In this document: piece after piece, positions 1 to 64,000 of the stretch | Numbering within the stretch: the stretch's first letter is position 1 | Layout: every line of letters begins with the position of its first letter | Assembly: GCF_003334765.1 (NCBI RefSeq) | Contig: NZ_QOWT01000001.1 | Strand: one strand, 5' to 3' | From: Escherichia coli | GTDB lineage: Bacteria > Pseudomonadota > Gammaproteobacteria > Enterobacterales > Enterobacteriaceae | Length of the DNA: 64,000 nt | Notes under the pieces: generated by a model | Seen by the model: the letters and a program-made list of their open reading frames with translations, nothing else | What the model was told of the DNA's origin: nothing | Database searches by the model: none | Program-made: the position numbers and the translations under genes

Positions 1-646
1 GTTTGTCTGCGGCGTCTGGGAATGCGCAAATGGAATAACCATTCAGTGGGTTATCGCCGTGGCGAAGCGCCAGAAAAGCCGCCGGGCCGTGGCAAAGGGA
101 GATAACAAAACGGTCATTTTTGATTGCCCACTGTAAAGCGGCAGCTACGTCCTGGCTTTCAGGTAAACCAATAAGTGCGCCATGACCACCAGGAACAAAG
201 ATTGCTGCATATTCGCTATCAGCGTTGAGGCTGGCGACAACATCCGCGAGTTTCTTCGGATTGCGGAACAACGATTTATGCTGCTCAAAGAATGGCATTA
301 CTTTTTCATCTTTGTGCGGCATAGCCCAGTATTCAAACTTGGTCATCAGACCGGAAATGGTCGCCACTTCGAATTCGAAACCTGCAGCATGGAGATGATA
401 CAACGGCAGCAACGTTTCAATCGGATGGTTACCGGTCGAGAACAGTTTTCCGTTATCGGTCGGCAAATAACGTTCGTCCGCGGCGATCACCAGAATTTTA
501 TGTTTACCGCGATAAGGTTTTGGATAGTCCACGCCATCAAGATCAGAGACAGGACTGGTATATTGGCTAAGCGAATATTCTGAAGGAAAGAATGCATTAT
601 CTTCAGCAATATCGACCTGCGGATTTTTACTTGTTTGAACAGTCAT
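1..646 (-). CDS. hchA: Hsp31 glyoxalase/chaperone HchA, N-terminal portion (gene runs off the window start)
   Basis: Minus-strand translation from ATG at 644-646 reads MTVQTSKNPQVDIAEDNAFFPSEY...; absent from ORF track because no stop lies inside the window. Confidence 0.85.
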   Translation of the reverse strand, partial: MTVQTSKNPQVDIAEDNAFFPSEYSLSQYTSPVSDLDGVDYPKPYRGKHKILVIAADERYLPTDNGKLFSTGNHPIETLLPLYHLHAAGFEFEVATISGLMTKFEYWAMPHKDEKVMPFFEQHKSLFRNPKKLADVVASLNADSEYAAIFVPGGHGALIGLPESQDVAAALQWAIKNDRFVISLCHGPAAFLALRHGDNPLNGYSICAFPDAADK

Positions 647-1156
647 AGTGTATTCCTTATTATTGCTTAGTTAGGGTAGTCACTATATTTGCGACTGAGC
701 TGGTCGCTATTTTTAACCAGGCTGGAAAATTGAGTCAATATATCGAAAGCGGTAGTCGGCGGGTGTAAGTATGTAATGATGATGCTGCACTGGTGTTGAA
801 TATTATTCACGCCAAATTTTCCTTATTGAGCAACGTCGTCGCAAGTGGCCTCAATGATTTTAGACCATTATCAGAGGTACGGGGCGGCGGGGAGAGATTT
901 AGTGATGTGGAATATTGTGGTGCTGATGAATATTTATATCCCGGATTGGTGGAGAAAAAGCTTTTTCCATGCACTTTTTTTGCAAAAATTTCTATATGGG
1001 AGGCGTGTTTGTTGCGGATTAATTCATAAAGAAATGTATTTGGAGTGTTGGCTGGAAGAGTAGCTGGTAGAAGATATTGTGCCAGGAGGGGCAGGGTAAG
1101 GTGGTGTATCGATATGCTTTGGCAATTGCGTGTGCCGCAGATGGAGATGAAATGCC

Positions 1157-1196
1157 AATAAAAAAGCCTGAGTTCGATGAGGGACGAACTCAGGCT
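1157..1196 (-). terminator. Rho-independent terminator downstream of yedS
   Basis: Inverted repeat agcctgagttcg / cgaactcaggct with adjacent A-run on plus strand (T-run on minus strand). Confidence 0.5.
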
Positions 1197-1238
1197 AGTG
1201 TTAAGTTTTACAGTAACACGCCGCGGCGCGTCGGCTGA

Positions 1239-2354
1239 TTAGAACTGGTAGACGATACCAACTGCAAACTGGTCATCAGCTGCTGCGCCAGTAATGGCGG
1301 CGTCATCTTTATCCAGCATGTTGAATTTGTATGCAGTATAAACGTTCATGTTCTTATTAAAGTAGTACCAGGTACCAACTTCAATGTAGTTCACACGGTC
1401 AGCGTCAACATATCTATGTCCAGGTACCCCTTTGATATCTTTACCTTTAGAGTACACATAACCTAAGGACGGACGCAGACCAAAGTCGAATTGATACTGA
1501 ACAACCGCTTCAAAGTTCTGGGTTTCATTGATAAGTTGATCACGCATTATTGTATTGCCTTCTCGATCGGCAACACCTGTATCAATAGAACCCGGAGTCA
1601 TATTACGAGTTTCGCCGTACATTACAGCTGCGTAGACATTGTTCGCGTCATACTTTGCAGCCAACGACCACAGTTCAGCATTTGAACCGTTTCCATCGGC
1701 AACTTGATCGTTGGTGCGATCAGATTTGCTATATGCACCAACGATACCAAAACCATTGATGTTATAGTCTACAGACAACGCATAGCCGTCACCATTTTGT
1801 TTCTTAGTGCTACGGTTGCTGTTTTTGCCTTGGTACTGAATCGCAAAATCAAGACCATCAACCAGGCCAAAGAAATCATAGTTACGGTAGGTTGCAACAC
1901 CGTTGGTACGACCATTCATGAAGTTGTCAGCGGAAGCCCAGGAATCGCCACCCCATTCAACTAACATATCGGTATAAGCTGCGGCATCATAAGCAACACC
2001 GTAGTTACGGCCATAGTCAAATGATCCTAACTCGTTATATTTCAAACCGGCGAAGGTTAAACGGGTTTTTTCCTGGTTTTCACCTTCGGGCTTGCTGGCG
2101 TCGAGGTTGTATTCAAACTGACCAAAACCAGTCAGTTCGCTGGTGATTTGGGTTTCACCTTTAACACCGAAACGAGCATAGGAGGTATCTTCGTTTTCGC
2201 TGTTATTATCATCAGTATTTGACCAGATGCGTTCGCCAACCATCTTGCCGTAGAAATCAACTTTATTGCCATCTTTATTATAAATTTCAGCCGCATTTGC
2301 TGCGCCAGCAACTAATAACGCCGGGACCAGCATTGCCAGAACTTTTCTTTTCAT
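1239..2354 (-). CDS. yedS: OmpC-family outer membrane porin YedS, apparently intact
   Basis: ORF track 1239..2384; porin-like signal peptide [21 protein letters not shown] and C-terminal ...VGIVYQF; start placed at internal ATG 2352-2354. Confidence 0.8.
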
Positions 2355-2920
2355 TATGTATTCCCTTGTGATTATAATCTTCATGAATATATCAATAAGT
2401 GCCGTTATCCAAAAAAAAGCACATTTGGATACTATTCTATGAAGTTCATTTTATTTTAAGGATTACATGTAACAAATGTATTTAAAAGATTTCAAAATGT
2501 TTCTAATCTATTTAATATAATTCAGAATTATGAATTCTAAATATAAATATTCATGAAAATTATAAATGTATATCAATATGTTATGAGTTGGGTGGAAACA
2601 TAGGGGGTGTCAATGATTGTTGCGCTAAACGGCTGGTGTGATCACGCGCACATTAATGAAGGCATAAAAAAAAGCCGGCATCATGCCGGCCCAAAAAATA
2701 TAAACAAGACGATAAAAGGCTAATAACGGAGGCATCATGACACAGAATAATAAAAAGGTATAATTGTAATCAGTGCTAATATATTGATTGAATGAATTAA
2801 TAAAGCCGATCTCAAAGATAAATAAAATCGCTCAAAACGATTTTTCCTGTATTCACTGCCGTTGCGCAAAAATTATCTATTTGTTCAAAAAATGAGTGAG
2901 TCTTGACTGGCTCATCCAAT

Positions 2921-3286
2921 GTGGAAAAATGTGACTTTTATCACATAATAGTACTAAGTCTGAATTTTCCGGGTTATCTCAAAATGGAATACGGTTCGAC
3001 AAAGATGGAAGAGAGACTCTCTCGCAGCCCTAGTGGCAAACTGGCTTTGTGGGCTTTCTATACATGGTGTGGCTATTTCGTCTGGGCAATGGCGCGTTAC
3101 ATCTGGGTGATGAGCCGGATCCCCGATGCCCTCGTGTCGGGATTTGAAAGCGATTTAGGCTCTACCGCGGGAAAGTGGTTAGGGGCACTGGTCGGATTTT
3201 TATTTATGGCTCTGGTCGGGGCATTGTTAGGCAGCATTGCCTGGTACACCCGACCTCGTCCCGCACGTAGCAGACGCTATGAATAA
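2921..3286 (+). CDS. yedR: small inner membrane protein YedR
   Basis: ORF track 2903..3286; hydrophobic segments; start uncertain (TTG 2903, GTG 2921 or ATG 2984). Confidence 0.6.
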   Translation: MEKCDFYHIIVLSLNFPGYLKMEYGSTKMEERLSRSPSGKLALWAFYTWCGYFVWAMARYIWVMSRIPDALVSGFESDLGSTAGKWLGALVGFLFMALVGALLGSIAWYTRPRPARSRRYE

Positions 3287-3325
3287 AAACTGCTAAGGTG
3301 GCGACTCTTTGGCAACGGAGCGCGT

Positions 3326-4021
3326 ATGGACTTACAACACTGGCAGGCACAGTTCGAAAACTGGTTGAAAAACCATCATCAGCACCAGGACGCGGCCCAT
3401 GACGTGTGTCATTTTCGCCGCGTCTGGGCTACGGCACAGAAGCTGGCGGCAGATGATGACGTCGATATGCTGGTGATTTTAACAGCCTGTTATTTTCACG
3501 ATATTGTGAGCCTGGCGAAAAATTATCCGCAAAGGCAGCGTTCTTCAATCCTGGCGGCAGAAGAGACGCGTCGCCTGCTCCGTGAAGAGTTCGTGCAATT
3601 TCCGGCGGAGAAAATCGAGGCCGTTTGTCATGCCATTGCCGCTCACAGTTTCAGCGCGCAAATCGCCCCCTTAACCACGGAAGCTAAAATCGTCCAGGAT
3701 GCGGATCGGCTGGAAGCCCTGGGGGCGATTGGCCTGGCGCGCGTGTTTGCCGTTTCAGGGGCATTGGGCGTGGCGCTGTTTGATGGCGAAGATCCGTTCG
3801 CACAGTATCGCCCGCTTGATGATAAACGCTACGCGCTGGATCATTTCCAGACTAAGTTGTTGAAGCTACCGCAAACCATGCAAACCGTAAGAGGCAAGCA
3901 GCTGGCGCAGCACAACGCGCAATTTTTAGTCGAGTTTATGGCGAAGCTCAGTGCCGAACTGGCGGGGGAGAATGAAGGTGTCGATCACAAGGTGATAGAT
4001 GCGTTTTCACCCGCGGGCTGA
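3326..4021 (+). CDS. yedJ: HD-domain phosphohydrolase YedJ
   Basis: 231 aa ORF with HD motif (CYFHDIV...DADRLEALG). Confidence 0.85.
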
Positions 4022-4087
4022 GCGCGTGGCCCTAAATGGCTGTAATTATGTTAACCTGTCGACCATCTCAGATGGCCGGTTAAATCT

Positions 4088-5506
4088 ATGCAGGAAAATA
4101 TATCAGTAACCGATTCATACAGCACCGGGAATGCCGCACAGGCAATGCTGGAGAAACTGCTGCAAATTTATGATGTTAAAACGCTGGTGGCTCAGCTTAA
4201 TGGTGTGGGTGAGAATCACTGGAGCGCGGCAATTTTAAAACGTGCGCTGGCGAATGACTCGGCATGGCACCGTTTAAGTGAGAAAGAGTTCGCCCATCTG
4301 CAAACGTTGTTACCCAAACCACCGGCACATCATCCGCATTATGCGTTTCGCTTTATCGATCTATTTGCCGGAATTGGCGGCATCCGTCGCGGTTTTGAAT
4401 CGATTGGCGGACAGTGCGTGTTTACCAGCGAATGGAACAAACATGCGGTACGCACTTATAAAGCCAATCATTATTGCGACCCGGCGACGCATCATTTTAA
4501 TGAAGATATCCGCGACATCACCCTCAGCCATAAAGAAGGCGTGAGTGATGAGGCGGCGGCGGAACATATTCGTCAACACATTCCTGAACACGATGTTTTA
4601 CTGGCCGGTTTCCCTTGTCAGCCATTTTCGCTGGCTGGCGTATCGAAAAAGAACTCGCTCGGGCGGGCGCACGGTTTTGCCTGCGATACTCAGGGCACGC
4701 TGTTCTTTGATGTGGTGCGCATTATCGACGCGCGTCGTCCGGCGATGTTTGTGCTCGAAAACGTCAAAAACCTGAAAAGCCACGACCAGGGTAAAACGTT
4801 CCGCATCATCATGCAGACGCTGGACGAACTGGGCTATGACGTGGCTGATGCAGAAGATAACGGGCCGGACGATCCGAAAATCATCGATGGTAAACATTTT
4901 CTGCCGCAGCACCGTGAACGCATCGTGCTGGTGGGTTTTCGTCGCGATCTTAACCTGAAAGCCGATTTTACTCTGCGTGATATCAGCGGATGTTTCCCTG
5001 CGCAGCGAGTGACGCTGGCGCAGCTGCTGGACCCGATGGTCGAGGCGAAATATATCCTGACGCCGGTACTGTGGAAGTACCTCTATCGATATGCGAAAAA
5101 ACATCAGGCGCGCGGTAACGGCTTCGGTTATGGAATGGTTTATCCGAACAATCCGCAAAGCGTCACCCGTACGCTGTCTGCGCGTTATTACAAAGATGGC
5201 GCGGAAATTTTAATCGATCGCGGATGGGATATGGCCACGGGTGAAAAAGACTTTGACGATCCGCTGAATCAGCAACATCGTCCACGTCGGTTAACGCCTC
5301 GGGAATGCGCGCGCTTAATGGGTTTTGAAGCGCCGGGAGAAGCGAAATTCCGCATTCCGGTTTCGGACACTCAGGCCTATCGCCAGTTCGGTAACTCGGT
5401 GGTCGTGCCGGTCTTTGCCGCGGTGGCAAAACTGCTTGAGCCAAAAATCAAACAGGCGGTGGCGTTGCGTCAGCAAGAGGCACAACATGGCCGATGTTCA
5501 CGATAA
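4088..5506 (+). CDS. dcm: DNA-cytosine C5 methyltransferase Dcm
   Basis: 472 aa ORF with C5-MTase motifs ([17 protein letters not shown]). Confidence 0.93.
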
Positions 5507-5957
5507 GGCCACACGCAGCAAAAATATGCGCGCGATTGCCACGCGTGATACGGCGATTGAGAAGCGCCTCGCCAGTTTGTTAACCGGGCAGGGACTGGCG
5601 TTTCGCGTTCAGGACGCCAGTCTGCCCGGACGCCCGGATTTTGTCGTTGATGAATATCGCTGCGTGATATTTACCCATGGCTGCTTCTGGCATCATCATC
5701 ACTGCTATCTGTTTAAAGTGCCTGCGACTCGAACCGAGTTCTGGCTGGAGAAGATAGGTAAAAATGTTGAGCGCGATCGCCGCGATATCAGTCGCTTGCA
5801 GGAACTCGGCTGGCGCGTATTGATTGTCTGGGAGTGCGCGTTACGTGGGCGCGAGAAGCTGACGGATGAAGCGCTTAGCGAGCGTCTGGAAGAGTGGATC
5901 TGCGGCGAAGGTGCCAGCGCGCAGATCGACACGCAGGGGATTCATTTACTCGCTTGA
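5487..5957 (+). CDS. vsr: very short patch repair endonuclease Vsr
   Basis: ATG at 5487 inside the 3' end of dcm in another frame; product [22 protein letters not shown]..., 156 aa. Confidence 0.9.
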
Positions 5958-6866
5958 TGCGTCCTGAATAACTGGCGCAACTACGGGTTTTGCCGGAAAG
6001 AGATATTTTCCCAACGTGACCAGCACCACCGCGAAGACAATTACGCCGAGCGCCAGCCATTCAATCTTCGAAAGCGTCTCTCCACCCAGTCCCGTACCCA
6101 GCAAGACCGCGACCACCGGGTTAACGTAGGCGTAGCTGGTGGCGAGAGCCGGACTGACGTTGCGGATTAAATACATATAAGCGTTGATGGCGATAATCGA
6201 ACCAAACAGCGCCAGATAGCCGACCGCAAGGAAGCCTGAAAGGGAAGGGAGCGCCGTCAGTTTTTCACCCGCAATCATCGACGCGATCATTAACACCACG
6301 CCTGCCGCCAGCATCTCAATCGCACCCGCCATCATCCCTACAGGTAAGGTAATGTGCGAGCCATAAACTGAGCCAAACGCCCAGCTAATCGAGCCGATTA
6401 AAATCAGAATCGCGCCCCACGGATTGCCGCTTAAATTTCCACCGCTATTGAGCATGATGATTCCGGCAAGCCCAATGGCAATACCCACCCATTCCAGTTT
6501 GCGCGTTTTAATGCCAAACAGGCGGCTGAAGCACAGGGTAAAGAGGGGCACGGTTGCAACCACTACGGCGGCGATGCCGGAAGGAACATTTTGATGTTCG
6601 GCAACCGTCACCATGCCATTACCGACAGCCAGCAATAACAGGCCAATCAGCGCGGCATTGAGCAGCGGACGTAGCGGGGGGAGCTTGTGTCCGCGCAGTA
6701 GCAAAAATGCCAGCAATAAAATACCGGCTGCCAGGAATCGAACGCCCGCCATCATTAATGGAGGCCAGCTTTCCACGCCAATCCGAATGACAAAATAGGT
6801 TGAGCCCCAAATGATATACAACGCAAACAGCGCGCCAAAAAGCGGTAATAACTGGCGGAAACGCAT
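5946..6866 (-). CDS. yedA: EamA/DMT-family inner membrane transporter YedA
   Basis: 306 aa polytopic membrane ORF. Confidence 0.85.
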   Translation of the reverse strand: MRFRQLLPLFGALFALYIIWGSTYFVIRIGVESWPPLMMAGVRFLAAGILLLAFLLLRGHKLPPLRPLLNAALIGLLLLAVGNGMVTVAEHQNVPSGIAAVVVATVPLFTLCFSRLFGIKTRKLEWVGIAIGLAGIIMLNSGGNLSGNPWGAILILIGSISWAFGSVYGSHITLPVGMMAGAIEMLAAGVVLMIASMIAGEKLTALPSLSGFLAVGYLALFGSIIAINAYMYLIRNVSPALATSYAYVNPVVAVLLGTGLGGETLSKIEWLALGVIVFAVVLVTLGKYLFPAKPVVAPVIQDASSE

Positions 6867-7038
6867 AATCCCTCACGGTGGAAATAAAAAGGTGGTTCAT
6901 AGTAAACGTGAAAATCATTCTGCTGGCGAGAGATATAATTGCACTTGATTGTTAAAAAAATGTTGACCTGTGAAGCAAGTATCAGAGCTGCCGTTTTTGC
7001 TTCATACTTACACCCTTCAACAATAAAAATGAGAGGGA

Positions 7039-7956
7039 ATGCTTTTGGCCGGGAGTAGTTTACTGACGTTGCTCGATGATATCGCCACACTGCTGGACGA
7101 TATCTCCGTGATGGGCAAACTGGCGGCGAAGAAAACCGCCGGTGTATTAGGGGATGACTTATCGCTCAATGCGCAACAAGTTTCAGGTGTGCGGGCCAAC
7201 CGGGAACTTCCCGTGGTCTGGGGCGTGGCGAAAGGATCGCTGATCAATAAAGTGATTCTGGTGCCACTGGCGCTGATTATCAGTGCGTTTATCCCGTGGG
7301 CGATTACGCCATTGTTGATGATCGGTGGCGCGTTTCTCTGCTTTGAAGGGGTAGAGAAAGTGCTGCATATGCTGGAGGCGCGTAAACATAAAGAAGATCC
7401 GGCGCAGAGTCAGCAGCGTCTGGAGAAGCTGGCGGCGCAGGATCCGCTGAAGTTTGAAAAGGACAAAATAAAAGGGGCGATTCGTACCGATTTTATATTG
7501 TCTGCGGAAATCGTCGCCATCACGCTGGGGATTGTGGCCGAAGCGCCGTTGCTTAATCAGGTGCTGGTGCTTTCAGGCATCGCGCTGGTAGTGACCGTGG
7601 GCGTCTACGGTCTGGTAGGGGTTATCGTTAAGATTGATGACCTGGGGTATTGGCTGGCGGAAAAATCCAGCGCGCTGATGCAGGCATTAGGTAAAGGATT
7701 ATTGATTATCGCGCCCTGGCTGATGAAAGCGTTTTCGATTGTCGGCACGCTGGCGATGTTCCTCGTCGGCGGCGGGATTGTGGTACATGGTATTGCGCCG
7801 CTGCATCACGCCATTGAACATTTCGCCGGGCAGCAAAGTGCAGTGGTGGCGATGATATTACCGACTGTTTTAAATCTGATTCTTGGATTTATCATCGGCG
7901 GCATCGTGGTGCTGGGAGTGAAAGCCGTAGCAAAAATGCGCGGTCAGGCACATTAA
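7039..7956 (+). CDS. yedI: inner membrane protein YedI (DUF808)
   Basis: 305 aa membrane ORF. Confidence 0.85.
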
Positions 7957-8034
7957 TACTCGCACAAGCTATTATGCAAAATTCGCCATCTTCAACTAAG
8001 GTGAACAAGTTTCACTCGAAAAAAGGAGGCGAGT

Positions 8035-8217
8035 ATGAGCTTTATGGTTAGTGAGGAAGTTACGGTTAAAGAGGGCGGCCCGCGGATGATTGTCACTGGA
8101 TACTCCAGCGGTATGGTTGAGTGTCGTTGGTATGACGGTTACGGGGTCAAGCGGGAAGCTTTTCATGAAACCGAGCTTGTTCCAGGGGAGGGGAGTCGTT
8201 CTGCGGAAGAAGTTTGA
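8035..8217 (+). CDS. yodC: small protein YodC
   Basis: 60 aa ORF MSFMVSEEVTVKEGGPRMIVTGYSSG... Confidence 0.8.
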   Translation: MSFMVSEEVTVKEGGPRMIVTGYSSGMVECRWYDGYGVKREAFHETELVPGEGSRSAEEV

Positions 8218-8387
8218 AAGGGTATCATTAAGACCAGGCCGGATCACATCCGGCCTGGTGTGCCAATGCCTGCAATGAATGATAGTCGCGTCTTATCATG
8301 CCACCATTATAAAATTATCGCTGTTTTGCGGTACGCTATCGCCAGGTTATGCCAGAATCATAAAAAAGCAGGTGGGGAGTCGTCAGG

Positions 8388-10912
<2,525 letters not shown>

Positions 10913-11092
10913 TTACCAGGATGATTCTCAAAACAGCACAAATTATCAAAGATGATTTTGTTCGGGAGCGATCCCGCTGACGCCAGAGCCACCAAGGGGT
11001 GACGTGCGTCACATTTCTATTCATAAGTAGCGTTAATCATTCATATAGCGAATATTTTCTTGTCAGCGAAAAAAATTGCGGATAAGGTGATG

Positions 11093-11179
11093 AACACATC
11101 AGATTTCCTGGTGTAACGAATTTTTTAAGTGCTTCTTGCTTAAGCAAGTTTCATCCCGACCCCCTCAGGGTCGGGATTT
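11093..11179 (+). ncRNA. dsrA: DsrA small regulatory RNA
   Basis: Sequence aacacatcagatttcctggtgtaacgaattttttaagtgcttcttgcttaagcaagtttcatcccgaccccctcagggtcgggattt matches remembered DsrA, including its terminator hairpin. Confidence 0.85.
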
Positions 11180-11192
11180 TTTTATTGTGCAT

Positions 11193-11420
11193 TCAACGAT
11201 TCACTTCAGAGACGCTGAAGTCATGAATATCCAGTTCGAAGGCATCCGCCAATTCACGCCATGTATGATATTCACGTCCATCGACGCTAACGTGTTCAGA
11301 ATCGTTCTGGCTGCGATGAACTTCGCTTTCGCTAATTTCATTGATCGCCGCCAGCAGGGCATCGACATCGACGCTGACCTCACGTTTTGCGGTATCGCTG
11401 TACTCTTTTGCGGTTTTCAT
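11193..11420 (-). CDS. yodD: stress-induced protein YodD
   Basis: ORF track 11193..11435; product MKTAKEYSDTAKREVSVDVDALL... from ATG at 11420. Confidence 0.8.
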   Translation of the reverse strand: MKTAKEYSDTAKREVSVDVDALLAAINEISESEVHRSQNDSEHVSVDGREYHTWRELADAFELDIHDFSVSEVNR

Positions 11421-11492
11421 CATCTTTCCTCGCAACCGTTACTCTGTTGTTGCCGCCAGTCGTTAAGTCCGCCTGGCATCACTTAAGTATAG

Positions 11493-11771
<279 letters not shown>

Positions 11772-11814
11772 TCTTATTCAGCCTGACTGGTGGGAAACCA
11801 CCAGTCAGAATGTG

Positions 11815-12438
11815 TTAGCGCATGTTGACAAAAATACCATTAGTCACATTATCCGTCAGTCGGACGACATGGTAGATAACCTGTTTATTATGCGTTTTGA
11901 TCTTACGTTTAATATTACCTTTATGCGATGAAACGGTCTTGGCTTTGATATTCATTTGGTCAGAGATTTGAATGGTTCCCTGACCTGCCATCCACATTCG
12001 CAACATACTCGATTCGGTTCGGCTCAATGATAACGTCGGCATATTTAAAAACGAGGTTATCGTTGTCTCTTTTTTCAGAATATCGCCAAGGATATCGTCG
12101 AGAGATTCCGGTTTAATCGATTTAGAACTTATCAATAAATTTTTTCTGACCAATAGATATTCATCAAAATGAACATTGGCAATTGCCATAAAAACGATAA
12201 ATAACGTATTGGGATGTTGATTAATGATGTGCTTGATGTGCTGACTGTTAGAAGCATCATGGATGAAACAGTCCTCATTAATAAACACCACTGAAGGGCG
12301 CTGTGAATCACAAGCTATGGCAAGGTCATCAACGGTTTCAATGTCGTTGATTTCTCTTTTTTTAACCCCTCTACTCAACAGATACCCGGTTAAACCTAGT
12401 CGGGTGTAACTACATAAATCCATAATAATCGTTGACAT
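11815..12438 (-). CDS. rcsA: LuxR-family capsule (colanic acid) regulator RcsA
   Basis: 207 aa ORF with C-terminal LuxR HTH; AT-rich gene. Confidence 0.9.
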
Positions 12439-12688
12439 GGCATACCCTCACTCAATGCGTAACGATAATTCCCCTTACCTGAATATTTCATCATGACTAA
12501 ACGGAACAACATGGGTCACCTAATGCGCCACTCTCGCGATTTTTCAGGCGGACTTACTATCCCGTAAAGTGTTGTATAATTTGCCTGGAATTGTCTTAAA
12601 GTAAAGTAAATGTTGCGATATGTGAGTGAGCTTAAAACAAATATTTCGCTGCAGGAGTATCTTGGAAGATGTTCGTAGGTATTATTTT

Positions 12689-12702
12689 TCGGATAATCCT
12701 TA
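12689..12702 (-). promoter_or_regulatory. putative RcsAB box upstream of rcsA
   Basis: Minus-strand TAAGGATTATCCGA resembles the RcsAB box consensus TaAGaatatTCctA. Confidence 0.4.
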
Positions 12703-12727
12703 GGATAACATGATAAACGTTACGGAA

Positions 12728-13513
12728 TTATATTAATGGCAATTCACTAATAATATCAGCCAGCAAATTAAAAATTTCACTGAATAAATGTTCGCAAAAA
12801 GGCGCAATTAACGGCATTAATGCCGCCATTAAAGAGATACCGACAGTCAGAGTTAATGGAAATCCAATAACAAAAATGGATAATTGCGGGGCCATACGAT
12901 TCAGTAAACCTAATGCCAGATTCAGGGTCAGCAGCAGAGTAATGAGCGGTAACGCCAGCATCAGCCCGTTAAGGAAAATCAAACTCCCTGCTTTGGTGAG
13001 TGCCAGAAACGCATTGCTGTTCAACGGTTCGCCACCAATAGGCAGGGTGTGAAAGGTATCGACCAGCAGTGAAATCAACCATAAATGACCGTTAAATGTC
13101 AGGAACAGCAGTAACGCCAGCATATCCATGATACGCGCTAAAACGGGCATATTGAGATGGCTGGCCGGATCGACAAACGTCGCAAATGACAGCCCCATTT
13201 GCAGACCGATAATTTCGCCAGCGGTTCGCACAGCGGCAAAGGCAAATTGCATGGTAAAACCAAGCGCAATGCCGATCAGGATCTGCTGCACGGCCAGCCA
13301 CAGAGCAAAGAACGAAAAAACAGGAACATCGTTGGCAGGTAATGATGGGGCAATGGCGAACGTGATCATCATTGCCAGCCCCAGTTTTACCCGTTTCGGC
13401 ACGCTGCGTTCGCTCAGAATTGGTGCGGTAGAAATGAGCGCCAGCACGCGCAGTAACGGCCAGAAGTACAGGCTTAACCAGGAAAGCCATTGATCGCTTG
13501 TCACCTGCATCAT
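12728..13513 (-). CDS. fliR: flagellar export apparatus protein FliR
   Basis: 261 aa membrane ORF, last gene of the fliL-R operon. Confidence 0.9.
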
Positions 13514-13521
13514 TGTACGGC

Positions 13522-13791
13522 CTACCCGATGATATACGGCAGGTTAGTGAACAAGGTGCGGACGTAATCCAGCAACAGATTGAGCATCCACGGTCCGGCA
13601 ATAATAATGGCGATAAATACGGCGATGATTTTCGGAATAAACGACAGCGTCATTTCGTTAATCTGGGTGGCGGCCTGCAAAATACTGATGATAAGACCCG
13701 TGACCAGCGCCACCAGCAACAGCGGGGCAGCCAGTGCCAGCGCGACTTTCATCGCTTCAGTCCCCATCATCATGACCGATTCAGGTGTCAT
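13522..13791 (-). CDS. fliQ: flagellar export apparatus protein FliQ
   Basis: 89 aa membrane ORF. Confidence 0.9.
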
Positions 13792-13800
13792 TTTGCCTCT

Positions 13801-14538
13801 CTAGCTGTAAAAGCTCTGCGCCAGCGAACCGACCAGCAATTGCCAACCATCCACCAGTACAAACAGCATCAGTTTAAAGGGCAGAGCAATGGTGGCTGGG
13901 GGAACCATCATCATCCCCAATGCCATCAACACGCTGGCAATCACCAGGTCGATAATCAAAAAAGGAATGAAAATCGTGAAGCCTATCTGAAATGCGGTTT
14001 TCAACTCGCTGGTCACGTAGGCCGGGAGCAAAATGCGCATCGGCACGGCTTCAGGTCCCTGCAACGGGCCGGTATTCGCCAGTCTGGCAAACAACCCTAA
14101 ATCCGCCTCGCGGGTCTGACGCAGCATAAACTCACGCAGCGGCTGCGCCCCTTTTTCCAGCGCCTCCTGCATTGAGATTTTCTCTTCGCTAAATGGCTGG
14201 TACGCATCGACATAAATTTTGTCGATCACCGGTGACATAATAAAAAAGGTCAAAAACAGTGCCAGCCCCAGCAATACCTGGTTAGGTGGCGCGGAGGGTG
14301 TTCCCAGCGCGTTACGCAATAAACCAAAAACAATGATGATGCGGGTGAAACTGGTCATCATCAGTAAAATTGCCGGAATAAACGTCAACGAGGTGATGAA
14401 CACCAGCGTCTGCACCGGGAGCGACCAGCTTTGTCCACCGCCAGGCAGCGGCTGGCTGGTGATACCCGGCAGTTGCGCGAAGGCGAGGGGCGTAATCAGC
14501 CAGAGAAGGACAGGTGCGACAGACAATAAACGACGCAT
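13801..14538 (-). CDS. fliP: flagellar export apparatus protein FliP
   Basis: 245 aa ORF with signal peptide and TM segments. Confidence 0.9.
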
Positions 14539-14903
14539 CAGGATCTCCCGCTACGCTTAAGCAAATTTTTCATGACCGACTGAAAATCGGTCTGCGGTAT
14601 CTCTTCTGTTGGTGCTGAAGGGGGAAGTTTATGCAGCAGATTGATTTGCCCTGCGGTAACGCCGAGCACCAGCCGTGCATCTTCCACATCGACCACCACA
14701 ACCCGTTCACGCGCGCCCAGCGAAGCACTGGCGCTAATTTTCAGACCGTTAACGCCAGTGCGTTTAGGGGCAAATCCCAGCCGTTTTATCAGCCAGGCAG
14801 CAGCGAGGATCAGGGCAATAATGGTGATGAGTGCGCCGCTCACCTGCAGCAGTGGCGCAGCAGAAACCGGCGCGGAAGATTGCACAGTAGCGTGGTTATT
14901 CAT
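14538..14903 (-). CDS. fliO: flagellar protein FliO
   Basis: ORF track 14538..14906; single-TM protein [19 protein letters not shown]... Confidence 0.85.
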
Positions 14904-14905
14904 CA

Positions 14906-15319
14906 CTAACGGCTCAGGCGACGCATTCGCTCAGACGGAGTAATGATATCGGTGATCCGCACGCCATATTTATCGGCAACGACCACCACTTCGCCCTGGG
15001 CGATTAAATAACCGTTGATCAGAATATCCAGTGGTTCGCCCGCCAGACCGTCCAGCGCCACGACGGACCCTTGCGTCAGACGCAACAGCTCTTTGATGGT
15101 CATCCGCGTACGGCCCAGTTCGACGGTCAGCTTGACCGGAATATCCATAATCAGGTCGATATCCTGCAACGTTCCGCTGACATCACCACCGCCAAATTGC
15201 TGGAACACCGCGTCGGCAGCGCTTTTGCTACTGGTTGATTTTTGTTCGCTCAACGCTTCAGCCCACAGATCGTCCATTGCGCCGTTGTTGTCATCGGCCG
15301 GATTATTCATGTCACTCAT
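14906..15319 (-). CDS. fliN: flagellar motor switch protein FliN
   Basis: 137 aa ORF. Confidence 0.9.
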   Translation of the reverse strand: MSDMNNPADDNNGAMDDLWAEALSEQKSTSSKSAADAVFQQFGGGDVSGTLQDIDLIMDIPVKLTVELGRTRMTIKELLRLTQGSVVALDGLAGEPLDILINGYLIAQGEVVVVADKYGVRITDIITPSERMRRLSR

Positions 15320-16320
15320 TTGGGCTGTTCCTCGTTCAGAGAATTTAAAATCGGGTTAATCAAATGTTCTATCCGTAACGCATACTGACCGTTGAGAGTG
15401 CCGTACTGACTGGTCAGCACCGGGACGCCGTCAACATGGGCGATGATGCGGTCGGGTTTTTCTATCGGCAGGACGTCGCCGGGTTTCAGTTTTAAAATCT
15501 GCGACAGGCGTAGCGAGATATCGGCAAAGTTGGCGACCAACTCCAGCTGTGAATGCTGCACCTGGCGCACCAGGTTATCGCGCCAGTTCTGATCTTCATT
15601 ACGCGAGTTTTCCAGCGGCGGGTTAACCAACAATTCCCGTAGCGGCTCGATCATGCTGAATGGCAGGCAGATATTAAATTCGCCGGTCAGGTTGCCAATC
15701 TCCACATGGAACGGCGTGTTAACCACAATGTCGTTCGGCGAGGTGGTGATATTGGTAAATTTCACCTGCATTTCCGAACGCACGTACTCAACTTCCAGCG
15801 GATTAATCGCCTTCCAGGCGTCGCTATAGCCTTCAAGCGCCAGCTTTAACATGCGGTTGATGACGCGCTGTTCGGTATGGGTAAACTCGCGACCTTCCAC
15901 TTTGGTCGGGAAGCGTCCATCGCCGCCAAACAGGTTATCCACGGCGATAAACACCAGACTCGGTGAAAACACCACCAGCCCTGTGCCGCGCAGCGGTTTC
16001 AGATGGATAAGGTTCAGGTTGGTCGGCACCGGCAGGTTGCGGGCAAATTCATGGTACGGCTGAATGCGGATGGCCCCGACGGTTATATCCGGGCTACGAC
16101 GCAGCAGGTTGAACAGCCCCATACGAAAATGGCGGGCAAAGCGCTCATTAATGATTTCCAGCGCCTGCAAACGTTCGCGCACAACCCGTCGTTGGGTATT
16201 CGGATCGTACGGACGAATGTCACTTTCGCCGCTAACACTGGCTGTCGGTTCGTCTTTGACTTCGCTGTCACCATTCAACAGCGCATCAATTTCAGCTTGA
16301 GAAAGAATACTATCGCCCAT
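15316..16320 (-). CDS. fliM: flagellar motor switch protein FliM
   Basis: ORF track 15316..16422; start at ATG 16318-16320 giving MGDSILSQAEIDALL... Confidence 0.9.
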   Translation of the reverse strand: MGDSILSQAEIDALLNGDSEVKDEPTASVSGESDIRPYDPNTQRRVVRERLQALEIINERFARHFRMGLFNLLRRSPDITVGAIRIQPYHEFARNLPVPTNLNLIHLKPLRGTGLVVFSPSLVFIAVDNLFGGDGRFPTKVEGREFTHTEQRVINRMLKLALEGYSDAWKAINPLEVEYVRSEMQVKFTNITTSPNDIVVNTPFHVEIGNLTGEFNICLPFSMIEPLRELLVNPPLENSRNEDQNWRDNLVRQVQHSQLELVANFADISLRLSQILKLKPGDVLPIEKPDRIIAHVDGVPVLTSQYGTLNGQYALRIEHLINPILNSLNEEQPK

Positions 16321-16324
16321 GTCG

Positions 16325-16789
16325 TTATCGCAGAATAAAAGCGGTATACAGCACGTCGGTGACATCCTGTTTCGGTTGCCCGGCAACAAGCGGGGTGGAA
16401 AGCGTGGTTTTAATCTCGGCAATCAGGTTTTTCTTGCCTTCTTCTGTCGCCAGTACGGCAGCATCCTGACGCGAAAACAGTAACAGCAAACGGCTACGGA
16501 CTTCCGGCAAATACTCACTCAGCCGCGAGCGGGTAGCTTCATCTTTCAGGCGCAGGGTTATGCCGATATAAAGTACGCGATCTGCATCGCCCAGATTGAC
16601 CGTAAAGGTATCCAGCGCATAGAAGACCGGGGAGGGCACGACGCGTTGCTGCGCTTTGTCGTCAGCGGCAACCTGATGCGAATGCCAGTAGCTGTAACCT
16701 GCGCTGGCACAGGCCGCGAGGGTAATGAATACCAGAATCGGGATCCAAAGCGATCGCTTGCTTTTCTTGCTTATCGCGTAATCAGTCAT
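16325..16789 (-). CDS. fliL: flagellar basal body-associated protein FliL
   Basis: 154 aa ORF with one TM segment. Confidence 0.9.
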
Positions 16790-16893
16790 GTGTTGCGGTC
16801 TTCCTGTGTCGCTACTGCTTATCGGCTAATTATCCTGCGTCTTGAGCGCAACAAAGCGGGGAAAAGACGCGGATTACGGTGCTACCTCTGACG

Positions 16894-18021
16894 TTAGGCG
16901 AAAATATCAACGCCGCTGTTGCCTGTTACACGTACTTGTAAAGAGACGGGAACCGGAAGCGTATCGTCGTCTTCCCCCGCCAGAGGTTCATGGTTTGCTG
17001 TGCGTTGGCTTTGCTGTTGCTGGGAAGCGGCCTGCTGCTGACCACTAAAGCTTTCGCCACTGATGTTGCTTTGCCCTAACTGAATGCCACTTTCGGCCAG
17101 CTGCGTTCGCAGTACCGGAAGCGCTGCTTCCAGGGCGGCGCGTACGTGTTGATGCGGTGAAACCATCTGGATTTGCGCCTGGTTATCATCCACTTTGAGG
17201 GAGATTTGCACTTCACCTAAATCCTGCGGGTGCAGACGCAACTCTGCACTTTGTTGCCCCTGGCGGGTGAACAGCGAAATATGCTGGCTTAATGATTGTT
17301 GCCATTCGTGAGAACCCAGCGGTGCACTCAACACAGGCGCGGCGACGGTGGGCAGTGGCTGTGTCTGGTGTGGAGTGATTAGCGGGCTGGCGGCAGCGGT
17401 CACCGGTGAAGGTGTGCTGATGACTTCCGCTTTACTCTGGGCTTCTGCTACCAGCGGTGTTAATGGCTGAGCTGGCGTGCCGGGGGCATCATCAGGCTGT
17501 GCTGTTGTGAGTTGCGCAGAAGTCAGTTTTGTGAAGAGCGTTGGTTTCTCTGCCGGTAACACGGTTGACGGCACATCAGTCACTTTGGGCGTATTGTCAA
17601 AACCCGGCAACATCGCAAAAAGGGCGCTCAGGCTTGCGGTGACGTCTTCATTCAGATCATCCGCTTTTTCGTCTTTTGCCGTATTGTTGCCAGCCACCGC
17701 AGCCAACGTCATCGTTTGAGCGGTGGTTAATGGTGTTGATGTGGATTGTTCGTCGTTGATGACAGGCGGTGTTTCATCCACAGGGATCAGTAAATCCGCT
17801 TGTTGCGCATCGGCAAGAATCTCGCTGACCAGCGGCTCGCCTTTTGTCGTGGGCTTATCTGTTGCCACCAGCAACTGGGGGGCCGCTTTGTCGGTAGTTG
17901 TCTCGCCTGCTAATGCTTCGCTCAACAACGCGAGAAAATCTTGTGCAGCATCGCTGGCTTTGCCGCCAGGCAATGTGGTGGTGTCAACGTCGGCGGTAAT
18001 CAAGGGCGCTAAGCGAATCAT
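16894..18021 (-). CDS. fliK: flagellar hook-length control protein FliK
   Basis: 375 aa Pro/Thr/Ala-rich ORF. Confidence 0.9.
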
Positions 18022-18461
18022 TCAGGTTTCCTCATGGCGGCGCGCTGGGCGAACTCATCCATCTTTTTCTGATCGAGGCGGTTTTCTGCAAGCAGTGCCG
18101 CCGTGGATTGCCGTTCCTGCAGTGTCTGCCAGGCCTGCAAACGTTGTTTCTTTTCTCGCCAGCTGTTCAGGGCAATGTCAACTTTCTGCGTCCACTGATT
18201 AAGTTGCTGGCGATGCTGAGTAATGGCTTTTTCCAACGTCTGGATAAACTGCTGATAGTTGATCCAGCGGTTGCTGGTCATCCCGGCACTCATATCGCTA
18301 TTGAGGTTATTGCGATATTCATTCTGATAATCGATCAGCATTTTGAGCTGTTCTTCCGCCTGCTGACATCCGCGACGCATTTCACCCAGCAGGCGCGCGG
18401 CATCCTCTACCTCTTTTTCTGCCAGATCTTTCAGGGTCGCCAGCGCACCATGTTCTGCCAT
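18018..18461 (-). CDS. fliJ: flagellar export chaperone FliJ
   Basis: 147 aa coiled-coil ORF. Confidence 0.9.
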
Positions 18462-18479
18462 CTGCCGTTATCTCCTGGG

Positions 18480-19852
18480 TTATGACACTGTCGGGAAAAT
18501 ACGCTCCAGCCCCTGGAGAGACGCTTCCCAGTCCGCGCGTTCAAAAATGCCTTGTTGCAAATAGCCCTCCAGCTGCGGCCACAGGGCGATGGCTTTATCG
18601 AGCATCGGATCGCTGCCTTTGGCATACGCGCCGACGCTAACCAGATCTCGGTTACGCTGAAAACTCGACAACAGCTGTTTGAAGGTGCGCACTCGCGCGT
18701 AATGTTGCTCGCTGATCAACGCCGTCATTGCGCGGCTGATCGACGCTTCAATATCGATAGCCGGATAGTGCCCGGCTTCCGCCAGTCGGCGAGACAGCAC
18801 AATGTGACCGTCGAGGATTGCCCGCGCGGAGTCGGCAATGGGGTCCTGCTGGTCATCGCCCTCGGTGAGCACGGTATAAAACGCGGTAATCGATCCGCCG
18901 CCGCTAATGCCATTTCCGGCACGCTCGACCAGTGCCGGTAATTTGGCAAACACCGACGGGGGATAACCTTTGGTGGCGGGTGGTTCGCCAATCGCCAGCG
19001 CAATTTCACGCTGGGCCATCGCGTAGCGGGTGAGGGAGTCCATAATCAGCAACACATGCTGACCACGATCGCGAAAATCTTCGGCAATGCGCGTGGCATA
19101 GGCGGCACCTTGCATTCGCAGAAGCGGAGAGACATCCGCCGGAGCGGCAATCACCACGGAGCGTGCACGCCCTTCGGCACCGAGGATATTCTCAATAAAA
19201 TCTTTTACTTCGCGCCCACGTTCACCAATCAAACCCACGACAATGACATCGGCGCGGGTGTAACGTGCCATCATCCCCAGCAGCACACTTTTACCAACGC
19301 CGGACCCGGCAAACAGCCCCATACGCTGCCCGCGCCCAACGGTAAGCAGGGCATTGATTGGGCGCACGCCGGTGTCCAGCACATGTTCAATCGGTGTACG
19401 TTGCAACGGGTTAAATGGCGGGGTAATCAGCGCACCGGTTTCCGTCGTATCGGGGGAGGGCAGGCCATCGAGCGGCTTACCGCTGCCGTCCAGAACGCGA
19501 CCTAATAACGCCGGACCGAGCGGCAACTGCTTGCCGCTTTGCAGTCCTTCAGCCGAAATGTTTTTGGCATAAACCCGCGCGCCGGGCAGGACACCTTCCA
19601 CTTCCTCCAGCGGCATTAAAAACAGCCGTTGACCGTTAAAGCCAACGACTTCGCTTTCTACTTCGTGCGTTTCGCTGCCGTTCTGGCGTTCAATGACACA
19701 GGTTGCGCCGAGCGGCAATTGTAATCCGGTGGCTTCCAGCACCAGCCCGGTAGCGCGGGTTAATCGCCCATAGCGACGTACCGCAGGCAACTGCGCCATT
19801 TTGGCTTCAAAGTTATCCAGCGTGGTTAGCCAGCGAGTCAGGCGCGTGGTCA

Positions 19853-19853
<1 letters not shown>
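18480..19853 (-). CDS. fliI: flagellum-specific ATPase FliI
   Basis: 457 aa ORF with Walker A GSGVGKS. Confidence 0.93.
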
Positions 19854-23178
<3,325 letters not shown>

Positions 23179-23392
23179 CGCGCACCTCGTGGCTGATTAT
23201 GGACGGCGTTATTGGCAAAGTGGAACAAGACTCACTCCCGGGTCAGCAAACTCGAAAAATTGACGCTCCCATTATTTGTGCTTTCGTTTTTTTCTATCCG
23301 CCAATAAACCCGTTTTTTTGTTGCTATTTAGCGCCTTTGTCTTATTGACTTACTGGTAGGCTTTGCTACCAGAAATTATCCGGGAGATGAAA

Positions 23393-23707
23393 ATGTCAGC
23401 GATACAGGGGATTGAAGGGGTTATCAGCCAGTTACAGACCACGGCGATGAGTGCGCGTGCGCAGGAATCACTGCCGCAACCGACAATTAGTTTTGCCGGG
23501 CAGCTGCACGCCGCGCTCGATCGCATAAGCGATACACAAACAGCCGCCCGCACGCAGGCAGAAAAATTCACCCTCGGTGAGCCCGGCGTGGCGCTAAACG
23601 ATGTGATGACCGATATGCAAAAAGCCTCAGTTTCTATGCAAATGGGGATTCAGGTGCGTAATAAGCTGGTGGCGGCGTATCAGGAAGTGATGTCCATGCA
23701 GGTGTAG
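23393..23707 (+). CDS. fliE: flagellar hook-basal body protein FliE
   Basis: ORF track 23363..23707; start at ATG 23393 giving [15 protein letters not shown]...; divergent from fliF. Confidence 0.9.
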
Positions 23708-24050
23708 GTTTTGTAACCTGTTGACTATGCTTGTTTATTATATCCGATCCCACAGCGTGGGGCATGGATGGGGCAAACTCACTCAATTTCTGGTTTAAAA
23801 TGGATACCTGATCCTGAAAGTTTTCTGCCATCCACGATCCGTAAACGCGATAACATGTTTTGTCTTCGCTTTGCTCCCAGGAAGAGTGAACTCATTCGTT
23901 AGCCTGGGGTTCCTTCTGATCATTATTGTTCCTGCCTTTATCTCTTGCCACGCCAGAGCCCCCTGGATACACATACACCAGGATGAAAACGGTGAGTTGT
24001 GTTCAAACTGTAGTACAATTCTCTCCAGTATGAACAGGAAAGAATATGCT

Positions 24051-24383
24051 ATGAACCCTTATATTTATCTTGGTGGCGCAATACTTGCAGAGGTCATTGG
24101 TACAACCTTAATGAAGTTTTCAGAGGGGTTTACACGGTTATGGCCCTCTGTTGGCACAATTATTTGCTATTGTGCATCATTCTGGTTATTAGCTCAGACG
24201 CTGGCTTATATACCTACAGGGATTGCTTATGCTATCTGGTCAGGCGTCGGTATCGTTCTGATTAGTTTGCTTTCCTGGGGATTTTTTGGTCAACGACTGG
24301 ACCTGCCAGCTATCATAGGCATGATGTTGATTTGTGCCGGTGTGTTAGTCATTAACTTGTTGTCACGAAGTGCACCGCATTAA
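24051..24383 (+). CDS. emrE: SMR-family multidrug efflux transporter EmrE
   Basis: ORF track 23871..24383; internal ATG 24051 gives 110 aa MNPYIYLGGAILAEVIGTTLMKFSEGFTRLWPSVG... with four TM segments. Confidence 0.85.
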   Translation: MNPYIYLGGAILAEVIGTTLMKFSEGFTRLWPSVGTIICYCASFWLLAQTLAYIPTGIAYAIWSGVGIVLISLLSWGFFGQRLDLPAIIGMMLICAGVLVINLLSRSAPH

Positions 24384-24551
24384 AAAATAATTATCCTTGA
24401 GATAACAGGAATCTGATTTGTGCATATTATGGCTAATGTTCGGGGCACCTTTATAATTATGATTGCATTTGCGCGATCATTGCGCCTTTATGCATAATGA
24501 GATCAAGGCACATCAAATAAAATAACGATAGGTCACAACAATGAGGTTTTT

Positions 24552-25103
24552 ATGAAAAAACTTATCGTTTCAAGTGTATTGGCATTCATAACATTTTCTG
24601 CGCAGGCCGCAGCATTTCAGGTCACTAGTAATGAAATAAAAACAGGAGAGCAACTTACAACGTCTCATGTATTTTCTGGATTTGGGTGTGAAGGTGGTAA
24701 TACATCGCCCTCATTAACCTGGTCTGGTGCTCCTGAAGGCACCAAAAGCTTTGCCGTAACTGTGTATGATCCAGATGCTCCTACAGGCAGTGGATGGTGG
24801 CACTGGACTGTTGCTAATATTCCAGCAACTGTAACATATTTGCCCGCTGATGCAGGAAGACGTGATGGTACAAAACTTCCGACTGGTGCTGTTCAAGGCC
24901 GAAATGATTTTGGTTATGCAGGATTTGGTGGAGCATGTCCTCCCAAAGGAGATAAACCCCATCATTACCAGTTTAAAGTATGGGCTCTAAAAACTGATAA
25001 AATTCCTGTGGATTCTAATTCCAGCGGAGCGTTAGTTGGTTATATGCTTAATGCCAATAAAATTGCAACCGCTGAGATAACACCAGTTTATGAGATAAAG
25101 TAG
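24552..25103 (+). CDS. ybcL: periplasmic PEBP/RKIP-family protein YbcL
   Basis: 183 aa ORF with signal peptide and PEBP-like motifs (VYDPDAP..., GDKPHHYQFKVWAL). Confidence 0.8.
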   Translation: MKKLIVSSVLAFITFSAQAAAFQVTSNEIKTGEQLTTSHVFSGFGCEGGNTSPSLTWSGAPEGTKSFAVTVYDPDAPTGSGWWHWTVANIPATVTYLPADAGRRDGTKLPTGAVQGRNDFGYAGFGGACPPKGDKPHHYQFKVWALKTDKIPVDSNSSGALVGYMLNANKIATAEITPVYEIK

Positions 25104-25112
25104 GGTAAGAGT

Positions 25113-25910
25113 ATGCTGGCAAAAGATAAGACTAACCTAAAGATTGAAGAAATACGGATGCATAAACATCATGAGATTCACAGGGTTAAGCCTCTTATGC
25201 CAGCTTTATGTCGTATCCGTCAGGGAAAAAAAGTTATCAATTGGGAGACGCATAGTCTAACTGTTGATAATAATCAGATAATATTATTTCCCTGTGGATA
25301 TGAATTTTATATTGCGAATTATCCAGAAGCAGGTCTTTATCTTGCAGAAATGCTTTATTATCCCATTGATCTAATTGAAAAGTTTCAAAAATTTTATGCG
25401 ATAACTGATCAAATTCGTAACACGACAGGTTTCTGCTTACCTCAGAACCCCGAGTTAATATATTGTTGGGAGCAACTAAAAACATCTATTTCCCGAGGCT
25501 TCTCAACGCAAATTCAGGAACACTTAGCAATGGGCGTTCTACTTTCATTAGGAGCACATCATGTTAATTGTTTACTTTTATCAGATAGTAAACAATCATT
25601 AATAAGTCGTTGTTATAACCTAATGCTATCCGAACCTGGAACAAAATGGACAGCAAACAAGGTAGCGAGATATCTCTACATTTCTGTTTCCACATTGCAT
25701 CGCCGTCTGGCAAGCGAGGGAGTAAGTTTTCAAAGTATATTGGACGACGTGAGGTTAAATAATGCGTTGTCTGCTATACAAACGACAGTAAAACCCATCA
25801 GCGAGATTGCCAGGGAAAATGGTTACAAGTGTCCTTCTCGTTTTACTGAAAGGTTCCATAATCGTTTTAAGATAACACCAAGAGAGCTAAGAAAAGCGTC
25901 CAGAGAGTAA
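25113..25910 (+). CDS. ybcM: AraC-family transcriptional regulator YbcM-like
   Basis: 265 aa ORF with C-terminal AraC-type HTH; very AT-rich. Confidence 0.75.
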
Positions 25911-26066
25911 AAGTATTTTATGAAGGAGCAACAGCATCGATTTTTATTTTGGAAAATAAATACGGCATACTCAACCTATTGGAGTCTGAACAATCCGGTG
26001 ACTTCTGCGCTAATCGGGGACGTTTCTAAGCACATATAATTGATACTATCTTCCTCCATCACAATT

Positions 26067-26591
26067 TCAGAAATGCACGTGTGATTTTTTTGCATCCGGC
26101 GTTTGGACTATGTGGAGCTCAAGAGTGGGAAAGTTACAAGAGGTTGAGGGGATAATTAAAGGGATGCTTATGACATTAGATATCCGGTTAGGTGCGGATA
26201 TCGTTGTTATTAAATCTAGTTGATACGTTAAGATGCAGCTACTGACAAAATAGCCAGGACTCCACAAAACGCCTTTGTCGTAATACCTGACTGCAATATC
26301 TGGTCGATCTCGTCGCAGTAACCTACTCGATACGCCTTTGAGGCTGTTTACCAGACTGGATATCGCCAGTTTGGGAGGATAGTTAATTAACAAATGGACG
26401 TGATCTGGTCCGCCATCCATTTCAACCCGTTCAGCTTCAAAATCAGCACATACATTTGAAAAGTAAGTGCGTAGTTTTTCTGTCGCGTCATGGTCAAAAA
26501 TCTGACGTCGGTATTTAGTAACGAAGACTAGGTGAACATGCTTCAGGAAAACACAATGCCTTCCGCGTCGGATATCGGTTTCTTTTTTCAT
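26067..26591 (-). CDS. tnpA: IS200/IS605-family transposase TnpA (HuH Y1), possibly 3'-altered
   Basis: ORF track 26067..26636; MKKETDIRRGRHCVFLKHVHLVFVTKYRR... with HuH motif HVHLL; C-terminal tail is low-complexity and longer than typical TnpA. Confidence 0.7.
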   Translation of the reverse strand: MKKETDIRRGRHCVFLKHVHLVFVTKYRRQIFDHDATEKLRTYFSNVCADFEAERVEMDGGPDHVHLLINYPPKLAISSLVNSLKGVSSRLLRRDRPDIAVRYYDKGVLWSPGYFVSSCILTYQLDLITTISAPNRISNVISIPLIIPSTSCNFPTLELHIVQTPDAKKSHVHF

Positions 26592-26905
26592 AGGCCAAAG
26601 TATGATTTGGCCCATGAAACGACTACAGGCATTCAAATTCCGGTTAAGACCAGGTGGTCAACAGGAGCGTGAAATGAGGCGCTTCGCAGGCGCATGTCGT
26701 TTCGTTTTCAATCGTGCTCTGGCGCTTCAGAATGAGAATCATGAGGCCGGTAATAAATACATCCCTTACGGGAAAATGGCTTCCTGGTTGGTTGAGTGGA
26801 AAAATGCCACTGAAACGCAATGGCTTAAAGATTCGCCCTCACAGCCATTGCAACAGTCACTGAAAGACCCTGAGCGGGCTTACAAAAACTTCTTCCGGCT
26901 TCGTC
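26067..26905. mobile_element. degenerate IS200/IS605-family insertion sequence (tnpA plus 5' fragment of tnpB)
   Basis: Divergent tnpA / tnpB start codons about 25 bp apart; tnpB homology ends after about 95 codons; exact ends not determined. Confidence 0.6.
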
Positions 26906-26943
26906 ACCACGCTCAAACGGTGTGCTACCTATCGCGGCTATAA
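26614..26943 (+). pseudogene. tnpB: TnpB (OrfB) N-terminal fragment
   Basis: ORF track 26602..26943; MKRLQAFKFRLRPGGQQEREMRRFAGACRFVFNRAL... matches TnpB N-termini for about 95 aa, then an unrelated tail and stop. Confidence 0.7.
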
Positions 26944-27322
26944 AAACAGCTTGTCCATCAGCACGATAGATAAAATAAGGCTGCTTTTTGTCGCCTTCTT
27001 TTTTCCACTCAAACCAGCCATCGGCAAAACAGATTGCCCGACCATGTTGCCAGAGCGGTTTAAACATGTGACTGGTTGCGGCAGTTTCTACGCGGGCGTT
27101 AATCAGCGGCGGTTTATCCCACCATCCGGGAGCATATCCCCAGAAAACCGGATCCAGATGAAGGTGTTCATCACGTTCACTGAGCAGAAGGACTTTGGTT
27201 CCCGGCGCGACGTTGTATCTGCCAATAGGTTCGGGATCGTAGGGAATATCGCGTTCAATATCTTCCGCGAGAAGCGCAAGGTAATCTTCACGCGTTTGGG
27301 ATTGGGCAAAGCGTCCACACAT
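26825..27322 (-). pseudogene. yedK: SOS-response associated peptidase YedK, 3'-truncated and fused to IS sequence
   Basis: 165 aa ORF MCGRFAQSQTREDYLALLAEDIERDIPYDPEP... is shorter than the 222 aa I recall for full-length YedK; its 3' part overlaps the tnpB fragment on the opposite strand. Confidence 0.7.
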
Positions 27323-27430
27323 AGAAACCTCCTGAGGTCACACTGAAAAGAATAGGAGAGGGGGCGGGTTAAATCTATGTGATAGAGAGGCAACGATATT
27401 CCCGCTGTGGGCCACAGCGGGAATGAGGGA

Positions 27431-27664
27431 TTACTTCTGAATTAAATAACGAATGGTCGGCCCGTCTTGCTGAATATCCAGCACCGTATAGCCGTGATTA
27501 CGCGCATCCAGTGGAATATTATTGATCGACTGCGGACAGTCGCTCACCACTTCCAGGATCTCCCCTTTTTTTAACTGCGGCATCGCCTCAAGGGTTGCGA
27601 CTGCCGGATAAGGGCAGGGTTCACCCACCATATCAAGACGGTAATCAGGAACGATATTTTTCAT
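27431..27664 (-). CDS. yedF: TusA-like sulfurtransferase YedF
   Basis: 77 aa ORF with CPxP motif (GEPCPYP). Confidence 0.88.
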   Translation of the reverse strand: MKNIVPDYRLDMVGEPCPYPAVATLEAMPQLKKGEILEVVSDCPQSINNIPLDARNHGYTVLDIQQDGPTIRYLIQK

Positions 27665-28866
27665 GCGATCTCCTTAGCAGTCTGCGGTGCCGCACGGCGG
27701 AAGAAGCGTTTTTCCCAGCCAATAATCAACATTAGAGCAGCAAACAACAGCAAATATGTCACCAGCAGGCCGCCCATCGGGCCAAAGGTTTTCAGCAGGT
27801 TGATTTTGTCCCAGTCGGTGGCCAGCGCCGGAGCGAAATCATCCCAGTAGTACGCCAGAATCGTTGAGCCGATCACGTTGCCCAGACCGACCCACCAGTA
27901 GTGCACCTGGCCTTCTACCGCGCGGTACATCCAGCCGGTTTCGCAGCCGCCTGCCAGCACGATGCCAAAACCAAACAGTAAACCACCAATTACCGCGTTT
28001 GGTCCCGCCCACATGATTTTGGGTTCAACGCCTAACTGTACGTAACTGAAGATCCCGATGGCACTTACCGCCATACCGATAATGATTGCTTTCGCCATAT
28101 GGGTACGTCCGGTGATCCACATATCGCGGAACGCCGAAGTAAAGCAGATTTGCGCACGTTCAATCAGTAAACCAAAGCCGACGCCAAACAGCATTGCCAG
28201 CCCCAGTTTGGGCTGGTTCATCGCCGTCAGCAGCGCCCAGCCCAGCAGGCCGAAAAAGACCAGCATCCCGAGACGAAAACGACGCCGCGCCTGATCCGGT
28301 TTTTGCGTCAACGGTGAGGCAGCAGAAACTTTCTGCATTTTCACGGGAATACGGAAGATGGGCAGAAGGGTAAAGCGCGCGCCAAACCATGAACCAATGG
28401 CAGTGGCGATGGCAAAGAACCAGGCGTGCAGCGAGAACTGTGGAATTCCGGTAAAGAACGCCGCCAGGTTACAGCCCATTGCCAGACGTGCGCCAAAACC
28501 GGCGATAATACCGCCAATGATGGCCTGCATAATGCGGATACGGCTGCGCGGCATGCGCAGTTTGACATTGTTGGCCCACAGCGCTGCGGCAAAACAGCCG
28601 CCAAACATACCGAGGATCATCATTCCGTCGATGCGGGTTAATGGCGATCCTTCCAGATGGATAATTTTAAAATAACCCCACTCTTCAGCATGGACGCCGA
28701 ACAACTGCAGGAGCTGACCGCCCCAACGGGTAAATTCACCTGTGACAGCCCAAAAGGTGCCAGTGATGCCAAAATAGTAAGTGGAGAGAATACCCGCCGC
28801 GATGACCGCGGGGATGGGCGCCCAGAATTTAATCAACCAGGCGTGTTTGAATTGCTGCCATGACAT
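27661..28866 (-). CDS. yedE: inner membrane transporter YedE (selenium/sulfur-compound transport family)
   Basis: 401 aa polytopic membrane ORF overlapping yedF start. Confidence 0.88.
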   Translation of the reverse strand: MSWQQFKHAWLIKFWAPIPAVIAAGILSTYYFGITGTFWAVTGEFTRWGGQLLQLFGVHAEEWGYFKIIHLEGSPLTRIDGMMILGMFGGCFAAALWANNVKLRMPRSRIRIMQAIIGGIIAGFGARLAMGCNLAAFFTGIPQFSLHAWFFAIATAIGSWFGARFTLLPIFRIPVKMQKVSAASPLTQKPDQARRRFRLGMLVFFGLLGWALLTAMNQPKLGLAMLFGVGFGLLIERAQICFTSAFRDMWITGRTHMAKAIIIGMAVSAIGIFSYVQLGVEPKIMWAGPNAVIGGLLFGFGIVLAGGCETGWMYRAVEGQVHYWWVGLGNVIGSTILAYYWDDFAPALATDWDKINLLKTFGPMGGLLVTYLLLFAALMLIIGWEKRFFRRAAPQTAKEIA

Positions 28867-29049
28867 GAATGTAGCCTCTGAACTCAGAAGGTTTGAAACA
28901 AGAGTCGCGAATCATACACCATGCAAATTTATTTTCGGGGTAATAATTCACAAAAATAATGGTTAGATCAAATTTCTCTCTGAACCTGGAAAGGCTGGCG
29001 ACATCAGGGCTTTAATGCCACAATCCTCTTTTCTTCTCATGCAGGACGA

Positions 29050-29466
29050 ATGATGAAAAAACTCGCAATTGCAGGTGCGCTCATGTTGCTGGCGGGCTGT
29101 GCCGAAGTCGAAAACTATAACAATGTCGTGAAAACCCCCGCGCCGGACTGGCTGGCGGGCTACTGGCAGACCAAAGGGCCGCAACGTGCGTTGGTCAGTC
29201 CGGAAGCGATAGGCAGCCTCATTGTCACTAAAGAGGGCGATACCCTGGATTGCCGTCAGTGGCAGCGGGTGATTGCCGTGCCGGGTAAGTTGACATTGAT
29301 GTCTGATGATCTCACTAACGTTACCGTAAAACGTGAGCTGTACGAGGTTGAGCGTGACGGTAACACCATTGAGTACGATGGTATGACGATGGAGCGTGTG
29401 GATCGCCCGACGGCAGAGTGTGCCGCCGCGCTGGATAAAGCGCCGTTACCGACGCCACTGCCGTAA
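29050..29466 (+). CDS. yedD: lipoprotein YedD
   Basis: 138 aa ORF with lipobox LLAGC. Confidence 0.85.
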   Translation: MMKKLAIAGALMLLAGCAEVENYNNVVKTPAPDWLAGYWQTKGPQRALVSPEAIGSLIVTKEGDTLDCRQWQRVIAVPGKLTLMSDDLTNVTVKRELYEVERDGNTIEYDGMTMERVDRPTAECAAALDKAPLPTPLP

Positions 29467-29499
29467 TGAAATCTCCCCGGCTTGCCGCCGGGGATGGAT

Positions 29500-30987
29500 T
29501 TAAATCACCTCTTCGATAACCCACACGCTGACGCTGCCGCCGTTGCAAAAGAAGGTCGCTTCGCCGTTTTCGTCTGTCACTACGCTCTCTTGCCGGTTCC
29601 CCAGAAAATCACGCCAGGTTTTATTGCCGTAATTCTCTCCCAGATGAATGGTTTTTTCGCCATCATCTCCGTTCGACATGACCACCACGCAGCCGGGATA
29701 TTCGTCGGTGCCACTGCGGCTAAAGGCAATGCAGTTCGGATGGTCGAAAAATAACGTCTGTACACCGTGGGCGAAACGCTGACGGGCGAGAATTAACTCA
29801 TCAAGCTGTTCGATTATTGGCATATCTATCGGATAGGTTTGCCCGTCACCACCGACATCTTCGTAATGTGCACCGTAGAGGTCCGGATAGAACACCGAAG
29901 GAACGCCATTTTCCCGCAACAAAATTAAGGCATACGCCAGCGGTTTAAACCACGGTTCGACGGGGGCTTCGAGGGCTTGCAACGGTTGGGTGTCGTGGTT
30001 GGCAACGAGGGTTACGGCGTGAAAAGGATCGGCTTCCACCAGCGTCCCAGTGAAGATCTGCGTCATGTCGTAGTCGCGACCCATGCGCGATGCTTCATGG
30101 AATTTCATCTGCAGCGGCGCATCAAACAGCATGGTTTTGCCTTCCACCTGATCAATATACGTTTGCAGTTTATCGACTTCATGCGACCAGTATTCAGCCA
30201 CAATAAACAACGGCTTTGGCGCAACTTCCTGTACGTGTTCGATCCACTCTTTATAAAACCATGCCGGAATATGTTTGACCGCATCAAGACGAAAGCCGTC
30301 GCATTGCGTTTGTTCCATCACCCAGCGCGCCCAGTATTTAATCTCTTCCGTCACGGCATGATTGCGAAAATCGATATTCTCCCCCATCAGATAATCGAAA
30401 TTACCGAGTTCATCATCAACCTGATCGTTCCAGCCTTCTCCGGTATAGTCGTTAACAATTTTAAAAATGCCATCTTCATCAGGGTTTTCGATATGGTCGA
30501 TACCGCTAAAACATTTGAAATCCCAGATAAACTGCGAGTATTGCCCGGCACGAGCGGGGAAGGTGTAACGCGTCCAGCCTTCACACTCAATGATTTCTTC
30601 GTCAATTTGCGTACGGTCATCAGCATTTACACGCTGCACGCGAATAGCTTCTTTTTCATCCGCGCCCATTTTGTGGTTGACTACCACGTCCAGCAGCACC
30701 GCAATGTCATTACGTTTCAGGGCGTCAATGGCGGCCAGCAGTTGTGCTTTATCACCATATTTAGTAGGGATGCTGCCTTTCTGATCAAACTCACCTAGAT
30801 CAAATAAATCATAGGAGTCGTAGCCGACCGAATAGCCGCCCGATGCGCCTTTATAGGCGGGCGGCAACCAGACCATATTGATACCAATATCATTAAAACC
30901 GTCTGCGCGCTCGGCCAGTTCAGGCCAGAGCTTACCGCCTTCCGGGTAATACCAGTGAAAACATTGTAACAGCGTGGGATTACGCAT
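29500..30987 (-). CDS. amyA: cytoplasmic alpha-amylase AmyA
   Basis: 495 aa GH13 [24 protein letters not shown]... Confidence 0.9.
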
Positions 30988-31064
30988 TCTTCGACTCCAT
31001 TCAAGGGGAATATTAGAAGCGTAGCCGTAATCGGATTATTCGCGAGCCATCGGCTCATTAAGAT

Positions 31065-31430
31065 TCAAAAGAGGTTATCCTGCGGAGCCAGCACAAAGCC
31101 GCCCTGATCGCCATAGGCACTTAACACCGATTTTTGCACCGATGACTGACCGACCAGTTTCGCCAGTTCATCCATCCGAATCTGTAATAACTGTTTTACC
31201 TTGCTTTCGTTGTCGAGAATCAGGCGCAGCATCGGGCGGAGCTGCTCCTGCATCGTAGTGGACGGGGCAACCTCTTCAGTCAGGTGTGCGATCTCCTGCA
31301 CCGCATTCACATACGCCATTTCGCTGGCGATGAGTTCGTCCCATTGTTCTTCCGTTGCCAGGCGTAACATGAGCTGGCTTTTTTCGACGAGTTGTTGCCA
31401 GGCGAAATACAAATGCGGTGCATTGTTCAT
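31065..31430 (-). CDS. fliT: flagellar export chaperone / anti-FlhDC factor FliT
   Basis: 121 aa ORF. Confidence 0.88.
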
Positions 31431-31840
31431 CAGACTGGGTCCTGAATCAAAGAAGGGGAGAGTAAAGACTCTTTCCAGGCATCGGCAATATTGCGCATTA
31501 ATGCTTCCACTTCTTCGACTGCGGAGACATCGTTACGTAAATTGGCTTGCAGCAAGCGCCTGACCATATAGCTATAAAGAGCAATCAAGTTTTGGGTTAA
31601 TTCGTCTTTGCTATCTTCATCAAGACTCACCCGCAGTCCGTTCTCAATGATGTTGATCGCTTTTGACAAAGAGACGCCTTTGCCTTGCTGATTGTTGTCC
31701 TGCATAAACAGGCGCGCTCTAACCAGTGCGCTCAGCACTCCATCAAATAGCATGGTGACCAGCTGCTGCTGGCTGGCGCTCATTACGGCGCTTTCGACGC
31801 CAATTTGTGCATAGGCTTTTGAGCCGCTCGCGGTATACAT
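31430..31840 (-). CDS. fliS: flagellin-specific chaperone FliS
   Basis: 136 aa ORF. Confidence 0.9.
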
Positions 31841-31854
31841 GCTGACCTCCGTGA

Positions 31855-33267
31855 TCAGGAATTACTCATTGCAGTAAATTGTTGGCTGAGATAGGTACTG
31901 GTGTTATTCAGTTTGCTCATCATGGTATCTAATTGCGTAAACTGTGCAGTGTAACGCGCCACGGTGTCATCAATGCTGGCACTGACGGATAGATACTGTT
32001 TGGTCAGTTTTTTCAGTGTGGCGTTAATACTGTCCTGTGCGCTATCAATAATGCCATCATCGGCAAGGTAACCTTTTACCTCGGTGGTAATTTTGGTGGT
32101 AATTCCTGTTTCTTTACCATCGCCTACCAGCAATTCACGTACGGATGCTGTATTTTCATTCAGGACTTTTTTGAGTTTATCATCATCAATTTTCAGCTTA
32201 CCCGTCGTGCCGTCCTGCTTAATCCCGATCTCGTTTAATGTTTTGAAGGCACCGTCGCTGGCACCGTTTGCAAATTGTGCGCGGATGCCGCTTTGAATTG
32301 TACGTACAACGCTGTCTCCGAGAAGTGCACCATTATTTTTATCTTGTGCTTCAGCACCTGGGTCTACTTCTTTATATTTTGTCAGGGTGTTAAAGGTGTC
32401 AATGAGGGAGTTATATGAATCCACCCAGCCTTTAATTGCTTCGGTTGCTTTATCGTTGCTTTTTGTCACCGTGACCCGGACGTCAGTGACTTTTTTGGTC
32501 AAATCGAGAGTCACTCCCTGAGGAGCATCGGTAATTTTGTTACTTGAACGTTCAATATCGATACCGTTAACGTTTAGCTGTGCATTTTGCGCGTTAACCA
32601 GTTCCTTCATATTCCCGGTGTTGGTCTTGCTGTCATAAGCCAGCAGATCATTTAATTTACTGTCACCCTCAACAGATATGGTCATTTTATTGGCCAGACC
32701 TTCACTGGCGGTCAATACCAATTGATAGTCACCATCTTTGACTTTAACGATACTAGCGGAAATTCCACTATCGGCATCGTTAATGGCTTTGCTGATCTCA
32801 CCCAATGACGTCTGATCTTTATTGAGCTTGATTTCCAGCGGCTCTTTACGGCCGTCTTGGGTAATTTTTATTGTGCGTGTATCTGATGACTCATCACCCA
32901 GTGCATCTTTTGTTGATGCAATGATTGTCGGGGAATCAGTTCGTAAAGATTGCGCCTGCGCCAGTTGGGTTACGCTGATGGTATAGATACCGGGGGCAGC
33001 ACCTGCTTCGGTGGAAACTTTAAGGTCTTCATTGCTACTGGTAACGGTAGTGCTTTTGAACAGATCGGCTTTATTTAACGCAGTATTTGCAGTCTGGAAT
33101 TTTTCTAATGCACTTTTTAATGTGCCATAGGCTGTCAGACGTGCGGTATTGTCACTCTGTTGCTGAGTAATTGGGTTTAAGCGTTTTTTTTCAGCGATGG
33201 TCAGGTTGTTTAGCAATGTATCCAGCGGCAGATTCGAACCAACGCCAAGAGATGTAAATGAAGCCAT
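31855..33267 (-). CDS. fliD: flagellar filament cap protein FliD (divergent allele)
   Basis: ORF track 31855..33345; start at ATG 33265-33267 giving MASFTSLGVGSNLPLDTLL...; 470 aa. Confidence 0.88.
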   Translation of the reverse strand: MASFTSLGVGSNLPLDTLLNNLTIAEKKRLNPITQQQSDNTARLTAYGTLKSALEKFQTANTALNKADLFKSTTVTSSNEDLKVSTEAGAAPGIYTISVTQLAQAQSLRTDSPTIIASTKDALGDESSDTRTIKITQDGRKEPLEIKLNKDQTSLGEISKAINDADSGISASIVKVKDGDYQLVLTASEGLANKMTISVEGDSKLNDLLAYDSKTNTGNMKELVNAQNAQLNVNGIDIERSSNKITDAPQGVTLDLTKKVTDVRVTVTKSNDKATEAIKGWVDSYNSLIDTFNTLTKYKEVDPGAEAQDKNNGALLGDSVVRTIQSGIRAQFANGASDGAFKTLNEIGIKQDGTTGKLKIDDDKLKKVLNENTASVRELLVGDGKETGITTKITTEVKGYLADDGIIDSAQDSINATLKKLTKQYLSVSASIDDTVARYTAQFTQLDTMMSKLNNTSTYLSQQFTAMSNS

Positions 33268-33305
33268 ACCTAATTCCTTTTGATTGCAAACAGTAGATAA
33301 GCGGG

Positions 33306-33332
33306 TTATCGGCAATTTGTGCGCAAAGTTTA
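33306..33332 (-). promoter_or_regulatory. sigma-28 (FliA) promoter of fliDST
   Basis: Minus strand reads TAAACTTT-N11-GCCGATAA about 35 bp upstream of the fliD start. Confidence 0.7.
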
Positions 33333-33425
33333 ATAGTTGATTCACGAAGATGATGCGCAGAGTAGAGTTGTATATTACGGATATTTCAGCCGTTAAGAAA
33401 AAACAGGAGAGAAACTAAAATTTTC

Positions 33426-33452
33426 TAAAGTTCGAAATTCAGGTGCCGATAC
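33426..33452 (+). promoter_or_regulatory. sigma-28 (FliA) promoter of fliC
   Basis: TAAAGTTC-N11-GCCGATAC about 70 bp upstream of the fliC ATG. Confidence 0.7.
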
Positions 33453-33521
33453 AAGGGGTACGGTGAGAAACCGTGGGCAACAGCCCAATAACATCAAGTT
33501 GTAATTGATAAGGAAAAGATC

Positions 33522-35015
33522 ATGGCACAAGTCATTAATACAAACAGCCTGTCGCTGTTGACCCAGAATAACCTGAATAAATCTCAGTCTTCTCTGAGCT
33601 CCGCCATTGAACGTCTCTCTTCTAGCCTGCGTATTAACAGTGCTAAAGATGACGCAGCAGGTCAGGCGATTGCTAACCGTTTTACGGCAAATATTAAAGG
33701 TCTGACTCAGGCTTCCCGTAACGCGAATGATGGTATTTCTGTTGCGCAGACCACTGAAGGTGCGCTGAATGAAATTAACAACAACCTGCAGCGTATTCGT
33801 GAACTTTCTGTTCAGGCAACTAACGGTACTAACTCTGACAGTGACCTGACCTCCATCCAGTCCGAAATCCAGCAACGTCTGAGTGAAATTGACCGTGTTT
33901 CTGGTCAGACTCAGTTTAACGGCGTTAAAGTGCTGGCTTCTGATCAGGATATGACTATTCAGGTTGGTGCAAACGACGGCGAAACAATTACTATTAAACT
34001 GCAGGAAATTAATTCCGACACACTGGGATTATCTGGTTTTGGTATTAAAGATCCTACTAAATTAAAAGCCGCAACAGCTGAAACAACCTATTTTGGATCG
34101 ACAGTTAAGCTTGCTGACGCTAATACACTTGATGCAGATATTACAGCTACAGTTAAAGGCACTACGACTCCGGGCAAACGTGACGGTAATATTATGTCTG
34201 ATGCTAACGGTAAGTTGTACGTTAAAGTTGCCGGTTCAGATAAATCCCCTGAAAATGGTTATTATGAAGTTACTGTGGAGGATGATCCGACATCTCCTGA
34301 TGCAGGTAAGCTGAAGCTGGGGGCTCTAGCGGGTACCCAGCCTCAAGCAGGTAATTTAAAGGAAGTCACAACGGTGAAAGGGAAGGGGGCTATTGATGTT
34401 CAGTTGGGTACTGATACCGCAACCGCTTCTATCACAGGTGCAAAACTCTTTAAGTTAGAAGACGCTAATGGCAAAGATACTGGTTCATTTGCGTTGATTG
34501 GTGATGACGGTAAACAGTATGCAGCGAATGTTGATCAGAAAACAGGTGCAGTTTCCGTTAAAACAATGTCTTACACTGATGCTGACGGTGTCAAACACGA
34601 CAATGTTAAAGTTGAACTGGGTGGAAGCGATGGCAAAACCGAAGTTGTAACTGCAACCGATGGCAAAACTTACAGTGTTAGTGATTTACAAGGTAAGAGC
34701 CTGAAAACTGATTCTATTGCAGCAATTTCTACGCAGAAAACAGAAGATCCTTTGGCTGCTATCGATAAAGCACTGTCTCAGGTTGACTCGTTGCGTTCTA
34801 ACCTAGGTGCAATTCAAAACCGTTTCGACTCTGCCATCACCAACCTTGGCAACACCGTAAACAACCTGTCTTCTGCCCGTAGCCGTATCGAAGATGCTGA
34901 CTACGCGACCGAAGTGTCTAACATGTCTCGTGCGCAGATCCTGCAACAAGCAGGTACTTCTGTTCTGGCACAGGCTAACCAGACCACGCAGAACGTACTG
35001 TCTCTGCTGCGTTAA
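33522..35015 (+). CDS. fliC: flagellin FliC (H-antigen; variable central domain)
   Basis: 497 aa ORF MAQVINTNSLSLLTQNNLNKSQSSLSSAIERL... ...AQANQTTQNVLSLLR. Confidence 0.93.
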   Translation: MAQVINTNSLSLLTQNNLNKSQSSLSSAIERLSSSLRINSAKDDAAGQAIANRFTANIKGLTQASRNANDGISVAQTTEGALNEINNNLQRIRELSVQATNGTNSDSDLTSIQSEIQQRLSEIDRVSGQTQFNGVKVLASDQDMTIQVGANDGETITIKLQEINSDTLGLSGFGIKDPTKLKAATAETTYFGSTVKLADANTLDADITATVKGTTTPGKRDGNIMSDANGKLYVKVAGSDKSPENGYYEVTVEDDPTSPDAGKLKLGALAGTQPQAGNLKEVTTVKGKGAIDVQLGTDTATASITGAKLFKLEDANGKDTGSFALIGDDGKQYAANVDQKTGAVSVKTMSYTDADGVKHDNVKVELGGSDGKTEVVTATDGKTYSVSDLQGKSLKTDSIAAISTQKTEDPLAAIDKALSQVDSLRSNLGAIQNRFDSAITNLGNTVNNLSSARSRIEDADYATEVSNMSRAQILQQAGTSVLAQANQTTQNVLSLLR

Positions 35016-35026
35016 TCGCCGCTATA

Positions 35027-35048
35027 TTCTGCCAAACCCCGCTCCGGC
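35027..35048 (+). terminator. Rho-independent terminator of fliC
   Basis: ccccgctccggcgggg hairpin followed by tttttt. Confidence 0.75.
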
Positions 35049-35180
35049 GGGGTTTTTTCTACCCGGCAAATAGCCGTAACCCCCAAATAACCCCTCATTT
35101 CACCCACTAATCGTCCGATTAAAAACCCTGCAGAAACGGATAATCATGCCGATAACTCATATAACGCAGGGCTGTTTATC

Positions 35181-35900
35181 GTGAATTCACTCTATACCGC
35201 TGAAGGTGTAATGGATAAACACTCGCTGTGGCAGCGTTATGTCCCGCTGGTGCGTCACGAAGCATTGCGCCTGCAGGTTCGACTGCCCGCGAGCGTGGAA
35301 CTTGACGATCTGCTACAGGCGGGCGGCATTGGGTTACTTAATGCCGTCGAACGCTATGACGCTCTACAAGGAACGGCATTTACAACTTACGCAGTGCAGC
35401 GTATTCGTGGCGCTATGCTGGATGAACTTCGCAGCCGTGACTGGGTGCCGCGCAGCGTGCGTCGCAACGCGCGTGAAGTGGCACAGGCAATAGGGCAACT
35501 GGAGCAGGAACTTGGCCGCAACGCCACGGAAACTGAGGTTGCGGAACGTTTAGGGATCGATATTGCCGATTATCGCCAAATGTTGCTCGACACCAATAAC
35601 AGCCAGCTCTTCTCCTACGATGAGTGGCGCGAAGAGCACGGCGATAGCATCGAACTGGTTACTGATGATCATCAGCGAGAAAACCCGCTACAACAACTGC
35701 TGGACAGTAATCTGCGCCAGCGGGTGATGGAAGCCATCGAAACGTTGCCGGAGCGCGAAAAACTGGTATTAACCCTCTATTATCAGGAAGAGCTGAATCT
35801 CAAAGAGATTGGTGCGGTGCTGGAGGTCGGGGAATCGCGGGTCAGTCAGTTACACAGCCAGGCTATTAAACGGTTACGCACTAAACTGGGTAAGTTATAA
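35181..35900 (+). CDS. fliA: flagellar sigma factor sigma-28 FliA
   Basis: 239 aa sigma-70-family ORF. Confidence 0.93.
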   Translation: MNSLYTAEGVMDKHSLWQRYVPLVRHEALRLQVRLPASVELDDLLQAGGIGLLNAVERYDALQGTAFTTYAVQRIRGAMLDELRSRDWVPRSVRRNAREVAQAIGQLEQELGRNATETEVAERLGIDIADYRQMLLDTNNSQLFSYDEWREEHGDSIELVTDDHQRENPLQQLLDSNLRQRVMEAIETLPEREKLVLTLYYQEELNLKEIGAVLEVGESRVSQLHSQAIKRLRTKLGKL

Positions 35901-35945
35901 CGTCAGTAAATGCCGCACTTTAATTTTGACTACCAGGAGTTCTTA

Positions 35946-36497
35946 ATGATGGTGCAGCACCTGAAAAGACGGCCATTAAGCCGCTATCTTAAAGACTTTA
36001 AACACAGCCAGACCCATTGCGCGCATTGCCGTAAATTACTCGATCGCATTACCTTAGTTCGCGACGGCAAAATAGTGAATAAAATCGAGATTTCCCGCCT
36101 GGACACGCTGCTTGATGAAAATGGCTGGCAAGTGGAACAACAATCATGGGCGGCATTGTGCCGATTTTGCGGTGATTTACATTGCAAAACGCAGAGTAAT
36201 TTTTTCGATATTATCGGCTTTAAGCAATTTCTTTTTGAGCAAACTGAAATGAGCCCTGGTACGGTGCGTGAATATGTCGTTCGTCTGCGCCGTTTGGGGA
36301 ATCATCTACACGAGCAAAATATTTCCCTCGCTCAGCTGCAGGACGGTTTCCTTGATGAAATCCTCGCCCCGTGGCTGCCCACCACCAGCACCAACAATTA
36401 CCGCATCGCGTTACGGAAGTATCAACACTATCAGCGTCAAACGTGTACCGGACTTGTGCAGAAATCCTCCAGCCAACCTGCTTCTGATATATATTAA
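35946..36497 (+). CDS. fliZ: regulator FliZ
   Basis: ORF track 35910..36497; start at ATG 35946 giving MMVQHLKRRPLSRYLKDF... Confidence 0.88.
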   Translation: MMVQHLKRRPLSRYLKDFKHSQTHCAHCRKLLDRITLVRDGKIVNKIEISRLDTLLDENGWQVEQQSWAALCRFCGDLHCKTQSNFFDIIGFKQFLFEQTEMSPGTVREYVVRLRRLGNHLHEQNISLAQLQDGFLDEILAPWLPTTSTNNYRIALRKYQHYQRQTCTGLVQKSSSQPASDIY

Positions 36498-36584
36498 ATA
36501 AGAATAAGATGTAGCGGAGTTGTTTTTGTGTTTACAAACAATGGCTCTACACTGCAAACAGACATAACAACATTCGGGGTAAAT

Positions 36585-38476
<1,892 letters not shown>

Positions 38477-38490
38477 CTCCGGGAACGCTC

Positions 38491-39159
38491 ATGCAAGAAA
38501 GTATACAACTGGTTATTGATTCCTTGCCGTTCCTGTTGAAAGGGGCTGGGTATACTCTGCAACTCAGTATCGGCGGCATGTTTTTTGGCTTACTACTCGG
38601 ATTTATTCTCGCGCTGATGCGCCTGTCGCCAATCTGGCCCGTGCGCTGGCTGGCGCGTTTTTATATCTCTATTTTTCGTGGTACGCCGCTCATCGCACAA
38701 CTGTTTATGATCTATTACGGCCTGCCGCAGTTTGGTATCGAATTAGATCCCATTCCGTCAGCAATGATTGGTCTGTCGCTGAACACTGCCGCCTATGCCG
38801 CCGAAACGCTGCGCGCCGCCATTTCTTCTATTGATAAAGGTCAGTGGGAAGCCGCTGCCAGTATTGGTATGACGCCGTGGCAGACCATGCGTCGCGCGAT
38901 TTTGCCACAGGCGGCGCGGGTGGCGTTGCCGCCGCTGTCGAACAGCTTTATCAGTCTGGTAAAAGATACGTCGCTGGCCGCGACAATCCAGGTGCCGGAG
39001 CTGTTCCGTCAGGCGCAGTTGATTACCTCGCGCACGCTGGAGGTGTTCACCATGTACCTGGCGGCTTCGCTCATCTACTGGATCATGGCGACTGTGTTAT
39101 CGACGTTGCAGAACCATTTTGAGAATCAACTTAATCGCCAGGAGAGAGAACCAAAATGA
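38491..39159 (+). CDS. tcyL: cystine ABC transporter permease TcyL (YecS)
   Basis: 222 aa membrane permease ORF. Confidence 0.9.
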   Translation: MQESIQLVIDSLPFLLKGAGYTLQLSIGGMFFGLLLGFILALMRLSPIWPVRWLARFYISIFRGTPLIAQLFMIYYGLPQFGIELDPIPSAMIGLSLNTAAYAAETLRAAISSIDKGQWEAAASIGMTPWQTMRRAILPQAARVALPPLSNSFISLVKDTSLAATIQVPELFRQAQLITSRTLEVFTMYLAASLIYWIMATVLSTLQNHFENQLNRQEREPK

Positions 39160-39908
39160 GTGCCATTGAAGTTAAGAACCTGGTGAAAAAATTTCACGGT
39201 CAGACGGTGCTGCACGGTATCGACCTCGAGGTAAAGCCTGGCGAAGTGGTGGCAATTATCGGTCCGAGTGGTTCCGGCAAAACCACGTTGCTACGCAGCA
39301 TAAATCTGCTGGAACAACCGGAAGCGGGAACGATCACCGTTGGCGATATCACTATTGATACTGCACGTTCATTAAGTCAGCAAAAATCGCTGATTCGCCA
39401 GTTGCGTCAGCACGTCGGGTTTGTCTTCCAGAACTTTAATTTGTTTCCGCATCGTACGGTGCTGGAAAACATTATTGAAGGGCCGGTGATCGTCAAAGGC
39501 GAACCGAAAGAAGAGGCCACGGCGCGCGCTCGCGAGCTGCTGGCGAAAGTTGGGCTGGCCGGTAAAGAAACCAGCTATCCACGTCGTTTGTCTGGCGGTC
39601 AACAGCAGCGTGTAGCGATTGCGCGTGCGCTGGCAATGCGTCCTGAGGTGATTTTGTTTGACGAGCCAACGTCAGCGCTGGATCCAGAGCTGGTGGGCGA
39701 AGTCCTGAACACAATCCGCCAGCTGGCGCAGGAAAAGCGCACGATGGTGATTGTGACGCACGAAATGAGCTTTGCCCGGGATGTTGCGGACCGGGCGATT
39801 TTTATGGACCAGGGGCGGATAGTCGAGCAGGGGGCAGCAAAAGCGTTATTTGCTGATCCCCAGCAGCCTCGCACCCGCCAGTTCCTCGAGAAGTTTCTGC
39901 TGCAATAA
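39156..39908 (+). CDS. tcyN: cystine ABC transporter ATP-binding protein TcyN (YecC)
   Basis: 250 aa ORF with Walker A GPSGSGKTT and ABC signature LSGGQQQR. Confidence 0.9.
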   Translation: MSAIEVKNLVKKFHGQTVLHGIDLEVKPGEVVAIIGPSGSGKTTLLRSINLLEQPEAGTITVGDITIDTARSLSQQKSLIRQLRQHVGFVFQNFNLFPHRTVLENIIEGPVIVKGEPKEEATARARELLAKVGLAGKETSYPRRLSGGQQQRVAIARALAMRPEVILFDEPTSALDPELVGEVLNTIRQLAQEKRTMVIVTHEMSFARDVADRAIFMDQGRIVEQGAAKALFADPQQPRTRQFLEKFLLQ

Positions 39909-40137
39909 TAAGAAAAAATCAGCCCCGACGATTCACCTGTCGGGGCGGGACGCCATTTCAAGCCTGATAAAACTGCTTAACAAATCAGCATAACTCATTA
40001 ATAACATAAGAGAATGCTATGGCTTGCAAAAGTAATTCATTGCCTGAATAATATAAATTATATATAAATCTTATTTATGTGATAGTTTGAATTATCATTA
40101 TAAATGATACTCACTCTCAGGGGCGTTGCGGTTTACT

Positions 40138-40860
40138 ATGCAGGATACGGATTTTTTCAGCTGGCGTCGCACGATGCTGTTGCGTTTTCAGAGGATGGAG
40201 ACCGCAGAAGAGGTCTACCATGAAATTGAGCTTCAGGCTCAGCAGCTGGAGTACGATTACTATTCGTTATGTGTCCGCCACCCGGTACCATTCACTCGAC
40301 CTAAAGTGGCTTTCTACACCAATTACCCTGAGGCGTGGGTTAGTTATTATCAGGCAAAAAACTTTCTCGCAATTGATCCGGTGCTGAACCCTGAAAACTT
40401 TAGTCAGGGCCATCTAATGTGGAATGATGACTTATTCAACGAAGCACAGCCGTTATGGGAAGCCGCGCGCGCACATGGTTTACGCCGCGGTGTCACTCAG
40501 TATTTAATGCTGCCAAACCGGGCGCTGGGCTTTTTGTCCTTTTCCCGTTGCAGCGCGCGCGAAATACCCATTCTTAGTGATGAACTGCAATTAAAAATGC
40601 AGTTACTGGTGCGCGAAAGTCTGATGGCTCTGATGCGTTTAAATGATGAAATAGTGATGACGCCAGAGATGAATTTCAGCAAGCGCGAAAAAGAAATTTT
40701 GAAATGGACGGCGGAAGGGAAGACATCAGCAGAGATAGCGATGATTTTGTCAATCTCTGAGAATACGGTCAATTTCCATCAGAAAAACATGCAGAAAAAA
40801 ATCAATGCACCAAATAAGACCCAGGTGGCCTGTTACGCGGCCGCTACTGGCTTAATTTGA
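40138..40860 (+). CDS. sdiA: LuxR-family quorum-sensing regulator SdiA
   Basis: ORF track 40126..40860; start at ATG 40138 giving MQDTDFFSWRRTMLLRFQ... Confidence 0.9.
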   Translation: MQDTDFFSWRRTMLLRFQRMETAEEVYHEIELQAQQLEYDYYSLCVRHPVPFTRPKVAFYTNYPEAWVSYYQAKNFLAIDPVLNPENFSQGHLMWNDDLFNEAQPLWEAARAHGLRRGVTQYLMLPNRALGFLSFSRCSAREIPILSDELQLKMQLLVRESLMALMRLNDEIVMTPEMNFSKREKEILKWTAEGKTSAEIAMILSISENTVNFHQKNMQKKINAPNKTQVACYAAATGLI

Positions 40861-40889
40861 TCTCTTTTCTGTTCTGCGTGCCAGATGCA

Positions 40890-40925
40890 AAAACCGGCTG
40901 AAAGGCACGCTCTCAGCCGGTTTTA
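40890..40925. terminator. bidirectional terminator between sdiA and yecF
   Basis: aaaaccggctga...tcagccggtttt inverted repeat flanked by A/T runs on both sides. Confidence 0.6.
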
Positions 40926-40927
40926 TA

Positions 40928-41152
40928 TTACTGACGGTAGGCTTGTTTAATTTGCTTAACCGTTTTGGAAAATACTGCAGCCTGGGTTTCGTCTTCGATC
41001 AGCGCAAGCTGTTTTTCCATCTTTAACATCACGCGGCCCGCGTCAGCTTGTCCCATCGCCTGCAGCATCAGCGTCAGCATCGCTTTCAGGCAGGAGACTT
41101 CATTTGCCAGTTCTTGATTATTCTCGGCAGTAGAAAAATCAGGCGTACTCAT
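40928..41152 (-). CDS. yecF: small protein YecF
   Basis: 74 aa [22 protein letters not shown]... Confidence 0.8.
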
Positions 41153-41610
41153 TTATTTTCCTCGTCATGTTGCAATGAAAATTTGCGGTGAAAAATGTTA
41201 AGGCGGCGGAGTATACCATAAGCTTTGCTAAAAATAGCAGTGGTTGTTTTTTGAGCGTGATATCGGCAGTGCTATAAAATACGTTAATATAATGACCAAT
41301 AAATATTTTTATCATGAATGTTTTTTGCCCGTATTGTTCGGGTTAATTAATGTTACATATTCAGCGGGCTGATTTTCATTTTTGCTGAATAAAGGTAATT
41401 TTTGTCACATTTCGTCGCAGGGCTTACTGTGAAACGATCCGGTAAGCCGTTGGTGACGGGCGTGACCATAACTGTGGACAATCGAATTGACAAAAACGAG
41501 AGAAAAATCGAATACCCACCATTTTTAACGTTTCAAAGTTGCAATAAAAACCGCTAATATACGAATGACTAACTATCAGTAGCGTTATCCCTATTTCTGG
41601 AGATATTCCT

Positions 41611-42267
41611 TTGATCAACGTTCTACTTGTTGATGACCACGAACTGGTGCGCGCAGGGATACGACGCATTCTGGAAGATATAAAGGGTATTAAAGTCGTC
41701 GGTGAGGCATCGTGCGGTGAAGACGCCGTTAAGTGGTGCCGGACAAATGCCGTTGACGTGGTGCTAATGGACATGAGTATGCCGGGCATTGGCGGTCTTG
41801 AGGCGACGCGTAAAATCGCGCGTTCCACAGCTGATGTCAAAATCATCATGCTTACCGTCCATACAGAAAACCCTTTACCAGCTAAAGTCATGCAGGCCGG
41901 TGCTGCGGGCTACCTCAGCAAAGGCGCGGCTCCGCAGGAAGTCGTGAGTGCGATTCGTTCTGTCTATTCAGGGCAGCGTTACATTGCTTCTGACATCGCT
42001 CAACAAATGGCGTTAAGCCAGATCGAACCAGAAAAAACAGAAAGCCCATTTGCCAGTTTGTCTGAACGTGAATTGCAGATTATGCTGATGATCACCAAGG
42101 GCCAGAAGGTCAATGAGATCTCAGAACAGCTCAATCTCAGTCCGAAAACGGTGAACAGCTACCGCTATCGTATGTTCAGTAAACTAAACATTCATGGCGA
42201 TGTTGAGCTGACTCACCTGGCAATTCGCCATGGTCTGTGTAATGCGGAGACATTATCAAGTCAGTGA
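41611..42267 (+). CDS. uvrY: response regulator UvrY (BarA/UvrY two-component system)
   Basis: 218 aa ORF with receiver domain and LuxR HTH; TTG start. Confidence 0.9.
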
Positions 42268-44096
42268 GTGATCAGTTTGACGCAAAAGCGTTTTTAAAAA
42301 CCGTAACCAGCCAGCCAGGCGTTTATCGCATGTACGATGCTGGTGGTACGGTTATCTATGTCGGCAAAGCGAAAGACCTGAAAAAACGGCTTTCCAGCTA
42401 TTTCCGTAGCAACCTCGCTTCGCGCAAAACCGAAGCGCTGGTCGCCCAGATTCAGCAAATTGATGTAACGGTTACTCATACAGAAACCGAAGCGCTGTTG
42501 CTGGAACACAACTACATCAAACTCTATCAGCCGCGTTACAACGTTTTGCTACGCGATGATAAATCTTATCCTTTTATCTTCCTGAGTGGCGATACCCACC
42601 CGCGTCTGGCGATGCATCGTGGTGCGAAGCATGCCAAAGGTGAATATTTCGGCCCGTTCCCGAATGGCTATGCCGTACGTGAAACTCTGGCGCTACTGCA
42701 AAAGATTTTCCCCATTCGCCAGTGCGAAAATAGTGTTTATCGCAATCGCTCGCGTCCGTGTCTGCAATATCAGATAGGGCGCTGTCTGGGACCGTGCGTT
42801 GAAGGACTGGTGAGTGAAGAAGAATACGCTCAGCAGGTCGAGTATGTGCGCCTGTTTTTGTCTGGCAAAGATGATCAGGTGCTTACGCAACTCATTAGCC
42901 GTATGGAAACTGCCAGTCAGAATCTGGAGTTTGAAGAAGCGGCACGTATTCGCGACCAAATTCAGGCGGTGCGACGCGTCACCGAAAAACAATTCGTTTC
43001 CAATACCGGCGACGACCTTGACGTTATTGGTGTGGCGTTCGATGCGGGCATGGCTTGTGTCCACGTATTGTTCATTCGTCAGGGCAAAGTGCTCGGCAGC
43101 CGCAGCTATTTCCCGAAAGTGCCTGGCGGTACGGAACTGAGCGAGGTGGTAGAAACCTTCGTAGGTCAGTTCTATTTACAAGGCAGCCAGATGCGCACCT
43201 TACCGGGTGAGATCCTGCTCGATTTTAATCTTAGCGATAAAACGCTGCTCGCCGATTCCCTTTCAGAACTGGCGGGACGCAAGATTAATGTTCAAACCAA
43301 ACCTCGCGGCGATAGGGCGCGTTATCTGAAACTCGCGCGCACCAATGCGGCGACGGCCTTAACCAGCAAACTTTCGCAGCAATCTACCGTTCACCAGCGG
43401 CTGACCGCGCTTGCCAGCGTGTTGAAATTGCCGGAAGTGAAGCGGATGGAGTGCTTTGACATCAGCCATACCATGGGCGAACAAACCGTCGCTTCCTGTG
43501 TGGTGTTTGATGCTAACGGCCCGCTGCGTGCGGAGTATCGGCGCTATAACATTACAGGCATCACGCCGGGCGATGATTATGCGGCGATGAATCAGGTGCT
43601 GCGTCGGCGTTATGGTAAAGCCATTGACGACAGTAAGATCCCGGATGTGATCCTTATCGACGGCGGCAAAGGCCAGCTTGCGCAGGCGAAAAATGTCTTC
43701 GCCGAACTGGATGTCTCATGGGATAAAAATCATCCGCTGCTACTTGGCGTTGCCAAAGGTGCAGATCGTAAGGCTGGACTGGAAACGCTGTTCTTTGAGC
43801 CGGAAGGTGAGGGATTTAGTTTGCCGCCAGATTCACCCGCGCTGCATGTTATCCAGCATATTCGCGATGAATCACATGATCACGCGATTGGCGGGCACCG
43901 TAAAAAACGGGCGAAAGTCAAAAATACCAGTTCCCTGGAAACCATTGAAGGCGTCGGGCCAAAACGTCGGCAAATGTTGTTGAAATATATGGGCGGTTTG
44001 CAAGGTTTACGTAACGCCAGCGTCGAGGAAATTGCAAAAGTGCCGGGTATTTCGCAAGGTCTGGCAGAAAAGATCTTCTGGTCGTTGAAACATTGA
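42264..44096 (+). CDS. uvrC: excinuclease ABC subunit C UvrC
   Basis: 610 aa ORF overlapping the uvrY stop; GIY-YIG N-terminus. Confidence 0.93.
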
Positions 44097-44152
44097 TGTC
44101 TCTGTAGCAACATAGGGGTAATCTTACTGACAACAGATAGTTACCCGTCATT

Positions 44153-44701
44153 ATGCAATTTAATATCCCTACGTTGCTTACACTGTTCCGTGTCATCCTT
44201 ATCCCATTCTTTGTATTGGTCTTTTATCTGCCTGTCACCTGGTCGCCGTTTGCCGCCGCGCTCATTTTCTGCGTCGCGGCGGTGACTGACTGGTTCGATG
44301 GTTTTCTGGCACGCCGCTGGAACCAGAGTACCCGGTTTGGTGCTTTCCTTGACCCTGTAGCAGATAAAGTTCTCGTGGCTATCGCCATGGTGCTGGTAAC
44401 CGAGCATTATCACAGCTGGTGGGTGACCCTACCGGCGGCAACGATGATCGCCCGTGAAATTATTATTTCTGCGCTACGCGAATGGATGGCGGAGTTGGGT
44501 AAACGCAGTAGCGTGGCTGTCTCCTGGATTGGGAAAGTGAAAACCACTGCCCAGATGGTGGCGTTGGCCTGGCTGCTGTGGCGTCCGAACATTTGGGTTG
44601 AGTACGCCGGTATTGCACTTTTCTTTGTGGCTGCGGTACTGACTCTGTGGTCAATGTTGCAATATTTGAGCGCTGCGCGTGCAGATTTGCTTGATCAGTG
44701 A
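44153..44701 (+). CDS. pgsA: CDP-diacylglycerol--glycerol-3-phosphate 3-phosphatidyltransferase PgsA
   Basis: 182 aa membrane ORF. Confidence 0.9.
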
Positions 44702-44852
44702 TCGTTTCGGCGCAATTTTCAGCAAACGATCAAAAGTGGTGAAAAATATCGTTGACTCATCGCGCCAGGTAAGTAGAATGCAACGCATCGAACGGCGGCA
44801 CTGATTGCCAGACGATAATAAAATCAAGTGATTAACTGATTGCTTGATGAAT

Positions 44853-44928
<76 letters not shown>

Positions 44929-44982
44929 GTTTAAAAGACATCGGCCTCAAGCGGATGTCTGGCTGAAAGGCCTGAAGAATTT

Positions 44983-45056
44983 GGCGCGTTAACAAAGCGG
45001 TTATGTAGCGGATTGCAAATCCGTCTAGTCCGGTTCGACTCCGGAACGCGCCTCCA
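44983..45056 (+). tRNA. cysT: tRNA-Cys (anticodon GCA)
   Basis: ggcgcgttaacaaagcggttatgtagcggattgcaaatccg...cgcgcctcca. Confidence 0.9.
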
Positions 45057-45068
45057 CTTTCTTCCCGA

Positions 45069-45155
45069 GCCCGGATGGTGGAATCGGTAGACACAAGGGA
45101 TTTAAAATCCCTCGGCGTTCGCGCTGTGCGGGTTCAAGTCCCGCTCCGGGTACCA
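45069..45155 (+). tRNA. leuZ: tRNA-Leu (anticodon TAA, long variable arm)
   Basis: gcccggatggtggaatcggtagacacaagggatttaaaatccc...gggttcaagtcccgctccgggtacca. Confidence 0.9.
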
Positions 45156-45198
45156 TGGGAAAGATAAGAATAAAATCAAAGCAATAAGCAGTGTCGTG

Positions 45199-45222
45199 AA
45201 ACCACCTTCGGGTGGTTTTTTT
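45199..45222 (+). terminator. terminator downstream of the tRNA cluster
   Basis: aaaccaccttcgggtggttttttt hairpin plus T-run. Confidence 0.7.
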
Positions 45223-45350
45223 GTGCCTGCAACTTGTCGTTACACCCTCCTTAATTTTTAATCACCGGCAAAGCCACTCAAAAAGTATCTCTGATACGGA
45301 CCGGCATGTAAGATAGGTGCTGGCGAGTTGAGATCCACAAGGAAAAGCGT

Positions 45351-46016
45351 ATGAAAACGGGACCGTTAAACGAAAGTGAGTTGGAATGGCTGGACGATAT
45401 TCTGACCAAATACAACACTGACCACGCCATCCTTGATGTGGCGGAGCTGGACGGTTTATTGACGGCGGTGTTGAGTTCTCCGCAAGAGATTGAACCGGAA
45501 CAGTGGCTGGTTGCCGTGTGGGGTGGGGCTGACTATGTGCCGCGCTGGGCGTCAGAGAAAGAGATGACGCGCTTTATGAATCTGGCTTTTCAACATATGG
45601 CCGATACCGCAGAGCGTCTTAACGAATTCCCGGAGCAGTTTGAGCCGTTATTCGGCTTGCGAGAAGTTGATGGCAGCGAGCTGACGATTGTTGAGGAGTG
45701 GTGCTTTGGCTATATGCGGGGCGTGGCACTTTCTGACTGGTCAACGTTGCCCGATTCGTTAAAACCAGCGCTGGAGGCGATTGCGCTGCACGGTACTGAG
45801 GAAAACTTCGAGCGGGTAGAGAAAATGTCGCCAGAAGCGTTTGAAGAGAGCGTAGATGCCATTCGACTGGCGGCGCTTGATCTACATGCGTACTGGATGG
45901 CGCATCCGCAGGAAAAAGCTGTTCAGCAACCGATCAAAGCAGAAGAGAAACCGGGGCGTAACGATCCTTGCCCGTGCGGTAGTGGTAAGAAATTTAAGCA
46001 GTGCTGCCTGCATTAA
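45351..46016 (+). CDS. yecA: UPF0149-family protein YecA with C-terminal SEC-C metal-binding motif
   Basis: 221 aa ORF ending ...[15 protein letters not shown]. Confidence 0.85.
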
Positions 46017-46077
46017 GAGGTCAAATTGGGTGTCAGCGTTAATTCTGGCACCCAATAAGGAATTTGAGGCTATCTGA

Positions 46078-47289
46078 TCACCCCACTTCTGGTAACAACC
46101 CTGCCGCAATCAAAAATTGCACGCCAATCACAGCAATACCACAGAGAAACACCACCACCAGCGCCGGACGACCACCTTTCACCCGGTAACCCGCCTGAGG
46201 ATTGTGCTTTCTGCTTTGCCAGGTCAACAGCGAAGGGATAATCAATGCCAGTACCGCCAGCGCCACACCGGCGTAACCCAGCGCCATCACAAATCCTCGT
46301 GGATAAAACAGTGCAAACGCCAACGGCGGCAGAAAGGTAATTGCACCAGTTTGCAACCGTCCACCAACGGTATTTGAACGCTGAAATAAATCAGCCAGAT
46401 AATCAAATAAGCCTAACGCAACGCCGAGAAATGACGTGGCGAGGGCTAAATCAGCAAATAAATGCACTGCCAGCTCAACATGCGGAGAGGCCACCATTTC
46501 GCGTAACGCCTGTAACAGCCCGTTTAATCCAGCATGATTAGCCAGCAATCCCATAAAGGTTGTTGAATCAATGCTGCCAAGCGTTGCCACCTGCCAGAAA
46601 ATATATGCCACCAGGGGGATCGCACTACCGGTTATAAACACCCAGCGTAGCTTACGAACGTTGCCATCCATATAGCTGACAATACTCGGCACGCTACCGT
46701 GAAAACCAAATGAGGTAAAAATCACCGGGATTGCTGACAGAGCCAGCCCCTGTTGCAACGGCAGGGTTAAAAGATTCACTTTGTGAATATGCGGTAGCAG
46801 CAATACCAGCATCACCACCAGAAAAATAATTTTGGCGCTGAACAGAAAACGGTTAAATAAATCGACCAGCGATGTCCCGACACAAACCACGCCACCGGCA
46901 ACAAAAGTGAACAACAGCACGCCAGCGGTTGCCGACATTGAAATACCTGTCCAGTCGCTGATGCTGGAGGCCAACAATTCACCGGCACCGCTGATGTATG
47001 CCGCAGTCAGAGCATACATTAAGAACATCATACTGAAGCCCGTCAGCCATTGACCGTAGCGTCCCAGATAGCGTTTTGCCAGCGTGCCCAGACCGGTATC
47101 TGCCGGAACATGCTGGTACACCTCCAGCAGTAATAGCGCCGTGTAGCACATCAACGCCCAAAGCCCAATCAACAAGATTAACGTAACGCTAAAACCAACA
47201 CCGGCCGCAGCCAGCGGCATTGCCAGCATGCCTGCGCCAATTGTGGTTCCCGCCACGATAAAAACACTTCCCAGGGTTCTGTTTTTCAC
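46078..47289 (-). CDS. tyrP: tyrosine-specific permease TyrP
   Basis: 403 aa polytopic membrane ORF. Confidence 0.9.
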
Positions 47290-47380
47290 GCTTTCTTCTG
47301 TCCTGACGATCTTTATGAGTGATATCTGCGGCGCAGGTTAAGGCATAACGGCTGCTTCGTCAAACCGACGTTACATATGG

Positions 47381-47398
47381 TGTAAATATAAATGTACA
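47381..47398. promoter_or_regulatory. TyrR box upstream of tyrP
   Basis: tgtaaatataaatgtaca matches TGTAAA-N6-TTTACA, about 90-110 bp upstream of the tyrP start. Confidence 0.55.
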
Positions 47399-47479
47399 AT
47401 AAAAAGCATTCAGTCCTGCGCTGGCGCAAAGTCTTCATAAGCGGCAATCGCTACGCTAGGCTTTTTTTGAGGAGGGACG

Positions 47480-47719
47480 ATGGACTCTATTCACGGTCAT
47501 GAAGTGTTAAATATGATGATTGAATCAGGCGAGCAATATACGCATGCCAGTCTGGAAGCTGCGATTAAAGCGCGTTTTGGTGAACAGGCACGTTTTCACA
47601 CCTGCTCGGCAGAAGGGATGACAGCGGGAGAGCTGGTAGCGTTTCTGGCAGCAAAAGGCAAATTTATACCTTCGAAAGACGGTTTTTCGACCGATCAGAG
47701 TAAGATTTGCCGTCACTGA
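47480..47719 (+). CDS. yecH: small protein YecH
   Basis: 79 aa ORF MDSIHGHEVLNMMIESGEQYTHASLEAAIKARFGE... Confidence 0.8.
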   Translation: MDSIHGHEVLNMMIESGEQYTHASLEAAIKARFGEQARFHTCSAEGMTAGELVAFLAAKGKFIPSKDGFSTDQSKICRH

Positions 47720-47756
47720 TTTGAAACGGCGGCAGTAAACCTGCCGCCGGAGAGCA

Positions 47757-48254
47757 TTAGTTTTGTGTGTCGAGGGTAGAGAGTTCTTTGTCGATAAAAT
47801 ACAGACCTTCGCCGCTTTTGCCTGCCAGGCTTAATTTATCAATAATCGATTTGAACAGTTTCTCTTCTTCATGCTGCTCAGAAACATACCATTGCAGGAA
47901 ATTAAATGTTGGGTAGTCCTGATTGGTCATTGCAGCATGAGCCAGTTCGTTAATTTTCTGGGTGATTAATTGTTCGTGTTTATAGGTTTCCTGGAATAAT
48001 TCATCAAGTGAGGAATATTCAGCAAACGGAGATTCAACGGTATTAATACGCGGTAAATTGCCGGTATCAGTCAGGTAATCAAACAGACGCTGCATATGCG
48101 TCATCTCTTCCTGGGCGTGACGGCGCAGGAACGCGGCAGCACCTTCGAAGGTATGATAGCTGCACCAGGCGCTCATTTGCTGATAAAGCAGTGAAGAGTA
48201 CAGTTCCAGGTTCATCTGCTCATTAAGTTTTTCAATCATTTCTGGTTTCAGCAT
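47757..48254 (-). CDS. ftnA: ferritin FtnA
   Basis: ORF track 47757..48269; start at ATG 48252-48254 giving [21 protein letters not shown]... Confidence 0.9.
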
Positions 48255-48424
48255 GATAGTGCTCCACAAAGGTTATATTTGTTGCTGTGGCGTCACTATA
48301 ATTTGTTATTTTATTATTTGCAAAAGGTAAAATATAAACTTCAATTATTAAAAATACGAATGGGAATAAAACGCATTACCGCTATTTATTTAATCAGCGA
48401 AGATCCCCTCGCTGATTAAAATAT

Positions 48425-48748
48425 TTAGAGAAAGACAGGGAAGGCGGAATGATGGCACTGATATGACAAAGTGAATTCCGTATTCAAACATAAGGAACCC
48501 GCAAAAAGGCTACAGTTGCCTACTGGCTGACCAAAGGGGATCGCGTGGGTATAGCCTTCCTGCTGGCATGCGCGATCGGCGATCCCGCGACTGACATAAC
48601 GATCGGTATGGGCATGCTGCAAAAAAGCCTGGTCATAAACCAACCGTACAATACCTGTTGCCGCGTCAACTTCGCTCACATGGGCTTGGCGAGTAACCGT
48701 ACACCCCGCCAGCGTTATTAATGAAAGAGTCAGAATCAGAAGTCTCAT
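48425..48748 (-). CDS. yecR: lipoprotein YecR
   Basis: 107 aa ORF with lipobox LAGC. Confidence 0.85.
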   Translation of the reverse strand: MRLLILTLSLITLAGCTVTRQAHVSEVDAATGIVRLVYDQAFLQHAHTDRYVSRGIADRACQQEGYTHAIPFGQPVGNCSLFAGSLCLNTEFTLSYQCHHSAFPVFL

Positions 48749-49010
48749 GGTCCAGCCAGAAGAGTAAGAGAAAGCACTATTTTACGCGTTACAGCGCTGC
48801 GACAATGGCCGGAAAAGACGCCTGGCAGGCGCTATTTCTTGCCATCTGTAGGTGTCAGAAATAGGGGGGCTGTTTTTTGATTATCATTTTTATAACATTA
48901 AAGGGGGATTTATGTGATTTGTATCACATAAAGATTGATTTTTGTGATGGTTGTCATATTATAAGCGCAAAGACAATAACACCTGTATAACAAATGGTCG
49001 GAGTGCCGCG

Positions 49011-49097
49011 ATGAAACTGCGCAAAATCCTGAAAAGTATGTTCAATAACTATTGCAAGACGTTCAAAGACGTACCGCCAGGCAATATGTTCCGATAA
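49011..49097 (+). CDS. azuC: small membrane protein AzuC (28 aa)
   Basis: ATG 49011 to TAA 49095-49097 encodes MKLRKILKSMFNNYCKTFKDVPPGNMFR; followed by terminator hairpin; too small for the ORF track. Confidence 0.75.
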   Translation: MKLRKILKSMFNNYCKTFKDVPPGNMFR

Positions 49098-49102
49098 CAA
49101 AA

Positions 49103-49126
49103 AACCTGCTCCGGCAGGTTTTTTTG
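49103..49126 (+). terminator. terminator after azuC
   Basis: aacctgctccggcaggttttttt. Confidence 0.7.
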
Positions 49127-49211
49127 TGTCCTGATGACGGTGGATGTGACTATCGCTGAAGATGTGAAGCCGCTACTATAACGGCTTTCAAAATGCTATC
49201 AGGAGTTTACG

Positions 49212-49463
49212 ATGTCCCAGCCGCTGAATGCCGATCAGGAACTGGTTTCTGATGTGGTTGCTTGCCAGTTGGTTATCAAACAAATTCTGGATGTTCTCGA
49301 TGTAATCGCGCCCGTTGAAGTTCGTGAAAAAATGTCCAGTCAGCTGAAGAATATCGACTTTACTAACCATCCCGCCGCCGCAGACCCGGTCACCATGCGG
49401 GCAATCCAAAAAGCCATCGCGCTTATTGAACTCAAGTTTACCCCACAGGGTGAATCCCATTAA
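49212..49463 (+). CDS. yecJ: DUF2766 protein YecJ
   Basis: 83 aa [27 protein letters not shown]... Confidence 0.8.
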
Positions 49464-49500
49464 AAAAACCGCTGCTTCAAACAGATGAGGCAGCGGTTTC
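49462..49500. terminator. bidirectional terminator between yecJ and ftnB
   Basis: aaaaaaaccgctgc...gcagcggtttc inverted repeat with A-run upstream and T-run downstream. Confidence 0.6.
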
Positions 49501-49541
49501 TCAAAACCTTCATCGGCGCAATGCATTAGCGCCGATGATGA

Positions 49542-50045
49542 TCAATGCAGCTGGTGTGACACGACATTCAGAACATGTTGGTCGGTCTGCACAGGGCACA
49601 TACCCGCAAGTTTCGCACTGCGCACTTCATCAAGAATGGTTTGCAGCAACAGACCATCATGCTGCTGTTCTTTTTCCAGATCGCGCAGGAAATTGACGGT
49701 TGAATCATCATTCAGTTCTTTCGCTTCATCGGCTAACTGTGCCAACGTACTAGAACGTTGCTCGTATTCTTCCATCGTTTTTTGGAACAGTTCTTCCAGA
49801 GAGTTCAGTTTTTCACCGGGAACATCAATGGCTTTAACGATGGGGGTAGCGCCGACACTCTTCATAAAGTTAAACATGCGCATCATTTGGGTCACATTAC
49901 TCTGTGCCTGGGCGCGAAGGAAAGTGGCGGTGCCGTTCAGACTCTGTTCAGAACACCAGTTACTCAGGTGAAGGTAGAGATTGGATGCGTAAAACTCGCG
50001 GTTCATTTGAGAGTTGAGTTTGAGAAGCATTCCAGCGGTTGCCAT
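49542..50045 (-). CDS. ftnB: ferritin-like protein FtnB
   Basis: 167 aa [33 protein letters not shown]... Confidence 0.88.
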
Positions 50046-50841
50046 ACCTAATATCCTTATATCCAGAAGTGGAGAGGTGCAAGATAAATCAAAACACCAT
50101 AATTACTGTTTGCAGAATAATTCCTTTCTGTCGGTCCGAAATGTGATCGTGGAGTCAATTCTGACGATGATCAGAAATAAGAATAACGTCTGAACGGGTA
50201 TAAGAAAATGCTTAAATCATCAAGTTTATATATTTTTACATTTCATTGATGAAATCAATGTAACTGCAATGAATTTTAATGATAGTGCTTTTTGTATCTT
50301 GTTGATATTAATCAATGAATTTGAATTCATGATGAAGTGATGATTTTATAAAACGTTTTTTCATTTTTGCGAGATGGCTCTCATTATACGTGTTCTGTTA
50401 ATTAATGAGCACAGTGATAATTAATGGCGAAATGAATGACGTGCATTTTCCACATCTTTGAGTTGCGGTTATTACACCATTTCAAAAACTCAACGCCAGG
50501 TAATGCGGCCTATTGACTGGTTAAAAAGAAGACATCCCGCATGGGTACCAAAGACAACAAGGATTTCCAGGCTAATCTTATGGATTAATCTGCTGTGCAT
50601 TCGACAATTTGTCTGACAAATTGGCTTTCCCTTATGTCTTTTCCCGCTAAATTTATGCACGTTCTCACTGTAATTCTGCGATGTGATATTGCTCTCCTAT
50701 GGAGAATTAATTTCTCGCTAAAACTATGTCAACACGGTCACTTATCTTTTAGATAAAAGGTAATGCTTTGTTTTCCGATTAATTTAACGAAAGTCATTCG
50801 TTTTTGCCCTACACAAAACGACACTAAAGCTGGAGAGAACC

Positions 50842-51831
50842 ATGCACAAATTTACTAAAGCCCTGGCAGCCATTGGTCTGGCAGCCGTTATGTCACAATC
50901 CGCTATGGCGGAGAACCTGAAGCTCGGTTTTCTGGTGAAGCAACCGGAAGAGCCGTGGTTCCAGACCGAATGGAAGTTTGCCGATAAAGCCGGGAAGGAT
51001 TTAGGGTTTGAGGTTATTAAGATTGCCGTGCCGGATGGCGAAAAAACATTGAACGCGATCGACAGCCTGGCTGCCAGTGGCGCAAAAGGTTTCGTTATTT
51101 GTACTCCGGACCCCAAACTCGGCTCTGCCATCGTCGCGAAAGCGCGTGGCTACGATATGAAAGTCATTGCCGTGGATGACCAGTTTGTTAACGCCAAAGG
51201 TAAGCCAATGGATACCGTTCCGCTGGTGATGATGGCGGCGACTAAAATTGGCGAACGTCAGGGTCAGGAACTGTATAAAGAGATGCAGAAACGTGGCTGG
51301 GATGTCAAAGAAAGCGCGGTGATGGCGATTACCGCCAACGAACTGGATACGGCACGTCGCCGTACAACGGGTTCTATGGATGCGCTGAAAGCGGCCGGAT
51401 TCCCGGAAAAACAAATTTATCAGGTACCTACCAAATCTAACGACATCCCGGGGGCATTTGACGCTGCCAACTCAATGCTGGTTCAACATCCGGAAGTTAA
51501 ACATTGGCTGATCGTCGGTATGAACGACAGCACCGTGCTGGGCGGCGTACGCGCGACGGAAGGTCAGGGCTTTAAAGCTGCCGATATCATCGGCATTGGC
51601 ATTAACGGTGTGGATGCGGTGAGCGAACTGTCTAAAGCACAGGCAACCGGCTTCTACGGTTCCCTGCTGCCAAGCCCGGACGTACATGGCTATAAATCCA
51701 GCGAAATGCTTTACAACTGGGTAGCAAAAGACGTTGAACCGCCAAAATTTACCGAAGTTACCGACGTGGTGCTGATCACGCGTGACAACTTTAAAGAAGA
51801 ACTGGAGAAAAAAGGTTTAGGCGGTAAGTAA
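50842..51831 (+). CDS. araF: periplasmic L-arabinose-binding protein AraF
   Basis: 329 aa ORF with signal peptide. Confidence 0.92.
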   Translation: MHKFTKALAAIGLAAVMSQSAMAENLKLGFLVKQPEEPWFQTEWKFADKAGKDLGFEVIKIAVPDGEKTLNAIDSLAASGAKGFVICTPDPKLGSAIVAKARGYDMKVIAVDDQFVNAKGKPMDTVPLVMMAATKIGERQGQELYKEMQKRGWDVKESAVMAITANELDTARRRTTGSMDALKAAGFPEKQIYQVPTKSNDIPGAFDAANSMLVQHPEVKHWLIVGMNDSTVLGGVRATEGQGFKAADIIGIGINGVDAVSELSKAQATGFYGSLLPSPDVHGYKSSEMLYNWVAKDVEPPKFTEVTDVVLITRDNFKEELEKKGLGGK

Positions 51832-51900
51832 TTTGCCGGAAAAATTCCCCTCTGCATGATGCAGAGGGGGTGTGAACGACCAGTGATTCACGGAGACGTT

Positions 51901-53415
51901 ATGCAACAGTCTACCCCGTATCTCTCATTTCGCGGCATCGGTAAAACGTTTCCCGGCGTTAAGGCGCTGACGGATATTAGTTTTGACTGCTATGCCGGTC
52001 AGGTTCATGCGTTGATGGGTGAAAATGGCGCAGGAAAATCAACTCTCTTAAAAATCCTCAGCGGCAACTATGCGCCAACCACGGGTTCTGTAGTGATTAA
52101 TGGGCAGGAAATGTCCTTTTCCGACACGACCGCAGCACTTAACGCGGGTGTGGCGATTATTTACCAGGAACTGCATCTCGTGCCGGAAATGACCGTCGCG
52201 GAAAACATCTATCTCGGCCAGCTGCCGCATAAAGGCGGCATTGTGAATCGCTCATTGCTGAATTATGAGGCGGGTTTACAACTTAAACATCTTGGTATGG
52301 ATATTGACCCGGACACGCCGCTGAAATATCTCTCCATTGGTCAGTGGCAGATGGTTGAAATCGCCAAGGCGCTGGCGCGTAACGCTAAAATTATCGCCTT
52401 TGATGAGCCAACCAGCTCCCTTTCTGCCCGCGAAATCGACAATCTTTTCCGCGTTATTCGTGAACTGCGAAAAGAGGGGCGGGTGATCTTATACGTTTCT
52501 CACCGTATGGAAGAAATATTTGCCCTCAGCGATGCCATCACTGTCTTTAAAGATGGACGTTATGTCAAAACCTTTACCGATATGCAGCAGGTTGACCACG
52601 ACGCGCTGGTGCAGGCGATGGTCGGGCGCGACATTGGCGATATCTACGGCTGGCAACCTCGTAGTTATGGCGAGGAGCGCCTGCGTCTTGATGCTGTGAA
52701 AGCACCAGGCGTGCGTACGCCAATAAGTCTGGCGGTTCGCAGTGGTGAAATTGTTGGGCTGTTTGGTCTGGTAGGGGCGGGGCGTAGCGAATTAATGAAA
52801 GGCTTGTTTGGCGGGACGCAAATCACCGCCGGTCAGGTTTATATCGACCAACAGCCGATCGATATTCGTAAACCGAGCCACGCCATTGCCGCAGGCATGA
52901 TGCTCTGCCCGGAAGATCGCAAAGCGGAAGGCATTATTCCCGTGCACTCCGTTCGCGACAATATCAACATCAGTGCCAGACGTAAACATGTGCTCGGCGG
53001 TTGTGTAATCAACAACGGTTGGGAAGAAAACAATGCCGATCACCACATTCGTTCGCTCAACATCAAAACGCCGGGCGCTGAGCAACTGATCATGAATCTC
53101 TCAGGCGGAAATCAGCAAAAAGCCATTCTGGGCCGCTGGTTATCGGAAGAGATGAAGGTCATTTTGCTGGATGAACCTACGCGCGGCATTGATGTTGGTG
53201 CTAAGCATGAAATTTACAACGTGATTTATGCGCTGGCGGCGCAGGGTGTGGCGGTGCTGTTTGCCTCCAGCGACTTACCTGAAGTCCTCGGCGTTGCCGA
53301 CCGGATTGTGGTGATGCGGGAAGGTGAAATCGCCGGTGAATTGTTACACGAGCAGGCAGATGAGCGTCAGGCACTGAGCCTTGCGATGCCTAAAGTCAGC
53401 CAGGCAGTTGCCTGA
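51901..53415 (+). CDS. araG: arabinose ABC transporter ATP-binding protein AraG
   Basis: ORF track 51856..53415; start at ATG 51901 giving [23 protein letters not shown]...; duplicated ABC domains. Confidence 0.92.
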
Positions 53416-53426
53416 GTAAGGAGAGT

Positions 53427-56782
<3,356 letters not shown>

Positions 56783-56788
56783 GAGCGG

Positions 56789-57217
56789 TTAATCTCCCGT
56801 AAGTGGAACTAACAGCACATCGACCTCACTTGAGGCAATCACTCTTTTCGCCGAGCAGGATGCTCGCGAAAAGAAACTGTGATTGTGATTACCGCAAATC
56901 ACCAAATCGAAATGATGTTTGTGACATACTTCCAGAATATGTTCGCTTAACTCACCGTAGGCAATAAACGTCTTGTCAACGGGATACCCCGCATCCTGAA
57001 TTAACTTATCAAGAAAGCTTTGCGTTTCTTCCTGCATCACGCTGCGTAAATCTTCAAGCATCGGCGCAGCTAATTGATTGTACATTTCCGGGTCGGAAGC
57101 GAGAGTAATTAAACTGATGTGTCCCTTTACTGGCCTGGCGATAGATACCGCTTTTGCCAGCAGTTGCTGACTTTCCGGTGTAACCGCAACAGCGACAAGA
57201 ATATTGCTATAGCTCAT
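56789..57217 (-). CDS. uspC: universal stress protein UspC
   Basis: 142 aa ORF MSYSNILVAVAVTPESQQLL... Confidence 0.88.
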   Translation of the reverse strand: MSYSNILVAVAVTPESQQLLAKAVSIARPVKGHISLITLASDPEMYNQLAAPMLEDLRSVMQEETQSFLDKLIQDAGYPVDKTFIAYGELSEHILEVCHKHHFDLVICGNHNHSFFSRASCSAKRVIASSEVDVLLVPLTGD

Positions 57218-57987
57218 AACCTGTTCCTTATTCTGTGAACTTCAGGTGACATTAAAGCTTTACTCCTAATGGAGAAACGACGCAATCCCAACTCAGTCAA
57301 ACAGGTAAATATTAGTCTGATTATTAGTAAATACAATTAATCAATCACTCCCGGTGATCATATGATTTCAACTGTAATTATAAGAAAATAATGTACTGAT
57401 TCCCCGTATTAAACAAGTGGTTAATATATGCAAAACATTTTATTAACATTAAGTTGATTGTTGCCTTTCTTTGTATCTAATTAGTTTGTTGTGCGGTAAG
57501 TGTCTGTTTAAAAATAGCTTATCTGGTATTGCATGAAAGTGATTATTTATAGCAGATGATTATTTACGGTGAGTTATTTTAACTGTGCGCAACATCCCAT
57601 TTCGATTATTCCTGTTTCATTTTTGCTTGCTAGCGTAGCGAAAAACTTTTTAACAGATTGAAATACACCCAAAACAAAAGTATGGCTTATACATTTATGT
57701 TAAGTAATTGAGTGTTTTGTGTGATCTGCATCACACATTATTGAAAATCGCAGCCCTCCTCCGTAGTATGTGCGTGTAGTGACGAGTACAGTTGCGTCGA
57801 TTTAGGAAAAATCTTAGATAAGTGTAAAGACCCCCTTCTATTTGTAAGGACTTATTAAACCAAAAAGGTGGCTCTGCTTATTGCAGCTTATCGCAACTAT
57901 TCTAATGCTAATTATTTTTTGCCGGGTCTTCCCGGCGACATCACGGGGTGCGGTGAAACCGCATAAAAATAAAGTTGGTTATTCTGG
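57218..57987. promoter_or_regulatory. flhDC upstream regulatory region (AT-rich, no insertion element visible)
   Basis: About 770 bp AT-rich intergenic region between divergent uspC and flhD with no transposase ORF. Confidence 0.6.
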
Positions 57988-58347
57988 GTGGGAATAATGC
58001 ATACCTCCGAGTTGCTGAAACACATTTATGACATCAACTTGTCATATTTACTACTTGCACAGCGTTTGATTGTTCAGGACAAAGCGTCCGCTATGTTTCG
58101 TCTCGGCATAAATGAAGAAATGGCGACAACGTTAGCGGCACTGACTCTTCCGCAAATGGTTAAGCTGGCAGAAACCAATCAACTGGTTTGTCACTTCCGT
58201 TTTGACAGCCACCAGACGATTACTCAGTTGACGCAAGATTCCCGCGTTGACGATCTCCAGCAAATTCATACCGGCATCATGCTCTCAACACGCTTGCTGA
58301 ATGATGTTAATCAGCCTGAAGAAGCGCTGCGCAAGAAAAGGGCCTGA
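57988..58347 (+). CDS. flhD: flagellar master regulator FlhD
   Basis: 119 aa [30 protein letters not shown]... (true start may be a few codons downstream). Confidence 0.9.
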
Positions 58348-58349
58348 TC

Positions 58350-58928
58350 ATGAGTGAAAAAAGCATTGTTCAGGAAGCGCGGGATATTCAGCTGGCAATG
58401 GAATTGATCACCCTGGGCGCTCGTTTGCAGATGCTGGAAAGCGAAACACAGTTAAGTCGCGGACGCCTGATAAAACTTTATAAAGAACTGCGCGGAAGCC
58501 CACCGCCGAAAGGCATGCTGCCATTCTCAACCGACTGGTTTATGACCTGGGAACAAAACGTTCATGCTTCGATGTTCTGTAATGCATGGCAGTTTTTACT
58601 GAAAACCGGTTTGTGTAATGGCGTCGATGCGGTGATCAAAGCCTACCGTTTATACCTTGAACAGTGCCCACAAGCAGAAGAAGGACCACTGCTGGCATTA
58701 ACCCGTGCCTGGACATTGGTGCGGTTTGTTGAAAGTGGATTACTGCAACTTTCCAGCTGCAACTGCTGCGGCGGCAATTTTATTACCCACGCTCACCAGC
58801 CTGTTGGCAGCTTTGCCTGCAGCTTATGTCAACCGCCATCCCGGGCAGTAAAAAGACGTAAACTTTCCCAGAATCCTGCCGATATTATCCCACAACTGCT
58901 GGATGAACAGAGAGTACAGGCTGTTTAA
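58350..58928 (+). CDS. flhC: flagellar master regulator FlhC
   Basis: 192 aa ORF with zinc-binding Cys cluster. Confidence 0.92.
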
Positions 58929-58952
58929 CTGATACGGTGTGGCGCAACATTC

Positions 58953-58986
58953 CAGCAGCGGTAACGACGTACCGCTGCTTTTTTTT
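58953..58986 (+). terminator. Rho-independent terminator after flhC
   Basis: cagcagcggtaacgacgtaccgctgc hairpin followed by tttttttt. Confidence 0.7.
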
Positions 58987-59054
58987 GCCCCAATCGCGCG
59001 TTAACGCCTGACGACTGAACATCCTGTCATGGTCAACAGTGGAAGGATGATGTC

Positions 59055-59938
59055 GTGCTTATCTTATTAGGTTACCTGGTTGTTCTCGGTACAGTTTTCG
59101 GCGGTTATTTGATGACCGGTGGAAGCCTTGGAGCACTCTATCAACCCGCTGAACTGGTGATTATTGCCGGTGCAGGGATTGGGTCGTTTATCGTCGGCAA
59201 TAATGGCAAAGCGATTAAAGGCACGCTGAAAGCGCTGCCGTTGCTGTTTCGTCGCTCCAAATACACCAAAGCAATGTATATGGATCTGCTGGCTCTGCTT
59301 TATCGGTTGATGGCGAAATCGCGGCAGATGGGGATGTTTTCGCTGGAACGTGATATTGAAAATCCCCGTGAGAGCGAGATCTTCGCCAGCTACCCACGCA
59401 TCCTCGCGGATAGCGTCATGCTTGATTTTATCGTCGATTATCTGCGCCTGATTATCAGCGGTCACATGAACACCTTCGAAATCGAAGCCCTGATGGATGA
59501 AGAGATTGAGACGCACGAAAGCGAGGCAGAAGTCCCGGCGAACAGTCTGGCGCTGGTCGGGGACTCACTTCCGGCGTTTGGTATTGTCGCGGCTGTAATG
59601 GGGGTCGTTCACGCGTTAGGTTCAGCCGATCGTCCTGCCGCCGAGCTGGGGGCGCTTATCGCACATGCGATGGTGGGGACTTTCCTCGGTATTTTATTGG
59701 CTTACGGATTTATTTCCCCACTAGCGAGTGTTTTACGTCAGAAAAGCGCCGAAACCAGCAAAATGATGCAGTGCGTCAAAGTCACTCTGCTTTCTAATCT
59801 GAACGGTTACGCACCGCCTATCGCCGTTGAGTTTGGTCGCAAAACGCTCTATTCCAGCGAACGTCCGTCGTTTATTGAACTGGAAGAGCATGTGCGTGCG
59901 GTGAAAAATCCGCAACAACAGACGACAACCGAGGAAGC

Positions 59939-59942
<4 letters not shown>
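59055..59942 (+). CDS. motA: flagellar stator protein MotA
   Basis: 295 aa membrane ORF; GTG start. Confidence 0.92.
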
Positions 59943-62834
<2,892 letters not shown>

Positions 62835-62854
62835 ATGAGTAAAAAGGTAACAAT

Positions 62855-63358
62855 ATGACCGGTATGACGAATGTAACAAAGCTGGCCAGCGAGCCGTCAG
62901 GCCAGGAATTTCTGGTATTTACCCTTGGTGATGAAGAGTACGGTATTGATATCCTGAAAGTGCAGGAGATCCGTGGCTACGATCAGGTAACACGGATTGC
63001 GAACACGCCAGCGTTTATCAAAGGCGTCACGAATCTGCGCGGCGTTATTGTGCCGATTGTTGACTTACGAATTAAGTTCAGCCAGGTGGATGTGGACTAT
63101 AACGACAACACGGTAGTTATCGTCCTGAATCTCGGACAGCGGGTGGTCGGCATCGTGGTTGACGGCGTCTCAGACGTGCTTTCATTGACGGCGGAGCAAA
63201 TTCGTCCGGCACCGGAATTTGCCGTGACGCTTTCAACAGAATATCTCACTGGACTGGGCGCACTGGGCGACCGGATGTTGATTCTGGTGAACATCGAAAA
63301 ACTGCTGAACAGCGAAGAGATGGCGCTGTTAGATAGCGCGGCGTCAGAAGTGGCGTAA
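62855..63358 (+). CDS. cheW: chemotaxis coupling protein CheW
   Basis: 167 aa ORF. Confidence 0.92.
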
Positions 63359-63386
63359 TTCTCCCGATTTCCTCAATTGAAATGAA

Positions 63387-63414
63387 CCCGATGATCTGCG
63401 CATCGGGTTTTTTA
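63387..63414 (+). terminator. Rho-independent terminator after cheW
   Basis: cccgatgatctgcgcatcggg hairpin followed by tttttta. Confidence 0.7.
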
Positions 63415-63444
63415 TTTCAATTTCGCGGCGGGTGGCATCAGCAA

Positions 63445-63471
63445 TAAAGTTTCCCCCCTCCTTGCCGATAA
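63445..63471 (+). promoter_or_regulatory. sigma-28 (FliA) promoter of tar
   Basis: Perfect TAAAGTTT-N11-GCCGATAA about 30 bp upstream of the tar ATG. Confidence 0.8.
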
Positions 63472-63502
63472 CGAGATCAACTTGTTTTCAGGAAGGTGCC
63501 TT

Positions 63503-64000
63503 ATGATTAACCGTATCCGCGTAGTCACGCTGTTGGTAATGGTGCTGGGGGTATTCGCACTGTTACAGCTTATTTCCGGCAGTCTGTTTTTTTCTTCCCT
63601 TCACCATAGCCAGAAGAGCTTTGTGGTTTCCAATCAATTACGGGAACAGCAGGGCGAGCTGACGTCAACCTGGGATTTAATGCTGCAAACGCGCATTAAC
63701 CTGAGTCGTTCAGCGGTACGGATGATGATGGATTCCTCCAATCAACAAAGTAACGCCAAAGTTGAATTGCTCGATAGCGCCAGGAAAACATTGGCGCAGG
63801 CAGCGACGCATTATAAAAAATTCAAAAGCATGGCACCGTTACCTGAAATGGTCGCTACCAGTCGTAATATTGATGAAAAATATAAAAACTATTACACAGC
63901 GTTAACTGAACTGATTGATTATCTAGATTATGGCAATACTGGAGCTTATTTCGCTCAGCCAACCCAGGGAATGCAAAATGCAATGGGCGAAGCGTTTGCT
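63503..64000 (+). CDS. tar: methyl-accepting chemotaxis protein Tar (aspartate receptor), N-terminal portion, runs off window end
   Basis: ATG at 63503; MINRIRVVTLLVMVLGVFALLQLISGSLFF... TM1 plus periplasmic sensor domain. Confidence 0.85.
   Translation, partial: MINRIRVVTLLVMVLGVFALLQLISGSLFFSSLHHSQKSFVVSNQLREQQGELTSTWDLMLQTRINLSRSAVRMMMDSSNQQSNAKVELLDSARKTLAQAATHYKKFKSMAPLPEMVATSRNIDEKYKNYYTALTELIDYLDYGNTGAYFAQPTQGMQNAMGEAFA

Follow-up and report, generated by a model that had tools for sequence, protein, structure and literature searches.

The window, a 64,000-nucleotide stretch of Escherichia coli DNA (GCF_003334765.1, NZ_QOWT01000001.1), carries the gene order yedA-vsr-dcm-yedJ-drpB-rseX-porin-hchA, the same as in K-12 MG1655. 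On the minus strand, the ORF listing returned a single reading frame of 381 residues at 1239..2384, within which an in-frame ATG at 2354 gives a product of 371 residues ending in ...VGIVYQF before a TAA stop, with no internal stops or frameshifts. We took ATG 2354 as the sensible start, since it is preceded by a Shine-Dalgarno sequence, AAGGGAA (2361..2367, minus strand), that was read from the sequence and was invariant in 13 of 14 orthologous loci, and since the alternative ATG at 2384 was not conserved among the orthologous loci aligned. The porin CDS at the yedS locus (1239..2354, minus strand) was delimited by the ORF list, a RefSeq match, Pfam PF00267, and full-length alignment to OmpK35, OmpF, and OmpC structures. 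It begins with a signal peptide segment of 21 codons (2292..2354, minus strand) whose cleavage site, ANA/AE, was placed by alignment with the signal peptides of OmpC and OmpF, and a terminator scan located an intrinsic terminator with a 12-bp stem and T-run 3' of the gene (1165..1196, minus strand). A prior inspection of this DNA, hereafter the sequence-only reading, had proposed that the yedS frame is intact at 1239-2354, and the uninterrupted, RefSeq-identical 371-codon CDS bears this out; alignment uncovered no frameshift or stop that it had missed.

RefSeq holds exactly the same 1116-nt CDS in NZ_CP031321 (gene 100% identical), where it is annotated simply as 'porin' (WP_000824355.1), and the window protein is identical to a RefSeq protein whose cluster comprises 1321 member sequences. 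The porin gene is also 100% identical to that of strain ST2350, yet the surrounding 8.4 kb (window 1-8383) differs by 1.3%, which suggests that the porin allele is common to several backgrounds. In the same region, the annotation of strain ST2350 marks frameshifts in dcm and msrP, and the window dcm is intact (4088..5506). A 2136-nt contig labeled 'MAG: Collinsella sp.' (JAIJJM010000575.1) encodes the same E. coli porin (100% amino acid identity) followed by the start of hchA; the Collinsella MAG has almost certainly picked up this contig as a contaminant from E. coli.

In agreement with its initial description as a classical OmpC/OmpF-family porin with a signal peptide and a C-terminal aromatic residue, the database protein identical to the window porin matched Pfam PF00267 (Porin_1), its N-terminus aligned with the OmpC and OmpF signal peptides, and its C-terminal ...VYQF, judged by alignment, supplied the aromatic Phe. 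Scored over residues 1-371, the NCBIfam models for OmpF (450 bits), OmpC (417 bits), and PhoE (414 bits) all fell under their cut-offs, with the top-scoring model, the OmpF equivalog NF007446, reaching 449.9 bits where 583 are required. Among 48 solved porins searched with phmmer, the best match was OmpK35 (9hn1; E = 9e-145, end-to-end alignment), and the closest solved structures were Klebsiella OmpK35 and Enterobacter aerogenes Omp35. An AlphaFold2 model of the window porin (pLDDT 74.7, pTM 0.74), superposed on OmpK35, presented a 16-stranded beta-barrel with an inward L3, and Foldseek aligned the model to OmpK35 5o77 with TM scores of 0.84 (query-normalised) and 0.92 (target-normalised) and an rmsd of 2.8. 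All seven constriction residues equivalent to OmpF K16, R42, R82, R132, D113, E117, and D121 were conserved. In a motif scan of 43 porins, the L3 constriction motif of the window porin (1944..1970, minus strand) was DMLVEWGGD, as in OmpK35, whereas OmpF, OmpC, PhoE, OmpN, and K-12 YedS carried DMLPEFGGD; relative to OmpF, the changes P116V and F118W produce the VEWGGD form. Judged from sequence comparison and the structural model, the product is apparently a complete and functional general-diffusion porin. It would be exported by Sec through the 21-residue signal peptide and then inserted by BAM through its C-terminal Phe, and the resulting 16-stranded barrel, with its pore narrowed by L3, would by homology be trimeric.

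E. coli OmpF has the same fold and constriction residues as the window porin at 60% identity, but ompF lies at asnS-ompF-aspC, whereas the window porin lies between drpB and hchA, and the synteny expected of OmpF was absent. The OmpK35 and Omp35 porins (PDB 5o77, 9hn1, 5o78), which are OmpF-type large-channel proteins, share with the window porin the VEWGGD L3 and the constriction charges, and they form the sister clade of the window's clade, the joint clade being recovered in 200/200 bootstraps. They differ from it in being 63-66% identical, in the placement of OmpK35 at the asnS-aspC (ompF) locus, and in having a shorter L6 than the window porin. Being structurally closest to Klebsiella OmpK35, the window lineage is described here as OmpF-like.

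Consistent with the statement, made when the frame was first noticed, that yedS is disrupted in K-12, the porin position in NC_000913.3 is occupied by yedS (b4496), annotated as a pseudogene. Compared with an intact K-12-type allele in strain PD4, which encodes 397 residues and has 97.5% nucleotide identity to K-12, the K-12 gene has an amber stop (C484T, CAG->TAG, Q162*) and lacks one nucleotide at nt 663. K-12-type alleles were intact in PD4, SLDY13, DEF10, and 19KM1863 and frameshifted in O157:H7. RefSeq/PGAP labels the K-12-type yedS alleles 'ompC: porin OmpC', leaving two genes named ompC per genome, and the remaining allele classes are named merely 'porin'.

One account of the window gene would be that it is the undamaged version of K-12 yedS, from which the K-12 copy differs merely by its inactivating mutations. 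The two genes do share the slot between rseX/drpB and hchA, the promoter region, the 5'UTR, the signal peptide, the last codons, and the downstream DNA. However, in pairwise alignment, identity of the 5'UTR and signal peptide gives way to approximately 70% nucleotide identity with several indels before the last codons and downstream sequence become identical again. Measured per 100-nt window, identity to K-12 was 97-100% from yedJ through the end of the signal peptide, 39-77% in the part encoding the mature protein (about 2285..1256), and 91-100% downstream. Identity between the mature proteins reaches only 60%, with many indels; between-class dS is 1.24, which is saturated, and the two proteins fall in separate clades. 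The window porin was no nearer to repaired K-12 YedS (60%) than to OmpF (60%), OmpC (57%), PhoE (58%), or OmpN (58%), and was 77% identical to porins of Citrobacter and Enterobacter; K-12 YedS, on the other hand, was nearest to OmpN (72%), then OmpC (68%). The predicted products also differ in their L3 (PEFGGD in K-12-type YedS, VEWGGD in the window porin) and length (~397 versus 371 residues), and K-12 YedS clusters with OmpC/OmpN, whereas the window porin clusters with a cross-genus clade of yedS-locus porins. A real intact counterpart of the K-12 gene exists, moreover, in PD4. That the window gene is an intact K-12 counterpart, as the sequence-only reading implied, was thus already refuted by these alignments, and we consider it extremely improbable. 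On sequence grounds, the window gene occupies the same locus as K-12 yedS but represents a different porin lineage and is not a repaired K-12 gene.

The same contrast between conserved ends and a divergent body was evident against other E. coli alleles. Pairwise alignment, sliding identity, and dS delimited an allele-class-specific body, corresponding to the mature protein, at 1256..2285 (minus strand), in which identity per 100 nt to the K-12, ATCC 25922, and O39 types was about 34-79%. The flanks were mostly 97-100% identical to those of K-12, JNE131328, and O39 and 89-100% identical to those of ATCC 25922. The five E. coli allele types compared did not differ at all in the first 66 nt of the CDS, and JNE131328, which carries a sister class of the window allele, was 99-100% identical over the first ~250 nt of the CDS, diverging mainly beyond. 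The long surface loop L6 (residues 254-277; 1524..1595, minus strand), identified by alignment, served as an allele-specific marker segment and was 14 residues longer in the window porin than in the sister class. We infer that the variable parts map to external loops, L6 above all, a pattern consistent with phage or immune selection. Between-class dN/dS was 0.12-0.24, pointing to purifying selection on the barrel.

To count these alleles, we scrutinized 5426 complete E. coli genomes. Bands of whole-gene megablast identity were rejected as a census, as the conserved 5' end of 93-135 nt gives short, high-identity matches in every class; searched in this way against K-12, the window gene found ompC as its best match. 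Class-specific internal segments were used instead, the K-12 type being counted by its whole gene at ≥80% coverage, and this assigned ~82% of the genomes and left ~18% untyped. The window class, queried with window positions 1480-1730 (251 nt), was found in 890/5426 genomes (16%), including ST131 EC958, with 95-100% identity in all but one. Class-specific segments placed the sister class, whose protein is 90% identical to that of the window, in 743/5426 and the ATCC 25922/O39 class (68% amino acid identity) in 1161/5426, and the K-12 type was present in 1662/5426. All four allele classes occupy the same locus, and each of the three non-window classes has representatives annotated as intact, intactness having been read in a handful of genomes per class. 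Hence, an intact yedS is not special to this strain, contrary to what its first description implied; the window allele is already catalogued and common, and its intactness here is routine strain variation.

Beyond E. coli, database homologs 73-78% identical to the window porin were found in Citrobacter, Enterobacter, Atlantibacter, Leclercia, and the Klebsiella oxytoca group. Among non-Escherichia porins that were 65-75% identical and had readable flanks, 20/20 adjoined yedJ, mostly together with dcm and vsr (two further high-identity loci had unreadable flanks and were left out of the 20). In contrast, weaker matches (51-65%) with readable flanks adjoined aspC in 58/58 cases and asnS as well in 57/58, which is the ompF/OmpK35 locus. 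The yedS-locus porins of Citrobacter, Enterobacter, Kosakonia, the K. oxytoca group, Raoultella, and Leclercia (65-78% identity) carry the L3 motif of the window porin, and they share with the window the yedA-vsr-dcm-yedJ upstream synteny, a conserved upstream block, and the Shine-Dalgarno sequence; in databases they are named just 'porin' or 'OmpF'. Downstream, hchA was not detected in the approximately 5 kb covered next to these porins of other genera, and the downstream boundary of the yedS locus is not conserved between genera. Several of the other genera have a tRNA gene pair within 1-5 kb 3' of the porin, some with integrase or SOS-type genes, rather than hchA-hprSR.

A simple neighbor-joining tree of mature-protein columns (200 bootstraps) grouped the yedS-locus porins, including that of the window and excluding the K-12 type, in 197/200 bootstraps, and placed K-12 YedS together with OmpC and OmpN in 163/200 (82%). 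Based on the shared yedJ/dcm/vsr synteny and this clade, the sequences identify the window allele as belonging to a lineage orthologous to the yedS-locus porin found across Enterobacteriaceae, with the K-12 type being the odd one out. The best 120 homologs of the K-12-type protein were all from Escherichia or Shigella. Within the genus, the protein of E. fergusonii is window-like (85%) and that of E. albertii is of the K-12 type (87% to PD4), which suggests that the yedS polymorphism is trans-specific or has been exchanged between species.

These relatives bear on whether the window allele was recently imported, for example from Citrobacter or Enterobacter, and is not a long-standing Escherichia class. 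Its nearest relatives outside Escherichia are same-locus porins of Atlantibacter, Citrobacter, and Enterobacter (75-78%), the boundaries of recombination are sharp, and the GC content of the gene (43.9%) is lower than that of the window (49.5%). Against this, no non-Escherichia sequence exceeded 78%, compared with 85% for E. fergusonii and 90% for the E. coli sister class, and the frequency of the allele among complete genomes, at near-uniform 95-100% identity, likewise speaks for long residence; low GC, judging from their similar composition, would be common to all enterobacterial porin genes compared. As Escherichia relatives are closer than those of any other genus, recent import was rejected as the main explanation and is, in our view, very unlikely.

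Upstream of the porin, between it and drpB, lies rseX, a gene for an Hfq-binding sRNA (2667..2756, minus strand) with its own terminator at 2692..2672; its match to Rfam RF01401 scored 99 bits, well over the gathering score of 50, and the gene is annotated in the same place in K-12. As rseX occupies this interval, sequence available for control of the porin itself is limited to about 2355-2666. The sequence-only reading had pointed to a long AT-rich regulatory region at 2385-2900, and the AT-richness stands (28% GC in 2355-2666 versus 49.5% for the window), but part of the region is the rseX gene. At the Rfam gathering score, rseX was confined to Escherichia loci; scans of their orthologs in nine other genera gave no match (Citrobacter, Klebsiella, Enterobacter, Atlantibacter, Kosakonia, Phytobacter, Leclercia, Raoultella, and Silvania).

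Phylogenetic footprinting of 15 aligned upstream loci (the window, E. coli ATCC 25922, and 13 loci of nine other genera) revealed a conserved block, GAAACATTTTGAAATCTTTT-AAATACATTTGTTACATGTA (2464..2503, minus strand), with four OmpR-like half-sites in ~10-bp phase, including TGTTACAT. Read from 2503 to 2464, the block runs GAAACATTTTGAAAT...TTACAT and resembles the ompC box C1, TTTACATTTTGAAACATCTA, the box having been checked in K-12. It also holds one match (2467-2475) to TGTWACAW, the motif of Salmonella OmpR ChIP-seq targets, ompS1 among them (PMC3586657), although TGTWACAW was not enriched across the window (9 matches versus 7.6 expected). The top match of an OmpR position weight matrix (six K-12 ompC/ompF sites, their sequences confirmed at those loci) fell on the same block, but 37% of dinucleotide shuffles scored equally. 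The search for OmpR-type sites that had been recommended for this region thus yielded a cross-genus block bearing an OmpR-type motif whose matrix score was by itself not significant, and it is the cross-genus conservation that supports the sites. OmpR control of the window porin is thus plausible as a prediction. A second conserved block, AATGAACTTCATAGAATAGTAT (2429..2450, minus strand), contains the candidate -10 hexamers TAGAAT/TAGTAT and, by its conservation, may mark the promoter; a promoter consensus scan favored another weak site, with a -35 at 2475 and a -10 ending at 2448.

A pattern search recovered one CRP-like palindrome, TGTGATCACGCGCACA, just downstream of rseX (2637..2652, plus strand; 1 match versus 0.2 expected), and a 2026 preprint (PMC12871828) lists the corresponding site in K-12, position 2033766, among CRP footprints obtained in vitro and assigns it to yedS. 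A second CRP-like palindrome, TGTGATAAAAGTCACA, lies at the start of drpB (about 2930-2950), and the homologous K-12 position is likewise listed as an in vitro CRP footprint in that preprint. Pairing with small RNAs was also considered. Nucleotides 1-33 of MicF gave -7.7 kcal/mol (z = +0.9) with the translation-initiation region of the porin, so that no direct pairing was predicted, and the ompF positive control gave -27.1 kcal/mol (z = -4.95); MicF control of the window porin was rejected, the pairing energy being far short of that control. Action of RseX on the adjacent porin mRNA was rejected as well, its predicted pairing being no better than that of shuffles. Folding of whole sRNAs against the targets was uninformative.

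The yedS locus may be the equivalent of Salmonella ompS1, as suggested by one table label, an entry reading "yedS (ompS1), pseudogene?" among sigma-E-repressed genes (PMC2731931). Salmonella OmpS1 is a quiescent porin controlled by OmpR, LeuO, and H-NS, and by analogy the window porin may resemble it in regulation, as a low-level or conditional 'quiescent' porin. Transcription from the AT-rich promoter would likely be silenced by H-NS and dependent on OmpR. The H-NS part is extrapolated from K-12, where mutation of hns, or of hns and stpA together, derepresses rseX and the sequence around it (PMC8313858), and the AT-rich upstream region fits such control.

An intact gene of this kind could also be silent, a cryptic gene that is drifting toward a pseudogene and contributes nothing to permeability. 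Decay at the locus is recurrent, comprising the K-12 stop and frameshift, the O157:H7 frameshift, and some matches that are IS1-disrupted or partial; the neighboring rseX becomes detectable only upon deletion of hns (PMC8313858), and recombinant YedS was recognized by only 1/141 human sera (PMC11242715). Such drift is at odds with the between-class dN/dS, which indicates purifying selection on the barrel, and with the conservation of every pore residue and, across genera, of the promoter block. Furthermore, as cited in PMC4048246, Warner et al. 2013 (AAC 57:1935) reported that in carbapenem-resistant clinical E. coli a yedS porin was active and influenced susceptibility to carbapenems. We consider a silent gene without a permeability role unlikely, though less so than either a repaired K-12 gene or a recent import. 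Taken together, it is very probable that the locus encodes a functional porin that exists in at least four divergent classes, and belongs in the window to a cross-genus lineage; the classes are probably exchanged by recombination, and expression may be low or conditional.

The identity of the promoter region, 5'UTR, and signal peptide across classes suggests that the classes are exchanged by recombination and probably share their regulation as well. Allele classes would probably be swapped by homologous recombination anchored in these conserved ends, and selection by phages and immunity would diversify the surface loops. A stronger formulation is that yedS is a cassette-like, multi-allelic porin locus with at least four persisting classes at paralog-deep divergence (dS about 1.2, 60-68% amino acid identity), in which the K-12 class is an OmpC/OmpN-like replacement of an ancestral OmpK35-like gene; to us, the chances for and against this formulation appear evenly balanced. 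A limited literature search found no paper describing a multi-class allele structure of yedS. Were the multi-allelic formulation true, 'yedS' in the literature would denote non-equivalent porins, and permeability and phage-receptor phenotypes would depend on class.

In terms of significance, the multi-class allele structure is only a modestly interesting by-product of the analysis. For annotators and researchers of outer-membrane permeability, the distinction between allele classes is nevertheless useful: the name 'yedS' covers at least four non-equivalent porins, the K-12 pseudogene is no proxy for the gene here or in ST131, and the allele class should be checked before a "YedS" result is carried between strains. 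In clinical lineages losing OmpF/OmpC, the OmpK35-like class, provided that it is expressed, could leave beta-lactams a remaining way in or act as a phage receptor. The yedR-yedS intergenic region has been reported as a host-informative marker (PMC11267920). Finally, at the ompF locus, K-12 OmpF (PEFGGD) clusters with PhoE/OmpC/OmpN, apart from the VEWGGD porins found at asnS-aspC in Klebsiella, Enterobacter, Kluyvera, Buttiauxella, and others, and this locus may have a history of allele replacement like that of yedS.

Follow-up and report, generated by a model that had tools for sequence, protein, structure and literature searches.

The window analyzed here, a stretch of 64,000 nucleotides from the Escherichia coli contig NZ_QOWT01000001.1, carries the genes dcm and vsr in an overlapping arrangement that is confirmed as a real, ordinary, and already known feature. 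The two genes probably constitute the chromosomal dcm–vsr operon, in which vsr is translated from its own ATG at position 5487, located inside dcm, and in which efficient translation of vsr depends on the ribosomes that translate dcm. Annotations of K-12 and of almost every E. coli genome include the overlap as a standard feature, and it has been described since the early 1990s. The initial annotation placed the start of vsr at ATG 5487, 20 nt before the end of dcm and in a different frame, which is exact in the sequence, the frame being +1; it also called the arrangement not novel, in agreement with the same 20-nt overlap annotated in K-12. Confirmation of the overlap shows that the coordinates and gene calls of that annotation are reliable in this part of the window. 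The dominance of the vsr frame within the overlap, the formation of the dcm stop from vsr codons 6–7, the conserved core of the Shine–Dalgarno (SD) sequence, and the occurrence, in several genera, of vsr with no dcm next to it, all described below, are refinements of a known system.

Geometry of the Overlapping Reading Frames

The features of the region, numbered by position in the window, are:

4088..5506, + strand: dcm coding sequence, from the ORF list; 472 aa, start ATG at 4088, stop TAA at 5504–5506; C5 methyltransferase for CCWGG
5456..5516, + strand: predicted hairpin around the SD sequence, the vsr AUG, and the dcm stop, based on the E. coli sequence only and not established as a real element
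5475..5480, + strand: SD-like AAGAGG, inside dcm codons, 6 nt upstream of the vsr ATG
5487..5506, + strand: dcm/vsr overlap on the same strand; 20 nt, with vsr in the +1 frame
5487..5957, + strand: vsr coding sequence, from the sequence; 156 aa, start ATG at 5487, stop TGA at 5955–5957; T:G mismatch endonuclease of very-short-patch (VSP) repair
5946..5957: tail-to-tail overlap of vsr with the convergent yedA; 12 nt, found in the sequence, the ORF list, RefSeq, and the K-12 annotation
5946–6866, − strand: yedA coding sequence, convergent neighbor of vsr

The distance between the two start codons, (5487 − 4088) mod 3 = 1, places vsr in the +1 frame with respect to dcm. On the vsr side, the overlap comprises codons 1–6 and two bases of codon 7 (M A D V H D K); on the dcm side, it comprises the last two bases of the codon for His467, codons 468–472 (G R C S R), and the TAA. 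The length of 20 nt includes this stop codon, the first base of which lies 17 nt past the A of the vsr ATG. The vsr gene is overlapped at both ends, by dcm at the 5′ end and by yedA at the 3′ end, with the vsr–yedA overlap being variable in length or absent in other genera.

Identity of the Encoded Proteins

The Vsr translation scores 182.7 bits on the NCBIfam profile TIGR00632 (“DNA mismatch endonuclease Vsr”), far over the cut-off of 97.85, and the match spans positions 1–119 of the 119 in the profile. Its residues 2–156 align with chain A of PDB entry 1cw0, with 154 of 155 residues identical and T131S as the only difference (E = 7e-106). These two matches, together with the junction itself, which is present in 5318 of the 5426 complete genomes of E. 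coli, indicate that the vsr ORF is not a chance one. Residues D51, T63, H64, and H69, as well as C66, H71, C73, and C117, which we take to be the catalytic and Zn-binding residues described by Tsutakawa et al. in 1999, are all found in the Vsr translation of the window. Judging by the near-identity to the K-12 enzyme, this protein would act on the T:G mismatches that result when 5-methylcytosine is deaminated, nicking 5′ of the T within CTWGG/CCWGG (PMC2715241). The Dcm translation scores 950 bits against PRK10458 (NF007772, “DNA cytosine methylase”, cut-off 710) and 349 bits against TIGR00675 (cut-off 100.65), and contains the C5-methyltransferase motifs I (FxGxG, as DLFAGIGG), IV (PCQ, as GFPCQPFS), and VI (ENV, as ENVKNL). 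The gene identities originally proposed for both reading frames are thus those on which the NCBIfam profiles, PDB 1cw0, and the RefSeq annotation agree.

Comparison with K-12 and Other E. coli Genomes

In the annotation of K-12 MG1655, vsr occupies positions 2030448–2030918 and dcm positions 2030899–2032317, with a 20-nt overlap there too. The RefSeq positions of dcm and vsr in strain 1428, an E. coli genome that is 100% identical, convert to 4088–5506 and 5487–5957 of the window. Comparison with the annotated overlap had been suggested as a check, and both annotations return the same geometry. Several complete E. coli chromosomes match the 2-kb region with 100% identity, and 5368 of the 5426 complete genomes contain the region; the 80-nt junction (5447–5526) is found with at least 95% identity in 5318 of the 5426, with both genes annotated under the junction in every match sampled.

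Dcm is identical to its K-12 counterpart in 470 of 472 residues (E301G and R470C), and Vsr shows one difference (T131S). Two positions of the 60-nt junction differ from K-12. The junction in the window is a minority allele, since only 148 of the 5318 genomes are at least 99% identical to it over 5447–5526. Relative to the K-12 dcm–vsr operon (b1961–b1960; Sohail et al. 1990; Dar and Bhagwat 1993), the region has the same genes, the same 20-nt +1 overlap, ATG, TAA, and SD, and the same neighbors, with yedJ located upstream and the convergent yedA downstream, and differs in allelic substitutions only.

The surroundings are those of an ordinary E. coli chromosome. Positions 5958–30000 of the window, which include yedA, yedI, dgcQ, yedE, and the fli genes, match strain 1428 with 100% identity, and the sRNAs and a tRNA cluster are found at their expected places. 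The latter, detected with Rfam and ARAGORN, are the RseX, DsrA, and C0465 sRNAs and the cluster tRNA Gly(GCC)-Cys(GCA)-Leu(TAA), at 2667–2756 (−), 11093–11179 (+), 63378–63455 (−), and 44853–45155 (+).

vsr Loci in Enterobacteriaceae

A survey with one genome per species comprised 80 Enterobacteriaceae loci, in which Vsr is 77–98% identical to that of the window. Classified by a script, these loci are distributed as follows:

dcm overlapping vsr: 56 of 80 loci, with vsr always in the +1 frame and TAA always as the dcm stop
dcm adjacent but non-overlapping: 2 of 80 loci, with gaps of 12 and 35 nt
extra ORF between dcm and vsr: 4 of 80 loci, Buttiauxella
no dcm within the upstream flank of about 3 kb: 18 of 80 loci

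The dcm gene lies directly upstream of vsr in 58 loci, and the overlap is kept in 56 of them. It is exactly 20 nt long in 48 (with the start codon being ATG in 45 and GTG in 3), and 14, 17, or 35 nt long in the remaining overlapping loci. The gap between the end of dcm and vsr is 35 nt in Buttiauxella sp. B2 (L068) and 12 nt in Enterobacter sp. Ag1 (L080). In four other Buttiauxella loci (L051, L053, L057, and L062), the overlap is broken by an inserted ORF of 175–190 aa, found at about 2035–2750 on the − strand, the N terminus of which is apparently signal-peptide-like; vsr has its own SD there.

In the 18 loci with no dcm in this flank (L026, L031, L033–L035, L037, L039, L044, L045, L055, L056, L058, L060, L065, L067, L070, L073, and L081, with vsr at about position 3001), vsr is flanked by yedJ (or another gene) and by yedA. 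The genera concerned include Kosakonia, Phytobacter, and Pseudescherichia, as well as some Klebsiella and Enterobacter, and their Vsr proteins are 78–86% identical to the E. coli protein. A mutator effect of excess Vsr has been reported (PMC2715241), and for this reason Vsr without Dcm would be unexpected.

Sequence Constraint within the Overlap

The 48 species loci with a 20-nt overlap were aligned together with the window, giving 49 sequences. In this alignment, residues 3–5 and 7–14 of Vsr are 100% conserved and the nucleotide changes in the overlap are confined to third codon positions of vsr; the last seven residues of Dcm occur in 24 different versions. The TAA that terminates dcm is formed from vsr codons 6–7, encoding Asp6–Lys7 (GAT AAG, read as GA-TAA-G). 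These codons are CAT AAT in Superficieibacter and CAT AAC in Pluralibacter (L043) and in L054, where the overlap is 14 or 17 nt long, and GAC AAA in Siccibacter, where it extends to 35 nt. Because the length of the overlap shifts when vsr codons 6–7 change, it is the vsr frame that dictates the sequence. In these comparisons, the overlap sequence is imposed by the vsr frame, with Dcm ending at the first stop that this frame offers and with the Dcm tail varying freely. An instance within the species is the change of C to T at 5495, the one position of the overlap at which the window departs from K-12; this change is silent in vsr (Asp3) and results in R470C in the Dcm tail.

Ribosome-Binding Site of vsr

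The predicted energy of the duplex of AAGAGG with the 3′ end of 16S rRNA is −5.8 kcal/mol. The GAG core of this element, at positions −10, −9, and −8, is conserved in 100, 96, and 84% of the 49 loci, and the neighboring Dcm residues in only 29–45%, which suggests selection for the SD sequence rather than for a glutamate in Dcm. The mean SD energy is −5.5 kcal/mol in the overlapped loci, −7.3 kcal/mol in those lacking dcm, and −6.5 kcal/mol in the six loci in which dcm is adjacent or separated. On average, the SD is weaker in the overlapped loci than in the other 24 (18 without dcm and these 6), with a Mann–Whitney p of 0.005 that is uncorrected for phylogeny. The weaker SD of an overlapped vsr is consistent with partial reliance on upstream ribosomes.

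RNA Structure at the Junction

The minimum free energy fold of the E. coli junction (5427–5546, 120 nt) has a z-score of −2.08. Across 57 orthologues, conservation of the predicted hairpin at 5456..5516 did not exceed the background, with 67.7% of the cells paired, equal to 67.7% in the shuffles (301 of 500). RNAalifold applied to the orthologue alignment did not recover this hairpin and gave it no covariation support. The predicted accessibility of positions −15 to +5 is 0.47 in the overlapped loci and 0.42 in the loci lacking dcm, which is no difference. A hairpin that masks the SD and AUG of vsr and is unfolded by ribosomes translating dcm is therefore unsupported, since the pairing equals that of the shuffles and accessibility is equal in both groups of loci.

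A separate 4-bp hairpin is seen at 5529–5545 (vsr codons 15–20), pairing columns 103–106 of alignment A1 with columns 116–119. It includes one covarying pair, 5531/5543, at third positions of vsr codons (GC in 18, CG in 14, UG in 14, and other combinations in 11 sequences). The covariation exceeds that in all 500 shuffles; it is that of a single pair and may be a clade effect. The same segment also scores as terminator-like on the − strand, about 400 nt past the yedA stop.

Expression of vsr and Its Dependence on dcm

In a simple consensus scan, which is weak evidence, the + strand had no promoter-like site from 3508 to 6786, as would fit co-transcription, and no terminator-like site after vsr. 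In work dating from 1993, Dar and Bhagwat are said to have found that Vsr synthesis begins at an initiation codon of its own, with a fusion excluded, and that translation of dcm is required for efficient synthesis of Vsr. The two genes have been reported to form one operon (PMC12907096). Another paper states that dcm and vsr partly overlap and that vsr activity is lost as well in dcm-6, which has a nonsense mutation at codon 45 of dcm (PMC4444293, citing Dar and Bhagwat 1993). The effect of dcm-6 could also be due to Rho-dependent transcriptional polarity, which would give the same phenotype as coupling. Translational coupling, by which the initial annotation had characterized the pair, is not visible in the sequence and rests on the literature, namely on the dcm-6 result as cited in PMC4444293 and on the 1993 work of Dar and Bhagwat.

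The further description of the two genes as co-expressed is sustained at the level of transcription, with both in one operon (PMC12907096). It does not extend to the activity of Vsr, which is not simply proportional to Dcm, because VSP repair is reported to belong mainly to stationary phase and methyl-directed mismatch repair to exponential phase (PMC2715241, which cites Macintyre et al. 1999).

In the reading that we consider probable, a single mRNA originating upstream of dcm would carry both genes, and Vsr would be a separate polypeptide with no frameshift fusion, as the literature and general knowledge suggest. Ribosomes translating dcm would cross the SD and the AUG of vsr and terminate 17 nt downstream. 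As it stops 17 nt past the vsr AUG, a terminating dcm ribosome would have to move backwards; such ribosomes may re-initiate after a short backward diffusion, or may leave the site accessible to new 30S subunits. The result would be a small, methylase-linked supply of Vsr, with growth-phase control added.

Since vsr possesses its own usable SD, and since 18 species evidently translate it without dcm, independent initiation could explain much of its expression. Taken further, translation of vsr might be essentially independent of dcm and driven by its own SD, with the overlap being a matter of compaction, fixed by a chance TAA in the Vsr codons, and with the dcm-6 effect being one of polarity. 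Such an account would be in keeping with the AAGAGG element, its 6-nt spacer, and its predicted −5.8 kcal/mol, with the vsr start unchanged in the 18 species loci that have no upstream dcm, and with the lack of a conserved masking structure. The sequence GATAAR is found in most of the loci lacking dcm too, so that the TAA exists regardless of dcm, and VSP repair mainly in stationary phase, as reported in PMC2715241, would also be accommodated. We nevertheless regard fully independent translation as unlikely, as a nonsense allele of dcm abolishes vsr activity, according to PMC4444293. Against it, too, the SD is weaker in overlapped than in non-overlapping loci. Efficient Vsr synthesis, moreover, is the very process for which Dar and Bhagwat reportedly found translation of dcm to be needed.

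It is conceivable, but rather doubtful, that the overlap is a dosing device rather than a means of compaction, a possibility weakly favored by the single, uncorrected comparison of SD strengths (p = 0.005). The weak SD would then set Vsr at a small fixed fraction of the dcm ribosome traffic, a setting that would be overridden in stationary phase. If true, dosing by overlap would hold a mutagenic nuclease low while the methylase is made.

Start Codon of vsr

The start of vsr at 5487 is not mis-assigned. The N-terminal sequence MADVHDK is conserved across the 80 species loci, and the 18 loci lacking dcm begin vsr with the same MADVHDK, several of them having an in-frame stop a few codons upstream. 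As these loci keep the MADVHDK start, the ATG serves as the start codon even where there is no overlap. The in-frame TTG codons found further upstream, at 5325, 5415, and 5436, were rejected as vsr starts on the basis of conservation, a missing SD, and the stops near the ATG in the loci lacking dcm.

It is very improbable that the true start is the next in-frame ATG, at 5526 (Met14), which would leave no functional overlap with dcm. This codon is in frame with vsr, and N-terminally truncated forms of Vsr have been crystallized (1vsr from residue 21, 1odg from residue 23), but 1cw0 represents the full-length protein crystallized from residue 2. No SD-like sequence is present upstream of ATG 5526, where the sequence reads GCAGCAAAAAT, and residues 1–13 are conserved as protein in the 80 species, with nucleotide variation of the synonymous type. 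Full endonuclease activity and MutL stimulation are both reported to require the first 14 residues of Vsr, and both diminish when these are lost (PMC2715241). RefSeq and the curated K-12 annotation both place the start at 5487.

There is hardly any likelihood that Vsr activity originates from a Dcm–Vsr fusion produced when ribosomes shift to the +1 frame in the overlap, with no separate initiation: the two frames do overlap in the +1 register on one mRNA, but orthologues of vsr retain an ATG or GTG and an SD of their own, the conservation persists in loci lacking dcm, no recognizable slippery or hungry-codon motif is conserved in 5487–5506, and Vsr alone (155 residues) is the active, crystallized enzyme. 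A fusion was also, reportedly, excluded by Dar and Bhagwat in 1993.

Comparison with Other Linked Gene Pairs

Translationally coupled genes usually overlap by 1 or 4 nt, and trpE–trpD and trpB–trpA have overlaps of 1–4 nt of the ATGA/TGATG type. Like these pairs, dcm and vsr are located on one strand and in one operon, with the start and the SD of the downstream gene inside the upstream coding sequence, and the expression of the downstream gene is reported to depend on the upstream gene (PMC4444293). The dcm–vsr overlap of 20 nt differs from them in being longer than the usual 1 or 4 nt. In Neisseria, V.Ngo and V.Nme are likewise nucleases of the Vsr family linked to a 5mC methyltransferase (PMC12907096), but linkage of the Neisseria type is often found within restriction–modification systems and with other specificities, whereas the methylase here is the solitary Dcm and the two genes share a true coding overlap. 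The VsrA protein of Caulobacter is unlinked to its methylase (PMC12907096).

Follow-up and report, generated by a model that had tools for sequence, protein, structure and literature searches.

A textbook dsrA locus between yedP and yodD in an Escherichia coli strain

Does the DNA that separates yedP from yodD in this Escherichia coli strain carry an independent gene for the small RNA DsrA, or can it be accounted for by the 3′ signals of the neighbouring genes or by a short coding sequence? We addressed this question in a 64,000-nt stretch of one contig (NZ_QOWT01000001.1; hereafter, the window), for which an earlier note, made from the sequence alone, had proposed DsrA at positions 11093-11179. 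The assignment was borne out when we compared the entire window with Rfam 15, applying gathering thresholds: the DsrA covariance model, RF00014, matched exactly these positions on the plus strand, scoring 102.5 bits (gathering score, 60; E 1.5e-18), the match spanned the full length of the model (positions 1-85 of 85), and no other model matched the region. In the curated record of K-12 MG1655, the ncRNA gene dsrA (b1954) occupies 2025223-2025313 on the minus strand and is flanked by yodD and yedP. When window positions 10990-11200 were aligned with the b1954 region (207 aligned bases), the RNA proved to be 100% identical to the curated gene over 91 nt, terminator tail included, without a single mismatch. 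Positions 11093-11179 (+) have the sequence AACACATCAGATTTCCTGGTGTAACGAATTTTTTAAGTGCTTCTTGCTTAAGCAAGTTTCATCCCGACCCCCTCAGGGTCGGGATTT, with four further T immediately after it; the K-12 gene is 91 nt long (11093-11183) because its annotation takes in all seven T of the terminator tail. The transcript probably continues into the U-tract as far as 11183, where the K-12 gene also ends, with 11179 being the end of the Rfam model. Almost certainly, then, this E. coli strain carries its chromosomal dsrA here, as an independent small RNA gene that would act on RpoS and H-NS by the mechanism proposed below. None of our observations speaks against this reading. Its features and those of its surroundings are collected in Table 1.

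Table 1. Coordinates of dsrA, its parts and its neighbours in the window
Feature	Coordinates	Strand	Basis and remarks
dgcQ	8388-10082	+	ORF list and RefSeq annotation
yedP (mannosyl-3-phosphoglycerate phosphatase-related), divergent upstream neighbour	10079..10894	-	ORF; RefSeq annotation of identical DNA
dsrA -35 hexamer TTGTCA	11060..11065	+	Read from sequence; identical to K-12
dsrA -10 hexamer TAAGGT	11083..11088	+	Read from sequence; 17-bp spacer, four bases before +1; identical to K-12
DsrA sRNA	11093..11183	+	87 nt to 11179 (Rfam model); 91 nt to 11183 (K-12 annotation)
Stem-loop 1, SL1 (nt 4-22)	11096..11114	+	MFE fold; 7-bp stem, AUUUC pentaloop; corresponds to NMR-defined SL1 (PMC5766208)
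rpoS-pairing segment (nt 10-33)	11102..11125	+	Against K-12 rpoS leader -119..-97: 19 Watson-Crick and 2 G-U pairs
A/U-rich single-stranded linker (nt 23-34)	11115..11126	+	AACGAAUUUUUU; unpaired in NMR model B (PMC5766208)
hns-pairing segment (nt 31-43, UUUUAAGUGCUUC)	11123..11135	+	Against K-12 hns +7..+19: 13 contiguous Watson-Crick pairs
Stem-loop 2, SL2 (nt 35-59), conformationally dynamic	11127..11151	+	MFE fold
Stem-loop 3, SL3 (nt 61-85), Rho-independent terminator	11153..11183	+	10-bp stem, 7 G-C pairs, 5-nt loop, then seven T; terminator scan
yodD (75 aa stress protein), convergent downstream neighbour	11193..11420	-	ORF; annotation
dsrB	11583..11771	+	ORF; annotation
rcsA, capsule-synthesis activator; dsrA is named for the rcsA downstream region	11815..12438	-	ORF; annotation
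fliR	12728-13513	-	ORF list and RefSeq annotation

The gene order around the RNA, yedP(-), dsrA(+), yodD(-), dsrB(+), rcsA(-), fliR(-), is canonical. Both the ORF list and the RefSeq annotation of 100%-identical DNA place the RNA between yedP and yodD, as the earlier note had held. Its further statement that the RNA lies next to rcsA stands for the neighbourhood and fails for direct adjacency: yodD and dsrB intervene, and rcsA begins 636 bp past the RNA. An anti-H-NS effect of DsrA on rcsA was reportedly described by Sledjeski and Gottesman in 1995. In the PGAP-annotated RefSeq E. coli records that we inspected (H2 and H13-H24), no feature underlies the DsrA match, the curated K-12 record being the one with an annotated ncRNA; given the absence of dsrA from the PGAP annotation of these records, sequence-level scans are what recover it. 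On the far side of yedP, dgcQ (yedQ) contains an in-frame amber codon at 9321-9323 (TAG, compared with CAG in K-12), which leaves ORFs of 311 aa and 251 aa and cuts the sensor part off from the GGDEF domain. The 61-mer containing this amber codon is a minority allele, with an identical match in 207 of 5309 E. coli genomes, and dgcQ of strain 1428 carries the PGAP flag ‘internal stop’.

Folding of the 87-nt RNA yields three stem-loops with a minimum free energy of -31.9 kcal/mol, compared with a mean of -16.7 kcal/mol for dinucleotide shuffles (z = -4.67), and none of the 200 shuffles was as stable. The string cccctcagggtcgggattt, which the earlier note had singled out as the terminal hairpin, is found at 11161-11179 and forms part of the terminator stem-loop. 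Judged by sequence, the hallmarks of Hfq-dependent small RNAs are in place, namely, an A/U-rich linker beside a stem-loop and a U-tailed terminator. The fold layout agrees with the NMR-based description of DsrA, in which A28-U32 constitute the major Hfq site and SL2 is dynamic, with several competing models (PMC5766208).

The three stem-loops differ in what a 35-sequence cross-species alignment, from which covariation was counted, has to say about them. For SL3, compensatory double changes were observed at 5 of the 10 pairs (37 cells), a level that was reached by none of the 500 shuffles, and sliding the partners against each other reduced pairing from 93% to 24-50%. Because the cross-species set was retrieved by exact match to nt 6-25, the invariance of SL1 constitutes no covariation evidence: SL1 is paired in all 35 sequences by construction, and the only informative pair is nt 4-22, which is A-U in 23 sequences and G-U in 12. 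For SL2, we compared three models across the 35 species. The long helix of the MFE fold, with 77% of cells paired, is the worst of the three; in NMR model B, the top two pairs are lost in 12-14 of the 35 species; and pairing in the invariant CUUGC/GCAAG core reaches 98.9% with no covariation, given that an invariant core cannot covary. None of the three models thus gains covariation support in these 35 species, and we therefore do not commit to a single fold of SL2.

Could the element nevertheless be only a shared or bidirectional terminator, or the 3′ untranslated region of yodD or yedP, with no RNA gene of its own? The geometry of the 3′ end lends this reading some appeal, in that the G+C-rich hairpin at 11153-11177 ends close to the stop codon of the convergent yodD (15 nt when measured from the stem and 9 nt from the T-tract) and is preceded on the minus strand by an A-run, so that it might contribute to the termination of yodD as well. 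On that strand, however, no T-run follows the hairpin, and yedP, for its part, is transcribed away from the element. Moreover, conservation is not confined to the hairpin: the 60 nt upstream of it are conserved, SL1 and the linker being invariant in 78 species representatives, a conserved promoter lies at a fixed distance from +1, and all 87 nt match the DsrA model. We regard it as exceedingly improbable that the element is only a terminator or 3′ untranslated region of this kind. That the region encodes a small protein deserves still less credence and is, in our judgement, negligible. The mechanical ORF list does include a candidate, a TTG-initiated ORF of 116 aa at 11136-11486 (+), but this frame is the antisense shadow of yodD, crosses the terminator and is unannotated in every RefSeq record checked, and ATG is absent throughout the RNA. 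Being antisense to yodD and overlapping an RNA without ATG, the 116-aa ORF was rejected as a coding sequence.

An independent dsrA transcript calls for a promoter, and the hexamers upstream of +1 are the same as in K-12. The layout TTGnnn-N16-18-TAnnnT at the right distance from +1 recurs in 73 of 74 distinct Enterobacteriaceae upstream regions, with a spacer of 17 bp in 69 of these 73; across species, the commonest -35 is TTGTCA (46) and the commonest -10 is TAAGGT (27). The dsrA promoter escaped a scan for the sigma-70 consensus, because the -10 TAAGGT fits only 3 of the 6 positions of TATAAT, and the promoter call rests on identity with K-12 and on cross-species conservation. These two lines point to a promoter that belongs to dsrA itself and would give rise to an independent transcript. 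According to Repoila and Gottesman (2001/2003), the -10 and the spacer are said to act in thermoregulation.

The sole difference from K-12 in the 207 aligned bases is located at window position 11047, which is A in place of G and corresponds to -46 of dsrA, upstream of the -35. The 60-mer with A at this position is a minority allele, present in identical form in 736 of 5241 E. coli genomes. A single SNP of limited occurrence might be taken to mean that this strain regulates dsrA differently or less strongly; yet the -35, the spacer, the -10 and the RNA are all identical to those of K-12, the A allele is common to hundreds of natural isolates, an O157:H7 strain among them, and position -46 lies outside what we take to be the core promoter sufficient for dsrA thermoregulation. 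An altered or weakened regulation is accordingly very unlikely. More broadly, the A allele may affect how strongly dsrA is transcribed or how temperature or LeuO controls it and, separately, the DsrA terminator may be bidirectional and serve yodD, but both ideas are improbable and neither is indicated by the evidence.

Having established a K-12-identical RNA, we turned to its targets. As the window contains neither rpoS nor hns, the K-12 genes were used. A search for local complementarity, permitting short bulges only, recovered one DsrA segment for each target (Table 1), and both pairings agree with the published duplexes, namely, DsrA32/rpoS25 (-119..-95) and the linker together with SL2 on hns (PMC5766208). 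Against shuffled DsrA, the pairings are only moderately unusual, with 4 of 300 shuffles as good for rpoS (z 2.7) and 23 of 300 for hns (z 1.8). Such modest shuffle statistics are typical of the pairing between small RNAs and their targets. The weight of the pairing evidence is in its agreement with experimentally established sites rather than in the shuffle statistics. A calculation with RNAduplex, in which full-length DsrA was paired with rpoS -160..+30, gave -43.3 kcal/mol against a shuffled mean of -43.2 kcal/mol, with 226 of 500 shuffles as good; this shuffle control was uninformative because the algorithm bridges long interior loops, and the calculation was replaced by the local complementarity search.

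DsrA is an Hfq-dependent small RNA that activates the translation of RpoS and represses H-NS. Both functions, to which the earlier note had alluded, are experimentally established. Hfq is required, and the pairing with rpoS opens the inhibitory leader, shields the mRNA from RNase E and works against premature termination by Rho; the synthesis of DsrA increases at low temperature and after acid challenge (PMC5766208, PMC6537650). For expression, Hfq dependence, induction by cold and acid, and regulatory outcomes, we draw on this literature, whereas the complementarity to the K-12 targets is shown by the DNA at hand. Taken together, these considerations suggest the following mechanism. The sigma-70 promoter (TTGTCA, 17 bp, TAAGGT) would produce a non-coding RNA of 87-91 nt that ends at the Rho-independent terminator. 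Hfq would occupy the A/U-rich linker and the 3′ U-tail, and DsrA would act in trans through imperfect base pairing. SL1 would open to pair with rpoS, such that nt ~10-33, comprising the 3′ half of SL1 and the linker, would engage the leader at -119..-97. This pairing would open the inhibitory leader hairpin that sequesters the ribosome-binding site, so that translation would rise and the mRNA would be stabilised. On hns, nt 31-43 would pair with codons 3-7, just past the start codon, and hns translation would, as a consequence, be blocked and H-NS-silenced genes, such as rcsA, derepressed.

The locus is widespread. Among 5426 complete E. coli genomes, the 87-nt RNA is found in 5339, with at least 99% identity in 4974, and the other 87 yielded no megablast match to DsrA. 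Two of the E. coli matches are on plasmids, and strain B-1109 has DsrA at two places, including a partial copy that covers nt 22-87. In an exact-pattern scan for nt 6-25 across one genome per prokaryotic species, 78 loci were obtained, all from Enterobacteriaceae, and 72 complete loci among them represent 66 distinct RNAs. The genera with dsrA include Escherichia, Salmonella, Citrobacter, Enterobacter, Lelliottia, Leclercia, Buttiauxella, Atlantibacter, Trabulsiella, Franconibacter, Siccibacter, Phytobacter and others. Within the 78 loci, YodD is encoded nearby in 70, DsrB in 65 and RcsA in 63, at near-constant offsets from dsrA: yodD at about +100 (-), dsrB at about +450 (+) and rcsA at about +700 (-), with yedP at about -1000 (-). 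No upstream homologue of yedP or dgcQ was found in the Citrobacter freundii-group loci L005, L009, L017-L019, L033, L042, L065 and L070, several of which extend well upstream; thus, the left neighbour is not universal, in contrast to the right-hand yodD-dsrB-rcsA.

Divergent homologues mostly remain recognizable by the covariance model, with 9 of 10 above the DsrA gathering score; the exception comes from Atlantibacter and has a shortened SL2. This shortening is seen in four loci (L049, L056, L057 and L076), which derive from Atlantibacter and from a record titled Citrobacter freundii M-21. In these, SL2 is both shortened and altered (e.g., AAATTCTTCTTGCTCAGCAAG), and the hns-pairing segment is not the one present in E. 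coli. L049, the one of the four that was tested, falls under the Rfam gathering score with synteny, SL1 and the terminator intact.

DsrA is not the only structured RNA in the window. The Hfq-binding small RNA rseX (RF01401) was detected at 2667-2756 (-), scoring 99.0 bits where the gathering score is 50; compared with the consensus of its model, it has a 3-nt and a 1-nt deletion, just before and inside the terminator hairpin. C0465 RNA (RF00116) at 63378-63455 (-) matches its model consensus perfectly (111.6 bits). A tRNA cluster at 44853-45155 (+) comprises Gly(GCC), Cys(GCA) and Leu(TAA), in what we take to be the glyW-cysT-leuZ arrangement of E. coli.

Comparison with K-12 leaves little that is distinctive. 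The RNA, the -35, the spacer, the -10, the neighbours and their orientation, the three stem-loops, and the segments that pair with rpoS and hns are all alike; the only difference is the G-to-A change at -46, upstream of the promoter core, apart from the fact that the K-12 record presents the locus in the reverse orientation. RprA and ArcZ, which are Hfq-dependent activators of rpoS, are unrelated to DsrA in sequence, locus and inducing signal. What they share with DsrA is the anti-antisense mechanism on the same rpoS leader hairpin (PMC3937726).

By every feature that can be examined in silico, namely, identity, structure, terminator, promoter layout, synteny and complementarity to two targets, this is an ordinary textbook dsrA and a member of the DsrA family, already known and with nothing new to it, so that its significance is one of annotation only. 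As a model riboregulator, DsrA couples low temperature and acid stress both to the general stress response governed by RpoS and to the lifting of silencing by H-NS, and the presence of an intact DsrA identical to that of K-12 implies that this strain has the standard circuit.

Follow-up and report, generated by a model that had tools for sequence, protein, structure and literature searches.

The DNA between fliE and yedK in the 64,000-nucleotide Escherichia coli stretch analyzed here (the window) is very probably the remnant of a decayed lambdoid prophage, spanning 23688-26225 and integrated at the last 20 nucleotides of fliE via an IntG-type tyrosine integrase. fliE and yedK are convergent genes flanking the attachment site. 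In the order of events that we infer, a prophage would have been inserted by an integrase of this type at the site formed by those 20 nucleotides, and deletions would then have stripped nearly all phage functions. The survivors are two integrase fragments, two accessory ("moron") units derived from the nin region, a ylcH stub, and the tail of a Q gene. One accessory unit consists of emrE together with the region upstream of it, the other of the ybcL-ybcM operon, likewise with its upstream region; less decayed relatives retain, in addition, attR and a porin moron of NmpC type. An IS200/IS605 element, IS609-like, would have entered at a later time, beyond attR and at the stop codon of yedK. In the window lineage two further deletions would then have eliminated what was left of the porin, together with attR, the two ends of the IS, most of tnpB, and the final third of yedK. 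Unable to move by itself, the block spreads through vertical descent and homologous recombination via the flanking core genes. The features of the locus are as follows.

23393..23707, plus strand: fliE, a context gene (PGAP annotation of locus L001, which is 100% identical; 96% identity to K-12 fliE)
23688..23707, no strand: attL core TGATGTCCATGCAGGTGTAG, the last 20 nt of fliE
23730..23870, minus strand: C-terminal fragment of an IntG-type integrase (tblastn and phage DNA match)
23855..23974, minus strand: second integrase fragment, in a different frame, covering about aa 225-277 in the mid-part of the protein (tblastn)
23975..24050, plus strand: region upstream of emrE common to DLP12, comprising the last 9 nt of ren and intergenic DNA (blastn)
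24051..24383, plus strand: emrE, SMR proton-coupled multidrug/osmolyte efflux pump (NCBIfam NF042984)
24397..24551, plus strand: region upstream of ybcL and start of the ybcLM unit, where homology to DLP12 (from 10739) and to E. albertii resumes at one same point
24552..25103, plus strand: ybcL, predicted periplasmic PEBP/RKIP-family protein with signal peptide (NCBIfam PRK09818)
25113..25910, plus strand: ybcM, AraC-family regulator (matches to AraC-type C-terminal HTH)
25911..26117, plus strand: DLP12-homologous DNA past ybcM, running into ylcH (blastn)
26127..26225, plus strand: remnant of a lambdoid Q antiterminator gene, reduced to its 3' end (82% identical to DLP12 14242-14342, where quuD ends)
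26235..26606, minus strand: tnpA of an IS200/IS605 (IS609-like) element, 3'-truncated, IS end lost (NCBIfam transpos_IS200)
26602..26898, plus strand: N-terminal fragment of tnpB (NCBIfam guided_TnpB)
26885..27322, minus strand: truncated yedK, first ~146 codons left (NCBIfam PRK09951, positions 1-142 of 222)

The GC content of 23855-26225 is 0.401, compared with 0.52-0.53 in the flanks (0.528 for the fli genes, 0.517 for 26885-31000), in agreement with an earlier note on this DNA that had described an AT-rich segment. The left edge had been placed at 23708 in that note; the foreign DNA starts instead inside fliE, at the att core (23688). An Rfam scan of 22500-28500 (E ≤ 0.1) returned no RNA family, and scans for promoters (5, against a shuffled expectation of 8.6) and terminators (4, against 3.4) gave numbers not above chance. 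Nothing specific on the fliE-yedK locus as a prophage site was found in the literature.

The integrase, stated previously to be lacking, is represented by two minus-strand fragments between fliE and emrE (23730-23870 and about 23855-23974), joined at 23854/23855. The first corresponds to residues 387-433 of a 434-residue phage tyrosine integrase, with the YRVYG catalytic-Tyr region, and aligns by tblastn with 81% identity over 47 residues (E = 6e-24 for a 501-bp segment, 1.75e-19 for the locus set). PHROG and NCBIfam matches of the short peptide alone are marginal (integrase E 0.036-0.15), so that the identification rests on the match to phage. Positions 23688-23853 share 97% DNA identity with the 3' end of IdasGreatGrand int plus 37 bp, and the homology stops exactly at 23688, inside fliE. 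In other genomes, PGAP labels the same stretch an "integrase" pseudogene. The second fragment is 40% identical to residues 210-277 of IdasGreatGrand Int (tblastn, E = 5e-8); at the DNA level it is 74% identical to the corresponding segment of the full-length int in the prophage of locus L015. In tblastn comparisons with phages, the two fragments match lambdoid and P22-like integrases. The integrases of DLP12 and E. albertii have no similarity to them and were ruled out as their source. Genomes devoid of the block carry the same C-terminal fragment and diverge from the window at one breakpoint, 23854/5. Given the difference in amino acid identity (40% vs 81%), the two fragments could derive from two successive prophages and not from one.

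The attR repeat is missing from the window itself, and the evidence for a duplicated core comes from relatives. In Nissle 1917 (L004, 9997-10016) and in locus L005 (8795-8814) the remnant ends on the right with a 19/20 copy, in both cases exactly at the backbone boundary; in Nissle 1917 this is where backbone sequence starts again, at a distance of 16 bp from the stop of yedK. The attR copy of the intact L015 prophage begins at window base 23688. A full-length IntG-type integrase adjoins fliE in six genomes, and in the one inspected, NZ_OZ040490.1, fliE and the block are separated by an intact P22-like prophage of 40 kb, whose attR begins at base 23688. Judged from these sequences, the 3' end of fliE is evidently a phage attachment site in use to this day.

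The order int (minus), emrE (plus), ybcLM (plus), ylcH' and Q' (plus) is colinear with DLP12 and PhiR34_1, and Nissle 1917 adds a minus-strand porin, which is intact; its Q', porin and upstream DNA are contiguous, as in DLP12. By blastn, window 23975-24392 is 91.6% identical to DLP12 8240-8655, and window 24397-26117 is 89.8% identical to DLP12 10739-12459, which reaches into ylcH (DLP12 12369-12470). The stretch from the 3' end of Q is also matched by phage Q genes. The absence of ybcK, already noted, holds: the window has 4 nt where DLP12 has 2083 bp with ylcJ-ybcK. The edges of this indel show no informative repeats; the two junctions in DLP12 have just a 6-bp AATAAT in common. Among the phages and prophages searched, none has emrE followed directly by ybcLM without ybcK, and the ybcK-less state may therefore be either a deletion or an unsampled phage variant.

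Assignment of the three encoded proteins as homologues of EmrE, YbcL, and YbcM is borne out by scores against curated models and by the few differences from K-12. EmrE matches NF042984 over its full length (238 bits, cut-off 226, residues 1-109), retains the membrane-embedded Glu14 in MNPYIYLGGAILAE, and differs from the K-12 protein at 2 of 110 residues. YbcL likewise gives a full-length match to PRK09818 (402 bits, equivalog cut-off 277), and an N-terminal signal peptide, MKKLIVSSVLAFITFSAQAAA, can be read straight from the sequence; the protein has 6 differences in 183 residues from K-12 YbcL and one from that of Nissle, and residue 99 (mature residue 78) is Ala, where the variant reported to suppress neutrophil migration has Thr. 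AraC-family matches in YbcM cover residues ~153-263, a C-terminal AraC-type double HTH, and 244 of its 265 residues are identical to K-12 YbcM (21 differ). YbcM binds upstream of ybcLM, and deletion of ybcM in K-12 lowers survival of H2O2 (PMC8464067); YbcL of UPEC suppresses neutrophil migration (PMC4810123). By analogy with this work on K-12 and UPEC, the products encoded here are expected to be a proton-coupled SMR efflux pump, a periplasmic PEBP-family protein, and an AraC-type autoregulator of ybcLM.

The block was described earlier as accessory, and it is, but it is not rare: of 5426 complete E. coli genomes, 2621 (48%) have the fliE-emrE junction, without ybcK. A query covering the integrase C-terminal stretch was matched by 5335 of the same 5426 genomes, and every sampled genome lacking the block matched the query only at the fliE end and the integrase C-terminal fragment. 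Carriers form a decay series of 453 Nissle-type genomes, about 979 with a complete IS, and 1111 of the window type. The Nissle type, which includes Nissle 1917 and the type strain ATCC 11775, has the block, no IS, and an intact yedK; both of these strains keep the Q-gene tail, the NmpC-like porin, and the 19/20 attR repeat next to yedK. Copies of the block differ by 0.9-2.4% among Nissle 1917, strain 97.3, and the window, and the flanking core genes by 2-3%. Because the left junction is common to all 2621 genomes, a single acquisition is indicated. Only three plasmid records match, two of them chromosome-sized "plasmids", which leaves no plasmid route.

The earlier note proposed that emrE-ybcL-ybcM travels as a cargo module found in more than one genomic context. 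The several contexts are real. DLP12 and viable lambdoid phages have the genes in their nin region, with ylcJ-ybcK between emrE and ybcL; ybcK is absent both beside fliE in E. coli and in an E. albertii island that has a P4-type integrase and is situated between sapB and sapC. It is the carriers that move these genes; nothing shows travel by the module itself, and the copy at fliE sits in DNA colinear with a lambdoid prophage. Moreover, phage Lambda_4C10 has emrE-ybcK and lacks ybcLM, making emrE and ybcLM two separable units. The spacer between them measures 4 nt in the window and about 115 bp in the E. albertii island; in phages it is 2083 bp long and carries YbcK, a large serine recombinase. 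One elaboration, to which we assign a small probability, treats the two units as fixed-end exchangeable cassettes with the spacer as a recombination hotspot, YbcK or another site-specific activity shuffling them between lambdoid phages and unrelated integrative islands; if true, it would explain how the same cassettes come to be within the sap operon of E. albertii, on a P4-type island. Improbable as well is the original proposal, a self-contained emrE-ybcL-ybcM module relocating by its own or a nearby recombination mechanism. It draws on the presence of both units in three carriers with near-equal outer ends (76-101 bp upstream of emrE, 105-207 bp past ybcM), the two carriers without ybcK, and the variable hotspot formed by the spacer. 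However, no terminal repeats, transposase, or recombinase are found at the ends of the module or of its units, the single IS remnant lies on one side only, and neither a composite transposon nor a self-mobile cassette is thus apparent. At fliE the supposed module lies within a stretch of colinear phage DNA that has att repeats at its limits, it comprises two units, as Lambda_4C10 demonstrates, and the one junction shared by all carriers points to its having arrived there once.

A non-phage integrative island with a P4-type integrase, such as that of E. albertii, is a very improbable source of the remnant. In E. albertii NBRC 107761 an intact integrase directly precedes emrE-ybcL-ybcM, a placement like that of the int fragments in the window. 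Nevertheless, no similarity is detectable between these fragments and the integrase of E. albertii, which has the opposite orientation, the fragments match lambdoid and P22-like phage integrases, and the DNA after ybcM is Q tail, joined by porin DNA in relatives.

The degenerate IS element reported after ybcM is present as truncated IS200/IS605 genes: tnpA covers positions 2-112 of 126 in the transpos_IS200 profile and tnpB positions 1-86 of 389 in guided_TnpB. tnpB is full-length in L005, relative to which (8247-8948) the tnpA region carries a deletion, and both IS ends have been lost through deletions, so that a functional IS200/IS605 element no longer exists here. yedK, listed previously as a backbone gene, is not intact: it retains only its first ~146 of 222 codons, and the shortened product would be expected no longer to form abasic-site crosslinks. 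The tnpB'/yedK' junction (1111 of 5426 genomes), created by a deletion, shows ~14 bp of imperfect microhomology at 26885-26898. The position of the IS remnant between block and yedK had suggested an IS-mediated junction. That IS200/IS605 brought in the block or made its yedK junction is, however, barely credible. The IS did not deliver the block, which the 453 Nissle-type genomes carry without an IS; the microhomology is as in illegitimate recombination; and IS200/IS605 elements mobilize only themselves, as single-stranded circles. In strain 97.3 a complete IS lies at the yedK stop, 18 bp outside attR and without target duplication, and it is thus a simple later insertion.

The idea that the DLP12 segment was recently copied within the genome and lacks ybcK through deletion, although it would account for the shared gene order, is rejected as having next to no chance of being correct, given a DNA identity to DLP12 of only 90-92%, a single place matching the block query in some genomes with the fliE block, and an att and int context of its own.

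The locus read as a decayed lambdoid prophage is a textbook example of a prophage that decayed but kept accessory genes, and it leaves the understanding of such elements unchanged. With about half of sequenced E. coli carrying the block, it is an ordinary, already annotated feature. Its significance lies partly in its contents, as a well-studied drug pump, EmrE, and a reported immune modulator of UPEC, YbcL, reside in a fixed prophage relic of half of E. coli. The location of emrE and ybcL here is not DLP12, as it is in K-12, which matters when the K-12 context is extrapolated to clinical strains. The locus also identifies the 3' end of fliE as a phage attachment site still used, and about one complete E. 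coli genome in five proves to have a truncated yedK.

The closest known relatives of the remnant are DLP12, the cryptic lambdoid prophage at the argU site of K-12, and viable phages such as PhiR34_1, which share the order and orientation (ren)-emrE...ybcL-ybcM-ylcH...Q-porin. Identity between DLP12 and the window is 90-92% over emrE and ybcLM, and in both DLP12 and PhiR34_1 the integrase gene at the left end reads outward, as in the window. The two remnants differ in attachment site (argU versus the fliE 3' end) and in integrase, which is unrelated, IntD finding no match in the window. The window, furthermore, has no ylcJ-ybcK, has lost ybcN through most of Q, and is far more decayed than DLP12, with no replication, lysis, or structural genes.

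The gene orders given for K-12 in the earlier note, in DLP12 and between yedK and fliE (yedL/yedN/intG), are correct. The second of these is the K-12 "cryptic prophage PR-G" (intG pseudogene by fliE), which occupies the same site and has the C-terminal integrase fragment in common with the window; identity to K-12 over window 23000-23854 is 96%. Beyond the breakpoint that they share, further int sequence follows in K-12, then yedN (an EspR-like effector pseudogene), yedL (GNAT), and an intact yedK; in the window the int middle fragment comes next and then the emrE block. The Escherichia phage IdasGreatGrand, whose int end and core are those 97% identical to the window, and the P22-like prophage of NZ_OZ040490.1 share the window's integrase family and its fliE-3'-end att core, but these are complete phages without emrE or ybcLM. 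The E. albertii NBRC 107761 island has emrE-ybcL-ybcM at 82-85% DNA identity, without ybcK and beside an integrase. That integrase is of P4 type, the chromosomal site is different, and the island, flanked by an 11-bp repeat, CGTAAGGCATA, carries extra cargo, namely a LysR regulator, a hydrolase, and an oxidoreductase of the OYE type.

The accessory segment beside fliE is real, correctly located and already well annotated. Its gene content was established by ORF listing and family (profile) scans.

Features of the fliE-yedK segment (window coordinates)
23393-23707, plus strand: fliE
24051-24383: emrE, 238 bits to the NCBIfam EmrE model (cut-off 226)
24552-25103: ybcL, 402 bits to PRK09818 (cut-off 277)
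25113-25910: ybcM, with an AraC-type HTH
Minus strand: IS200/IS605 tnpA with its 3' end missing, profile positions 2-112 of 126
After tnpA: tnpB N-terminal stub, profile positions 1-86 of 389
26885-27322, minus strand: truncated yedK, profile positions 1-142 of 222 only

GC content is 0.401 in 23855-26225, as compared with 0.528 in the fli genes, 0.517 in the right flank and 0.495 across the entire window, and the encoded proteins differ from those of K-12 by 2 (EmrE), 6 (YbcL) and 21 (YbcM) residues. ORFs, family scores, composition and protein comparison together bear out the core of the earlier note, which had described emrE, ybcL, ybcM and a degenerate IS in an AT-rich segment. The K-12 layout that it gave is also correct: DLP12, the cryptic lambdoid prophage of that strain, has the order ren-emrE-ylcJ-ybcK-ybcL-ybcM-ylcH-ybcN...quuD-nmpC, and the K-12 yedK-fliE interval holds yedL, a yedN pseudogene and intG, the last annotated 'cryptic prophage PR-G'. 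Alignment to K-12 by blastn divides the segment as follows.

Window matches to K-12 (blastn, DNA identity)
23000-23854: fliF, fliE and part of intG, 96%
23975-24392: DLP12 emrE plus 76 bp upstream, 91.6%
24397-26117: DLP12 from 155 bp upstream of ybcL into ylcH, 89.8%
26127-26225: 3' end of the DLP12 Q gene (quuD), 82%
26885-28000: yedK (first 437 nt only), yedF and yedE, 97%

Likeness to DLP12 thus extends beyond the three genes and includes the tail of the Q gene, a first hint that the segment is what remains of a prophage and more than a bare cassette.

The stretch following fliE, which is common to nearly all E. coli and in many genomes carries the PGAP label of an 'integrase' pseudogene, matches lambdoid phage integrases when its translation is compared with phage genomes by tblastn. 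The top match is Escherichia phage IdasGreatGrand (86% over 49 residues, E 2e-19), and the matched part is the C-terminus of its 434-aa integrase, with the YRVYG catalytic-tyrosine region among the matched residues. In DNA, window 23853-23688 and phage positions 3030-3196 share 97% identity; the shared stretch comprises the last ~43 int codons and 37 bp past the int stop, and homology stops within fliE, 20 nt before its stop codon. A second integrase piece was detected by tblastn in the 120 bp (23855-23974) that separate the breakpoint from the emrE upstream region, corresponding to about aa 225-277 in a different frame, with 40% amino acid identity; its DNA is 74% identical to the corresponding part of a full-length prophage int. 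With two fragments in place, the earlier note was wrong to exclude an integrase. A 19/20 copy of the last 20 nt of fliE (TGATGTCCATGCAGGTGTAG) lies at 9997-10016 of the Nissle 1917 locus (L004) and at 8795-8814 of the strain 97.3 locus (L005), precisely where yedK-side backbone homology restarts, 16 bp from the yedK stop. In these two loci the core and its repeat make up an attL/attR pair. The best-supported reading of the segment is a decayed lambdoid prophage at the 3' end of fliE: a phage would have integrated there and then lost everything except accessory genes and scraps. One of the later deletions removed attR from the window lineage. Recognising the segment as a prophage relic whose att site can be identified adds modestly to existing knowledge.

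The prophage model predicts that some genomes should carry a complete prophage with full-length integrase beside fliE. A search with the IdasGreatGrand int and core finds six genomes in which a full-length integrase overlaps annotated fliE. NZ_OZ040490.1 contains a 40-kb P22-like prophage (int, xis, recT, repressor, replication, nin, Q, lysis, terminase, portal, capsid, tailspike) between fliE and the emrE block. Directly to its right lies the equivalent of window 23688-27500 at 99.4% identity, starting from the first base of the core, 23688, which implies that a new phage integrated at the old attL and displaced the relic downstream. The fliE attachment site is still in use.

Among 5426 complete E. 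coli genomes, the exact fliE-to-emrE junction occurs in 2621 and contiguous emrE-ybcL-ybcM without ybcK in 2622. Block-less genomes, taken as a spread sample of the match ranking, each match window 23680-23854 alone and so diverge from the window at one breakpoint. Non-block states of the interval are of K-12 type, O157 type (espR4/espR3 effector genes with GNAT genes) or near-empty. The O157:H7 locus has an integrase C-terminal fragment twice (9047-9193 and 10995-11151), with an espR effector gene and then a GNAT gene or pseudogene behind each copy, a pattern suggestive of tandem duplication or of two integrations in succession at the fliE site.

Block-bearing loci form a decay series on the yedK side. 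In Nissle 1917 and the type strain ATCC 11775 the three genes are followed by an intact NmpC-like porin and intact yedK, a state found in 453 genomes. (Window 1438-2180, with 70-80% DNA similarity to this porin, is probably a further, yedS-like porin gene or pseudogene.) Strain 97.3, representing about 979 genomes (2090 minus 1111), has lost most of the porin and carries a complete IS609-like tnpA/tnpB at the stop of an intact yedK. Relative to 97.3, the window form has two more deletions (L005 8247-8948 and 9613-10710), which took what was left of the porin together with both IS ends, most of tnpB and the final third of yedK; the resulting tnpB'/yedK' junction is present in 1111 of the 5426 genomes. 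Block copies differ by 0.9-2.4% among the lineages compared, against 2-3% for the flanking core, and one left junction is common to all block-bearing genomes. These findings would fit one old acquisition that then spread by descent and by recombination in the flanks.

Because Nissle-type genomes carry the block without an IS, the element had no role in acquisition. Its insertion in strain 97.3 follows TTATC and left no target duplication, in line with expectation for the IS200/IS605 family, and the tnpB'/yedK' joint has ~14 bp of imperfect microhomology. The deletion fuses yedK to tnpB' and leaves the first ~146 of 222 codons. YedK is an SRAP/HMCES-family abasic-site crosslinking protein and, judging from the frequency of the truncating junction, roughly one strain in five probably has no functional copy. 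Many otherwise identical genomes, e.g. strain 104 and APEC O2-211, have an extra 868-bp IS5-family pseudogene in the tnpA remnant (window 26515-26518; 6220-7087 of the PGAP-annotated locus L001), with a 4-bp overlap at the insertion point. Between yedK and yedF, a ~27-bp palindrome (27398-27424, an opposite-strand self-match) may be a bidirectional terminator or REP-like element.

Residue 78 of mature YbcL (precursor position 99; codon at window 24846-24848), on which neutrophil suppression would depend, varies among the three strains: the window has Ala, Nissle 1917 Thr and K-12 Val. Functions of the window genes may be inferred from the literature: UPEC YbcL suppresses neutrophil migration, an activity decided by a single residue (review, PMC4810123), and in K-12 YbcM binds upstream of ybcLM and influences survival under peroxide (PMC8464067).

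The block was not found on plasmids in a plasmid search, and no phage in the collection searched has emrE directly followed by ybcLM. A YbcM search of one genome per prokaryotic species returned E. coli and E. albertii only. A 5-kb contig from a Lachnospiraceae-labelled MAG (SFGN01000137.1), 99% identical to the Nissle-type fliE-emrE-porin-yedK locus, is almost certainly a mis-binned E. coli contig. The viable lambdoid phage PhiR34_1 and its relatives share a DLP12-like order, O-P-ren-emrE-ylcJ-ybcK-ybcL-ybcM-ybcN...Q-porin-lysis, whereas Lambda_4C10 and relatives have ren-emrE-ybcK followed by a hydrolase in place of ybcLM, so that emrE and ybcLM are separable. In E. albertii NBRC 107761, a ~7.2-kb island (L012 5265-12482) occupies exactly the junction of sapB and sapC within the sapABCDF operon, bounded by the 11-bp repeat CGTAAGGCATA; it encodes emrE, ybcL, ybcM, an OYE flavin oxidoreductase, a hydrolase, a LysR regulator and an intact P4-type integrase unrelated to the window's integrase fragments. 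The proposal of genes found in several contexts is right; it is phages and an integrative island that carry them, and the module shows no sign of moving by itself. The unit boundaries agree in the three contexts: that of emrE stops just past the emrE stop codon, and that of ybcLM begins ~155 bp ahead of ybcL. Between the two units lie 4 nt in the window, about 115 bp including a terminator-like hairpin in E. albertii, and 2083 bp with ylcJ-ybcK in the phages.

Follow-up and report, generated by a model that had tools for sequence, protein, structure and literature searches.

The interval 24552–25910 of the window, by which we mean the whole 64,000-nucleotide stretch of Escherichia coli DNA analyzed here, is very probably the known ybcLM operon: a mobile two-gene cassette with a shared promoter, autoregulated by YbcM through a direct repeat upstream of ybcL and serving primarily the physiology of the bacterium. 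The gene identities, the structure and the regulatory link are already known. Our additions are small and concern the conserved cassette, the operator, and the Ala99 state of YbcL.

Location and surroundings of ybcLM

The two genes and their neighbors are arranged as follows.

23393–23707: fliE, on the upstream side of ybcLM
23855–26884: accessory AT-rich segment between fliE and yedK, at the place where K-12 has yedL-yedN-intG (blastn and GC profile)
24051–24383, plus strand: emrE (SMR multidrug efflux; NCBIfam NF042984, 237.9 bits, cut-off 226)
24552–25103, plus strand: ybcL, intact open reading frame, 183-aa precursor (YbcL profile and 1FUX match)
25113–25910, plus strand: ybcM, intact open reading frame, 265 aa, AraC/XylS-family, ExsA_N-like at the N-terminus and with HTH_18 at the C-terminus
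26235–26898: IS200/IS605 remnant, a tnpA pseudogene plus an N-terminal tnpB fragment (NCBIfam matches; RefSeq annotation of an identical copy)
26825–27322, minus strand: truncated yedK

An earlier note on this DNA had placed ybcL 10 bp upstream of an AraC-family gene. The same-strand adjacency held, but the spacing is 9 nt (25104–25112; TAG GGTAAGAGT ATG), with a weak ribosome-binding site inside it. RefSeq labels the genes in identical copies as "Raf kinase inhibitor-like protein YbcL" and, for ybcM, as a helix-turn-helix transcriptional regulator. An Rfam scan of the whole window gave no RNA family within or adjoining 24552–25910.

The description of the segment as AT-rich agrees with the GC profile, in which GC is 36–43% across 24000–26499 and 49–58% in the flanks. 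When the region was compared with the K-12 fliE locus by blastn, homology was confined to 23000–23854 and 26885–27700. The cargo of K-12 at this site is yedL, yedN and intG (cryptic prophage PR-G), and its ybcL-ybcM pair (b0545-b0546) is found instead in the cryptic lambdoid prophage DLP12 at argU, with which the window shares the stretches 23975–24392 and 24397–26117. The K-12 pair is orthologous, with the same 9-nt junction, a conserved operator/promoter region and ~90% DNA identity over 24397–26117, whereas a 2.08-kb ylcJ-ybcK (recombinase) segment separates emrE from ybcL in K-12 and not in the window. Because K-12 and the window hold different cargo beside fliE, the site looks, as judged by this comparison, like an insertion hot spot whose cargo depends on the strain.

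UTI89, the uropathogenic strain that yielded the neutrophil phenotype, has the same locus in the same order (fliE-emrE-ybcL-ybcM), in keeping with the earlier view of an accessory block next to fli genes. The DNA is 99.1% identical over 23300–26231 and the EmrE proteins are identical; YbcL differs from UTI89 at 1 of 183 residues and from K-12 at 6, and YbcM at 3 of 265 and at 21, respectively. Downstream of ybcM the two loci diverge, UTI89 having an ompC-like porin gene and an intact yedK where the window has the IS200/IS605 remnant and the truncated yedK. The remnant forms the boundary of the block and abuts the truncated gene; in strain XYEH3934, by comparison, tnpB is full and yedK intact. 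The minus-strand fliF also lies on the upstream side of ybcLM, and yedF and then yedE lie beyond the truncated yedK.

A megablast search located at least 80% of 23300–27400 at a single site in 2,597 of the 5,426 complete E. coli genomes. The ybcLM stretch alone was present in 3,258 of them (~60%), including K-12 derivatives and Nissle 1917.

YbcL and YbcM proteins

YbcL matched the NCBIfam equivalog NF007330 over residues 1–183 with 401.8 bits (cut-off 277), and a score of 183.7 bits against TIGR00481 (cut-off 57.75) places it in the PEBP/YbhB-YbcL family. Residues 20–183 matched PDB entry 1FUX, the crystal structure of K-12 YbcL, with E=2e-110, the differences being four natural substitutions and one engineered residue of the crystallized construct. 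Because YbcL is near-identical to this solved structure, it can be assigned the PEBP fold by homology. The two pocket motifs are present as well: the DPDxP motif with its following His (YDPDAPTGSGWWHW, residues 72–85) and the GGACPP...PHHY region (GGACPPKGDKPHHY, residues 126–139), both near-identical in all ten orthologues that were read.

The N-terminus of YbcL consists of MKK, a 13-residue hydrophobic stretch and AQA-AA, and the signal peptide would span approximately residues 1–19 or 1–21. An equivalent segment ending in A/V-x-A is found in all YbcL orthologues, and the 1FUX chain begins at residue 20. YbcL is thus predicted to carry a Sec-type signal peptide and to be exported to the periplasm. 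The UPEC protein is periplasmic and is released by lysis (PMC4810123). The proposal that ybcL encodes a secreted PEBP/RKIP-like homologue, with a PEBP fold and a signal peptide to be looked for, was borne out on each point.

The neighboring gene was correctly read as an AraC-family regulator. The C-terminal double helix-turn-helix of YbcM matched PF12833 (HTH_18) at residues 185–261 with E=3e-16, and this domain was found in 31/31 family members. The Pfam domain ExsA_N was weak in the window protein (E=0.052) and reached E<=0.001 in 10 of the 31 homologues. Sequence matches in PDB were GadX, Rns, CsvR and ToxT. A model predicted by AlphaFold2 from 31 aligned sequences (pLDDT 83, pTM 0.76) gave ToxT, CsvR and Rns as the best full-length PDB matches in Foldseek, with E ~1e-13 and TM 0.64–0.76. 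According to the model, the N-terminal part is a cupin-like regulatory domain of the ExsA_N type, which suggests that YbcM is a ligand-controlled regulator of the ToxT/Rns type.

ToxT, Rns and CsvR are fatty-acid-responsive AraC virulence regulators of 260–276 aa, a size like that of YbcM, and they share with it the ExsA_N-type N-terminal domain, the HTH_18 domain and the predicted fold over the full length. The sequence identity is, however, only 14–17%, and the targets differ: a periplasmic PEBP gene for YbcM, and pili or toxin genes for the other three.

A PEBP-AraC cassette across Enterobacterales

A protein search returned 56 YbcM homologues at E<=1e-10, and all the named ones belong to Enterobacterales. 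The scan of species-representative genomes reached close relatives only (E. coli, E. albertii and a contaminated MAG), and the distant homologues whose genomic context was read were drawn from the protein search. They came from eight loci, in Salmonella Oslo, Cedecea, Yersinia ruckeri, Salmonella houtenae, Brenneria, a Budviciaceae isolate, Lelliottia and one metagenome contig. All eight homologues, at 36–63% identity to YbcM, had a same-strand PF01161 gene of 182–187 aa directly upstream, with a gap of 9–44 nt or with the genes overlapping. Every PEBP partner kept a signal-peptide-like N-terminus, and the flanks all differed, with Tn3 transposase and resolvase, TraG and integrase, tau genes, ABC transporters, and sodC among the neighbors.

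E. albertii also has the pair, and the Hafnia and Edwardsiella loci, which were seeded from the PEBP side, have the AraC partner too. In two PEBP loci labelled Xanthomonas/Burkholderia the AraC partner was absent. The secreted PEBP is far more widespread than YbcM, with thousands of matches. By these sequence comparisons, PEBP-AraC is a conserved two-gene cassette that recurs across Enterobacterales, in settings unrelated to one another (prophage, Tn3, ICE-like and chromosome). That ybcL and the AraC gene form a real module, as had been suggested, is in agreement with their adjacency in every Enterobacterales YbcM-homologue locus examined. An old mobile unit of this kind argues for a core bacterial function.

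No SMR/EmrE-type Pfam match was listed in the eight distant cassette loci. From this distribution emrE appears to travel with ybcLM in Escherichia and to lie outside the cassette conserved in other genera. A review of PEBP genomic context (PMC8793217) never mentions AraC, and the conserved cassette and the operator are absent there. The taxa bearing the cassette include Cedecea, Brenneria, Lelliottia, Hafnia and Yersinia ruckeri.

A candidate operator and promoter upstream of ybcL

When the 220 nt upstream of the PEBP gene were aligned for 11 cassettes, two copies of T(T/C)TGCA(C/T)GAT appeared in an exact 21-bp register, and a TAAAAT-like hexamer was found 19 nt past the repeat. The corresponding elements in the window are as follows.

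24468–24498, plus strand: putative YbcM operator, a direct repeat of TTTGCGCGAT (24468–24477) and TATGCATAAT (24489–24498) in 21-bp register
24518–24523, plus strand: candidate ybcLM −10 hexamer TAAAAT (one of TAAAAT, TAGAAT and TACAAT stands here in most of the 11 upstream regions aligned)
24543–24546: Shine-Dalgarno GAGG of ybcL

The repeat spans −84 to −54 relative to the ybcL ATG. Its proximal half-site overlaps the expected −35 position by ~4 nt, and a good −35 hexamer is absent there.

To scan both strands of the 64-kb window we used a weight matrix made from the eight non-Escherichia cassettes only. The top paired site was 24468–24498 with 20.4 bits, while the maxima of the shuffles had a mean of 13.7 (sd 1.8) and reached 18.5 at the highest. 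In Hafnia and Edwardsiella, both left out of the matrix, a pair in the 21-bp register begins at precisely the offset seen in the window, 84 nt ahead of the ATG. Neither of the two PEBP loci without an AraC partner had such a pair upstream. At the fli promoters of the window, no YbcM-type operator rose above the shuffle level, and a positional regulatory link was rejected.

YbcM has been mapped in MG1655 by ChIP-exo (Gao et al. 2021, PMC8464067), and its strongest site lies upstream of "operon ybcLM" and is called autoregulation. This site (570015–570048) has an S/N of 357, the highest among 12 sites whose values were compared, the next being ucpA with 81. After the coordinates were confirmed as NC_000913.2 with ucpA as a reference, the footprint was mapped to 24451–24484 of the window, where the sequence is conserved. 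It takes in the distal half-site and 17 nt upstream, and ends 5 nt before the proximal half-site. Near the peak of ucpA, the second-strongest of these targets, there is one half-site and no 21-bp pair. Another ChIP-exo site has lrhA as its nearest gene; its peak falls within the beginning of the coding sequence, and no matching pair is found there. The earlier suggestion that the adjacent AraC protein regulates ybcL is right as to the link, but it was put forward as something still to be tested, and with the K-12 ChIP-exo (PMC8464067) this has largely been done.

A terminator scan of 23300–26700 found no terminator-like site between ybcL and ybcM and none after ybcM, and the tight junction of the two genes is conserved across orthologues. 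Because the gap is only 9 nt and no terminator-like site lies between the genes, transcription of both most likely starts from a single promoter upstream of ybcL, and they would be co-transcribed. A generic sigma-70 scan of the same range left the proposed promoter uncalled and gave fewer promoter-like sites than the shuffles.

Class II promoters of the AraC/XylS family, such as those with AraC I1-I2, XylS at Pm and RhaS, have paired direct-repeat half-sites in a 21-bp register reaching the −35 element. The ybcLM region is alike: it has repeats with a TGCA core in the same register, a proximal copy over −35 and a poor −35 hexamer. Because the geometry of the operator resembles that of class II activation, we infer that autoregulation by YbcM is positive. 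For YbcM, repression has been predicted by Gao et al., who give "Repressor" as the predicted role of AraC-type candidates with YbcM as their representative (PMC8464067). Repression is also possible from a site over −35. The follow-up thus yields a defined candidate operator (24468–24498) and a promoter model for ybcLM, conserved across Enterobacterales.

Residue 99 of YbcL

Codon 99 of ybcL in the window (24846–24848) is GCT and encodes Ala, while UTI89 has Thr99 and K-12 has Val99. This is the sole YbcL difference between the window and UTI89, and nowhere else in the protein does a Val of K-12 correspond to a Thr of UTI89. As the earlier note mentioned, YbcL of UPEC is reported to affect neutrophil migration; a review states that it inhibits the transepithelial migration of neutrophils, in vitro and in mice, and this effect is tied to the alteration of one amino acid (PMC4810123). 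Residue 99 should be this alteration, because no other Val-to-Thr change separates the K-12 and UTI89 proteins. Lau 2012 reportedly traced the neutrophil phenotype to "V78T"; if the signal peptide has 21 residues, precursor position 99 would be mature residue 78, which we take to be the same position. In the comparison with K-12 and UPEC variants that had been called for, the locus is of the UPEC type, but YbcL lacks the Thr of the neutrophil-suppressing, UTI89-type variant and has Ala99 instead.

Alleles were counted as exact 61-mer matches over the 5,426 complete E. coli genomes.

Ala99, haplotype 1: 1,112 genomes
Ala99, haplotype 2: 1,065 genomes
Thr99: 386 genomes, including Nissle 1917 and ATCC 11775
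K-12-type divergent allele: ~600 genomes, Val99 in both copies read (K-12 and a gull-isolate prophage)

Ala99 was thus present in at least 2,177 genomes and Thr99 in 386. In the eight distant orthologues residue 99 was Ala in five and Met, Ser or others in the rest, and it was Val in E. albertii. On the basis of the 61-mer counts and of Ala in 5/8 distant orthologues, Ala99 is the majority allele in this set and probably also the ancestral state. Most E. coli, including the window, carry this residue and neither the Thr99 of UPEC nor the Val99 of K-12. It seems to be the Thr99 allele of UPEC, and not the cassette generally, that confers the effect on neutrophil migration. The published comparison of suppressive and non-suppressive YbcL is said to have taken in the Thr and Val alleles only; if this is so, the commonest allele, Ala99, has not been assessed for neutrophil suppression.

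A model for ybcLM and its alternatives

In the model that we propose, the product of ybcL would be exported by its Sec-type signal peptide to become a periplasmic protein with the PEBP fold, and YbcM would bind the direct repeat at −84 to −54 and thereby autoregulate ybcLM, presumably in a positive sense. YbcM itself is probably modulated by a small ligand in its N-terminal pocket domain. The primary role of the cassette is likely in bacterial physiology. Mutation of ybcM makes K-12 easier to kill with peroxide, nalidixic acid and mitomycin C, and YbcM shifts motility and biofilm genes. The ybcM deletion lowers H2O2 survival 8-fold below the wild type (PMC8464067), hyper-killing of a ybcM::Tn5 mutant has been described for nalidixic acid, mitomycin C and peroxide (PMC2824699), and YbcM lowers motility genes and raises biofilm genes in MG1655 according to a 2022 meeting report (PMC9966839). 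For ybcL, a transposon mutant with reduced motility is known from a fitness database (PMC8793217). H-NS may keep the AT-rich block silent in laboratory culture.

That the two genes are unrelated and adjacent by accident on a prophage remnant, with no regulatory link, might be argued from their both being AT-rich cargo and from the unrelated prophage genes among which the K-12 pair sits. Such an accident is hardly credible for a pair that persists, together with a conserved operator, in unrelated contexts where YbcM identity falls as low as 36%, and that has a K-12 ChIP-exo peak upstream of ybcL, and we regard the idea as effectively refuted. A functional tie of the block, which lies beside fliE and fliF, to the flagellar regulon, for example through local action of YbcM on fli promoters, might be read from the earlier note's mention of the position next to that regulon. 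It is very improbable, even though YbcM down-regulates motility genes in MG1655 (PMC9966839), the ybcL transposon mutant is less motile (PMC8793217), and lrhA is the nearest gene of one K-12 ChIP-exo site. The motility effects were seen in K-12, where ybcLM is in DLP12 ~1.4 Mb from the fli genes and where the fliE site holds other cargo; distant cassettes have no flagellar neighbours; and the sole operator-like pair near the fli genes of the window scored 14.2 bits, a chance level, within the fliE coding sequence. With an insertion hot spot at this site and no YbcM-type operator standing out at the window's fli promoters, the adjacency loses its value as a functional clue.

The pair had also been put forward as a possible host-interaction module, and in the stronger form of a dedicated one YbcM would sense the host and induce YbcL, whose release would block neutrophil transmigration as in UPEC. 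The suppression of transepithelial migration by UPEC YbcL in vitro and in mice (PMC4810123) favors this, as do the UPEC-type locus of the window with a YbcL one residue from that of UTI89 and, in the structural model, the closeness of YbcM to the virulence regulators ToxT, Rns and CsvR. However, the one differing residue is position 99 itself, at which the window has Ala and not Thr, and the exact Thr99 61-mer count is 386 genomes, compared with at least 2,177 for Ala99. The cassette is not restricted to pathogenic lineages: it is present in 3,258/5,426 E. coli genomes and in non-pathogenic Enterobacterales, with K-12, the probiotic Nissle and environmental, plant- and fish-associated species among its carriers, and its known K-12 phenotypes concern stress and motility. 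A dedicated host-interaction role is unlikely and, for the Ala99 allele, unsupported.

An autoregulated ybcLM cassette with a primarily physiological role therefore remains our preferred reading, and a more specific and still doubtful proposal can be attached to it. The PEBP gene and its ToxT/Rns-like AraC partner might together constitute an envelope module, common to Enterobacterales, whose cue is lipid- or fatty-acid-like. A small molecule would be sensed in the N-terminal pocket of YbcM, which would then turn on the operon it belongs to, and the PEBP in the periplasm would act on a related phospho- or lipid ligand by binding or processing it. If this is true, the stress and motility phenotypes could be explained in this way, and the neutrophil effect of UPEC would be a recent exaptation via the change of Ala99 to Thr.

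Mobile elements around the cassette

The ybcL-ybcM cassette is carried as prophage cargo, since in E. coli A1_136 (NZ_CP040390.1 2352216-2360674) the K-12-type emrE-ylcJ-ybcK-ybcL-ybcM block lies in a fuller lambdoid prophage, flanked by ren on one side and by the nin region (ybcN, ninE, rusA, Q) on the other. Recombinase genes were found repeatedly adjoining the cassette, in K-12, a gull-isolate prophage and Salmonella Oslo. In the first two, a 2.08-kb ylcJ-ybcK segment lies precisely at the junction of emrE with the promoter region of ybcL, and ybcK encodes a large serine recombinase; in Salmonella Oslo, a Tn3 resolvase, likewise a serine recombinase, is encoded directly upstream of the PEBP gene. 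The features concerned, together with those at the two ends of the accessory block, are as follows.

Window 24392/24397, against 4656-6738 of the K-12-type locus L001: insertion point of ylcJ-ybcK
K-12 fliE locus (L023) 9503-9781: intG integrase pseudogene ("cryptic prophage PR-G"), overlapping the fliE end
Window 26067-27322: IS200/IS605 remnant and yedK junction, with a tnpA pseudogene, a 113-aa N-terminal TnpB fragment and yedK without its 3' end

Whereas K-12 has intG at the end of fliE, the window has the emrE-ybcLM block at the same place, which marks this site as an old integration hot spot. At the other end of the block, the IS200/IS605 remnant abuts a yedK gene that lacks its 3' end, with a match to 143 of 222 residues. 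In strain XYEH3934, tnpB is full-length and yedK intact at the same spot, but both are shortened in the window; from this comparison, tnpB and yedK appear to have lost their 3' ends through a deletion of roughly 1 kb.

Neighbours in Yersinia ruckeri

In Y. ruckeri (L013 5327-6440), the genes that come after the cassette encode a glyoxalase-family protein and a periplasmic Cu/Zn superoxide dismutase. These neighbours, seen at a single locus, are suggestive in view of the phenotype that ybcM mutants of K-12 show under oxidative stress.

Other matches in the window

25318-25348, minus strand: second-best operator-like pair of half-sites, 18.3 bits, inside ybcM
2667-2756, 11093-11179, 44853-45152 and 63378-63455: Rfam matches (rseX, DsrA, three tRNAs, C0465)

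In the whole-window scan, the score of this pair is slightly below the best that shuffled sequence gave (18.5), and the pair, which sits in an AT-rich coding region, is probably a chance match. The Rfam matches, all at gathering level in a scan of the whole window and all away from the ybcL-ybcM interval, are expected for this region of the E. coli chromosome.

Doubtful database records

A 5-kb contig labelled "MAG: Lachnospiraceae bacterium" (SFGN01000137.1) encodes a YbcM 99% identical to that of the window, an identity that makes E. coli contamination of the Lachnospiraceae bin probable. A 400-aa ENA protein combining PEBP and HTH_18 domains, encoded on a 1.9-kb contig, could stem from an error in gene calling or assembly that fuses ybcL and ybcM.

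Follow-up and report, generated by a model that had tools for sequence, protein, structure and literature searches.

A probable inert relic of IS609 adjoining truncated yedK in Escherichia coli

Introduction

How did a divergent pair of tnpA- and tnpB-like reading frames and the neighboring yedK gene come to be truncated together in Escherichia coli, and does anything at the locus retain the means to move or to act? The locus lies in a stretch of 64,000 nucleotides of contig NZ_QOWT01000001.1 (RefSeq assembly GCF_003334765.1), referred to here as the window. It was compared with loci from K-12 (L002), OkiPb01690 (L003), Z1323HEC0475 (L004), ET565 (L005), and ST131 (L007), and with an intact IS609 (L006). 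The locus is very probably an inert relic of a single insertion of IS609, an IS200/IS605 family element with divergent tnpA and tnpB, trimmed by deletion on both sides (Table 1). It is an ordinary feature, the dead remains of a well-known IS, and over 1,000 genomes already carry its annotation. IS609 itself is listed as a single-copy IS200/IS605 element of K-12 and showed no transposition in mutation-accumulation lines (PMC5009759).

Table 1. Features of the IS609-yedK locus, in window coordinates
Feature	Position	Strand	Basis
IS609-derived DNA (all in the window)	26235..26898	none	blastn to the K-12 copy; the same block matches L003, L005, and L006
tnpA remnant, 119 codons (residues ~7-124 of the 143 of IS609 TnpA)	26235..26591	-	alignment to WP_000604943; NCBIfam
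Read-through tail of the tnpA reading frame, non-IS DNA (ybcM-porin intergenic sequence)	26067..26234	-	no TnpA homology; present in IS-free L004
tnpB stub, codons 1-95 of 402 (HTH_OrfB_IS605 domain and part of the N-terminal lobe)	26614..26898	+	alignment to full IS609 TnpB; NCBIfam; Pfam PF12323
Left junction	26232..26242	none	window, L003, and L004 sequences side by side; in 1,109/5,426 genomes
Right junction, CGG, 1-3 bp microhomology	26896..26898	none	sequence comparison; in 1,111/5,426 genomes
yedK pseudogene, native residues 1-142 of 222	26896..27322	-	alignment to full YedK; NCBIfam positions 1-143/222

Identity and Setting of the Element

A blastn search of the whole window with the complete 1,748-bp K-12 copy of IS609 returned one significant match, a gap-free block of 664 bp (26235-26898) that is 95.0% identical to IS609 positions 118-781 (E=0) and amounts to 38% of the element. 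Identity to the copy that RefSeq names IS609 is 95.8%. Across 5,426 complete E. coli genomes, megablast found the block to match IS609 copies at ~95%, including the K-12 copy between ydcL and ydcO; the matched copies are annotated as 'IS200/IS605-like element IS609 family transposase' and 'RNA-guided endonuclease InsQ/TnpB'. By nucleotide homology, the fragment therefore belongs to IS609 by descent. As a functional element it would need both ends with their subterminal hairpins, and neither the left-end nor the right-end sequence occurs anywhere in the 64-kb window when up to three mismatches are allowed. Lacking these ends, the relic should be immobile even in trans, given what is established for Y1 transposases. 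The missing 3' part of tnpB has been deleted rather than moved, and the window holds no second piece of IS609.

In RefSeq genomes 100% identical at the locus, the annotated gene order is fliF-fliE-emrE-ybcL-ybcM-(relic)-yedK'-yedF-yedE-yedD-amyA. The emrE-ybcL-ybcM segment is a low-GC island (35-46% GC, ~23.8-26.6 kb). In K-12, these three genes lie in the DLP12 prophage. Their low-GC segment between fliE and yedK (~23800-26230) suggests a decayed prophage or an island at a variable site. A promoter scan of 25900-27450 gave no sigma-70-like site, and terminator-like hairpins in the same interval number four against 1.5 expected. A terminator-like hairpin (26179-26202) adjoins a single copy of GTTGTTATTAAATCTAGTT at 26203-26221; in ET565 the same unit forms a tandem repeat of ~3 copies downstream of ybcM (L005 300-360). 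Elsewhere in the window, the Rfam matches at gathering level (2667-2756, 11093-11179, 44853-45152, and 63378-63455) correspond to rseX, DsrA, three tRNAs, and C0465, all ordinary E. coli features.

Coding Remnants

The tnpA reading frame (26067..26636, minus strand) matches the NCBIfam model transpos_IS200 with E=3.8e-36, the match being confined to model positions 2-112 of 126. It retains the HuH motif (DHVHLL). Homology to the intact 143-residue IS609 TnpA of L006 ends after ...LWSPGYFVSSC, at residue 124, and the last 55 residues of the reading frame are read-through into non-IS DNA. The 19 codons lost from the end include the C-terminal helix GGAPISAIRQYIEQQ, which in the alignment of the intact TnpA coincides with the ...KKYIEEQ / ..YIE(E/Q)Q helix of solved Y1 transposases. 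In IS608 TnpA, it is this C-terminal helix that carries the nucleophilic tyrosine (Tyr127). By this alignment, the relic TnpA keeps the HuH motif and has lost the helix with the catalytic tyrosine; a functional Y1 HuH transposase has both. The canonical tnpA start is also mutated, from ATG to ATC, with other ATG codons present by chance. The intact IS609 TnpA aligns to the TnpA proteins of ISHp608 (2a6m, 7e-19) and ISDra2 (2xm3).

The tnpB reading frame (26602..26943, plus strand; real start at 26614) comprises exactly 95 codons of IS609 TnpB, with three substitutions against residues 1-95 of the L006 protein, followed by 14 codons of antisense yedK before a stop. It matches the NCBIfam model guided_TnpB (E=2.2e-21) over positions 1-92 of 389 only, and its 76.6 bits fall short of the 100-bit cut-off; the sole Pfam domain seen is HTH_OrfB_IS605 (PF12323, E=3.7e-16, residues 1-48). 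Full-length IS609 TnpB is homologous to ISDra2 TnpB (8h1j, 8bf8) with E=4e-54. Its conserved segments GLDAG, IEDL, and NADVNGA, which we take to hold the acidic residues of RuvC, all lie beyond residue 95. With residues 1-95 of 402, the stub has neither a RuvC-like lobe with its acidic triad nor the zinc finger (TNB), and the region at the tnpB 3' end and right end that would encode the omega RNA is deleted from the window. From what is established about TnpB, the stub would thus have neither nuclease nor guide RNA.

An Rfam scan of 25-28 kb gave no match at E<=1, and Rfam is a weak detector of the IS609 omega RNA. In the K-12 IS609, used as a control, the only matches were sub-threshold, to HgcC (22 bits, E=0.14) and RAGATH-18. 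The HgcC-like match (L002 4025-4141) runs from the end of insQ to the right end, where the omega RNA is expected. No Rfam family reliably recognizes this RNA, and its absence from the window rests mainly on the deletion of the sequence.

The preliminary description had called the locus a fossil IS200/IS605 element, and alignment to the full-length element, with its 664-bp match, bears this out and specifies IS609. Its estimate that tnpA and tnpB start ~25 bp apart on opposite strands is close to what is found: the two ATG codons in the window are 22 bp apart (the gap between the annotated genes of canonical IS609 is 7 bp). Its suspicion that tnpA was altered, raised by an overlong C-terminus, proved justified, the last 19 codons having been replaced by the 55-residue tail. 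The TnpB match, put at about 95 codons before unrelated sequence, is exactly that long, and homology to TnpB holds; the tnpB 3' end and omega RNA, described as missing, are absent both at the locus and within the 64-kb window, as judged from the search for IS ends and from blastn.

Empty, Occupied, and Decaying Sites

Related genomes show other states of the locus. Z1323HEC0475 has no IS, and its gene order is ybcM, an intact nmpC/ompC-like porin gene (L004 1479-2561), and yedK. Its empty site reads ...CCAGGCTTAT|CAAACAGGTTGAATTA..., where the yedK stop codon appears as its complement, TCA. Reduced to its core, the empty site is TTAT|CAAACAGG, and the occupied sites of OkiPb01690 and ET565 read TTAT|CCGGTGCG...GGATGTCAA|CAAACAGG. 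ET565 carries the full IS609 (1,747 bp), with a 402-residue TnpB and a right end, as TTAT|CCGGTGCG...GGAGGATGTCAA|CAAACAGG. The yedK stop codon is interrupted by the element, whose right end provides a replacement, so that YedK grows from 222 to 223 residues and ends in ...QPVC. TTAT lies 5' of all three independent IS609 copies (at this locus, in K-12, and in L006), and no target duplication is seen. Insertion next to TTAT without duplication, as seen in OkiPb01690 and ET565 against the empty site, is the known mode of the IS200/IS605 family; since both IS ends are deleted in the window, the target site is read from these comparisons.

OkiPb01690 has the same insertion as ET565. A 1,222-bp deletion has taken its porin gene except for 38 nt at the 5' end. 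Also missing are 17 bp within tnpA and, at a GTGGAG microhomology, 100 bp where the 3' end of tnpB, the omega-RNA region, and the right end lie. Reading the additional 17 bp of the K-12 and ET565 tnpA genes as a duplication was rejected: the intact IS609 of L006 has them too, which makes the OkiPb01690 allele the one with a 17-bp deletion. Many long-form copies are themselves in decay. Besides the losses in OkiPb01690, tnpA is frameshifted in ET565 and has an internal stop in K-12 (sites concerned: L003 5800-5816 and 4270-4285, and L005 2546-2662).

Deletion Junctions and Descent of the Relic

The left side of the relic has the sequence ...ACGTTAA|GATGCAGCTAC|TGACAAAATAGCC. Its first bar marks the porin-deletion junction that OkiPb01690 also has (CGTTAA|GATGCAG), and GATGCAGCTAC (11 nt, 26232-26242), from the 5' end of the nmpC/ompC-like porin gene, is all that is left of that gene. 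Within it, GCAGCTAC (26235-26242) is an 8-bp microhomology shared with tnpA (...CCTCCGCAGCTACTGGCAAAATAGCC). The 650 bp between the two copies of GCAGCTAC are gone; they held the 3' end of tnpA, the left end of the IS, and AT-rich flank. On the right side, a fusion of tnpB ...AAAAACTTCTTCCGG|AAGCGG... with yedK ...AATCCTTCGG|CTTCGTCACC... gives ...CTTCTTCCGGCTTCGTCACC; the two share CGG as microhomology, or just one C with the OkiPb01690 allele. This deletion spans 1,211 bp relative to ET565 and 1,111 bp relative to OkiPb01690, and it removed IS609 positions 782-1748 together with the last 244 bp of yedK (codons 143-222). Because other E. coli genomes have full tnpB abutting full yedK at the locus, one deletion accounts for both truncations.

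These comparisons point to the following course of events. The 1,748-bp IS609 entered the yedK stop codon on the 3' side of TTAT without duplication, and the adjacent porin gene was lost in the 1,222-bp deletion, both steps being visible in related genomes. The two trimming deletions are shown by the junction sequences. A 650-bp deletion at GCAGCTAC took the left-end hairpin and the last 19 tnpA codons. A deletion of ~1.2 kb at CGG took tnpB codons 96-402, the omega RNA and right-end hairpin, and yedK codons 143-222. Both deletions are probably products of ordinary microhomology-mediated illegitimate recombination.

The shared porin-deletion junction indicates that the window descends from a long-form ancestor. 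That the relic and the long form stem from the same insertion event, both IS ends having since been lost, is likewise suggested by collinear flanks, common orientation, and this junction. One consideration counts against it. The relic is ~95% identical to the IS609 of OkiPb01690 and ET565 at the very same locus and is no closer to them than to the unrelated copies of K-12 and L006 (95.0-95.8%), whereas the flanks are 97-98% identical. A separate insertion of IS609 in the lineage of the window, later trimmed by deletions, would explain this distance, and IS200/IS605 elements do re-use specific TTAT sites. Such an origin nevertheless appears unlikely. It would have to reproduce the same orientation between flanks that are collinear on both sides, and the window keeps the OkiPb01690 porin-deletion junction together with 11 nt of the porin 5' end. 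Additional divergence is also expected of a neutral relic, and more than half of the differences (17 of 33) cluster within 26505-26668, forming a mosaic between window and ST131 that suggests gene conversion. A single insertion shared with the long form is therefore preferred.

The preliminary description had placed the tnpB break at the truncation point of yedK, and native YedK indeed ends, at residue 142, on the same junction (26896-26898). It had further proposed a deletion or rearrangement associated with the IS. In terms of position this is correct; as a product of the transposase it is not upheld, the junctions lying inside genes at microhomologies of 8 bp and 1-3 bp. It is highly improbable that the truncations were made by the machinery of the element, by aberrant TnpA excision or by repair after TnpB/omega-RNA cleavage. 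In general, TnpB cuts both strands of TAM-flanked targets, and both deletions do touch the element, each with one end inside it. However, no break falls on either IS end, a hairpin, or TTAT, so the transposase is not implicated, and the sequence that TnpB would target (TTAT followed by the bases that border the right end) is found in the empty site and is absent once the site is occupied. A third and unrelated microhomology deletion, the 100-bp loss at GTGGAG in OkiPb01690, shows that such deletions are common here. Deletion mediated by TnpA or TnpB was accordingly rejected, the junctions being away from the IS ends and TTAT, and illegitimate recombination at microhomologies is retained as the probable mechanism.

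The Truncated yedK Allele

The yedK reading frame continues to 26825 through antisense tnpB, which adds 23 foreign residues to the native part, and the remnant scores 324.6 against an NCBIfam cut-off of 349. It keeps Cys2 and Glu105 and has lost His160 and the 80 C-terminal residues, and is thus not a complete SRAP protein. His160 of YedK is a general acid in abasic-site ring opening, and its mutation slows cross-linking ~10-fold (PMC9436759). Judged from these losses, the truncated yedK is most likely a loss-of-function allele. The ST131 remnant also has a premature stop, Q7*. The truncated allele is found in ~1,111 of the 5,426 complete E. coli genomes, ST131 among them.

Population Spread and Mosaic Divergence

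Junctions were counted with 121-bp queries centered on each of them against the 5,426 complete E. coli genomes. The right and left deletion junctions occur in 1,111 and 1,109 genomes; for the long form, 1,082 have the junction of right end and yedK and 1,098 that of flank and left end. The near-equal counts of the deletion junctions imply that the two deletions are almost completely linked and form one common haplotype. This relic haplotype is old and is present in ~20% of complete E. coli genomes.

The ST131 relic differs from that of the window at 30 positions in 1.4 kb, and its tnpA and tnpB frames are open. The cluster of differences from canonical IS609 occupies 164 bp around both gene starts (26505-26668), and at most of these variant positions the ST131 relic matches the canonical sequence. 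The mosaic suggests that intact IS609 copies and the relic have undergone gene conversion. Substitutions private to the relic include those at 26245, 26279, 26291, 26320, 26327, 26410, and 26428. In 64 genomes, an 868-bp IS5-family element lies within the relic tnpA at the position corresponding to 26515-26518, with the 4-bp target site duplication TTAG; the window is without it. This element (L001 4620-5487) has a programmed frameshift, and the genomes with it include strain 104, several poultry isolates, and ST648.

In the PGAP annotation of both annotated relic genomes (strain 104 and ST131), the tnpB and yedK pieces are incomplete pseudogenes. The tnpA of strain 104, interrupted by the IS5-family element, is likewise called a pseudogene, and that of ST131 an ordinary CDS.

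Does the Relic Have a Function?

Several observations could be taken as signs of function. The tnpA- and tnpB-derived frames are still open in both the window and ST131 despite ~2% divergence, which a strictly neutral relic need not show and which counts against inertness; the haplotype is also frequent, and the ST131 tnpA is called as an intact protein by PGAP. It is very doubtful that the TnpA remnant has been kept as a dominant-negative protein that poisons intact TnpA dimers and so damps IS609 mobility and, separately, that the yedK truncation is a tolerated or even selected knockout of abasic-site shielding. Co-option in the wider sense, in which the Tyr-less TnpA would pair with intact IS609 TnpA in a dominant-negative manner or the HTH stub of 95 residues would bind DNA as a small regulator, is scarcely credible: the tnpA start has changed from ATG to ATC and the window and ST131 alleles differ in their start codons, an IS sits in tnpA in 64 genomes, 25900-27450 contains no sigma-70-like promoter, the C-terminal tails are arbitrary read-through, and nonsynonymous differences are not depleted (11 nonsynonymous and 7 synonymous in tnpA, 5 and 6 in the stub, counts that mix divergence from before and after inactivation and so say little by themselves). 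An inert relic of IS609 therefore remains the preferred reading.

The significance of the locus is small, and nothing in it should surprise a specialist. It does offer a worked example of IS609 with its empty site, full element, decayed forms, and TTAT targeting. For users of RefSeq, it means that the 179-189-residue 'IS200/IS605 family transposase' of some genomes is a chimeric, Tyr-less pseudogene product and that the accompanying 'helix-turn-helix' protein is the TnpB stub. The roughly one in five complete E. coli genomes with a yedK lacking His160 form a natural comparison set for the bacterial HMCES/SRAP abasic-site pathway.

Comparison with Known Systems

RefSeq/PGAP records of the locus (e.g., NZ_CP103465.1 of ST131 and NZ_CP029164.1) have identical or 98-100% identical sequence and junctions. 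They name tnpB 'helix-turn-helix domain-containing protein, incomplete', yedK 'SOS response-associated peptidase family protein, incomplete', and tnpA 'IS200/IS605 family transposase'. Nothing material differs between these records and the present account, except that in them the parent IS is unnamed and the deletions are undescribed. The closest known element is IS609 (tnpB = insQ), with which the window shares the divergent tnpA/tnpB start region and which is present at full length at the same locus in other strains. Compared with full IS609, the window copy is without the left end, the right end and omega RNA, the catalytic Tyr of TnpA, and the nuclease lobe of TnpB. The structurally characterized IS608 and ISDra2, with their Y1 HuH transposase TnpA and RNA-guided nuclease TnpB, are distant homologues of IS609 and separate elements. 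In both, tnpA and tnpB are co-directional, whereas in IS609 they are divergent.

Follow-up and report, generated by a model that had tools for sequence, protein, structure and literature searches.

We found with high confidence that the minus-strand gene yedK in the window, the whole stretch of 64,000 nucleotides of Escherichia coli DNA analysed here, is a fossil pseudogene made by deletion: in the precursor state an IS element stood at its stop codon, relative to that state 1,111 bp and 665 bp are gone, and the product is predicted to be non-functional. Judged from the alignments, the fusion of yedK with IS sequence is a deletion junction inside two convergent genes, not an insertion junction at an IS end. 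The 1.1-kb deletion in yedK is old, and the truncated gene is an ordinary, common pseudogene, already known through annotation.

Structure of the truncated yedK locus

The open reading frame at 26825..27322 on the minus strand encodes 165 aa and begins with MCGRF, while the reference yedK of strain K-12 comprises 669 bp and 222 aa; both the SRAP-type start and the shortfall against K-12 had been pointed out in the first-pass annotation and were seen here. The frame is chimeric and consists of YedK residues 1-142, a 23-aa foreign tail and a stop. The yedK remnant (codons 1-142) occupies 26897..27322 on the minus strand, onto which the yedK pseudogene called by PGAP in another locus (L003) maps; Cys2, Pro40, Asn75, Arg77, Glu105 and Trp106 are kept, and the changes R85H and P125A are present. 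When the window frame was compared with the solved YedK structures, NCBIfam PRK09951 and Pfam SRAP, the alignment was confined to residues 1-142/143. The last 80 codons (residues 143-222) are gone from the window, in agreement with the earlier claim that the native C-terminal region is lost.

The tail GRSFCKPAQGLSVTVAMAVRANL has 23 residues without a YedK counterpart and lies at 26825-26896, antisense to the tnpB stub, where the plus strand matches IS copies through base 26896. On the plus strand, identity to tnpB extends up to 26896 and identity to yedK starts from 26897. Read in the sense of yedK, the window has ...GAC GAA GCC and, directly after the break, GGA AGA AGT..., compared with ...GAC GAA GCC GAA GGA TTT... 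in K-12, and C26896 fits both flanks (1-nt microhomology). The first-pass description of yedK as 3'-truncated and fused to IS sequence was thus borne out, since YedK ends after codon 142 and antisense tnpB follows. It had placed the last 25 or so codons opposite the TnpB stub and expected the divergence at 26900-26910; the location of the tail was right and its length is 23 codons, and the breakpoint lies close to the expected range, a few bases to its left.

The yedK 3' end, yedL and yedN gave nothing above noise in blastn and tblastn searches of the window. A simple scan of 26000-27700 returned no sigma-70 promoter. A terminator-like hairpin at 26824-26806 on the minus strand lies directly beyond the new stop and was given no weight, because the number of such hairpins, four where 1.8 would be expected, is close to chance. 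The literature search on yedK and pseudogene found no paper that treats the truncated allele.

Positions 20149-23854 of the window match K-12 from fliH to just beyond fliE, and 26885-31816 match K-12 from the yedK 5' part through fliS. Between these blocks the window holds 3,030 bp in place of the 2,305 bp of K-12 (yedN', yedL and the yedK 3' end). The replacement is composed of emrE (24051-24383), ybcL (24552-25103) and ybcM (25113-25910), all on the plus strand, a short spacer and an IS remnant. The three genes belong to a prophage-derived module (23975..26117, plus strand) which replaces yedN'-yedL, is about 90% identical to the cryptic prophage DLP12 of K-12 and continues after ybcM into a ylcH-like start. 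Upstream of yedK, yedF (27431-27664) and yedE (27661-28866), both on the minus strand, are intact and collinear with K-12. B2-type strains also retain a prophage-type porin gene between fliE and yedK (L016, 2174-3256).

The IS remnant, the precursor locus and the two deletions

The IS sequence beside yedK is an internal remnant of 662 bp (26235..26896) of an IS609-like element of the IS200/IS605 family, IS609 being the name we assume for it. The match to plasmid and chromosomal IS copies is sharply bounded at these positions. Intact relatives are 1,752 bp long, with tnpA (138 aa) and tnpB (402 aa; insQ as annotated in the matched genomes) in divergent orientation, for example in L005 and in L006 (positions 2380-4131). 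The first plasmid IS copy (L004) was rejected as an intact reference, being truncated itself.

The tnpA remnant retains 119 of 138 codons at 26235..26591 on the minus strand, from where an open frame reaches 26067. The HUH motif (HVHLL) is present, but other sequence stands in place of the final 19 residues, RQYIEQQ among them, leaving an incomplete Y1 transposase; in this family the lost C-terminal segment GGAPISIIRQYIEQQ carries the catalytic tyrosine. The tnpB stub keeps about 94 of 402 codons at 26614..26896 on the plus strand, lacks the RuvC and Zn-finger parts of a full-length TnpB, and lies in a frame (26602 or 26614 to 26943) that continues antisense through yedK. The left and right ends typical of IS200/IS605 elements, with their subterminal hairpins, are both absent, and no Rfam family, IS200/IS605-associated RNA included, was detected in 25800-27700 at E ≤ 1. 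Because both ends, the region of the TnpA catalytic tyrosine and the RuvC and Zn-finger parts of TnpB are missing, the remnant is, as judged from its sequence, dead.

The 174-aa frame annotated as tnpA (26067-26591, minus strand) is itself chimeric, with 119 native codons followed by 55 of unrelated sequence, and RefSeq lists it as an intact IS200/IS605 transposase (WP_001347174.1). The convergent chimeric frames overlap at 26825-26943, the tnpB-stub frame stopping at 26943 within yedK and the yedK frame at 26825 within tnpB; each truncated gene takes its C-terminal tail from the antisense strand of the other. In many carriers among the matches listed, the tnpA remnant is interrupted again by IS5 or IS2 (as in L001, 4623-5428), and the dead IS has thus become a target for additional insertions.

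Some genomes with a full-length yedK carry a tnpB annotated beneath the yedK 3' end. In two such precursor loci, L009 (strain PK5086) and L010, the order is fliE, emrE, ybcL, ybcM, spacer, IS left end, tnpA (pseudogene), tnpB and convergent yedK; tnpB encodes 387 aa, yedK is full-length with 223 aa, and the two genes overlap convergently by 16 bp. Aligned with the precursor, the window forms three collinear blocks that are two deletions apart. The first deletion (665 bp, L009 about 3813-4477) lies at an 8-bp microhomology, GCAGCTAC, found at its junction at 26235..26242 of the window, and the spacer, the IS left end and the tnpA 3' end are lost with it. The second (1,111 bp, L009 5132-6242) has the 1-nt microhomology and its junction at 26896..26897, where tnpB codon ~95 is joined to yedK codon 143.

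The B2-type locus L016, with emrE, ybcL, ybcM, the porin gene and a 222-aa yedK, provided the empty site. Compared with it, the precursor IS is a clean insertion 3' of TTATC, exactly at the yedK stop codon (L009 4354-6000; L016 3770), and other IS copies have TTATC or TTAC as their target, the same as or like that of the precursor. The flanks are contiguous across the insertion, which turns the end of YedK from ...QPV* into ...QPVC* and thus adds one Cys (223 aa). The right end of the precursor IS with its hairpin was lost by an internal 103-bp deletion between GTGGAG(G)GATG repeats, with the 387-aa TnpB frame kept; the 1,111-bp deletion spans the site of this loss. A deletion of the right end together with flanking DNA was considered and rejected, since in the B2-type empty site the two flanking sequences directly adjoin each other. 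Most of the porin gene is also missing from the precursor relative to L016. Since 30-32 of 662 IS sites differ between the sampled precursors and the window, the former are related to the actual ancestor but not identical with it. A 20-bp tandem duplication, CGTTGTTATTAAATCTRGTT, is found in the precursor loci (L009 3752-3791) and a single copy in the window (26202-26221), adjoining a terminator-like hairpin at 26179-26202.

These comparisons show that an IS609-like element had inserted 3' of TTATC at the yedK stop, inside a decayed DLP12-like prophage remnant between fliE and yedK. The 1,111-bp deletion then accounts for the fusion of the two convergent genes, and the 665-bp deletion for the truncation of the IS on its tnpA side. 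Both deletions probably arose through illegitimate recombination or recombination at microhomologies (of 1 nt and 8 bp, respectively) and not through transposase action. Direct transposition of the IS into yedK, splitting the gene and leaving its 3' half on the far side of the IS, would explain why IS-family sequence adjoins the break. However, the break falls within tnpB, at a distance of 1,235 bp from the right end of the element, and neither IS terminus is present; the far side of the IS holds ybcM and the prophage remnant, the window lacks the yedK 3' end that such a split would have left there, and the precursor places the original IS site at the yedK stop codon. This explanation was ruled out by the boundary alignments and retains hardly any probability.

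Distribution of the truncated allele and its functional consequence

Counts were made among 5426 complete E. coli genomes, a genome being scored when it covered at least 80% of the probe. The yedK 5' part, with the whole frame as query, was found in 5367 genomes, the exact window junction in 1111, the precursor junction in 1082 and the yedK 3' end in 4250, never with more than one copy of the latter per genome. An assembly or sequencing artefact in the window has practically no probability as the source of the junction and was ruled out, as the identical junction occurs in 1111 independent complete genomes. Carriers of the junction and of the 3' end add up to 5361, compared with 5367 genomes that have the yedK 5' part; from this near-exact partition, the missing 3' end is probably not kept elsewhere in carriers. 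The first-pass annotation had advised a search for it elsewhere in the genome, and the counts, together with its absence from the window, argue that the missing yedK 3' end, yedL and yedN are not retained elsewhere in carrier genomes.

Carriers include a strain named ST648, APEC O78:H4 isolates and JJ2434. The neighbouring yedE/yedF/fliE proteins occur among carriers in at least three different alleles. RefSeq/PGAP marks the yedK remnant as a pseudogene, while other pipelines call the 165-aa sequence a protein, which occurs in at least 1000 contigs of a public collection and bears the database name "putative SOS response-associated peptidase YedK". Homologues naturally ending at about 165 aa with the same C-terminus had been named as the observation that would speak against a truncation; the many database proteins of this length and C-terminus are copies of this one deletion allele and do not represent homologues that are short by nature. 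Independent damage to yedK was also observed, as a frameshift in strain FEA3 with a B2-type arrangement (L015, 3769-4432) and as a partial 3' fragment in strain WB61.

In the translation of the window frame, the nucleophile Cys2 directly follows the initiator Met (MCGRF) and the SRAP active-site residues Asn75 and Glu105 are present; His160 and the phosphate anchor Thr149/Arg162 are deleted, leaving the SRAP residue set incomplete. The frame scored 324.6 bits against NCBIfam PRK09951, below the curated cut-off of 349 bits, with coverage of 1-143 of 222, and matched model positions 1-138 of 214 of Pfam SRAP (PF02586), short of a complete domain. In previous studies, Thr149 and Arg162 together with Arg77 anchored the AP-site phosphate, and T149A and R162A abolished ssDNA binding; His160 acted as the general acid for ring opening, with H160A and H160Q about 10-fold slower; the pocket of the thiazolidine linkage was lined by Ile147, Thr149 and Pro164; and 3' DNA contacts were made by Arg206, Asn210 and Val211 (PMC6821365, PMC9436759). 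The roles of Asn75 and Glu105 have also been described (PMC9436759). All eight residues Ile147, Thr149, His160, Arg162, Pro164, Arg206, Asn210 and Val211 fall within the deleted 143-222 segment, and from their position in it the late strands of both the beta-barrel and the flat sheet must be lost as well.

Since the residues for ssDNA binding, the pocket and the C-terminal contacts lie in the deleted segment, the published point-mutant and structural data make loss of function of the truncated YedK very likely. The product, YedK 1-142 with 23 unrelated residues, keeps Cys2 and Glu105 and would be unable to bind ssDNA or to shield abasic sites. It is probably unstable, and it could still be made, as the start codon and the upstream region are intact. 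The earlier suggestion of a likely inactivation is supported by the lost Thr149, Arg162 and His160 and by the RefSeq pseudogene call.

Among the 7 truncated loci examined, which comprise 4 distinct sequence variants, 6 (3 of the variants) still have an open chimeric frame, a point that speaks against inactivation. Several changes found in truncated alleles are absent from the sampled full-length alleles, namely Q7* and I74V in L011, P40L at a strictly conserved residue in L012, and R85H and P125A in the group of the window. Five nonsynonymous or nonsense changes stand against two synonymous ones, an excess that is not statistically significant with 7 substitutions; the changes confined to truncated alleles fit relaxed constraint, the numbers being too small for significance.

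Alternatively, selection might maintain the truncated YedK because it still has some function, be it residual crosslinking through Cys2, a dominant-negative effect or a newly acquired role. An open frame in most sampled carriers, its presence in about 20% of complete genomes, the preserved Cys2, Asn75, Arg77 and Glu105 and the annotation of the 165-aa frame as a protein by some pipelines would be in line with this. We consider it very improbable, however, because the protein has lost Thr149 and Arg162, neither of which is dispensable for ssDNA binding, together with the C-terminal contacts and His160. In addition, codon 7 is a stop in one carrier, P40L alters a strictly conserved residue in another, and the tail is antisense tnpB sequence. 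A pseudogene made by deletion is the reading that we prefer.

Implications and comparison with known systems

Natural yedK nulls might make up about a fifth of the complete E. coli genomes, and such strains might handle ssDNA abasic sites differently, a proposal that we regard as rather unlikely. A second yedK copy was not found with nucleotide yedK probes in the complete E. coli genomes. If the proposal is true, carrier lineages would have more strand breaks or more translesion synthesis, their mutation spectrum could differ measurably, and SRAP biology would gain a ready set of natural knockouts in the carriers. Work on YedK outside K-12 should consider that about 20% of complete genomes would be without a functional copy. 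The value of the finding is mostly housekeeping, as it flags the database 165-aa "YedK" proteins as a deletion-derived pseudogene. The yedK locus also represents a clean, reconstructable case of the stepwise decay of an IS and a prophage remnant, which finally eroded an adjacent core gene.

Compared with K-12 YedK (SRAP, PF02586; PDB 2ICU, 6NUA and 6KBS; human orthologue HMCES), residues 1-142 are about 96% identical at the protein level and the gene lies at the same site downstream of yedE-yedF, whereas the window lacks 143-222 and has a 23-aa unrelated tail in addition to R85H and P125A. The divergent tnpA/tnpB layout resembles that of intact IS609-like IS200/IS605 elements, and the common 662 bp are 90-96% identical to the 1,752-bp copies; unlike these, the window has the internal 662 bp only and is without the ends, the TnpA C-terminus and the TnpB nuclease part. 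The precursor of strain PK5086 (L009) has the same emrE-ybcL-ybcM-IS island in the same order and orientation beside yedK-yedF-yedE, but possesses a 223-aa yedK, the IS left end and a 387-aa TnpB. Finally, the module shares about 90% DNA identity with K-12 DLP12 across emrE, ybcL, ybcM and the start of ylcH, whereas in the window it is located between fliE and yedK and not at argU, without ybcK or phage genes past the ylcH start.

Follow-up and report, generated by a model that had tools for sequence, protein, structure and literature searches.

How does an Escherichia coli chromosome come to carry a filament-cap gene that barely resembles the one in K-12, amid neighbors that look entirely familiar? 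FliD caps the flagellum at its distal end and is required for flagellin polymerization, and FliT acts as its export chaperone. We analyzed a 64,000-nt stretch of E. coli contig NZ_QOWT01000001.1 (assembly GCF_003334765.1; hereafter the window), for which the original prediction, made from the letters alone, had proposed that a divergent fliD allele was transferred together with the variable fliC as a cassette between conserved flanking genes.

An intact fliD gene that differs from K-12 over its full length

The window is E. coli chromosome; its positions 9000–45224 are 99.91% identical to strain 2017C-4173W12. The gene order is amyA, fliT, fliS and fliD on the minus strand, followed by fliC, fliA, fliZ and tcyJ on the plus strand; all features discussed below are collected in Table 1. 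The mechanically called open reading frame of fliD (31855–33345; 496 aa) begins with a GTG codon. We rejected GTG 33345 as the start, since a perfect sigma-28 promoter lies downstream of it and every homologue begins with MAS. The ATG at 33267 is therefore the real start, and the protein counted from it has 470 aa and begins MASFTSLGVGSNLPLD.

The reading frame and the Pfam domains FliD_N (PF02465; residues 11–106, E = 4e-22) and FliD_C (PF07195; residues 226–455, E = 5e-67) confirmed the predicted 470-aa protein with FliD architecture. The Salmonella FliD structure 9gnz (9gnz_R) aligns over the full length (residues 1–469 versus 1–466; 701 bits, E = 4e-210), and the E. coli K-12 FliD structure 5h5v scores 307 bits. 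Furthermore, the FliT-binding segment of the FliT-FliD fusion structures 5krw and 6ch2 has its counterpart in the last 40 residues of the protein. Its genomic context is also that of FliD (HAP2): the first gene of fliD-fliS-fliT, divergent from fliC and preceded by a FliA (sigma-28) promoter. RefSeq likewise annotates the gene as fliD.

An artefact or chance reading frame was rejected, as 863 complete genomes carry the allele at an identity of at least 99%, in every case at this chromosomal locus. The gene is intact and predicted to be functional, its cap role following from homology and a dN/dS of about 0.03 (dN 0.030, dS 0.94 against L047, a contig of the Citrobacter freundii complex), and the sigma-28 promoters of fliD and fliC are both preserved; purifying selection on fliD is strong.

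Compared with K-12, FliD shows 49.8% amino acid identity by tblastn and 50.5% in a codon alignment. The K-12 N-terminus given in the original prediction, MASISSLGVGSGLDLSSILDSL, is correct, and its claim of a substantially different FliD was borne out. The divergence extends over the entire protein, with 23–76% identity per 30-residue window. The D2/D3 head is the most divergent part (23–26%), while the N-terminal coil region and the C-terminal 50 residues are the least divergent (60–76%). The surrounding proteins are highly conserved relative to K-12: FliT 98.3%, FliS 95.6%, FliA 100%, AmyA 99.6% and TcyJ 100%. The expectation of conserved fliS, fliT and fliA flanks thus held, except for the first eight codons of fliS, which fall within the divergent sequence.

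The base composition of fliD (GC 43.9%, GC3 43%) is close to that of Citrobacter fliD alleles (GC 45–46%, GC3 44–48%); K-12 fliD has a GC content of 52.4% and a GC3 of 62.8%. The divergent block as a whole is AT-richer than its flanks.

Table 1 Features of the fliD-fliC region, with positions in the window.
Feature	Position	Strand	Remarks
fliT, E. coli-type FliD chaperone	31065–31430	minus	Outside the block; 98.3% aa identity to K-12
fliS remainder, E. coli-type flagellin chaperone	31430–31805	minus	Outside the block; 97–100% nt identity to K-12
Left recombination junction	31806–31816	minus	11-nt GCCTATGCACA common to all lineages; fliS codons 9–12; E. coli-type fliS beyond
fliS codons 1–8, donor type MYTASGSK	31817–31840	minus	Putatively part of the imported block; fliS 5' alignment
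fliD, filament cap protein (HAP2)	31855–33267	minus	470 aa; Citrobacter/Salmonella-type lineage (lineage C); ORF, Pfam, homology
fliD-fliC divergent intergenic region	33268–33521		254 bp; in the block; unalignable with K-12
Sigma-28 (FliA) promoter of fliD	33306–33332	minus	TAAA-N15-GCCGATAA; 0 mismatches (pattern search); 39 bp upstream of ATG 33267
Sigma-28 promoter of fliC	33426–33452	plus	TAAAGTTCGAAATTCAGGTGCCGATAC; 1 mismatch (pattern search); 70 bp upstream of fliC ATG
fliC, type H2 flagellin (by near-identity)	33522–35015	plus	497 aa; Citrobacter/Salmonella-type conserved ends
fliC intrinsic terminator	35036–35058	plus	Citrobacter-type stem ACCCCGCTCCGGCGGGG plus T run; identical to L045, L047 and C. 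portucalensis
Right recombination junction zone	35059–35076		Multiple alignment from fliC 3' end to fliA; E. coli-type sequence resumes at GTAACCCCC (35077)

A divergent block with sharp edges and a chimeric fliS

The sliding-window comparison with K-12 that the original prediction had proposed as a check placed the drop in identity within the fliD-fliC block, with high values on both sides. Identity is 95–100% up to position 31799 and 100% from 35100. In between, it falls to 45–67% within fliD and to an apparent 50–58% in the intergenic region, with 69–82% at the 5' end and 67–75% at the 3' end of fliC (76% and 73% nucleotide identity, respectively, when the two ends are compared as a whole). 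By BLAST, the window matches K-12 at 97.4% of nucleotides as far as 31816 and at 98.7% from 35037 onward, and only fragments of 72–86% align between these points. A comparison with the O104:H4 strain gave the same left edge: the alignments to K-12 and O104:H4 both end at 31816, where a flank with five mismatches in 4936 bp relative to O104:H4 (99.9% identical) meets an unalignable fliD.

The block thus delimited measures about 3.25 kb (approximately 31817–35058) and comprises fliS codons 1–8, fliD, the intergenic sigma-28 promoters, fliC (H2) and the fliC terminator. On this evidence it reads as a clean replacement within an E. coli backbone.

At its left edge, the block ends inside fliS. The fliS product starts with MYTASGSK in the window and in O26:H11, with MYTASGTK in Citrobacter and Salmonella, and with MYAAKGTQ in K-12 and O104:H4. 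Four of the six differences between the window's FliS and that of K-12 lie in codons 3–8, inside the divergent block. FliS shares only 63% amino acid identity with Citrobacter/Salmonella FliS. The gene is therefore a chimera, with its first eight codons from the incoming block and the rest of E. coli type. FliT, encoded farther out, is 31–35% identical to the FliT proteins of Citrobacter, Salmonella and E. fergusonii.

At the right edge, the terminator stem and T run read ACCCCGCTCCGGCGGGGTTTTTT in the window and CCCCGCCACCGGCGGGG or CCCCGCTACCGGCGGGG in K-12, O104:H4 and O26:H11. No boundary repeats were found in 31000–36000, no mobility genes (IS, integrase) from amyA to fliA, and no RNA elements in an Rfam scan of the block. 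We rejected a mobile cassette or genomic island, given that the edges carry no IS, integrase or repeats and the junctions lie in homologous sequence. Accordingly, the word 'cassette' in the original prediction holds for a recombination block and fails for a mobile element. Co-transfer of fliD and fliC, its central claim, is supported by a single divergent block that has sharp edges in a typical E. coli backbone, and with the linkage found in 856 of 863 genomes (see below).

The allele groups with Citrobacter and Salmonella

We compared the window's FliD with its homologues across the Enterobacteriaceae. The closest are encoded on two contigs of the C. freundii complex, L045 and L047 (93–94% amino acid identity), whose flanks are 93% identical to C. 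portucalensis at the nucleotide level. C. portucalensis, C. tructae and C. freundii follow with 85–86%, as does one Salmonella lineage (85–86%); a second Salmonella lineage reaches 76% and E. fergusonii 72–73%. Identity to the FliD proteins of K-12 and O104:H4 is 49–51%. These two have relatives of their own: the K-12 type matches E. albertii (94–95%) and Kluyvera (82–87%), and the O104:H4 type matches Escherichia sp. E4208 (96%) and Pseudocitrobacter (89%).

In a neighbor-joining tree, Enterobacteriaceae FliD sequences fell into two deep clades, supported by 100 of 100 bootstraps. The window's lineage (lineage C) grouped with L045 and L047 in 100 of 100 replicates and with C. portucalensis, C. 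tructae and one Salmonella lineage in 98 of 100, and it never grouped with E. fergusonii (0 of 100). The window's FliD accordingly belongs to a lineage of Citrobacter/Salmonella type, to the exclusion of both the K-12/Kluyvera and the O104:H4 type.

The chaperones have a different affiliation. Compared with the Citrobacter/Salmonella type, E. coli FliS reaches about 63% identity and E. coli FliT about 32%. The whole fliC-fliDST set of E. fergusonii is of Citrobacter/Salmonella type, with a FliS of 84–87% and a FliT of 71–73% identity to that type. Since chaperones of E. coli type adjoin a fliD of Citrobacter/Salmonella type in the window, the locus is a mosaic, in which fliD and fliC derive from one lineage and fliS (from codon 9 on) and fliT from the other.

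Two candidate sources were rejected. E. fergusonii is too distant (72–73% amino acid identity) and never groups with lineage C. A recent transfer from the sampled Citrobacter or Salmonella is at odds with a best nucleotide identity of 85.5% and a dS of about 0.9. Outside E. coli, a scan of species-representative genomes returned nothing closer than 85.5% at the nucleotide level, save one contig labelled as a Collinsella metagenome-assembled genome. This contig is 99% identical to fliD and presumably represents E. coli contamination.

For fliD, dS between the window and the closest Citrobacter alleles is 0.85–0.94, and between the same organisms it amounts to 0.98 for fliA and 0.87 for tcyJ. 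The dS of fliD is thus similar to that of flanking core genes, and the allele lineage is therefore old; these values fix neither its source nor the time of its entry into E. coli. Within the species, the picture is the reverse: between the window and O26:H11, dS is 0.003 in fliD and 0.14 in amyA, so that lineage C in E. coli appears young relative to its surroundings.

Three deep fliD lineages are common in E. coli

To place the allele in the species, we used a set of 5426 complete E. coli genomes. Three deep fliD lineages exist in E. coli, and the window's allele is one of the common ones. Lineage A, the K-12 type, was present in 3189 genomes at an identity of at least 95% (about 59%). Lineage B, the O104:H4 type, which is about 73% identical to K-12 at the nucleotide level over 98% of the gene, was present in about 1320 (about 24%). 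Lineage C, the type of this window, was present in 863 genomes at an identity of at least 99% (about 16%) and was always chromosomal. A sensitive search for intermediate alleles found none between 99% and a 126-bp match at about 72%.

The association with fliC was probed with a sequence that runs from the 5' end of fliD across the intergenic region into fliC, of which it takes in the first 279 bp. This probe was covered at an identity of at least 95% in 856 genomes; hence, 856 of the 863 lineage-C genomes have their intergenic region and fliC 5' end in common.

One fliD scaffold carries several H types

The central region of the window's fliC is 99.1–100% identical in 113 genomes, including O103:H2 12009, O45:H2 and O111:H2. 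It shares 99.1% with O103:H2 12009, O45:H2 FWSEC0003 and O111:H2 12A, and 100% with NCTC9100. By near-identity to strains serotyped as H2, the flagellin is assigned to type H2. Over its full length, FliC is 85.7% identical to the FliC of the C. freundii-complex contig L045.

Lineage-C fliD is also carried by strains labelled H8, H11, H16 and H21. Comparing one locus of each of the five types, we found two to eight differences in the 1667 bp of fliD plus intergenic region and zero or one in the 254-bp intergenic region itself. In fliD alone there were two to seven differences in 1413 bp, that is, 0.14–0.50% of sites; this low diversity of lineage C is drawn from pairwise comparisons of five loci and from the 99% identity floor over the 863 genomes. 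The adjacent fliT/fliS flank differed at 7–22 of 917 bp (0.8–2.4%) in the same five loci. All five share the same fliS junction. The fliD allele is thus not specific to H2 but belongs to a scaffold shared by several H types.

Among the five types, fliC identity collapses from about 100–280 bp into the gene. As fliC diverges inside a shared fliD and intergenic scaffold, its antigenic middle would have been exchanged separately. The right junction differs between H2 and H11, the latter having an E. coli-type terminator, which argues that the locus took its present form through more than one recombination event.

Import by homologous recombination as the likely origin of the block

In our assessment it is very likely that homologous recombination brought the block into E. 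coli, with no part played by a mobile element, and that the block then spread. An old allele lineage would circulate among enteric genera, and one copy of it would have replaced the resident E. coli-type fliD-fliC, leaving the chimeric fliS. The crossovers probably took place in short conserved stretches, in fliS codons 9–12 on the left and, on the right, beyond the terminator of fliC. One founding fliD haplotype may then have spread by recombination into various E. coli backgrounds, and later exchanges of fliC, from about 100–280 bp to the 3' end, could have produced or imported H2, H8, H11, H16 and H21. The fliD gene and the fliC ends would stay linked mainly through their 254-bp spacing and through the divergence between lineages, too great for crossing over.

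Physical linkage might not be the only bond between the two genes. Selection could join fliD and the conserved ends of fliC as a compatibility unit, a proposal that accords with the near-complete linkage (856 of 863 genomes) and with FliC ends that are also of Citrobacter/Salmonella type. Chimera experiments have mapped cap-filament compatibility to the helices at the two termini of FliD (PMC8533109), regions in which the window's FliD and that of K-12 are 46–76% identical. We nevertheless consider such co-adaptation improbable as an explanation beyond linkage. FliD and FliC of E. coli and Salmonella are reported to be interchangeable (PMC8533109), and genes that lie 254 bp apart in lineages too divergent to cross over need no selection to remain together. 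Moreover, the flagellar types H2, H8, H11, H16 and H21 are defined by serology, from which we infer that E. coli-type FliT and FliS work with FliD and FliC of foreign type. The chaperones evidently serve the cap and flagellin of the other deep lineage in H-typeable strains, in agreement with the reported interchangeability. Given interchangeability and the lack of homology for crossover, physical adjacency would therefore suffice for the fliD-fliC linkage, and selection on cap-filament fit may contribute as well.

A different history would have the three fliD lineages descend vertically in Escherichia since before the split of Citrobacter and Salmonella, as an ancient balanced polymorphism in which the window's allele is a retained ancestral ortholog. 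The dS to Citrobacter (0.85–0.94), equal to that of the core genes fliA and tcyJ, would fit this history, as would the complete Citrobacter/Salmonella-type fliC-fliDST set of E. fergusonii and the Escherichia partners of the other two lineages (E. albertii, 95% identical to the K-12 type, and E4208, 96% identical to the O104:H4 type). Several observations make it very improbable, however. Lineage C varies much less than its surroundings: fliD differs at 0.14–0.50% of sites against 0.8–2.4% in the flank, with a dS of 0.003 against 0.14 in amyA. All sampled members of lineage C share one chimeric fliS junction. The allele nests among C. freundii-complex and Salmonella sequences and not with E. 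fergusonii (0 of 100 bootstraps). Finally, an old resident allele would be expected to have its own fliS and fliT, but here both are of E. coli type. Long vertical maintenance in E. coli is thus less likely than import and spread.

We give practically no credence to rapid in-situ divergence from a K-12-like fliD within E. coli under diversifying selection by immunity or phages and without any transfer: the exposed D2/D3 head is indeed the most divergent part (23–26% identity) of a surface-exposed protein reported as an adhesin (PMC5156508), but synonymous sites are saturated between the lineages, with a dN of 0.47 besides, the non-coding intergenic region is equally unalignable, the block edges are abrupt, Citrobacter alleles are 93–94% identical with a dN/dS of about 0.03 against them, and E. 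coli holds no graded alleles between 99% and about 72%.

Implications of the proposed import and spread

If the block was imported and spread as proposed, the locus offers a clean example of how an H antigen is rebuilt by recombination, with the antigenic middle of fliC having a history distinct from that of the scaffold (fliD, the promoters and the fliC ends). In practical terms, primers, antisera and vaccines based on the FliD of K-12 or O157 would miss the cap encoded in about 16% of the complete E. coli genomes, and the carriers of lineage C include the major Shiga-toxin lineages O26:H11, O103:H2 and O111:H8. Presence/absence signals for fliD in pan-genome and association studies may in fact be markers of H type or lineage.

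More tentatively, and with considerable doubt, the three cap lineages, each of which also occurs in other genera, could form a balanced polymorphism under pressure from antibodies, flagellum-dependent phages or adhesion, with fliD and the D0/D1 ends of fliC together making up compatibility classes within the species. If this were true, the 16% lineage would amount to a natural chaperone-mismatch experiment, in which E. coli-type FliT and a chimeric FliS serve FliD and FliC of Citrobacter/Salmonella type.

Comparison with known systems

The gene is a filament-cap gene of an ordinary and familiar kind, and its block is what recombination ordinarily yields at the H-antigen locus. The fliD-fliC block leaves the current understanding of flagellar assembly unchanged. 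Among the full-text papers searched, none sets out the E. coli fliD lineages or the chimeric fliS.

Within the species, the nearest reference is K-12 FliD (b1924; structure 5h5v, reported as a hexamer). It shares the locus, the presumed function and the Pfam domains with the window's FliD and is of similar length (468 versus 470 aa). In contrast, its sequence is only 50% identical and belongs to the other deep clade, together with E. albertii (95%) and Kluyvera (82–87%), and its gene has a GC3 of 63% as opposed to 43%.

The closest alleles are those of the C. freundii complex (L045, L047) and of C. portucalensis and C. tructae, which share with the window a low GC3, the terminator stem and the fliS start MYTASG. 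L045 also encodes an H2-like flagellin (85.7% identical over the full length). However, L045 and L047 reach only 85.5% nucleotide identity (dS 0.85–0.94), so neither is a direct recent donor. Their fliS and fliT are of Citrobacter type.

Salmonella enterica FliD (9gnz, 9m6i, 5h5t) aligns over its full length with the same domain layout, at 76–86% amino acid identity depending on the lineage, and the Salmonella locus has the same fliD-fliS-fliT order, transcribed divergently from fliC. Unlike in Salmonella, the window's fliD adjoins fliS and fliT of E. coli type, which encode proteins with only 63% and 32% identity to the Salmonella chaperones, and a fliB methylase gene is absent from between fliA and fliC. 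Linked evolution of fliB-fliC-fliD has been described in Salmonella, where fliC and fliD trees are congruent and form two lineages, with fliA and fliS tracking the core genome instead (PMC5744181, Front Microbiol 2017). The linked block there has the same limits as that of the window. It has been described within Salmonella, whereas the block reported here would have crossed genus-level lineages and left a chimeric fliS behind.

A more distant counterpart is found in a species with polar flagella. Both Pseudomonas aeruginosa and E. coli harbor deeply divergent cap alleles within one species, each tied to a class of flagellin. For the former, Arora et al. are said to have reported in 2000 that A-type and B-type FliD are co-inherited with a-type and b-type flagellin, respectively. 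P. aeruginosa differs in its polar flagella and glycosylation islands, while E. coli has three cap lineages and at least five H types on a single fliD.

Lineages of the fliDST operon

Between E. coli and Citrobacter, Salmonella or E. fergusonii, FliS shared only ~63% identity and FliT only 31–35% (window 31065-31840; comparison loci L003-L016 and L052, and the C. freundii-complex contigs L045 and L047). In contrast, AmyA and FliA, encoded next to fliST, retained 87–97% identity between the same organisms. From these comparisons, E. coli and E. albertii seem to carry the entire fliDST operon in a separate deep lineage, with FliD closest to that of Kluyvera, and E. fergusonii retains a Citrobacter/Salmonella-type fliDST.

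H2-like flagellin and the fliC 3′ UTR

The flagellin of the C. freundii-complex contig L045 (6237-7745; run SRR21655561) was 85.7% identical to the window H2 flagellin over its full length, rising to 98.7% at residues 94–170 and 97.8% across the last 90 residues. Judged by this sequence identity, the H2-like flagellin type is common to E. coli and Citrobacter.

Downstream of fliC, the 3′ UTR of K-12 (L001 11913-12107, compared with window 35016-35058) contains an insertion of ~155 bp with REP-like sequence, which corresponds to the annotated small RNA FliX. In the fliC 3′ UTR comparison, neither the window nor the H11, H4 and Citrobacter loci had this insertion. Because the window fliC 3′ UTR spans only ~43 nt, this locus probably yields no K-12-like FliX.

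Further features of the window and related loci

The segment near yedK at 23854-26885 could not be aligned with K-12, which carries the 3′ part of yedK, yedL, yedN and intG at the matching position. Elsewhere in the window, a second putative sigma-28 promoter (63445-63471) overlaps the Rfam C0465 match on the opposite strand. In the related locus of the O111:H8 strain 1056-1 (L049 1-1838), an IS1203 element lies inside fliZ and disrupts the gene.

Additional features of the window
Feature	Coordinates	Strand	Basis or remark
Second perfect sigma-28 promoter consensus, TAAAGTTTCCCCCCTCCTTGCCGATAA	63445-63471	+	Sequence match; putative promoter
Rfam C0465 small-RNA match	63378-63455	-	Rfam
emrE, ybcL, ybcM, IS200/IS605 transposase	23854-26885		Annotation transferred from near-identical genome NZ_CP030768.1
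Truncated yedK	ORF 26825-27322		Remnant left in the window

FliD alleles in other records

A FliD with 99% identity to the window E. coli allele is encoded on a 3.5-kb contig that carries the label “MAG: Collinsella sp.” (JAIJJM010000335.1), most likely because the bin is contaminated with E. coli. The FliD proteins of Salmonella enterica (protein matches P0012, P0034 and P0055) fell into separate lineages, with 82–85% and 76% identity to window FliD. This split among the matches agrees with a published description of two fliC-fliD lineages in Salmonella (PMC5744181).

Follow-up and report, generated by a model that had tools for sequence, protein, structure and literature searches.

A 28-codon reading frame in the yecR-yecJ gap of Escherichia coli matches azuC/AzuCR, the published small-protein mRNA and riboregulator

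Is a 28-codon reading frame in an apparently empty intergenic gap a gene, and does its transcript also serve as a regulatory RNA? The question was raised by a window of 64,000 nucleotides of Escherichia coli DNA (RefSeq assembly GCF_003334765.1, contig NZ_QOWT01000001.1; all positions below are those of the window), in which a preliminary description made from the letters alone had placed a small ATG...TAA frame between yecR and yecJ. That description took the frame for azuC, encoding a small membrane protein whose mRNA doubles as a regulatory RNA, and placed a strong terminator behind it. The frame was read at the same coordinates here, inside the 463-bp gap between yecR (48425..48748, minus strand) and yecJ (49212..49463, plus strand), and the ribosome-binding site that had been left to be checked was found ahead of it.

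49011..49097, plus strand: azuC CDS, with ATG at 49011-49013 and TAA at 49095-49097; 87 nt, 28 codons plus stop; translation MKLRKILKSMFNNYCKTFKDVPPGNMFR
49000..49003, plus strand: Shine-Dalgarno sequence GGAG, 7-nt spacer to the azuC ATG; conservation 0.97, with GGAG or a related motif in nearly all 85 orthologous loci

In the list of open reading frames, the azuC frame is nested within a 48-aa, TTG-started ORF (48951..49097), and azuC itself is shorter than the usual ORF-length cut-offs (for example, a 60-aa default). The same list has 50 ORFs of 20 aa or more overlapping the 3 kb around azuC, so the presence of a 28-codon ORF is not, taken alone, above chance. Short ORFs being this common by chance, the case for azuC rests on annotation, on identity with K-12, and on conservation across genera with a coding signature. 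Also annotated in the window, and also below the usual length threshold, are yecU (58 aa) and a 38-aa hypothetical protein, both between yecF and uvrY (41139-41469, minus strand).

Identity with annotated and K-12 azuC

A search of complete E. coli genomes found the 463-bp gap in 5420 of 5426, at 95-100% identity, and every match listed carried the annotation "azuC: stress response protein AzuC". In a compared genome that is 100% identical over the gap, the RefSeq azuC CDS (WP_010723106.1) falls exactly on 49011-49097, within the gene order tyrP-yecH-ftnA-yecR-azuC-yecJ-ftnB-araF. The matching RefSeq genome also annotates dgcQ (yedQ, encoding a diguanylate cyclase that regulates cellulose synthesis) as a pseudogene with an internal stop; in the window, dgcQ (8388-10082) appears as two ORFs, 8388-9323 and 9327-10082. 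Another feature of the window is an insertion between fliE and yedF (about 23900-27322), which carries emrE, ybcL, a gene for an HTH regulator, and an IS200/IS605 tnpA (26067-26591), together with truncated fragments of an HTH gene and of an SOS-response peptidase gene, and which looks like the remnant of a prophage or island.

K-12 MG1655 has two features at the azuC locus, the azuC CDS b4663 (1987873-1987959) and the azuR ncRNA b4434 (1987843-1988001), and both map onto the ORF. This AzuCR locus, formerly IsrB/IS092, is numbered in the opposite orientation to the window; it has the same peptide and the same neighbours, with yecR upstream and yecJ downstream, and differs only in the surrounding intergenic sequence. 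Across the gap, the alignment revealed three SNPs (window positions 48795, 48907, and 49170), all outside the transcript and core promoter. The two sequences are identical from at least 48908 to 49169, and the 164-nt AzuCR transcript and core promoter show 100% nucleotide identity.

At the protein level, the NCBIfam equivalog model NF033642 (stress_AzuC; cutoff 30) matched the peptide along all 26 profile positions, with a score of 75.9 bits (E = 1.3e-21). A scan of Pfam-A with the peptide padded by 12 in-frame leader codons gave no match, and the precomputed tag PF28150 was attached to all AzuC homologues listed. At the RNA level, the Rfam covariance models gave no gathering-level match over 48969-49132, and the sub-threshold matches (STnc370, rsmX, and RNAI) all fell on the terminator hairpin of AzuCR; no model in Rfam 15 thus appears to recognise this RNA. 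Gathering-level Rfam matches elsewhere in the window were the sRNAs RseX (2667-2756, minus strand), DsrA (11093-11179, plus strand), and C0465 (63378-63455, minus strand) and a tRNA Gly-Cys-Leu cluster (44853-45152, plus strand), which are ordinary for this region of E. coli.

Judged by sequence, then, the locus is E. coli azuC/AzuCR, already known (Hemm 2008/2010; Raina 2022) and annotated in RefSeq, and the naming of the frame as AzuC is borne out by the RefSeq coordinates, the lack of any difference from K-12 across the transcript, and the NF033642 match.

Conservation of the reading frame and its peptide

Searching with the padded 28-aa query returned 124 matching protein clusters, most of them named AzuC and from more than 10 genera (Escherichia/Shigella, Citrobacter, Klebsiella, Raoultella, Kluyvera, Leclercia, Enterobacter, Cronobacter, Franconibacter, Buttiauxella, Pluralibacter, and Pseudescherichia). 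An alignment of 25 AzuC variants contained 16 invariant residues out of 28 (R4-K8, Y14, C15, T17-P23, M26, and F27). A degenerate DNA pattern encoding the invariant YCKTFKDVPP core was then scanned against genome contigs and gave 85 species-representative azuC loci from more than 20 genera of Enterobacteriaceae. No Salmonella or K. pneumoniae names were among these 85 loci; because the pattern demands the exact peptide core, their absence is weak evidence that they lack the gene. An ATG-initiated ORF was present in all 85 loci from other species and was 27-29 codons long in 84 of them; one locus, L080, has an altered C-terminus and a 34-aa product. The lack of conservation in relatives, which the preliminary description had named as the result that would count against it, was therefore not observed, either within E. 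coli or beyond it. Adjacency of azuC to yecR is essentially restricted to Escherichia.

Substitutions within the frame followed codon position. Mean entropy at positions 1, 2, and 3 was 0.32, 0.33, and 0.79 bits in the codons outside the search pattern, a signature of selection on the protein, and in an alignment of 84 sequences (83 other species and the window) conservation across the CDS was 0.97, 0.96, and 0.78 at the respective positions. AzuC is thus under purifying selection across genera. These data bear directly on the original IS092/IsrB annotation, under which the locus would encode a purely non-coding sRNA and the 28-codon ORF would be fortuitous. The RNA was indeed first described as an sRNA candidate (PMC8915982), the same span is annotated as ncRNA in K-12, and short ORFs are abundant by chance; yet a non-coding RNA would have to account for an ATG ORF in every one of the 85 species with a GGAG-type Shine-Dalgarno sequence in nearly all, for third-position entropy that exceeds that of the first two positions by a factor of about 2.4, and for invariance of more than half of the residues across genera while synonymous sites vary. 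Moreover, tagged AzuC has been detected, and ribosome profiling supports its translation (PMC8915982). Together with the published detection of AzuC, the codon-position pattern effectively refutes the non-coding reading, to which we assign almost no probability.

As for the peptide, the helical hydrophobic moment of residues 1-21 was 0.55, compared with 0.23±0.11 for shuffled sequences (0.5% of shuffles reach 0.55), and its net charge is +6. These predicted properties fit the amphipathic, membrane-associated protein that has been reported (PMC8915982). The label "small membrane protein" in the preliminary description is consequently apt as regards membrane association and amphipathic character, but not if read as an integral membrane protein, which AzuC is not. 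AzuC binds GlpD and raises its dehydrogenase activity (PMC8915982).

Promoter, operators and terminator

The published ends of the AzuCR transcript were compared with the signals present in the window.

48969..49132, plus strand: AzuCR (IsrB/IS092) transcript, 164 nt; transcription start site (TSS) equivalent to K-12 1988001; TSS and length from PMC8915982
48935..48940, plus strand: -35 hexamer TTGATT; majority-base share 0.97 in the 84 aligned sequences
48957..48962, plus strand: -10 hexamer TATTAT, separated from the -35 hexamer by a 16-nt spacer; conservation 0.99
48913..48928, plus strand: CRP site 1 (predicted), a perfect TGTGA-N6-TCACA with its centre at -48.5 relative to the TSS
48943..48958, plus strand: CRP site 2 (predicted), TGTGATGGTTGTCATA, one mismatch; centre at -18.5, overlap with both the spacer and the -10 hexamer
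48894..48931, plus strand: reported operators for the repressors FNR, NarP, and PhoP at the isrB/azuCR promoter (K-12 1988039-1988076, PMC12266141)
49099..49125, plus strand: predicted intrinsic terminator, AAAAAACCUGC-UCCG-GCAGGUUUUUUU, that is, A6-CCUGC, a UCCG loop, and GCAGG-U7; conservation 0.96

The published ends fit these signals: the window has both promoter hexamers, two CRP sites, and a terminator, and the mapped TSS lies 7 nt after the -10 hexamer. The RefSeq azuR feature is slightly shorter (159 nt, ending at 49127). Folding of the whole transcript was not unusually stable (z = -1.3).

Repression of azuC by CRP has been reported (PMC8915982), and the position of CRP site 2, overlapping the spacer and the -10 hexamer, fits repression. 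An equivalent of CRP site 1 (about -98 from the ATG) was found in most of the 85 other species, CRP site 2 (about -68 from the ATG) in 86/86 sequences, and a pair of CRP-like sites 30 bp apart in 81/86. The whole window contains six CRP sites with at most one mismatch, compared with 1.8 expected. Two further perfect TGTGA-N6-TCACA palindromes lie at 2930-2945, between rseX and drpB, and at 57720-57735, about 277 nt upstream of flhD (start near 57997); the latter probably belongs to the flhDC promoter.

The FNR, NarP, and PhoP repressor sites were reported at the azuCR promoter by a 2025 study (PMC12266141), and we transferred the K-12 coordinates (x) as window position = 48969 + (1988001 - x). 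Position 48907, the sole SNP relative to K-12 near the promoter, is G in the window and T in K-12 (1988063), and lies inside the reported NarP and PhoP operators (PMC12266141).

Across the 84 aligned sequences, conservation jumps at CRP site 1 and drops to the background of 0.46 just past the T-run of the terminator. Bounded in this way, the conserved unit is the whole azuCR module.

The terminator hairpin starts 1 nt past the azuC stop and folds with -16 kcal/mol (z = -5.5; 0/200 shuffles as stable), in agreement with the strong terminator noted from the letters. A simple consensus terminator scan of the window did not pick up this hairpin, probably because the stem, with its A/U extension, leaves no T-run over. 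The stem ACCUGC/GCAGGU was invariant in 84/86 sequences, without covariation, whereas the loop and the synonymous sites of the ORF vary; the two exceptions were a truncated flank and the altered L080 allele. The stem could have a sequence-specific role besides termination. The hexamer of its 3' arm, GCAGGU, recurs as the 5' seed of the sRNA FnrS.

The succession of a small ORF, a terminator, and a same-strand gene also raises the possibility that azuC controls yecJ as a leader peptide or attenuator, with read-through being modulated by ribosomes that translate as far as the stop codon, 1 nt ahead of the terminator. The arrangement is widespread, with yecJ following azuC in 68/85 species and lying 65-138 nt (median 99) past the azuC stop in 60 of them, and a simple scan revealed no sigma-70 promoter between the terminator and yecJ. 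However, the distance from stop to hairpin ranges from 0 to 17 nt, and about eight Buttiauxella loci, among others, have azuC but lack yecJ within 2.5 kb. Typical leader peptides are not conserved along their full length, as AzuC is, and AzuC also has GlpD as a documented partner (PMC8915982), while the RNA accumulates as a discrete 164-nt species (PMC8915982). In the 60 related loci, the azuC-yecJ spacer (49098-49211) shows little conservation outside TACTAT at 49174-49179 and the Shine-Dalgarno sequence of yecJ; the former resembles a -10 hexamer, and its conservation suggests that yecJ has its own promoter. An attenuator role for azuC is thus very improbable, and a transcription unit of its own remains the preferred reading.

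Base pairing, mechanism and related dual-function RNAs

Besides serving as the azuC mRNA, the same RNA base-pairs with cadA and galE and represses both (PMC8915982). According to Raina et al. 2022 (PMC8915982), pairing with cadA overlaps the AzuC ORF and lies near the cadA RBS; the RNA associates with Hfq and ProQ, translation and pairing compete, and the FnrS pairing site was placed 25-31 nt upstream of the azuC ATG. The corresponding segments were located in the window.

48980..48986, plus strand: FnrS target seed CACCUGU in the leader (leader nt 12-18, 25-31 nt ahead of the ATG), predicted to pair with FnrS nt 1-7 (GCAGGUG)
49049..49082, plus strand: AzuR segment predicted to pair with cadA (about codons 13-24 of azuC) over the cadA RBS and start codon, -15..+19

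The FnrS duplex computed here reproduces the published description, and CACCTG is found near -30 in 71/86 sequences (seed conservation 0.96). Because the leader site CACCUGU resembles the 5' arm of the terminator stem, the leader could in principle also pair with the 3' arm of the terminator.

Duplexes with the two targets were searched locally in 30-nt windows and compared with shuffles. The best AzuCR-cadA duplex (-26.9 kcal/mol) joined AzuCR nt 85-114 (49053-49082) to cadA -15..+14, with other registers starting from 49049, and was equalled by 2/100 dinucleotide shuffles; it agrees with the published pairing inside the ORF and near the RBS (PMC8915982). For galE, this crude thermodynamic scan did not recover the published site, the best local duplex being -28.9 against a shuffle mean of -29.4.

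The regulatory activity may nevertheless be asked to carry less weight than the peptide: the locus could be essentially a small-protein mRNA, with AzuR activity marginal or an effect of overexpression, possibly confined to Escherichia. Most of the published target assays did rely on overexpression (PMC8915982). In other genera, variable third positions were as frequent in the pairing half of the ORF (13/14) as elsewhere (13/13), and for the E. coli cadA initiation region, predicted pairing with the CDSs of those genera stayed at shuffle level (-19.8 and -19.6 kcal/mol). On the other hand, compensatory mutations restored the regulation of both cadA and galE, and cadA-gfp rose in an azuCR deletion strain (PMC8915982). 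The allele in the window is identical to the one tested in that work, its predicted cadA duplex beats 98/100 shuffles, and, within Escherichia, the pairing segment is 98% identical, compared with 85% for a control segment. A purely protein-coding role is therefore unlikely, although less so than attenuation of yecJ, and the dual-function locus proposed in the preliminary description is what Raina et al. 2022 reported (PMC8915982) for the K-12 allele.

The same comparison bears on how the two activities may have arisen. More than 20 genera share the conserved peptide, promoter, FnrS seed, and terminator. In six Escherichia species, predicted cadA pairing ranged from -23 to -27 kcal/mol, and variable sites numbered 10/39 in codons 1-13 and 3/42 in codons 14-27 (Fisher p = 0.033; third positions alone, 0.12). 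The riboregulatory half of AzuCR may possibly be a recent, Escherichia-specific addition to an older CRP-repressed small-protein gene, an idea that we consider rather doubtful and treat as a weak hint, not as a result.

Given the sequence identity with the characterised K-12 locus, the published mechanism is the best explanation for the locus in the window. We consider it almost certain that azuCR (48913-49132) is a self-contained transcription unit that produces a CRP-repressed dual-function mRNA and riboregulator, as published for K-12. A sigma-70 promoter (TTGATT-16-TATTAT) would drive a 164-nt RNA from 48969 to the terminator, ending at about 49127-49132, and the two CRP sites that flank or overlap this promoter would repress it in the absence of glucose. 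Translation from GGAG/ATG (49000/49011) would yield the 28-aa amphipathic, cationic AzuC, which would bind and stimulate GlpD, probably by promoting its association with the membrane. The AzuR segment inside the ORF would pair with the translation-initiation region of cadA and with a site within galE, leading to repression of both, and, as the pairing and coding sequences overlap, translation and base pairing would compete. The anaerobic sRNA FnrS would pair with the leader at 48980-48986 and repress AzuC synthesis. For the present strain, we infer function from sequence identity: GlpD binding, membrane association, target repression, competition, and Hfq/ProQ association would carry over from the literature on the identical K-12 sequence.

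The apparently empty 463-bp gap thus holds a real and functionally important gene that length-thresholded ORF callers miss. Few bacterial dual-function RNAs have been characterised, and among those described AzuCR alone has coding and pairing regions that overlap and compete, as already published. The conservation of both the regulatory module and the peptide in at least 85 species of Enterobacteriaceae extends beyond the "limited number of enteric bacteria" given previously (PMC8915982), and these comparative data offer a handle on how the two activities of AzuCR evolved.

Among known systems, SgrS/SgrT of E. coli resembles AzuCR in that one transcript is both a base-pairing sRNA and the mRNA of a small protein affecting carbon metabolism (PMC8915982). 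SgrS, however, encodes its protein and base-pairs through separate regions, both of which act on one pathway (PtsG) (PMC8915982), whereas those of AzuCR overlap, compete, and act on partly different pathways; the two sequences are unrelated. Spot 42/SpfP and VcdRP/VcdP of V. cholerae are, like AzuCR, dual-function RNAs under CRP control that encode tiny proteins (15 and 29 aa, respectively) and are linked to carbon metabolism, but they too are unrelated to AzuCR in sequence. The three proteins differ in their partners: VcdP relieves the inhibition of citrate synthase by NADH, SpfP binds CRP, and AzuC acts on GlpD.
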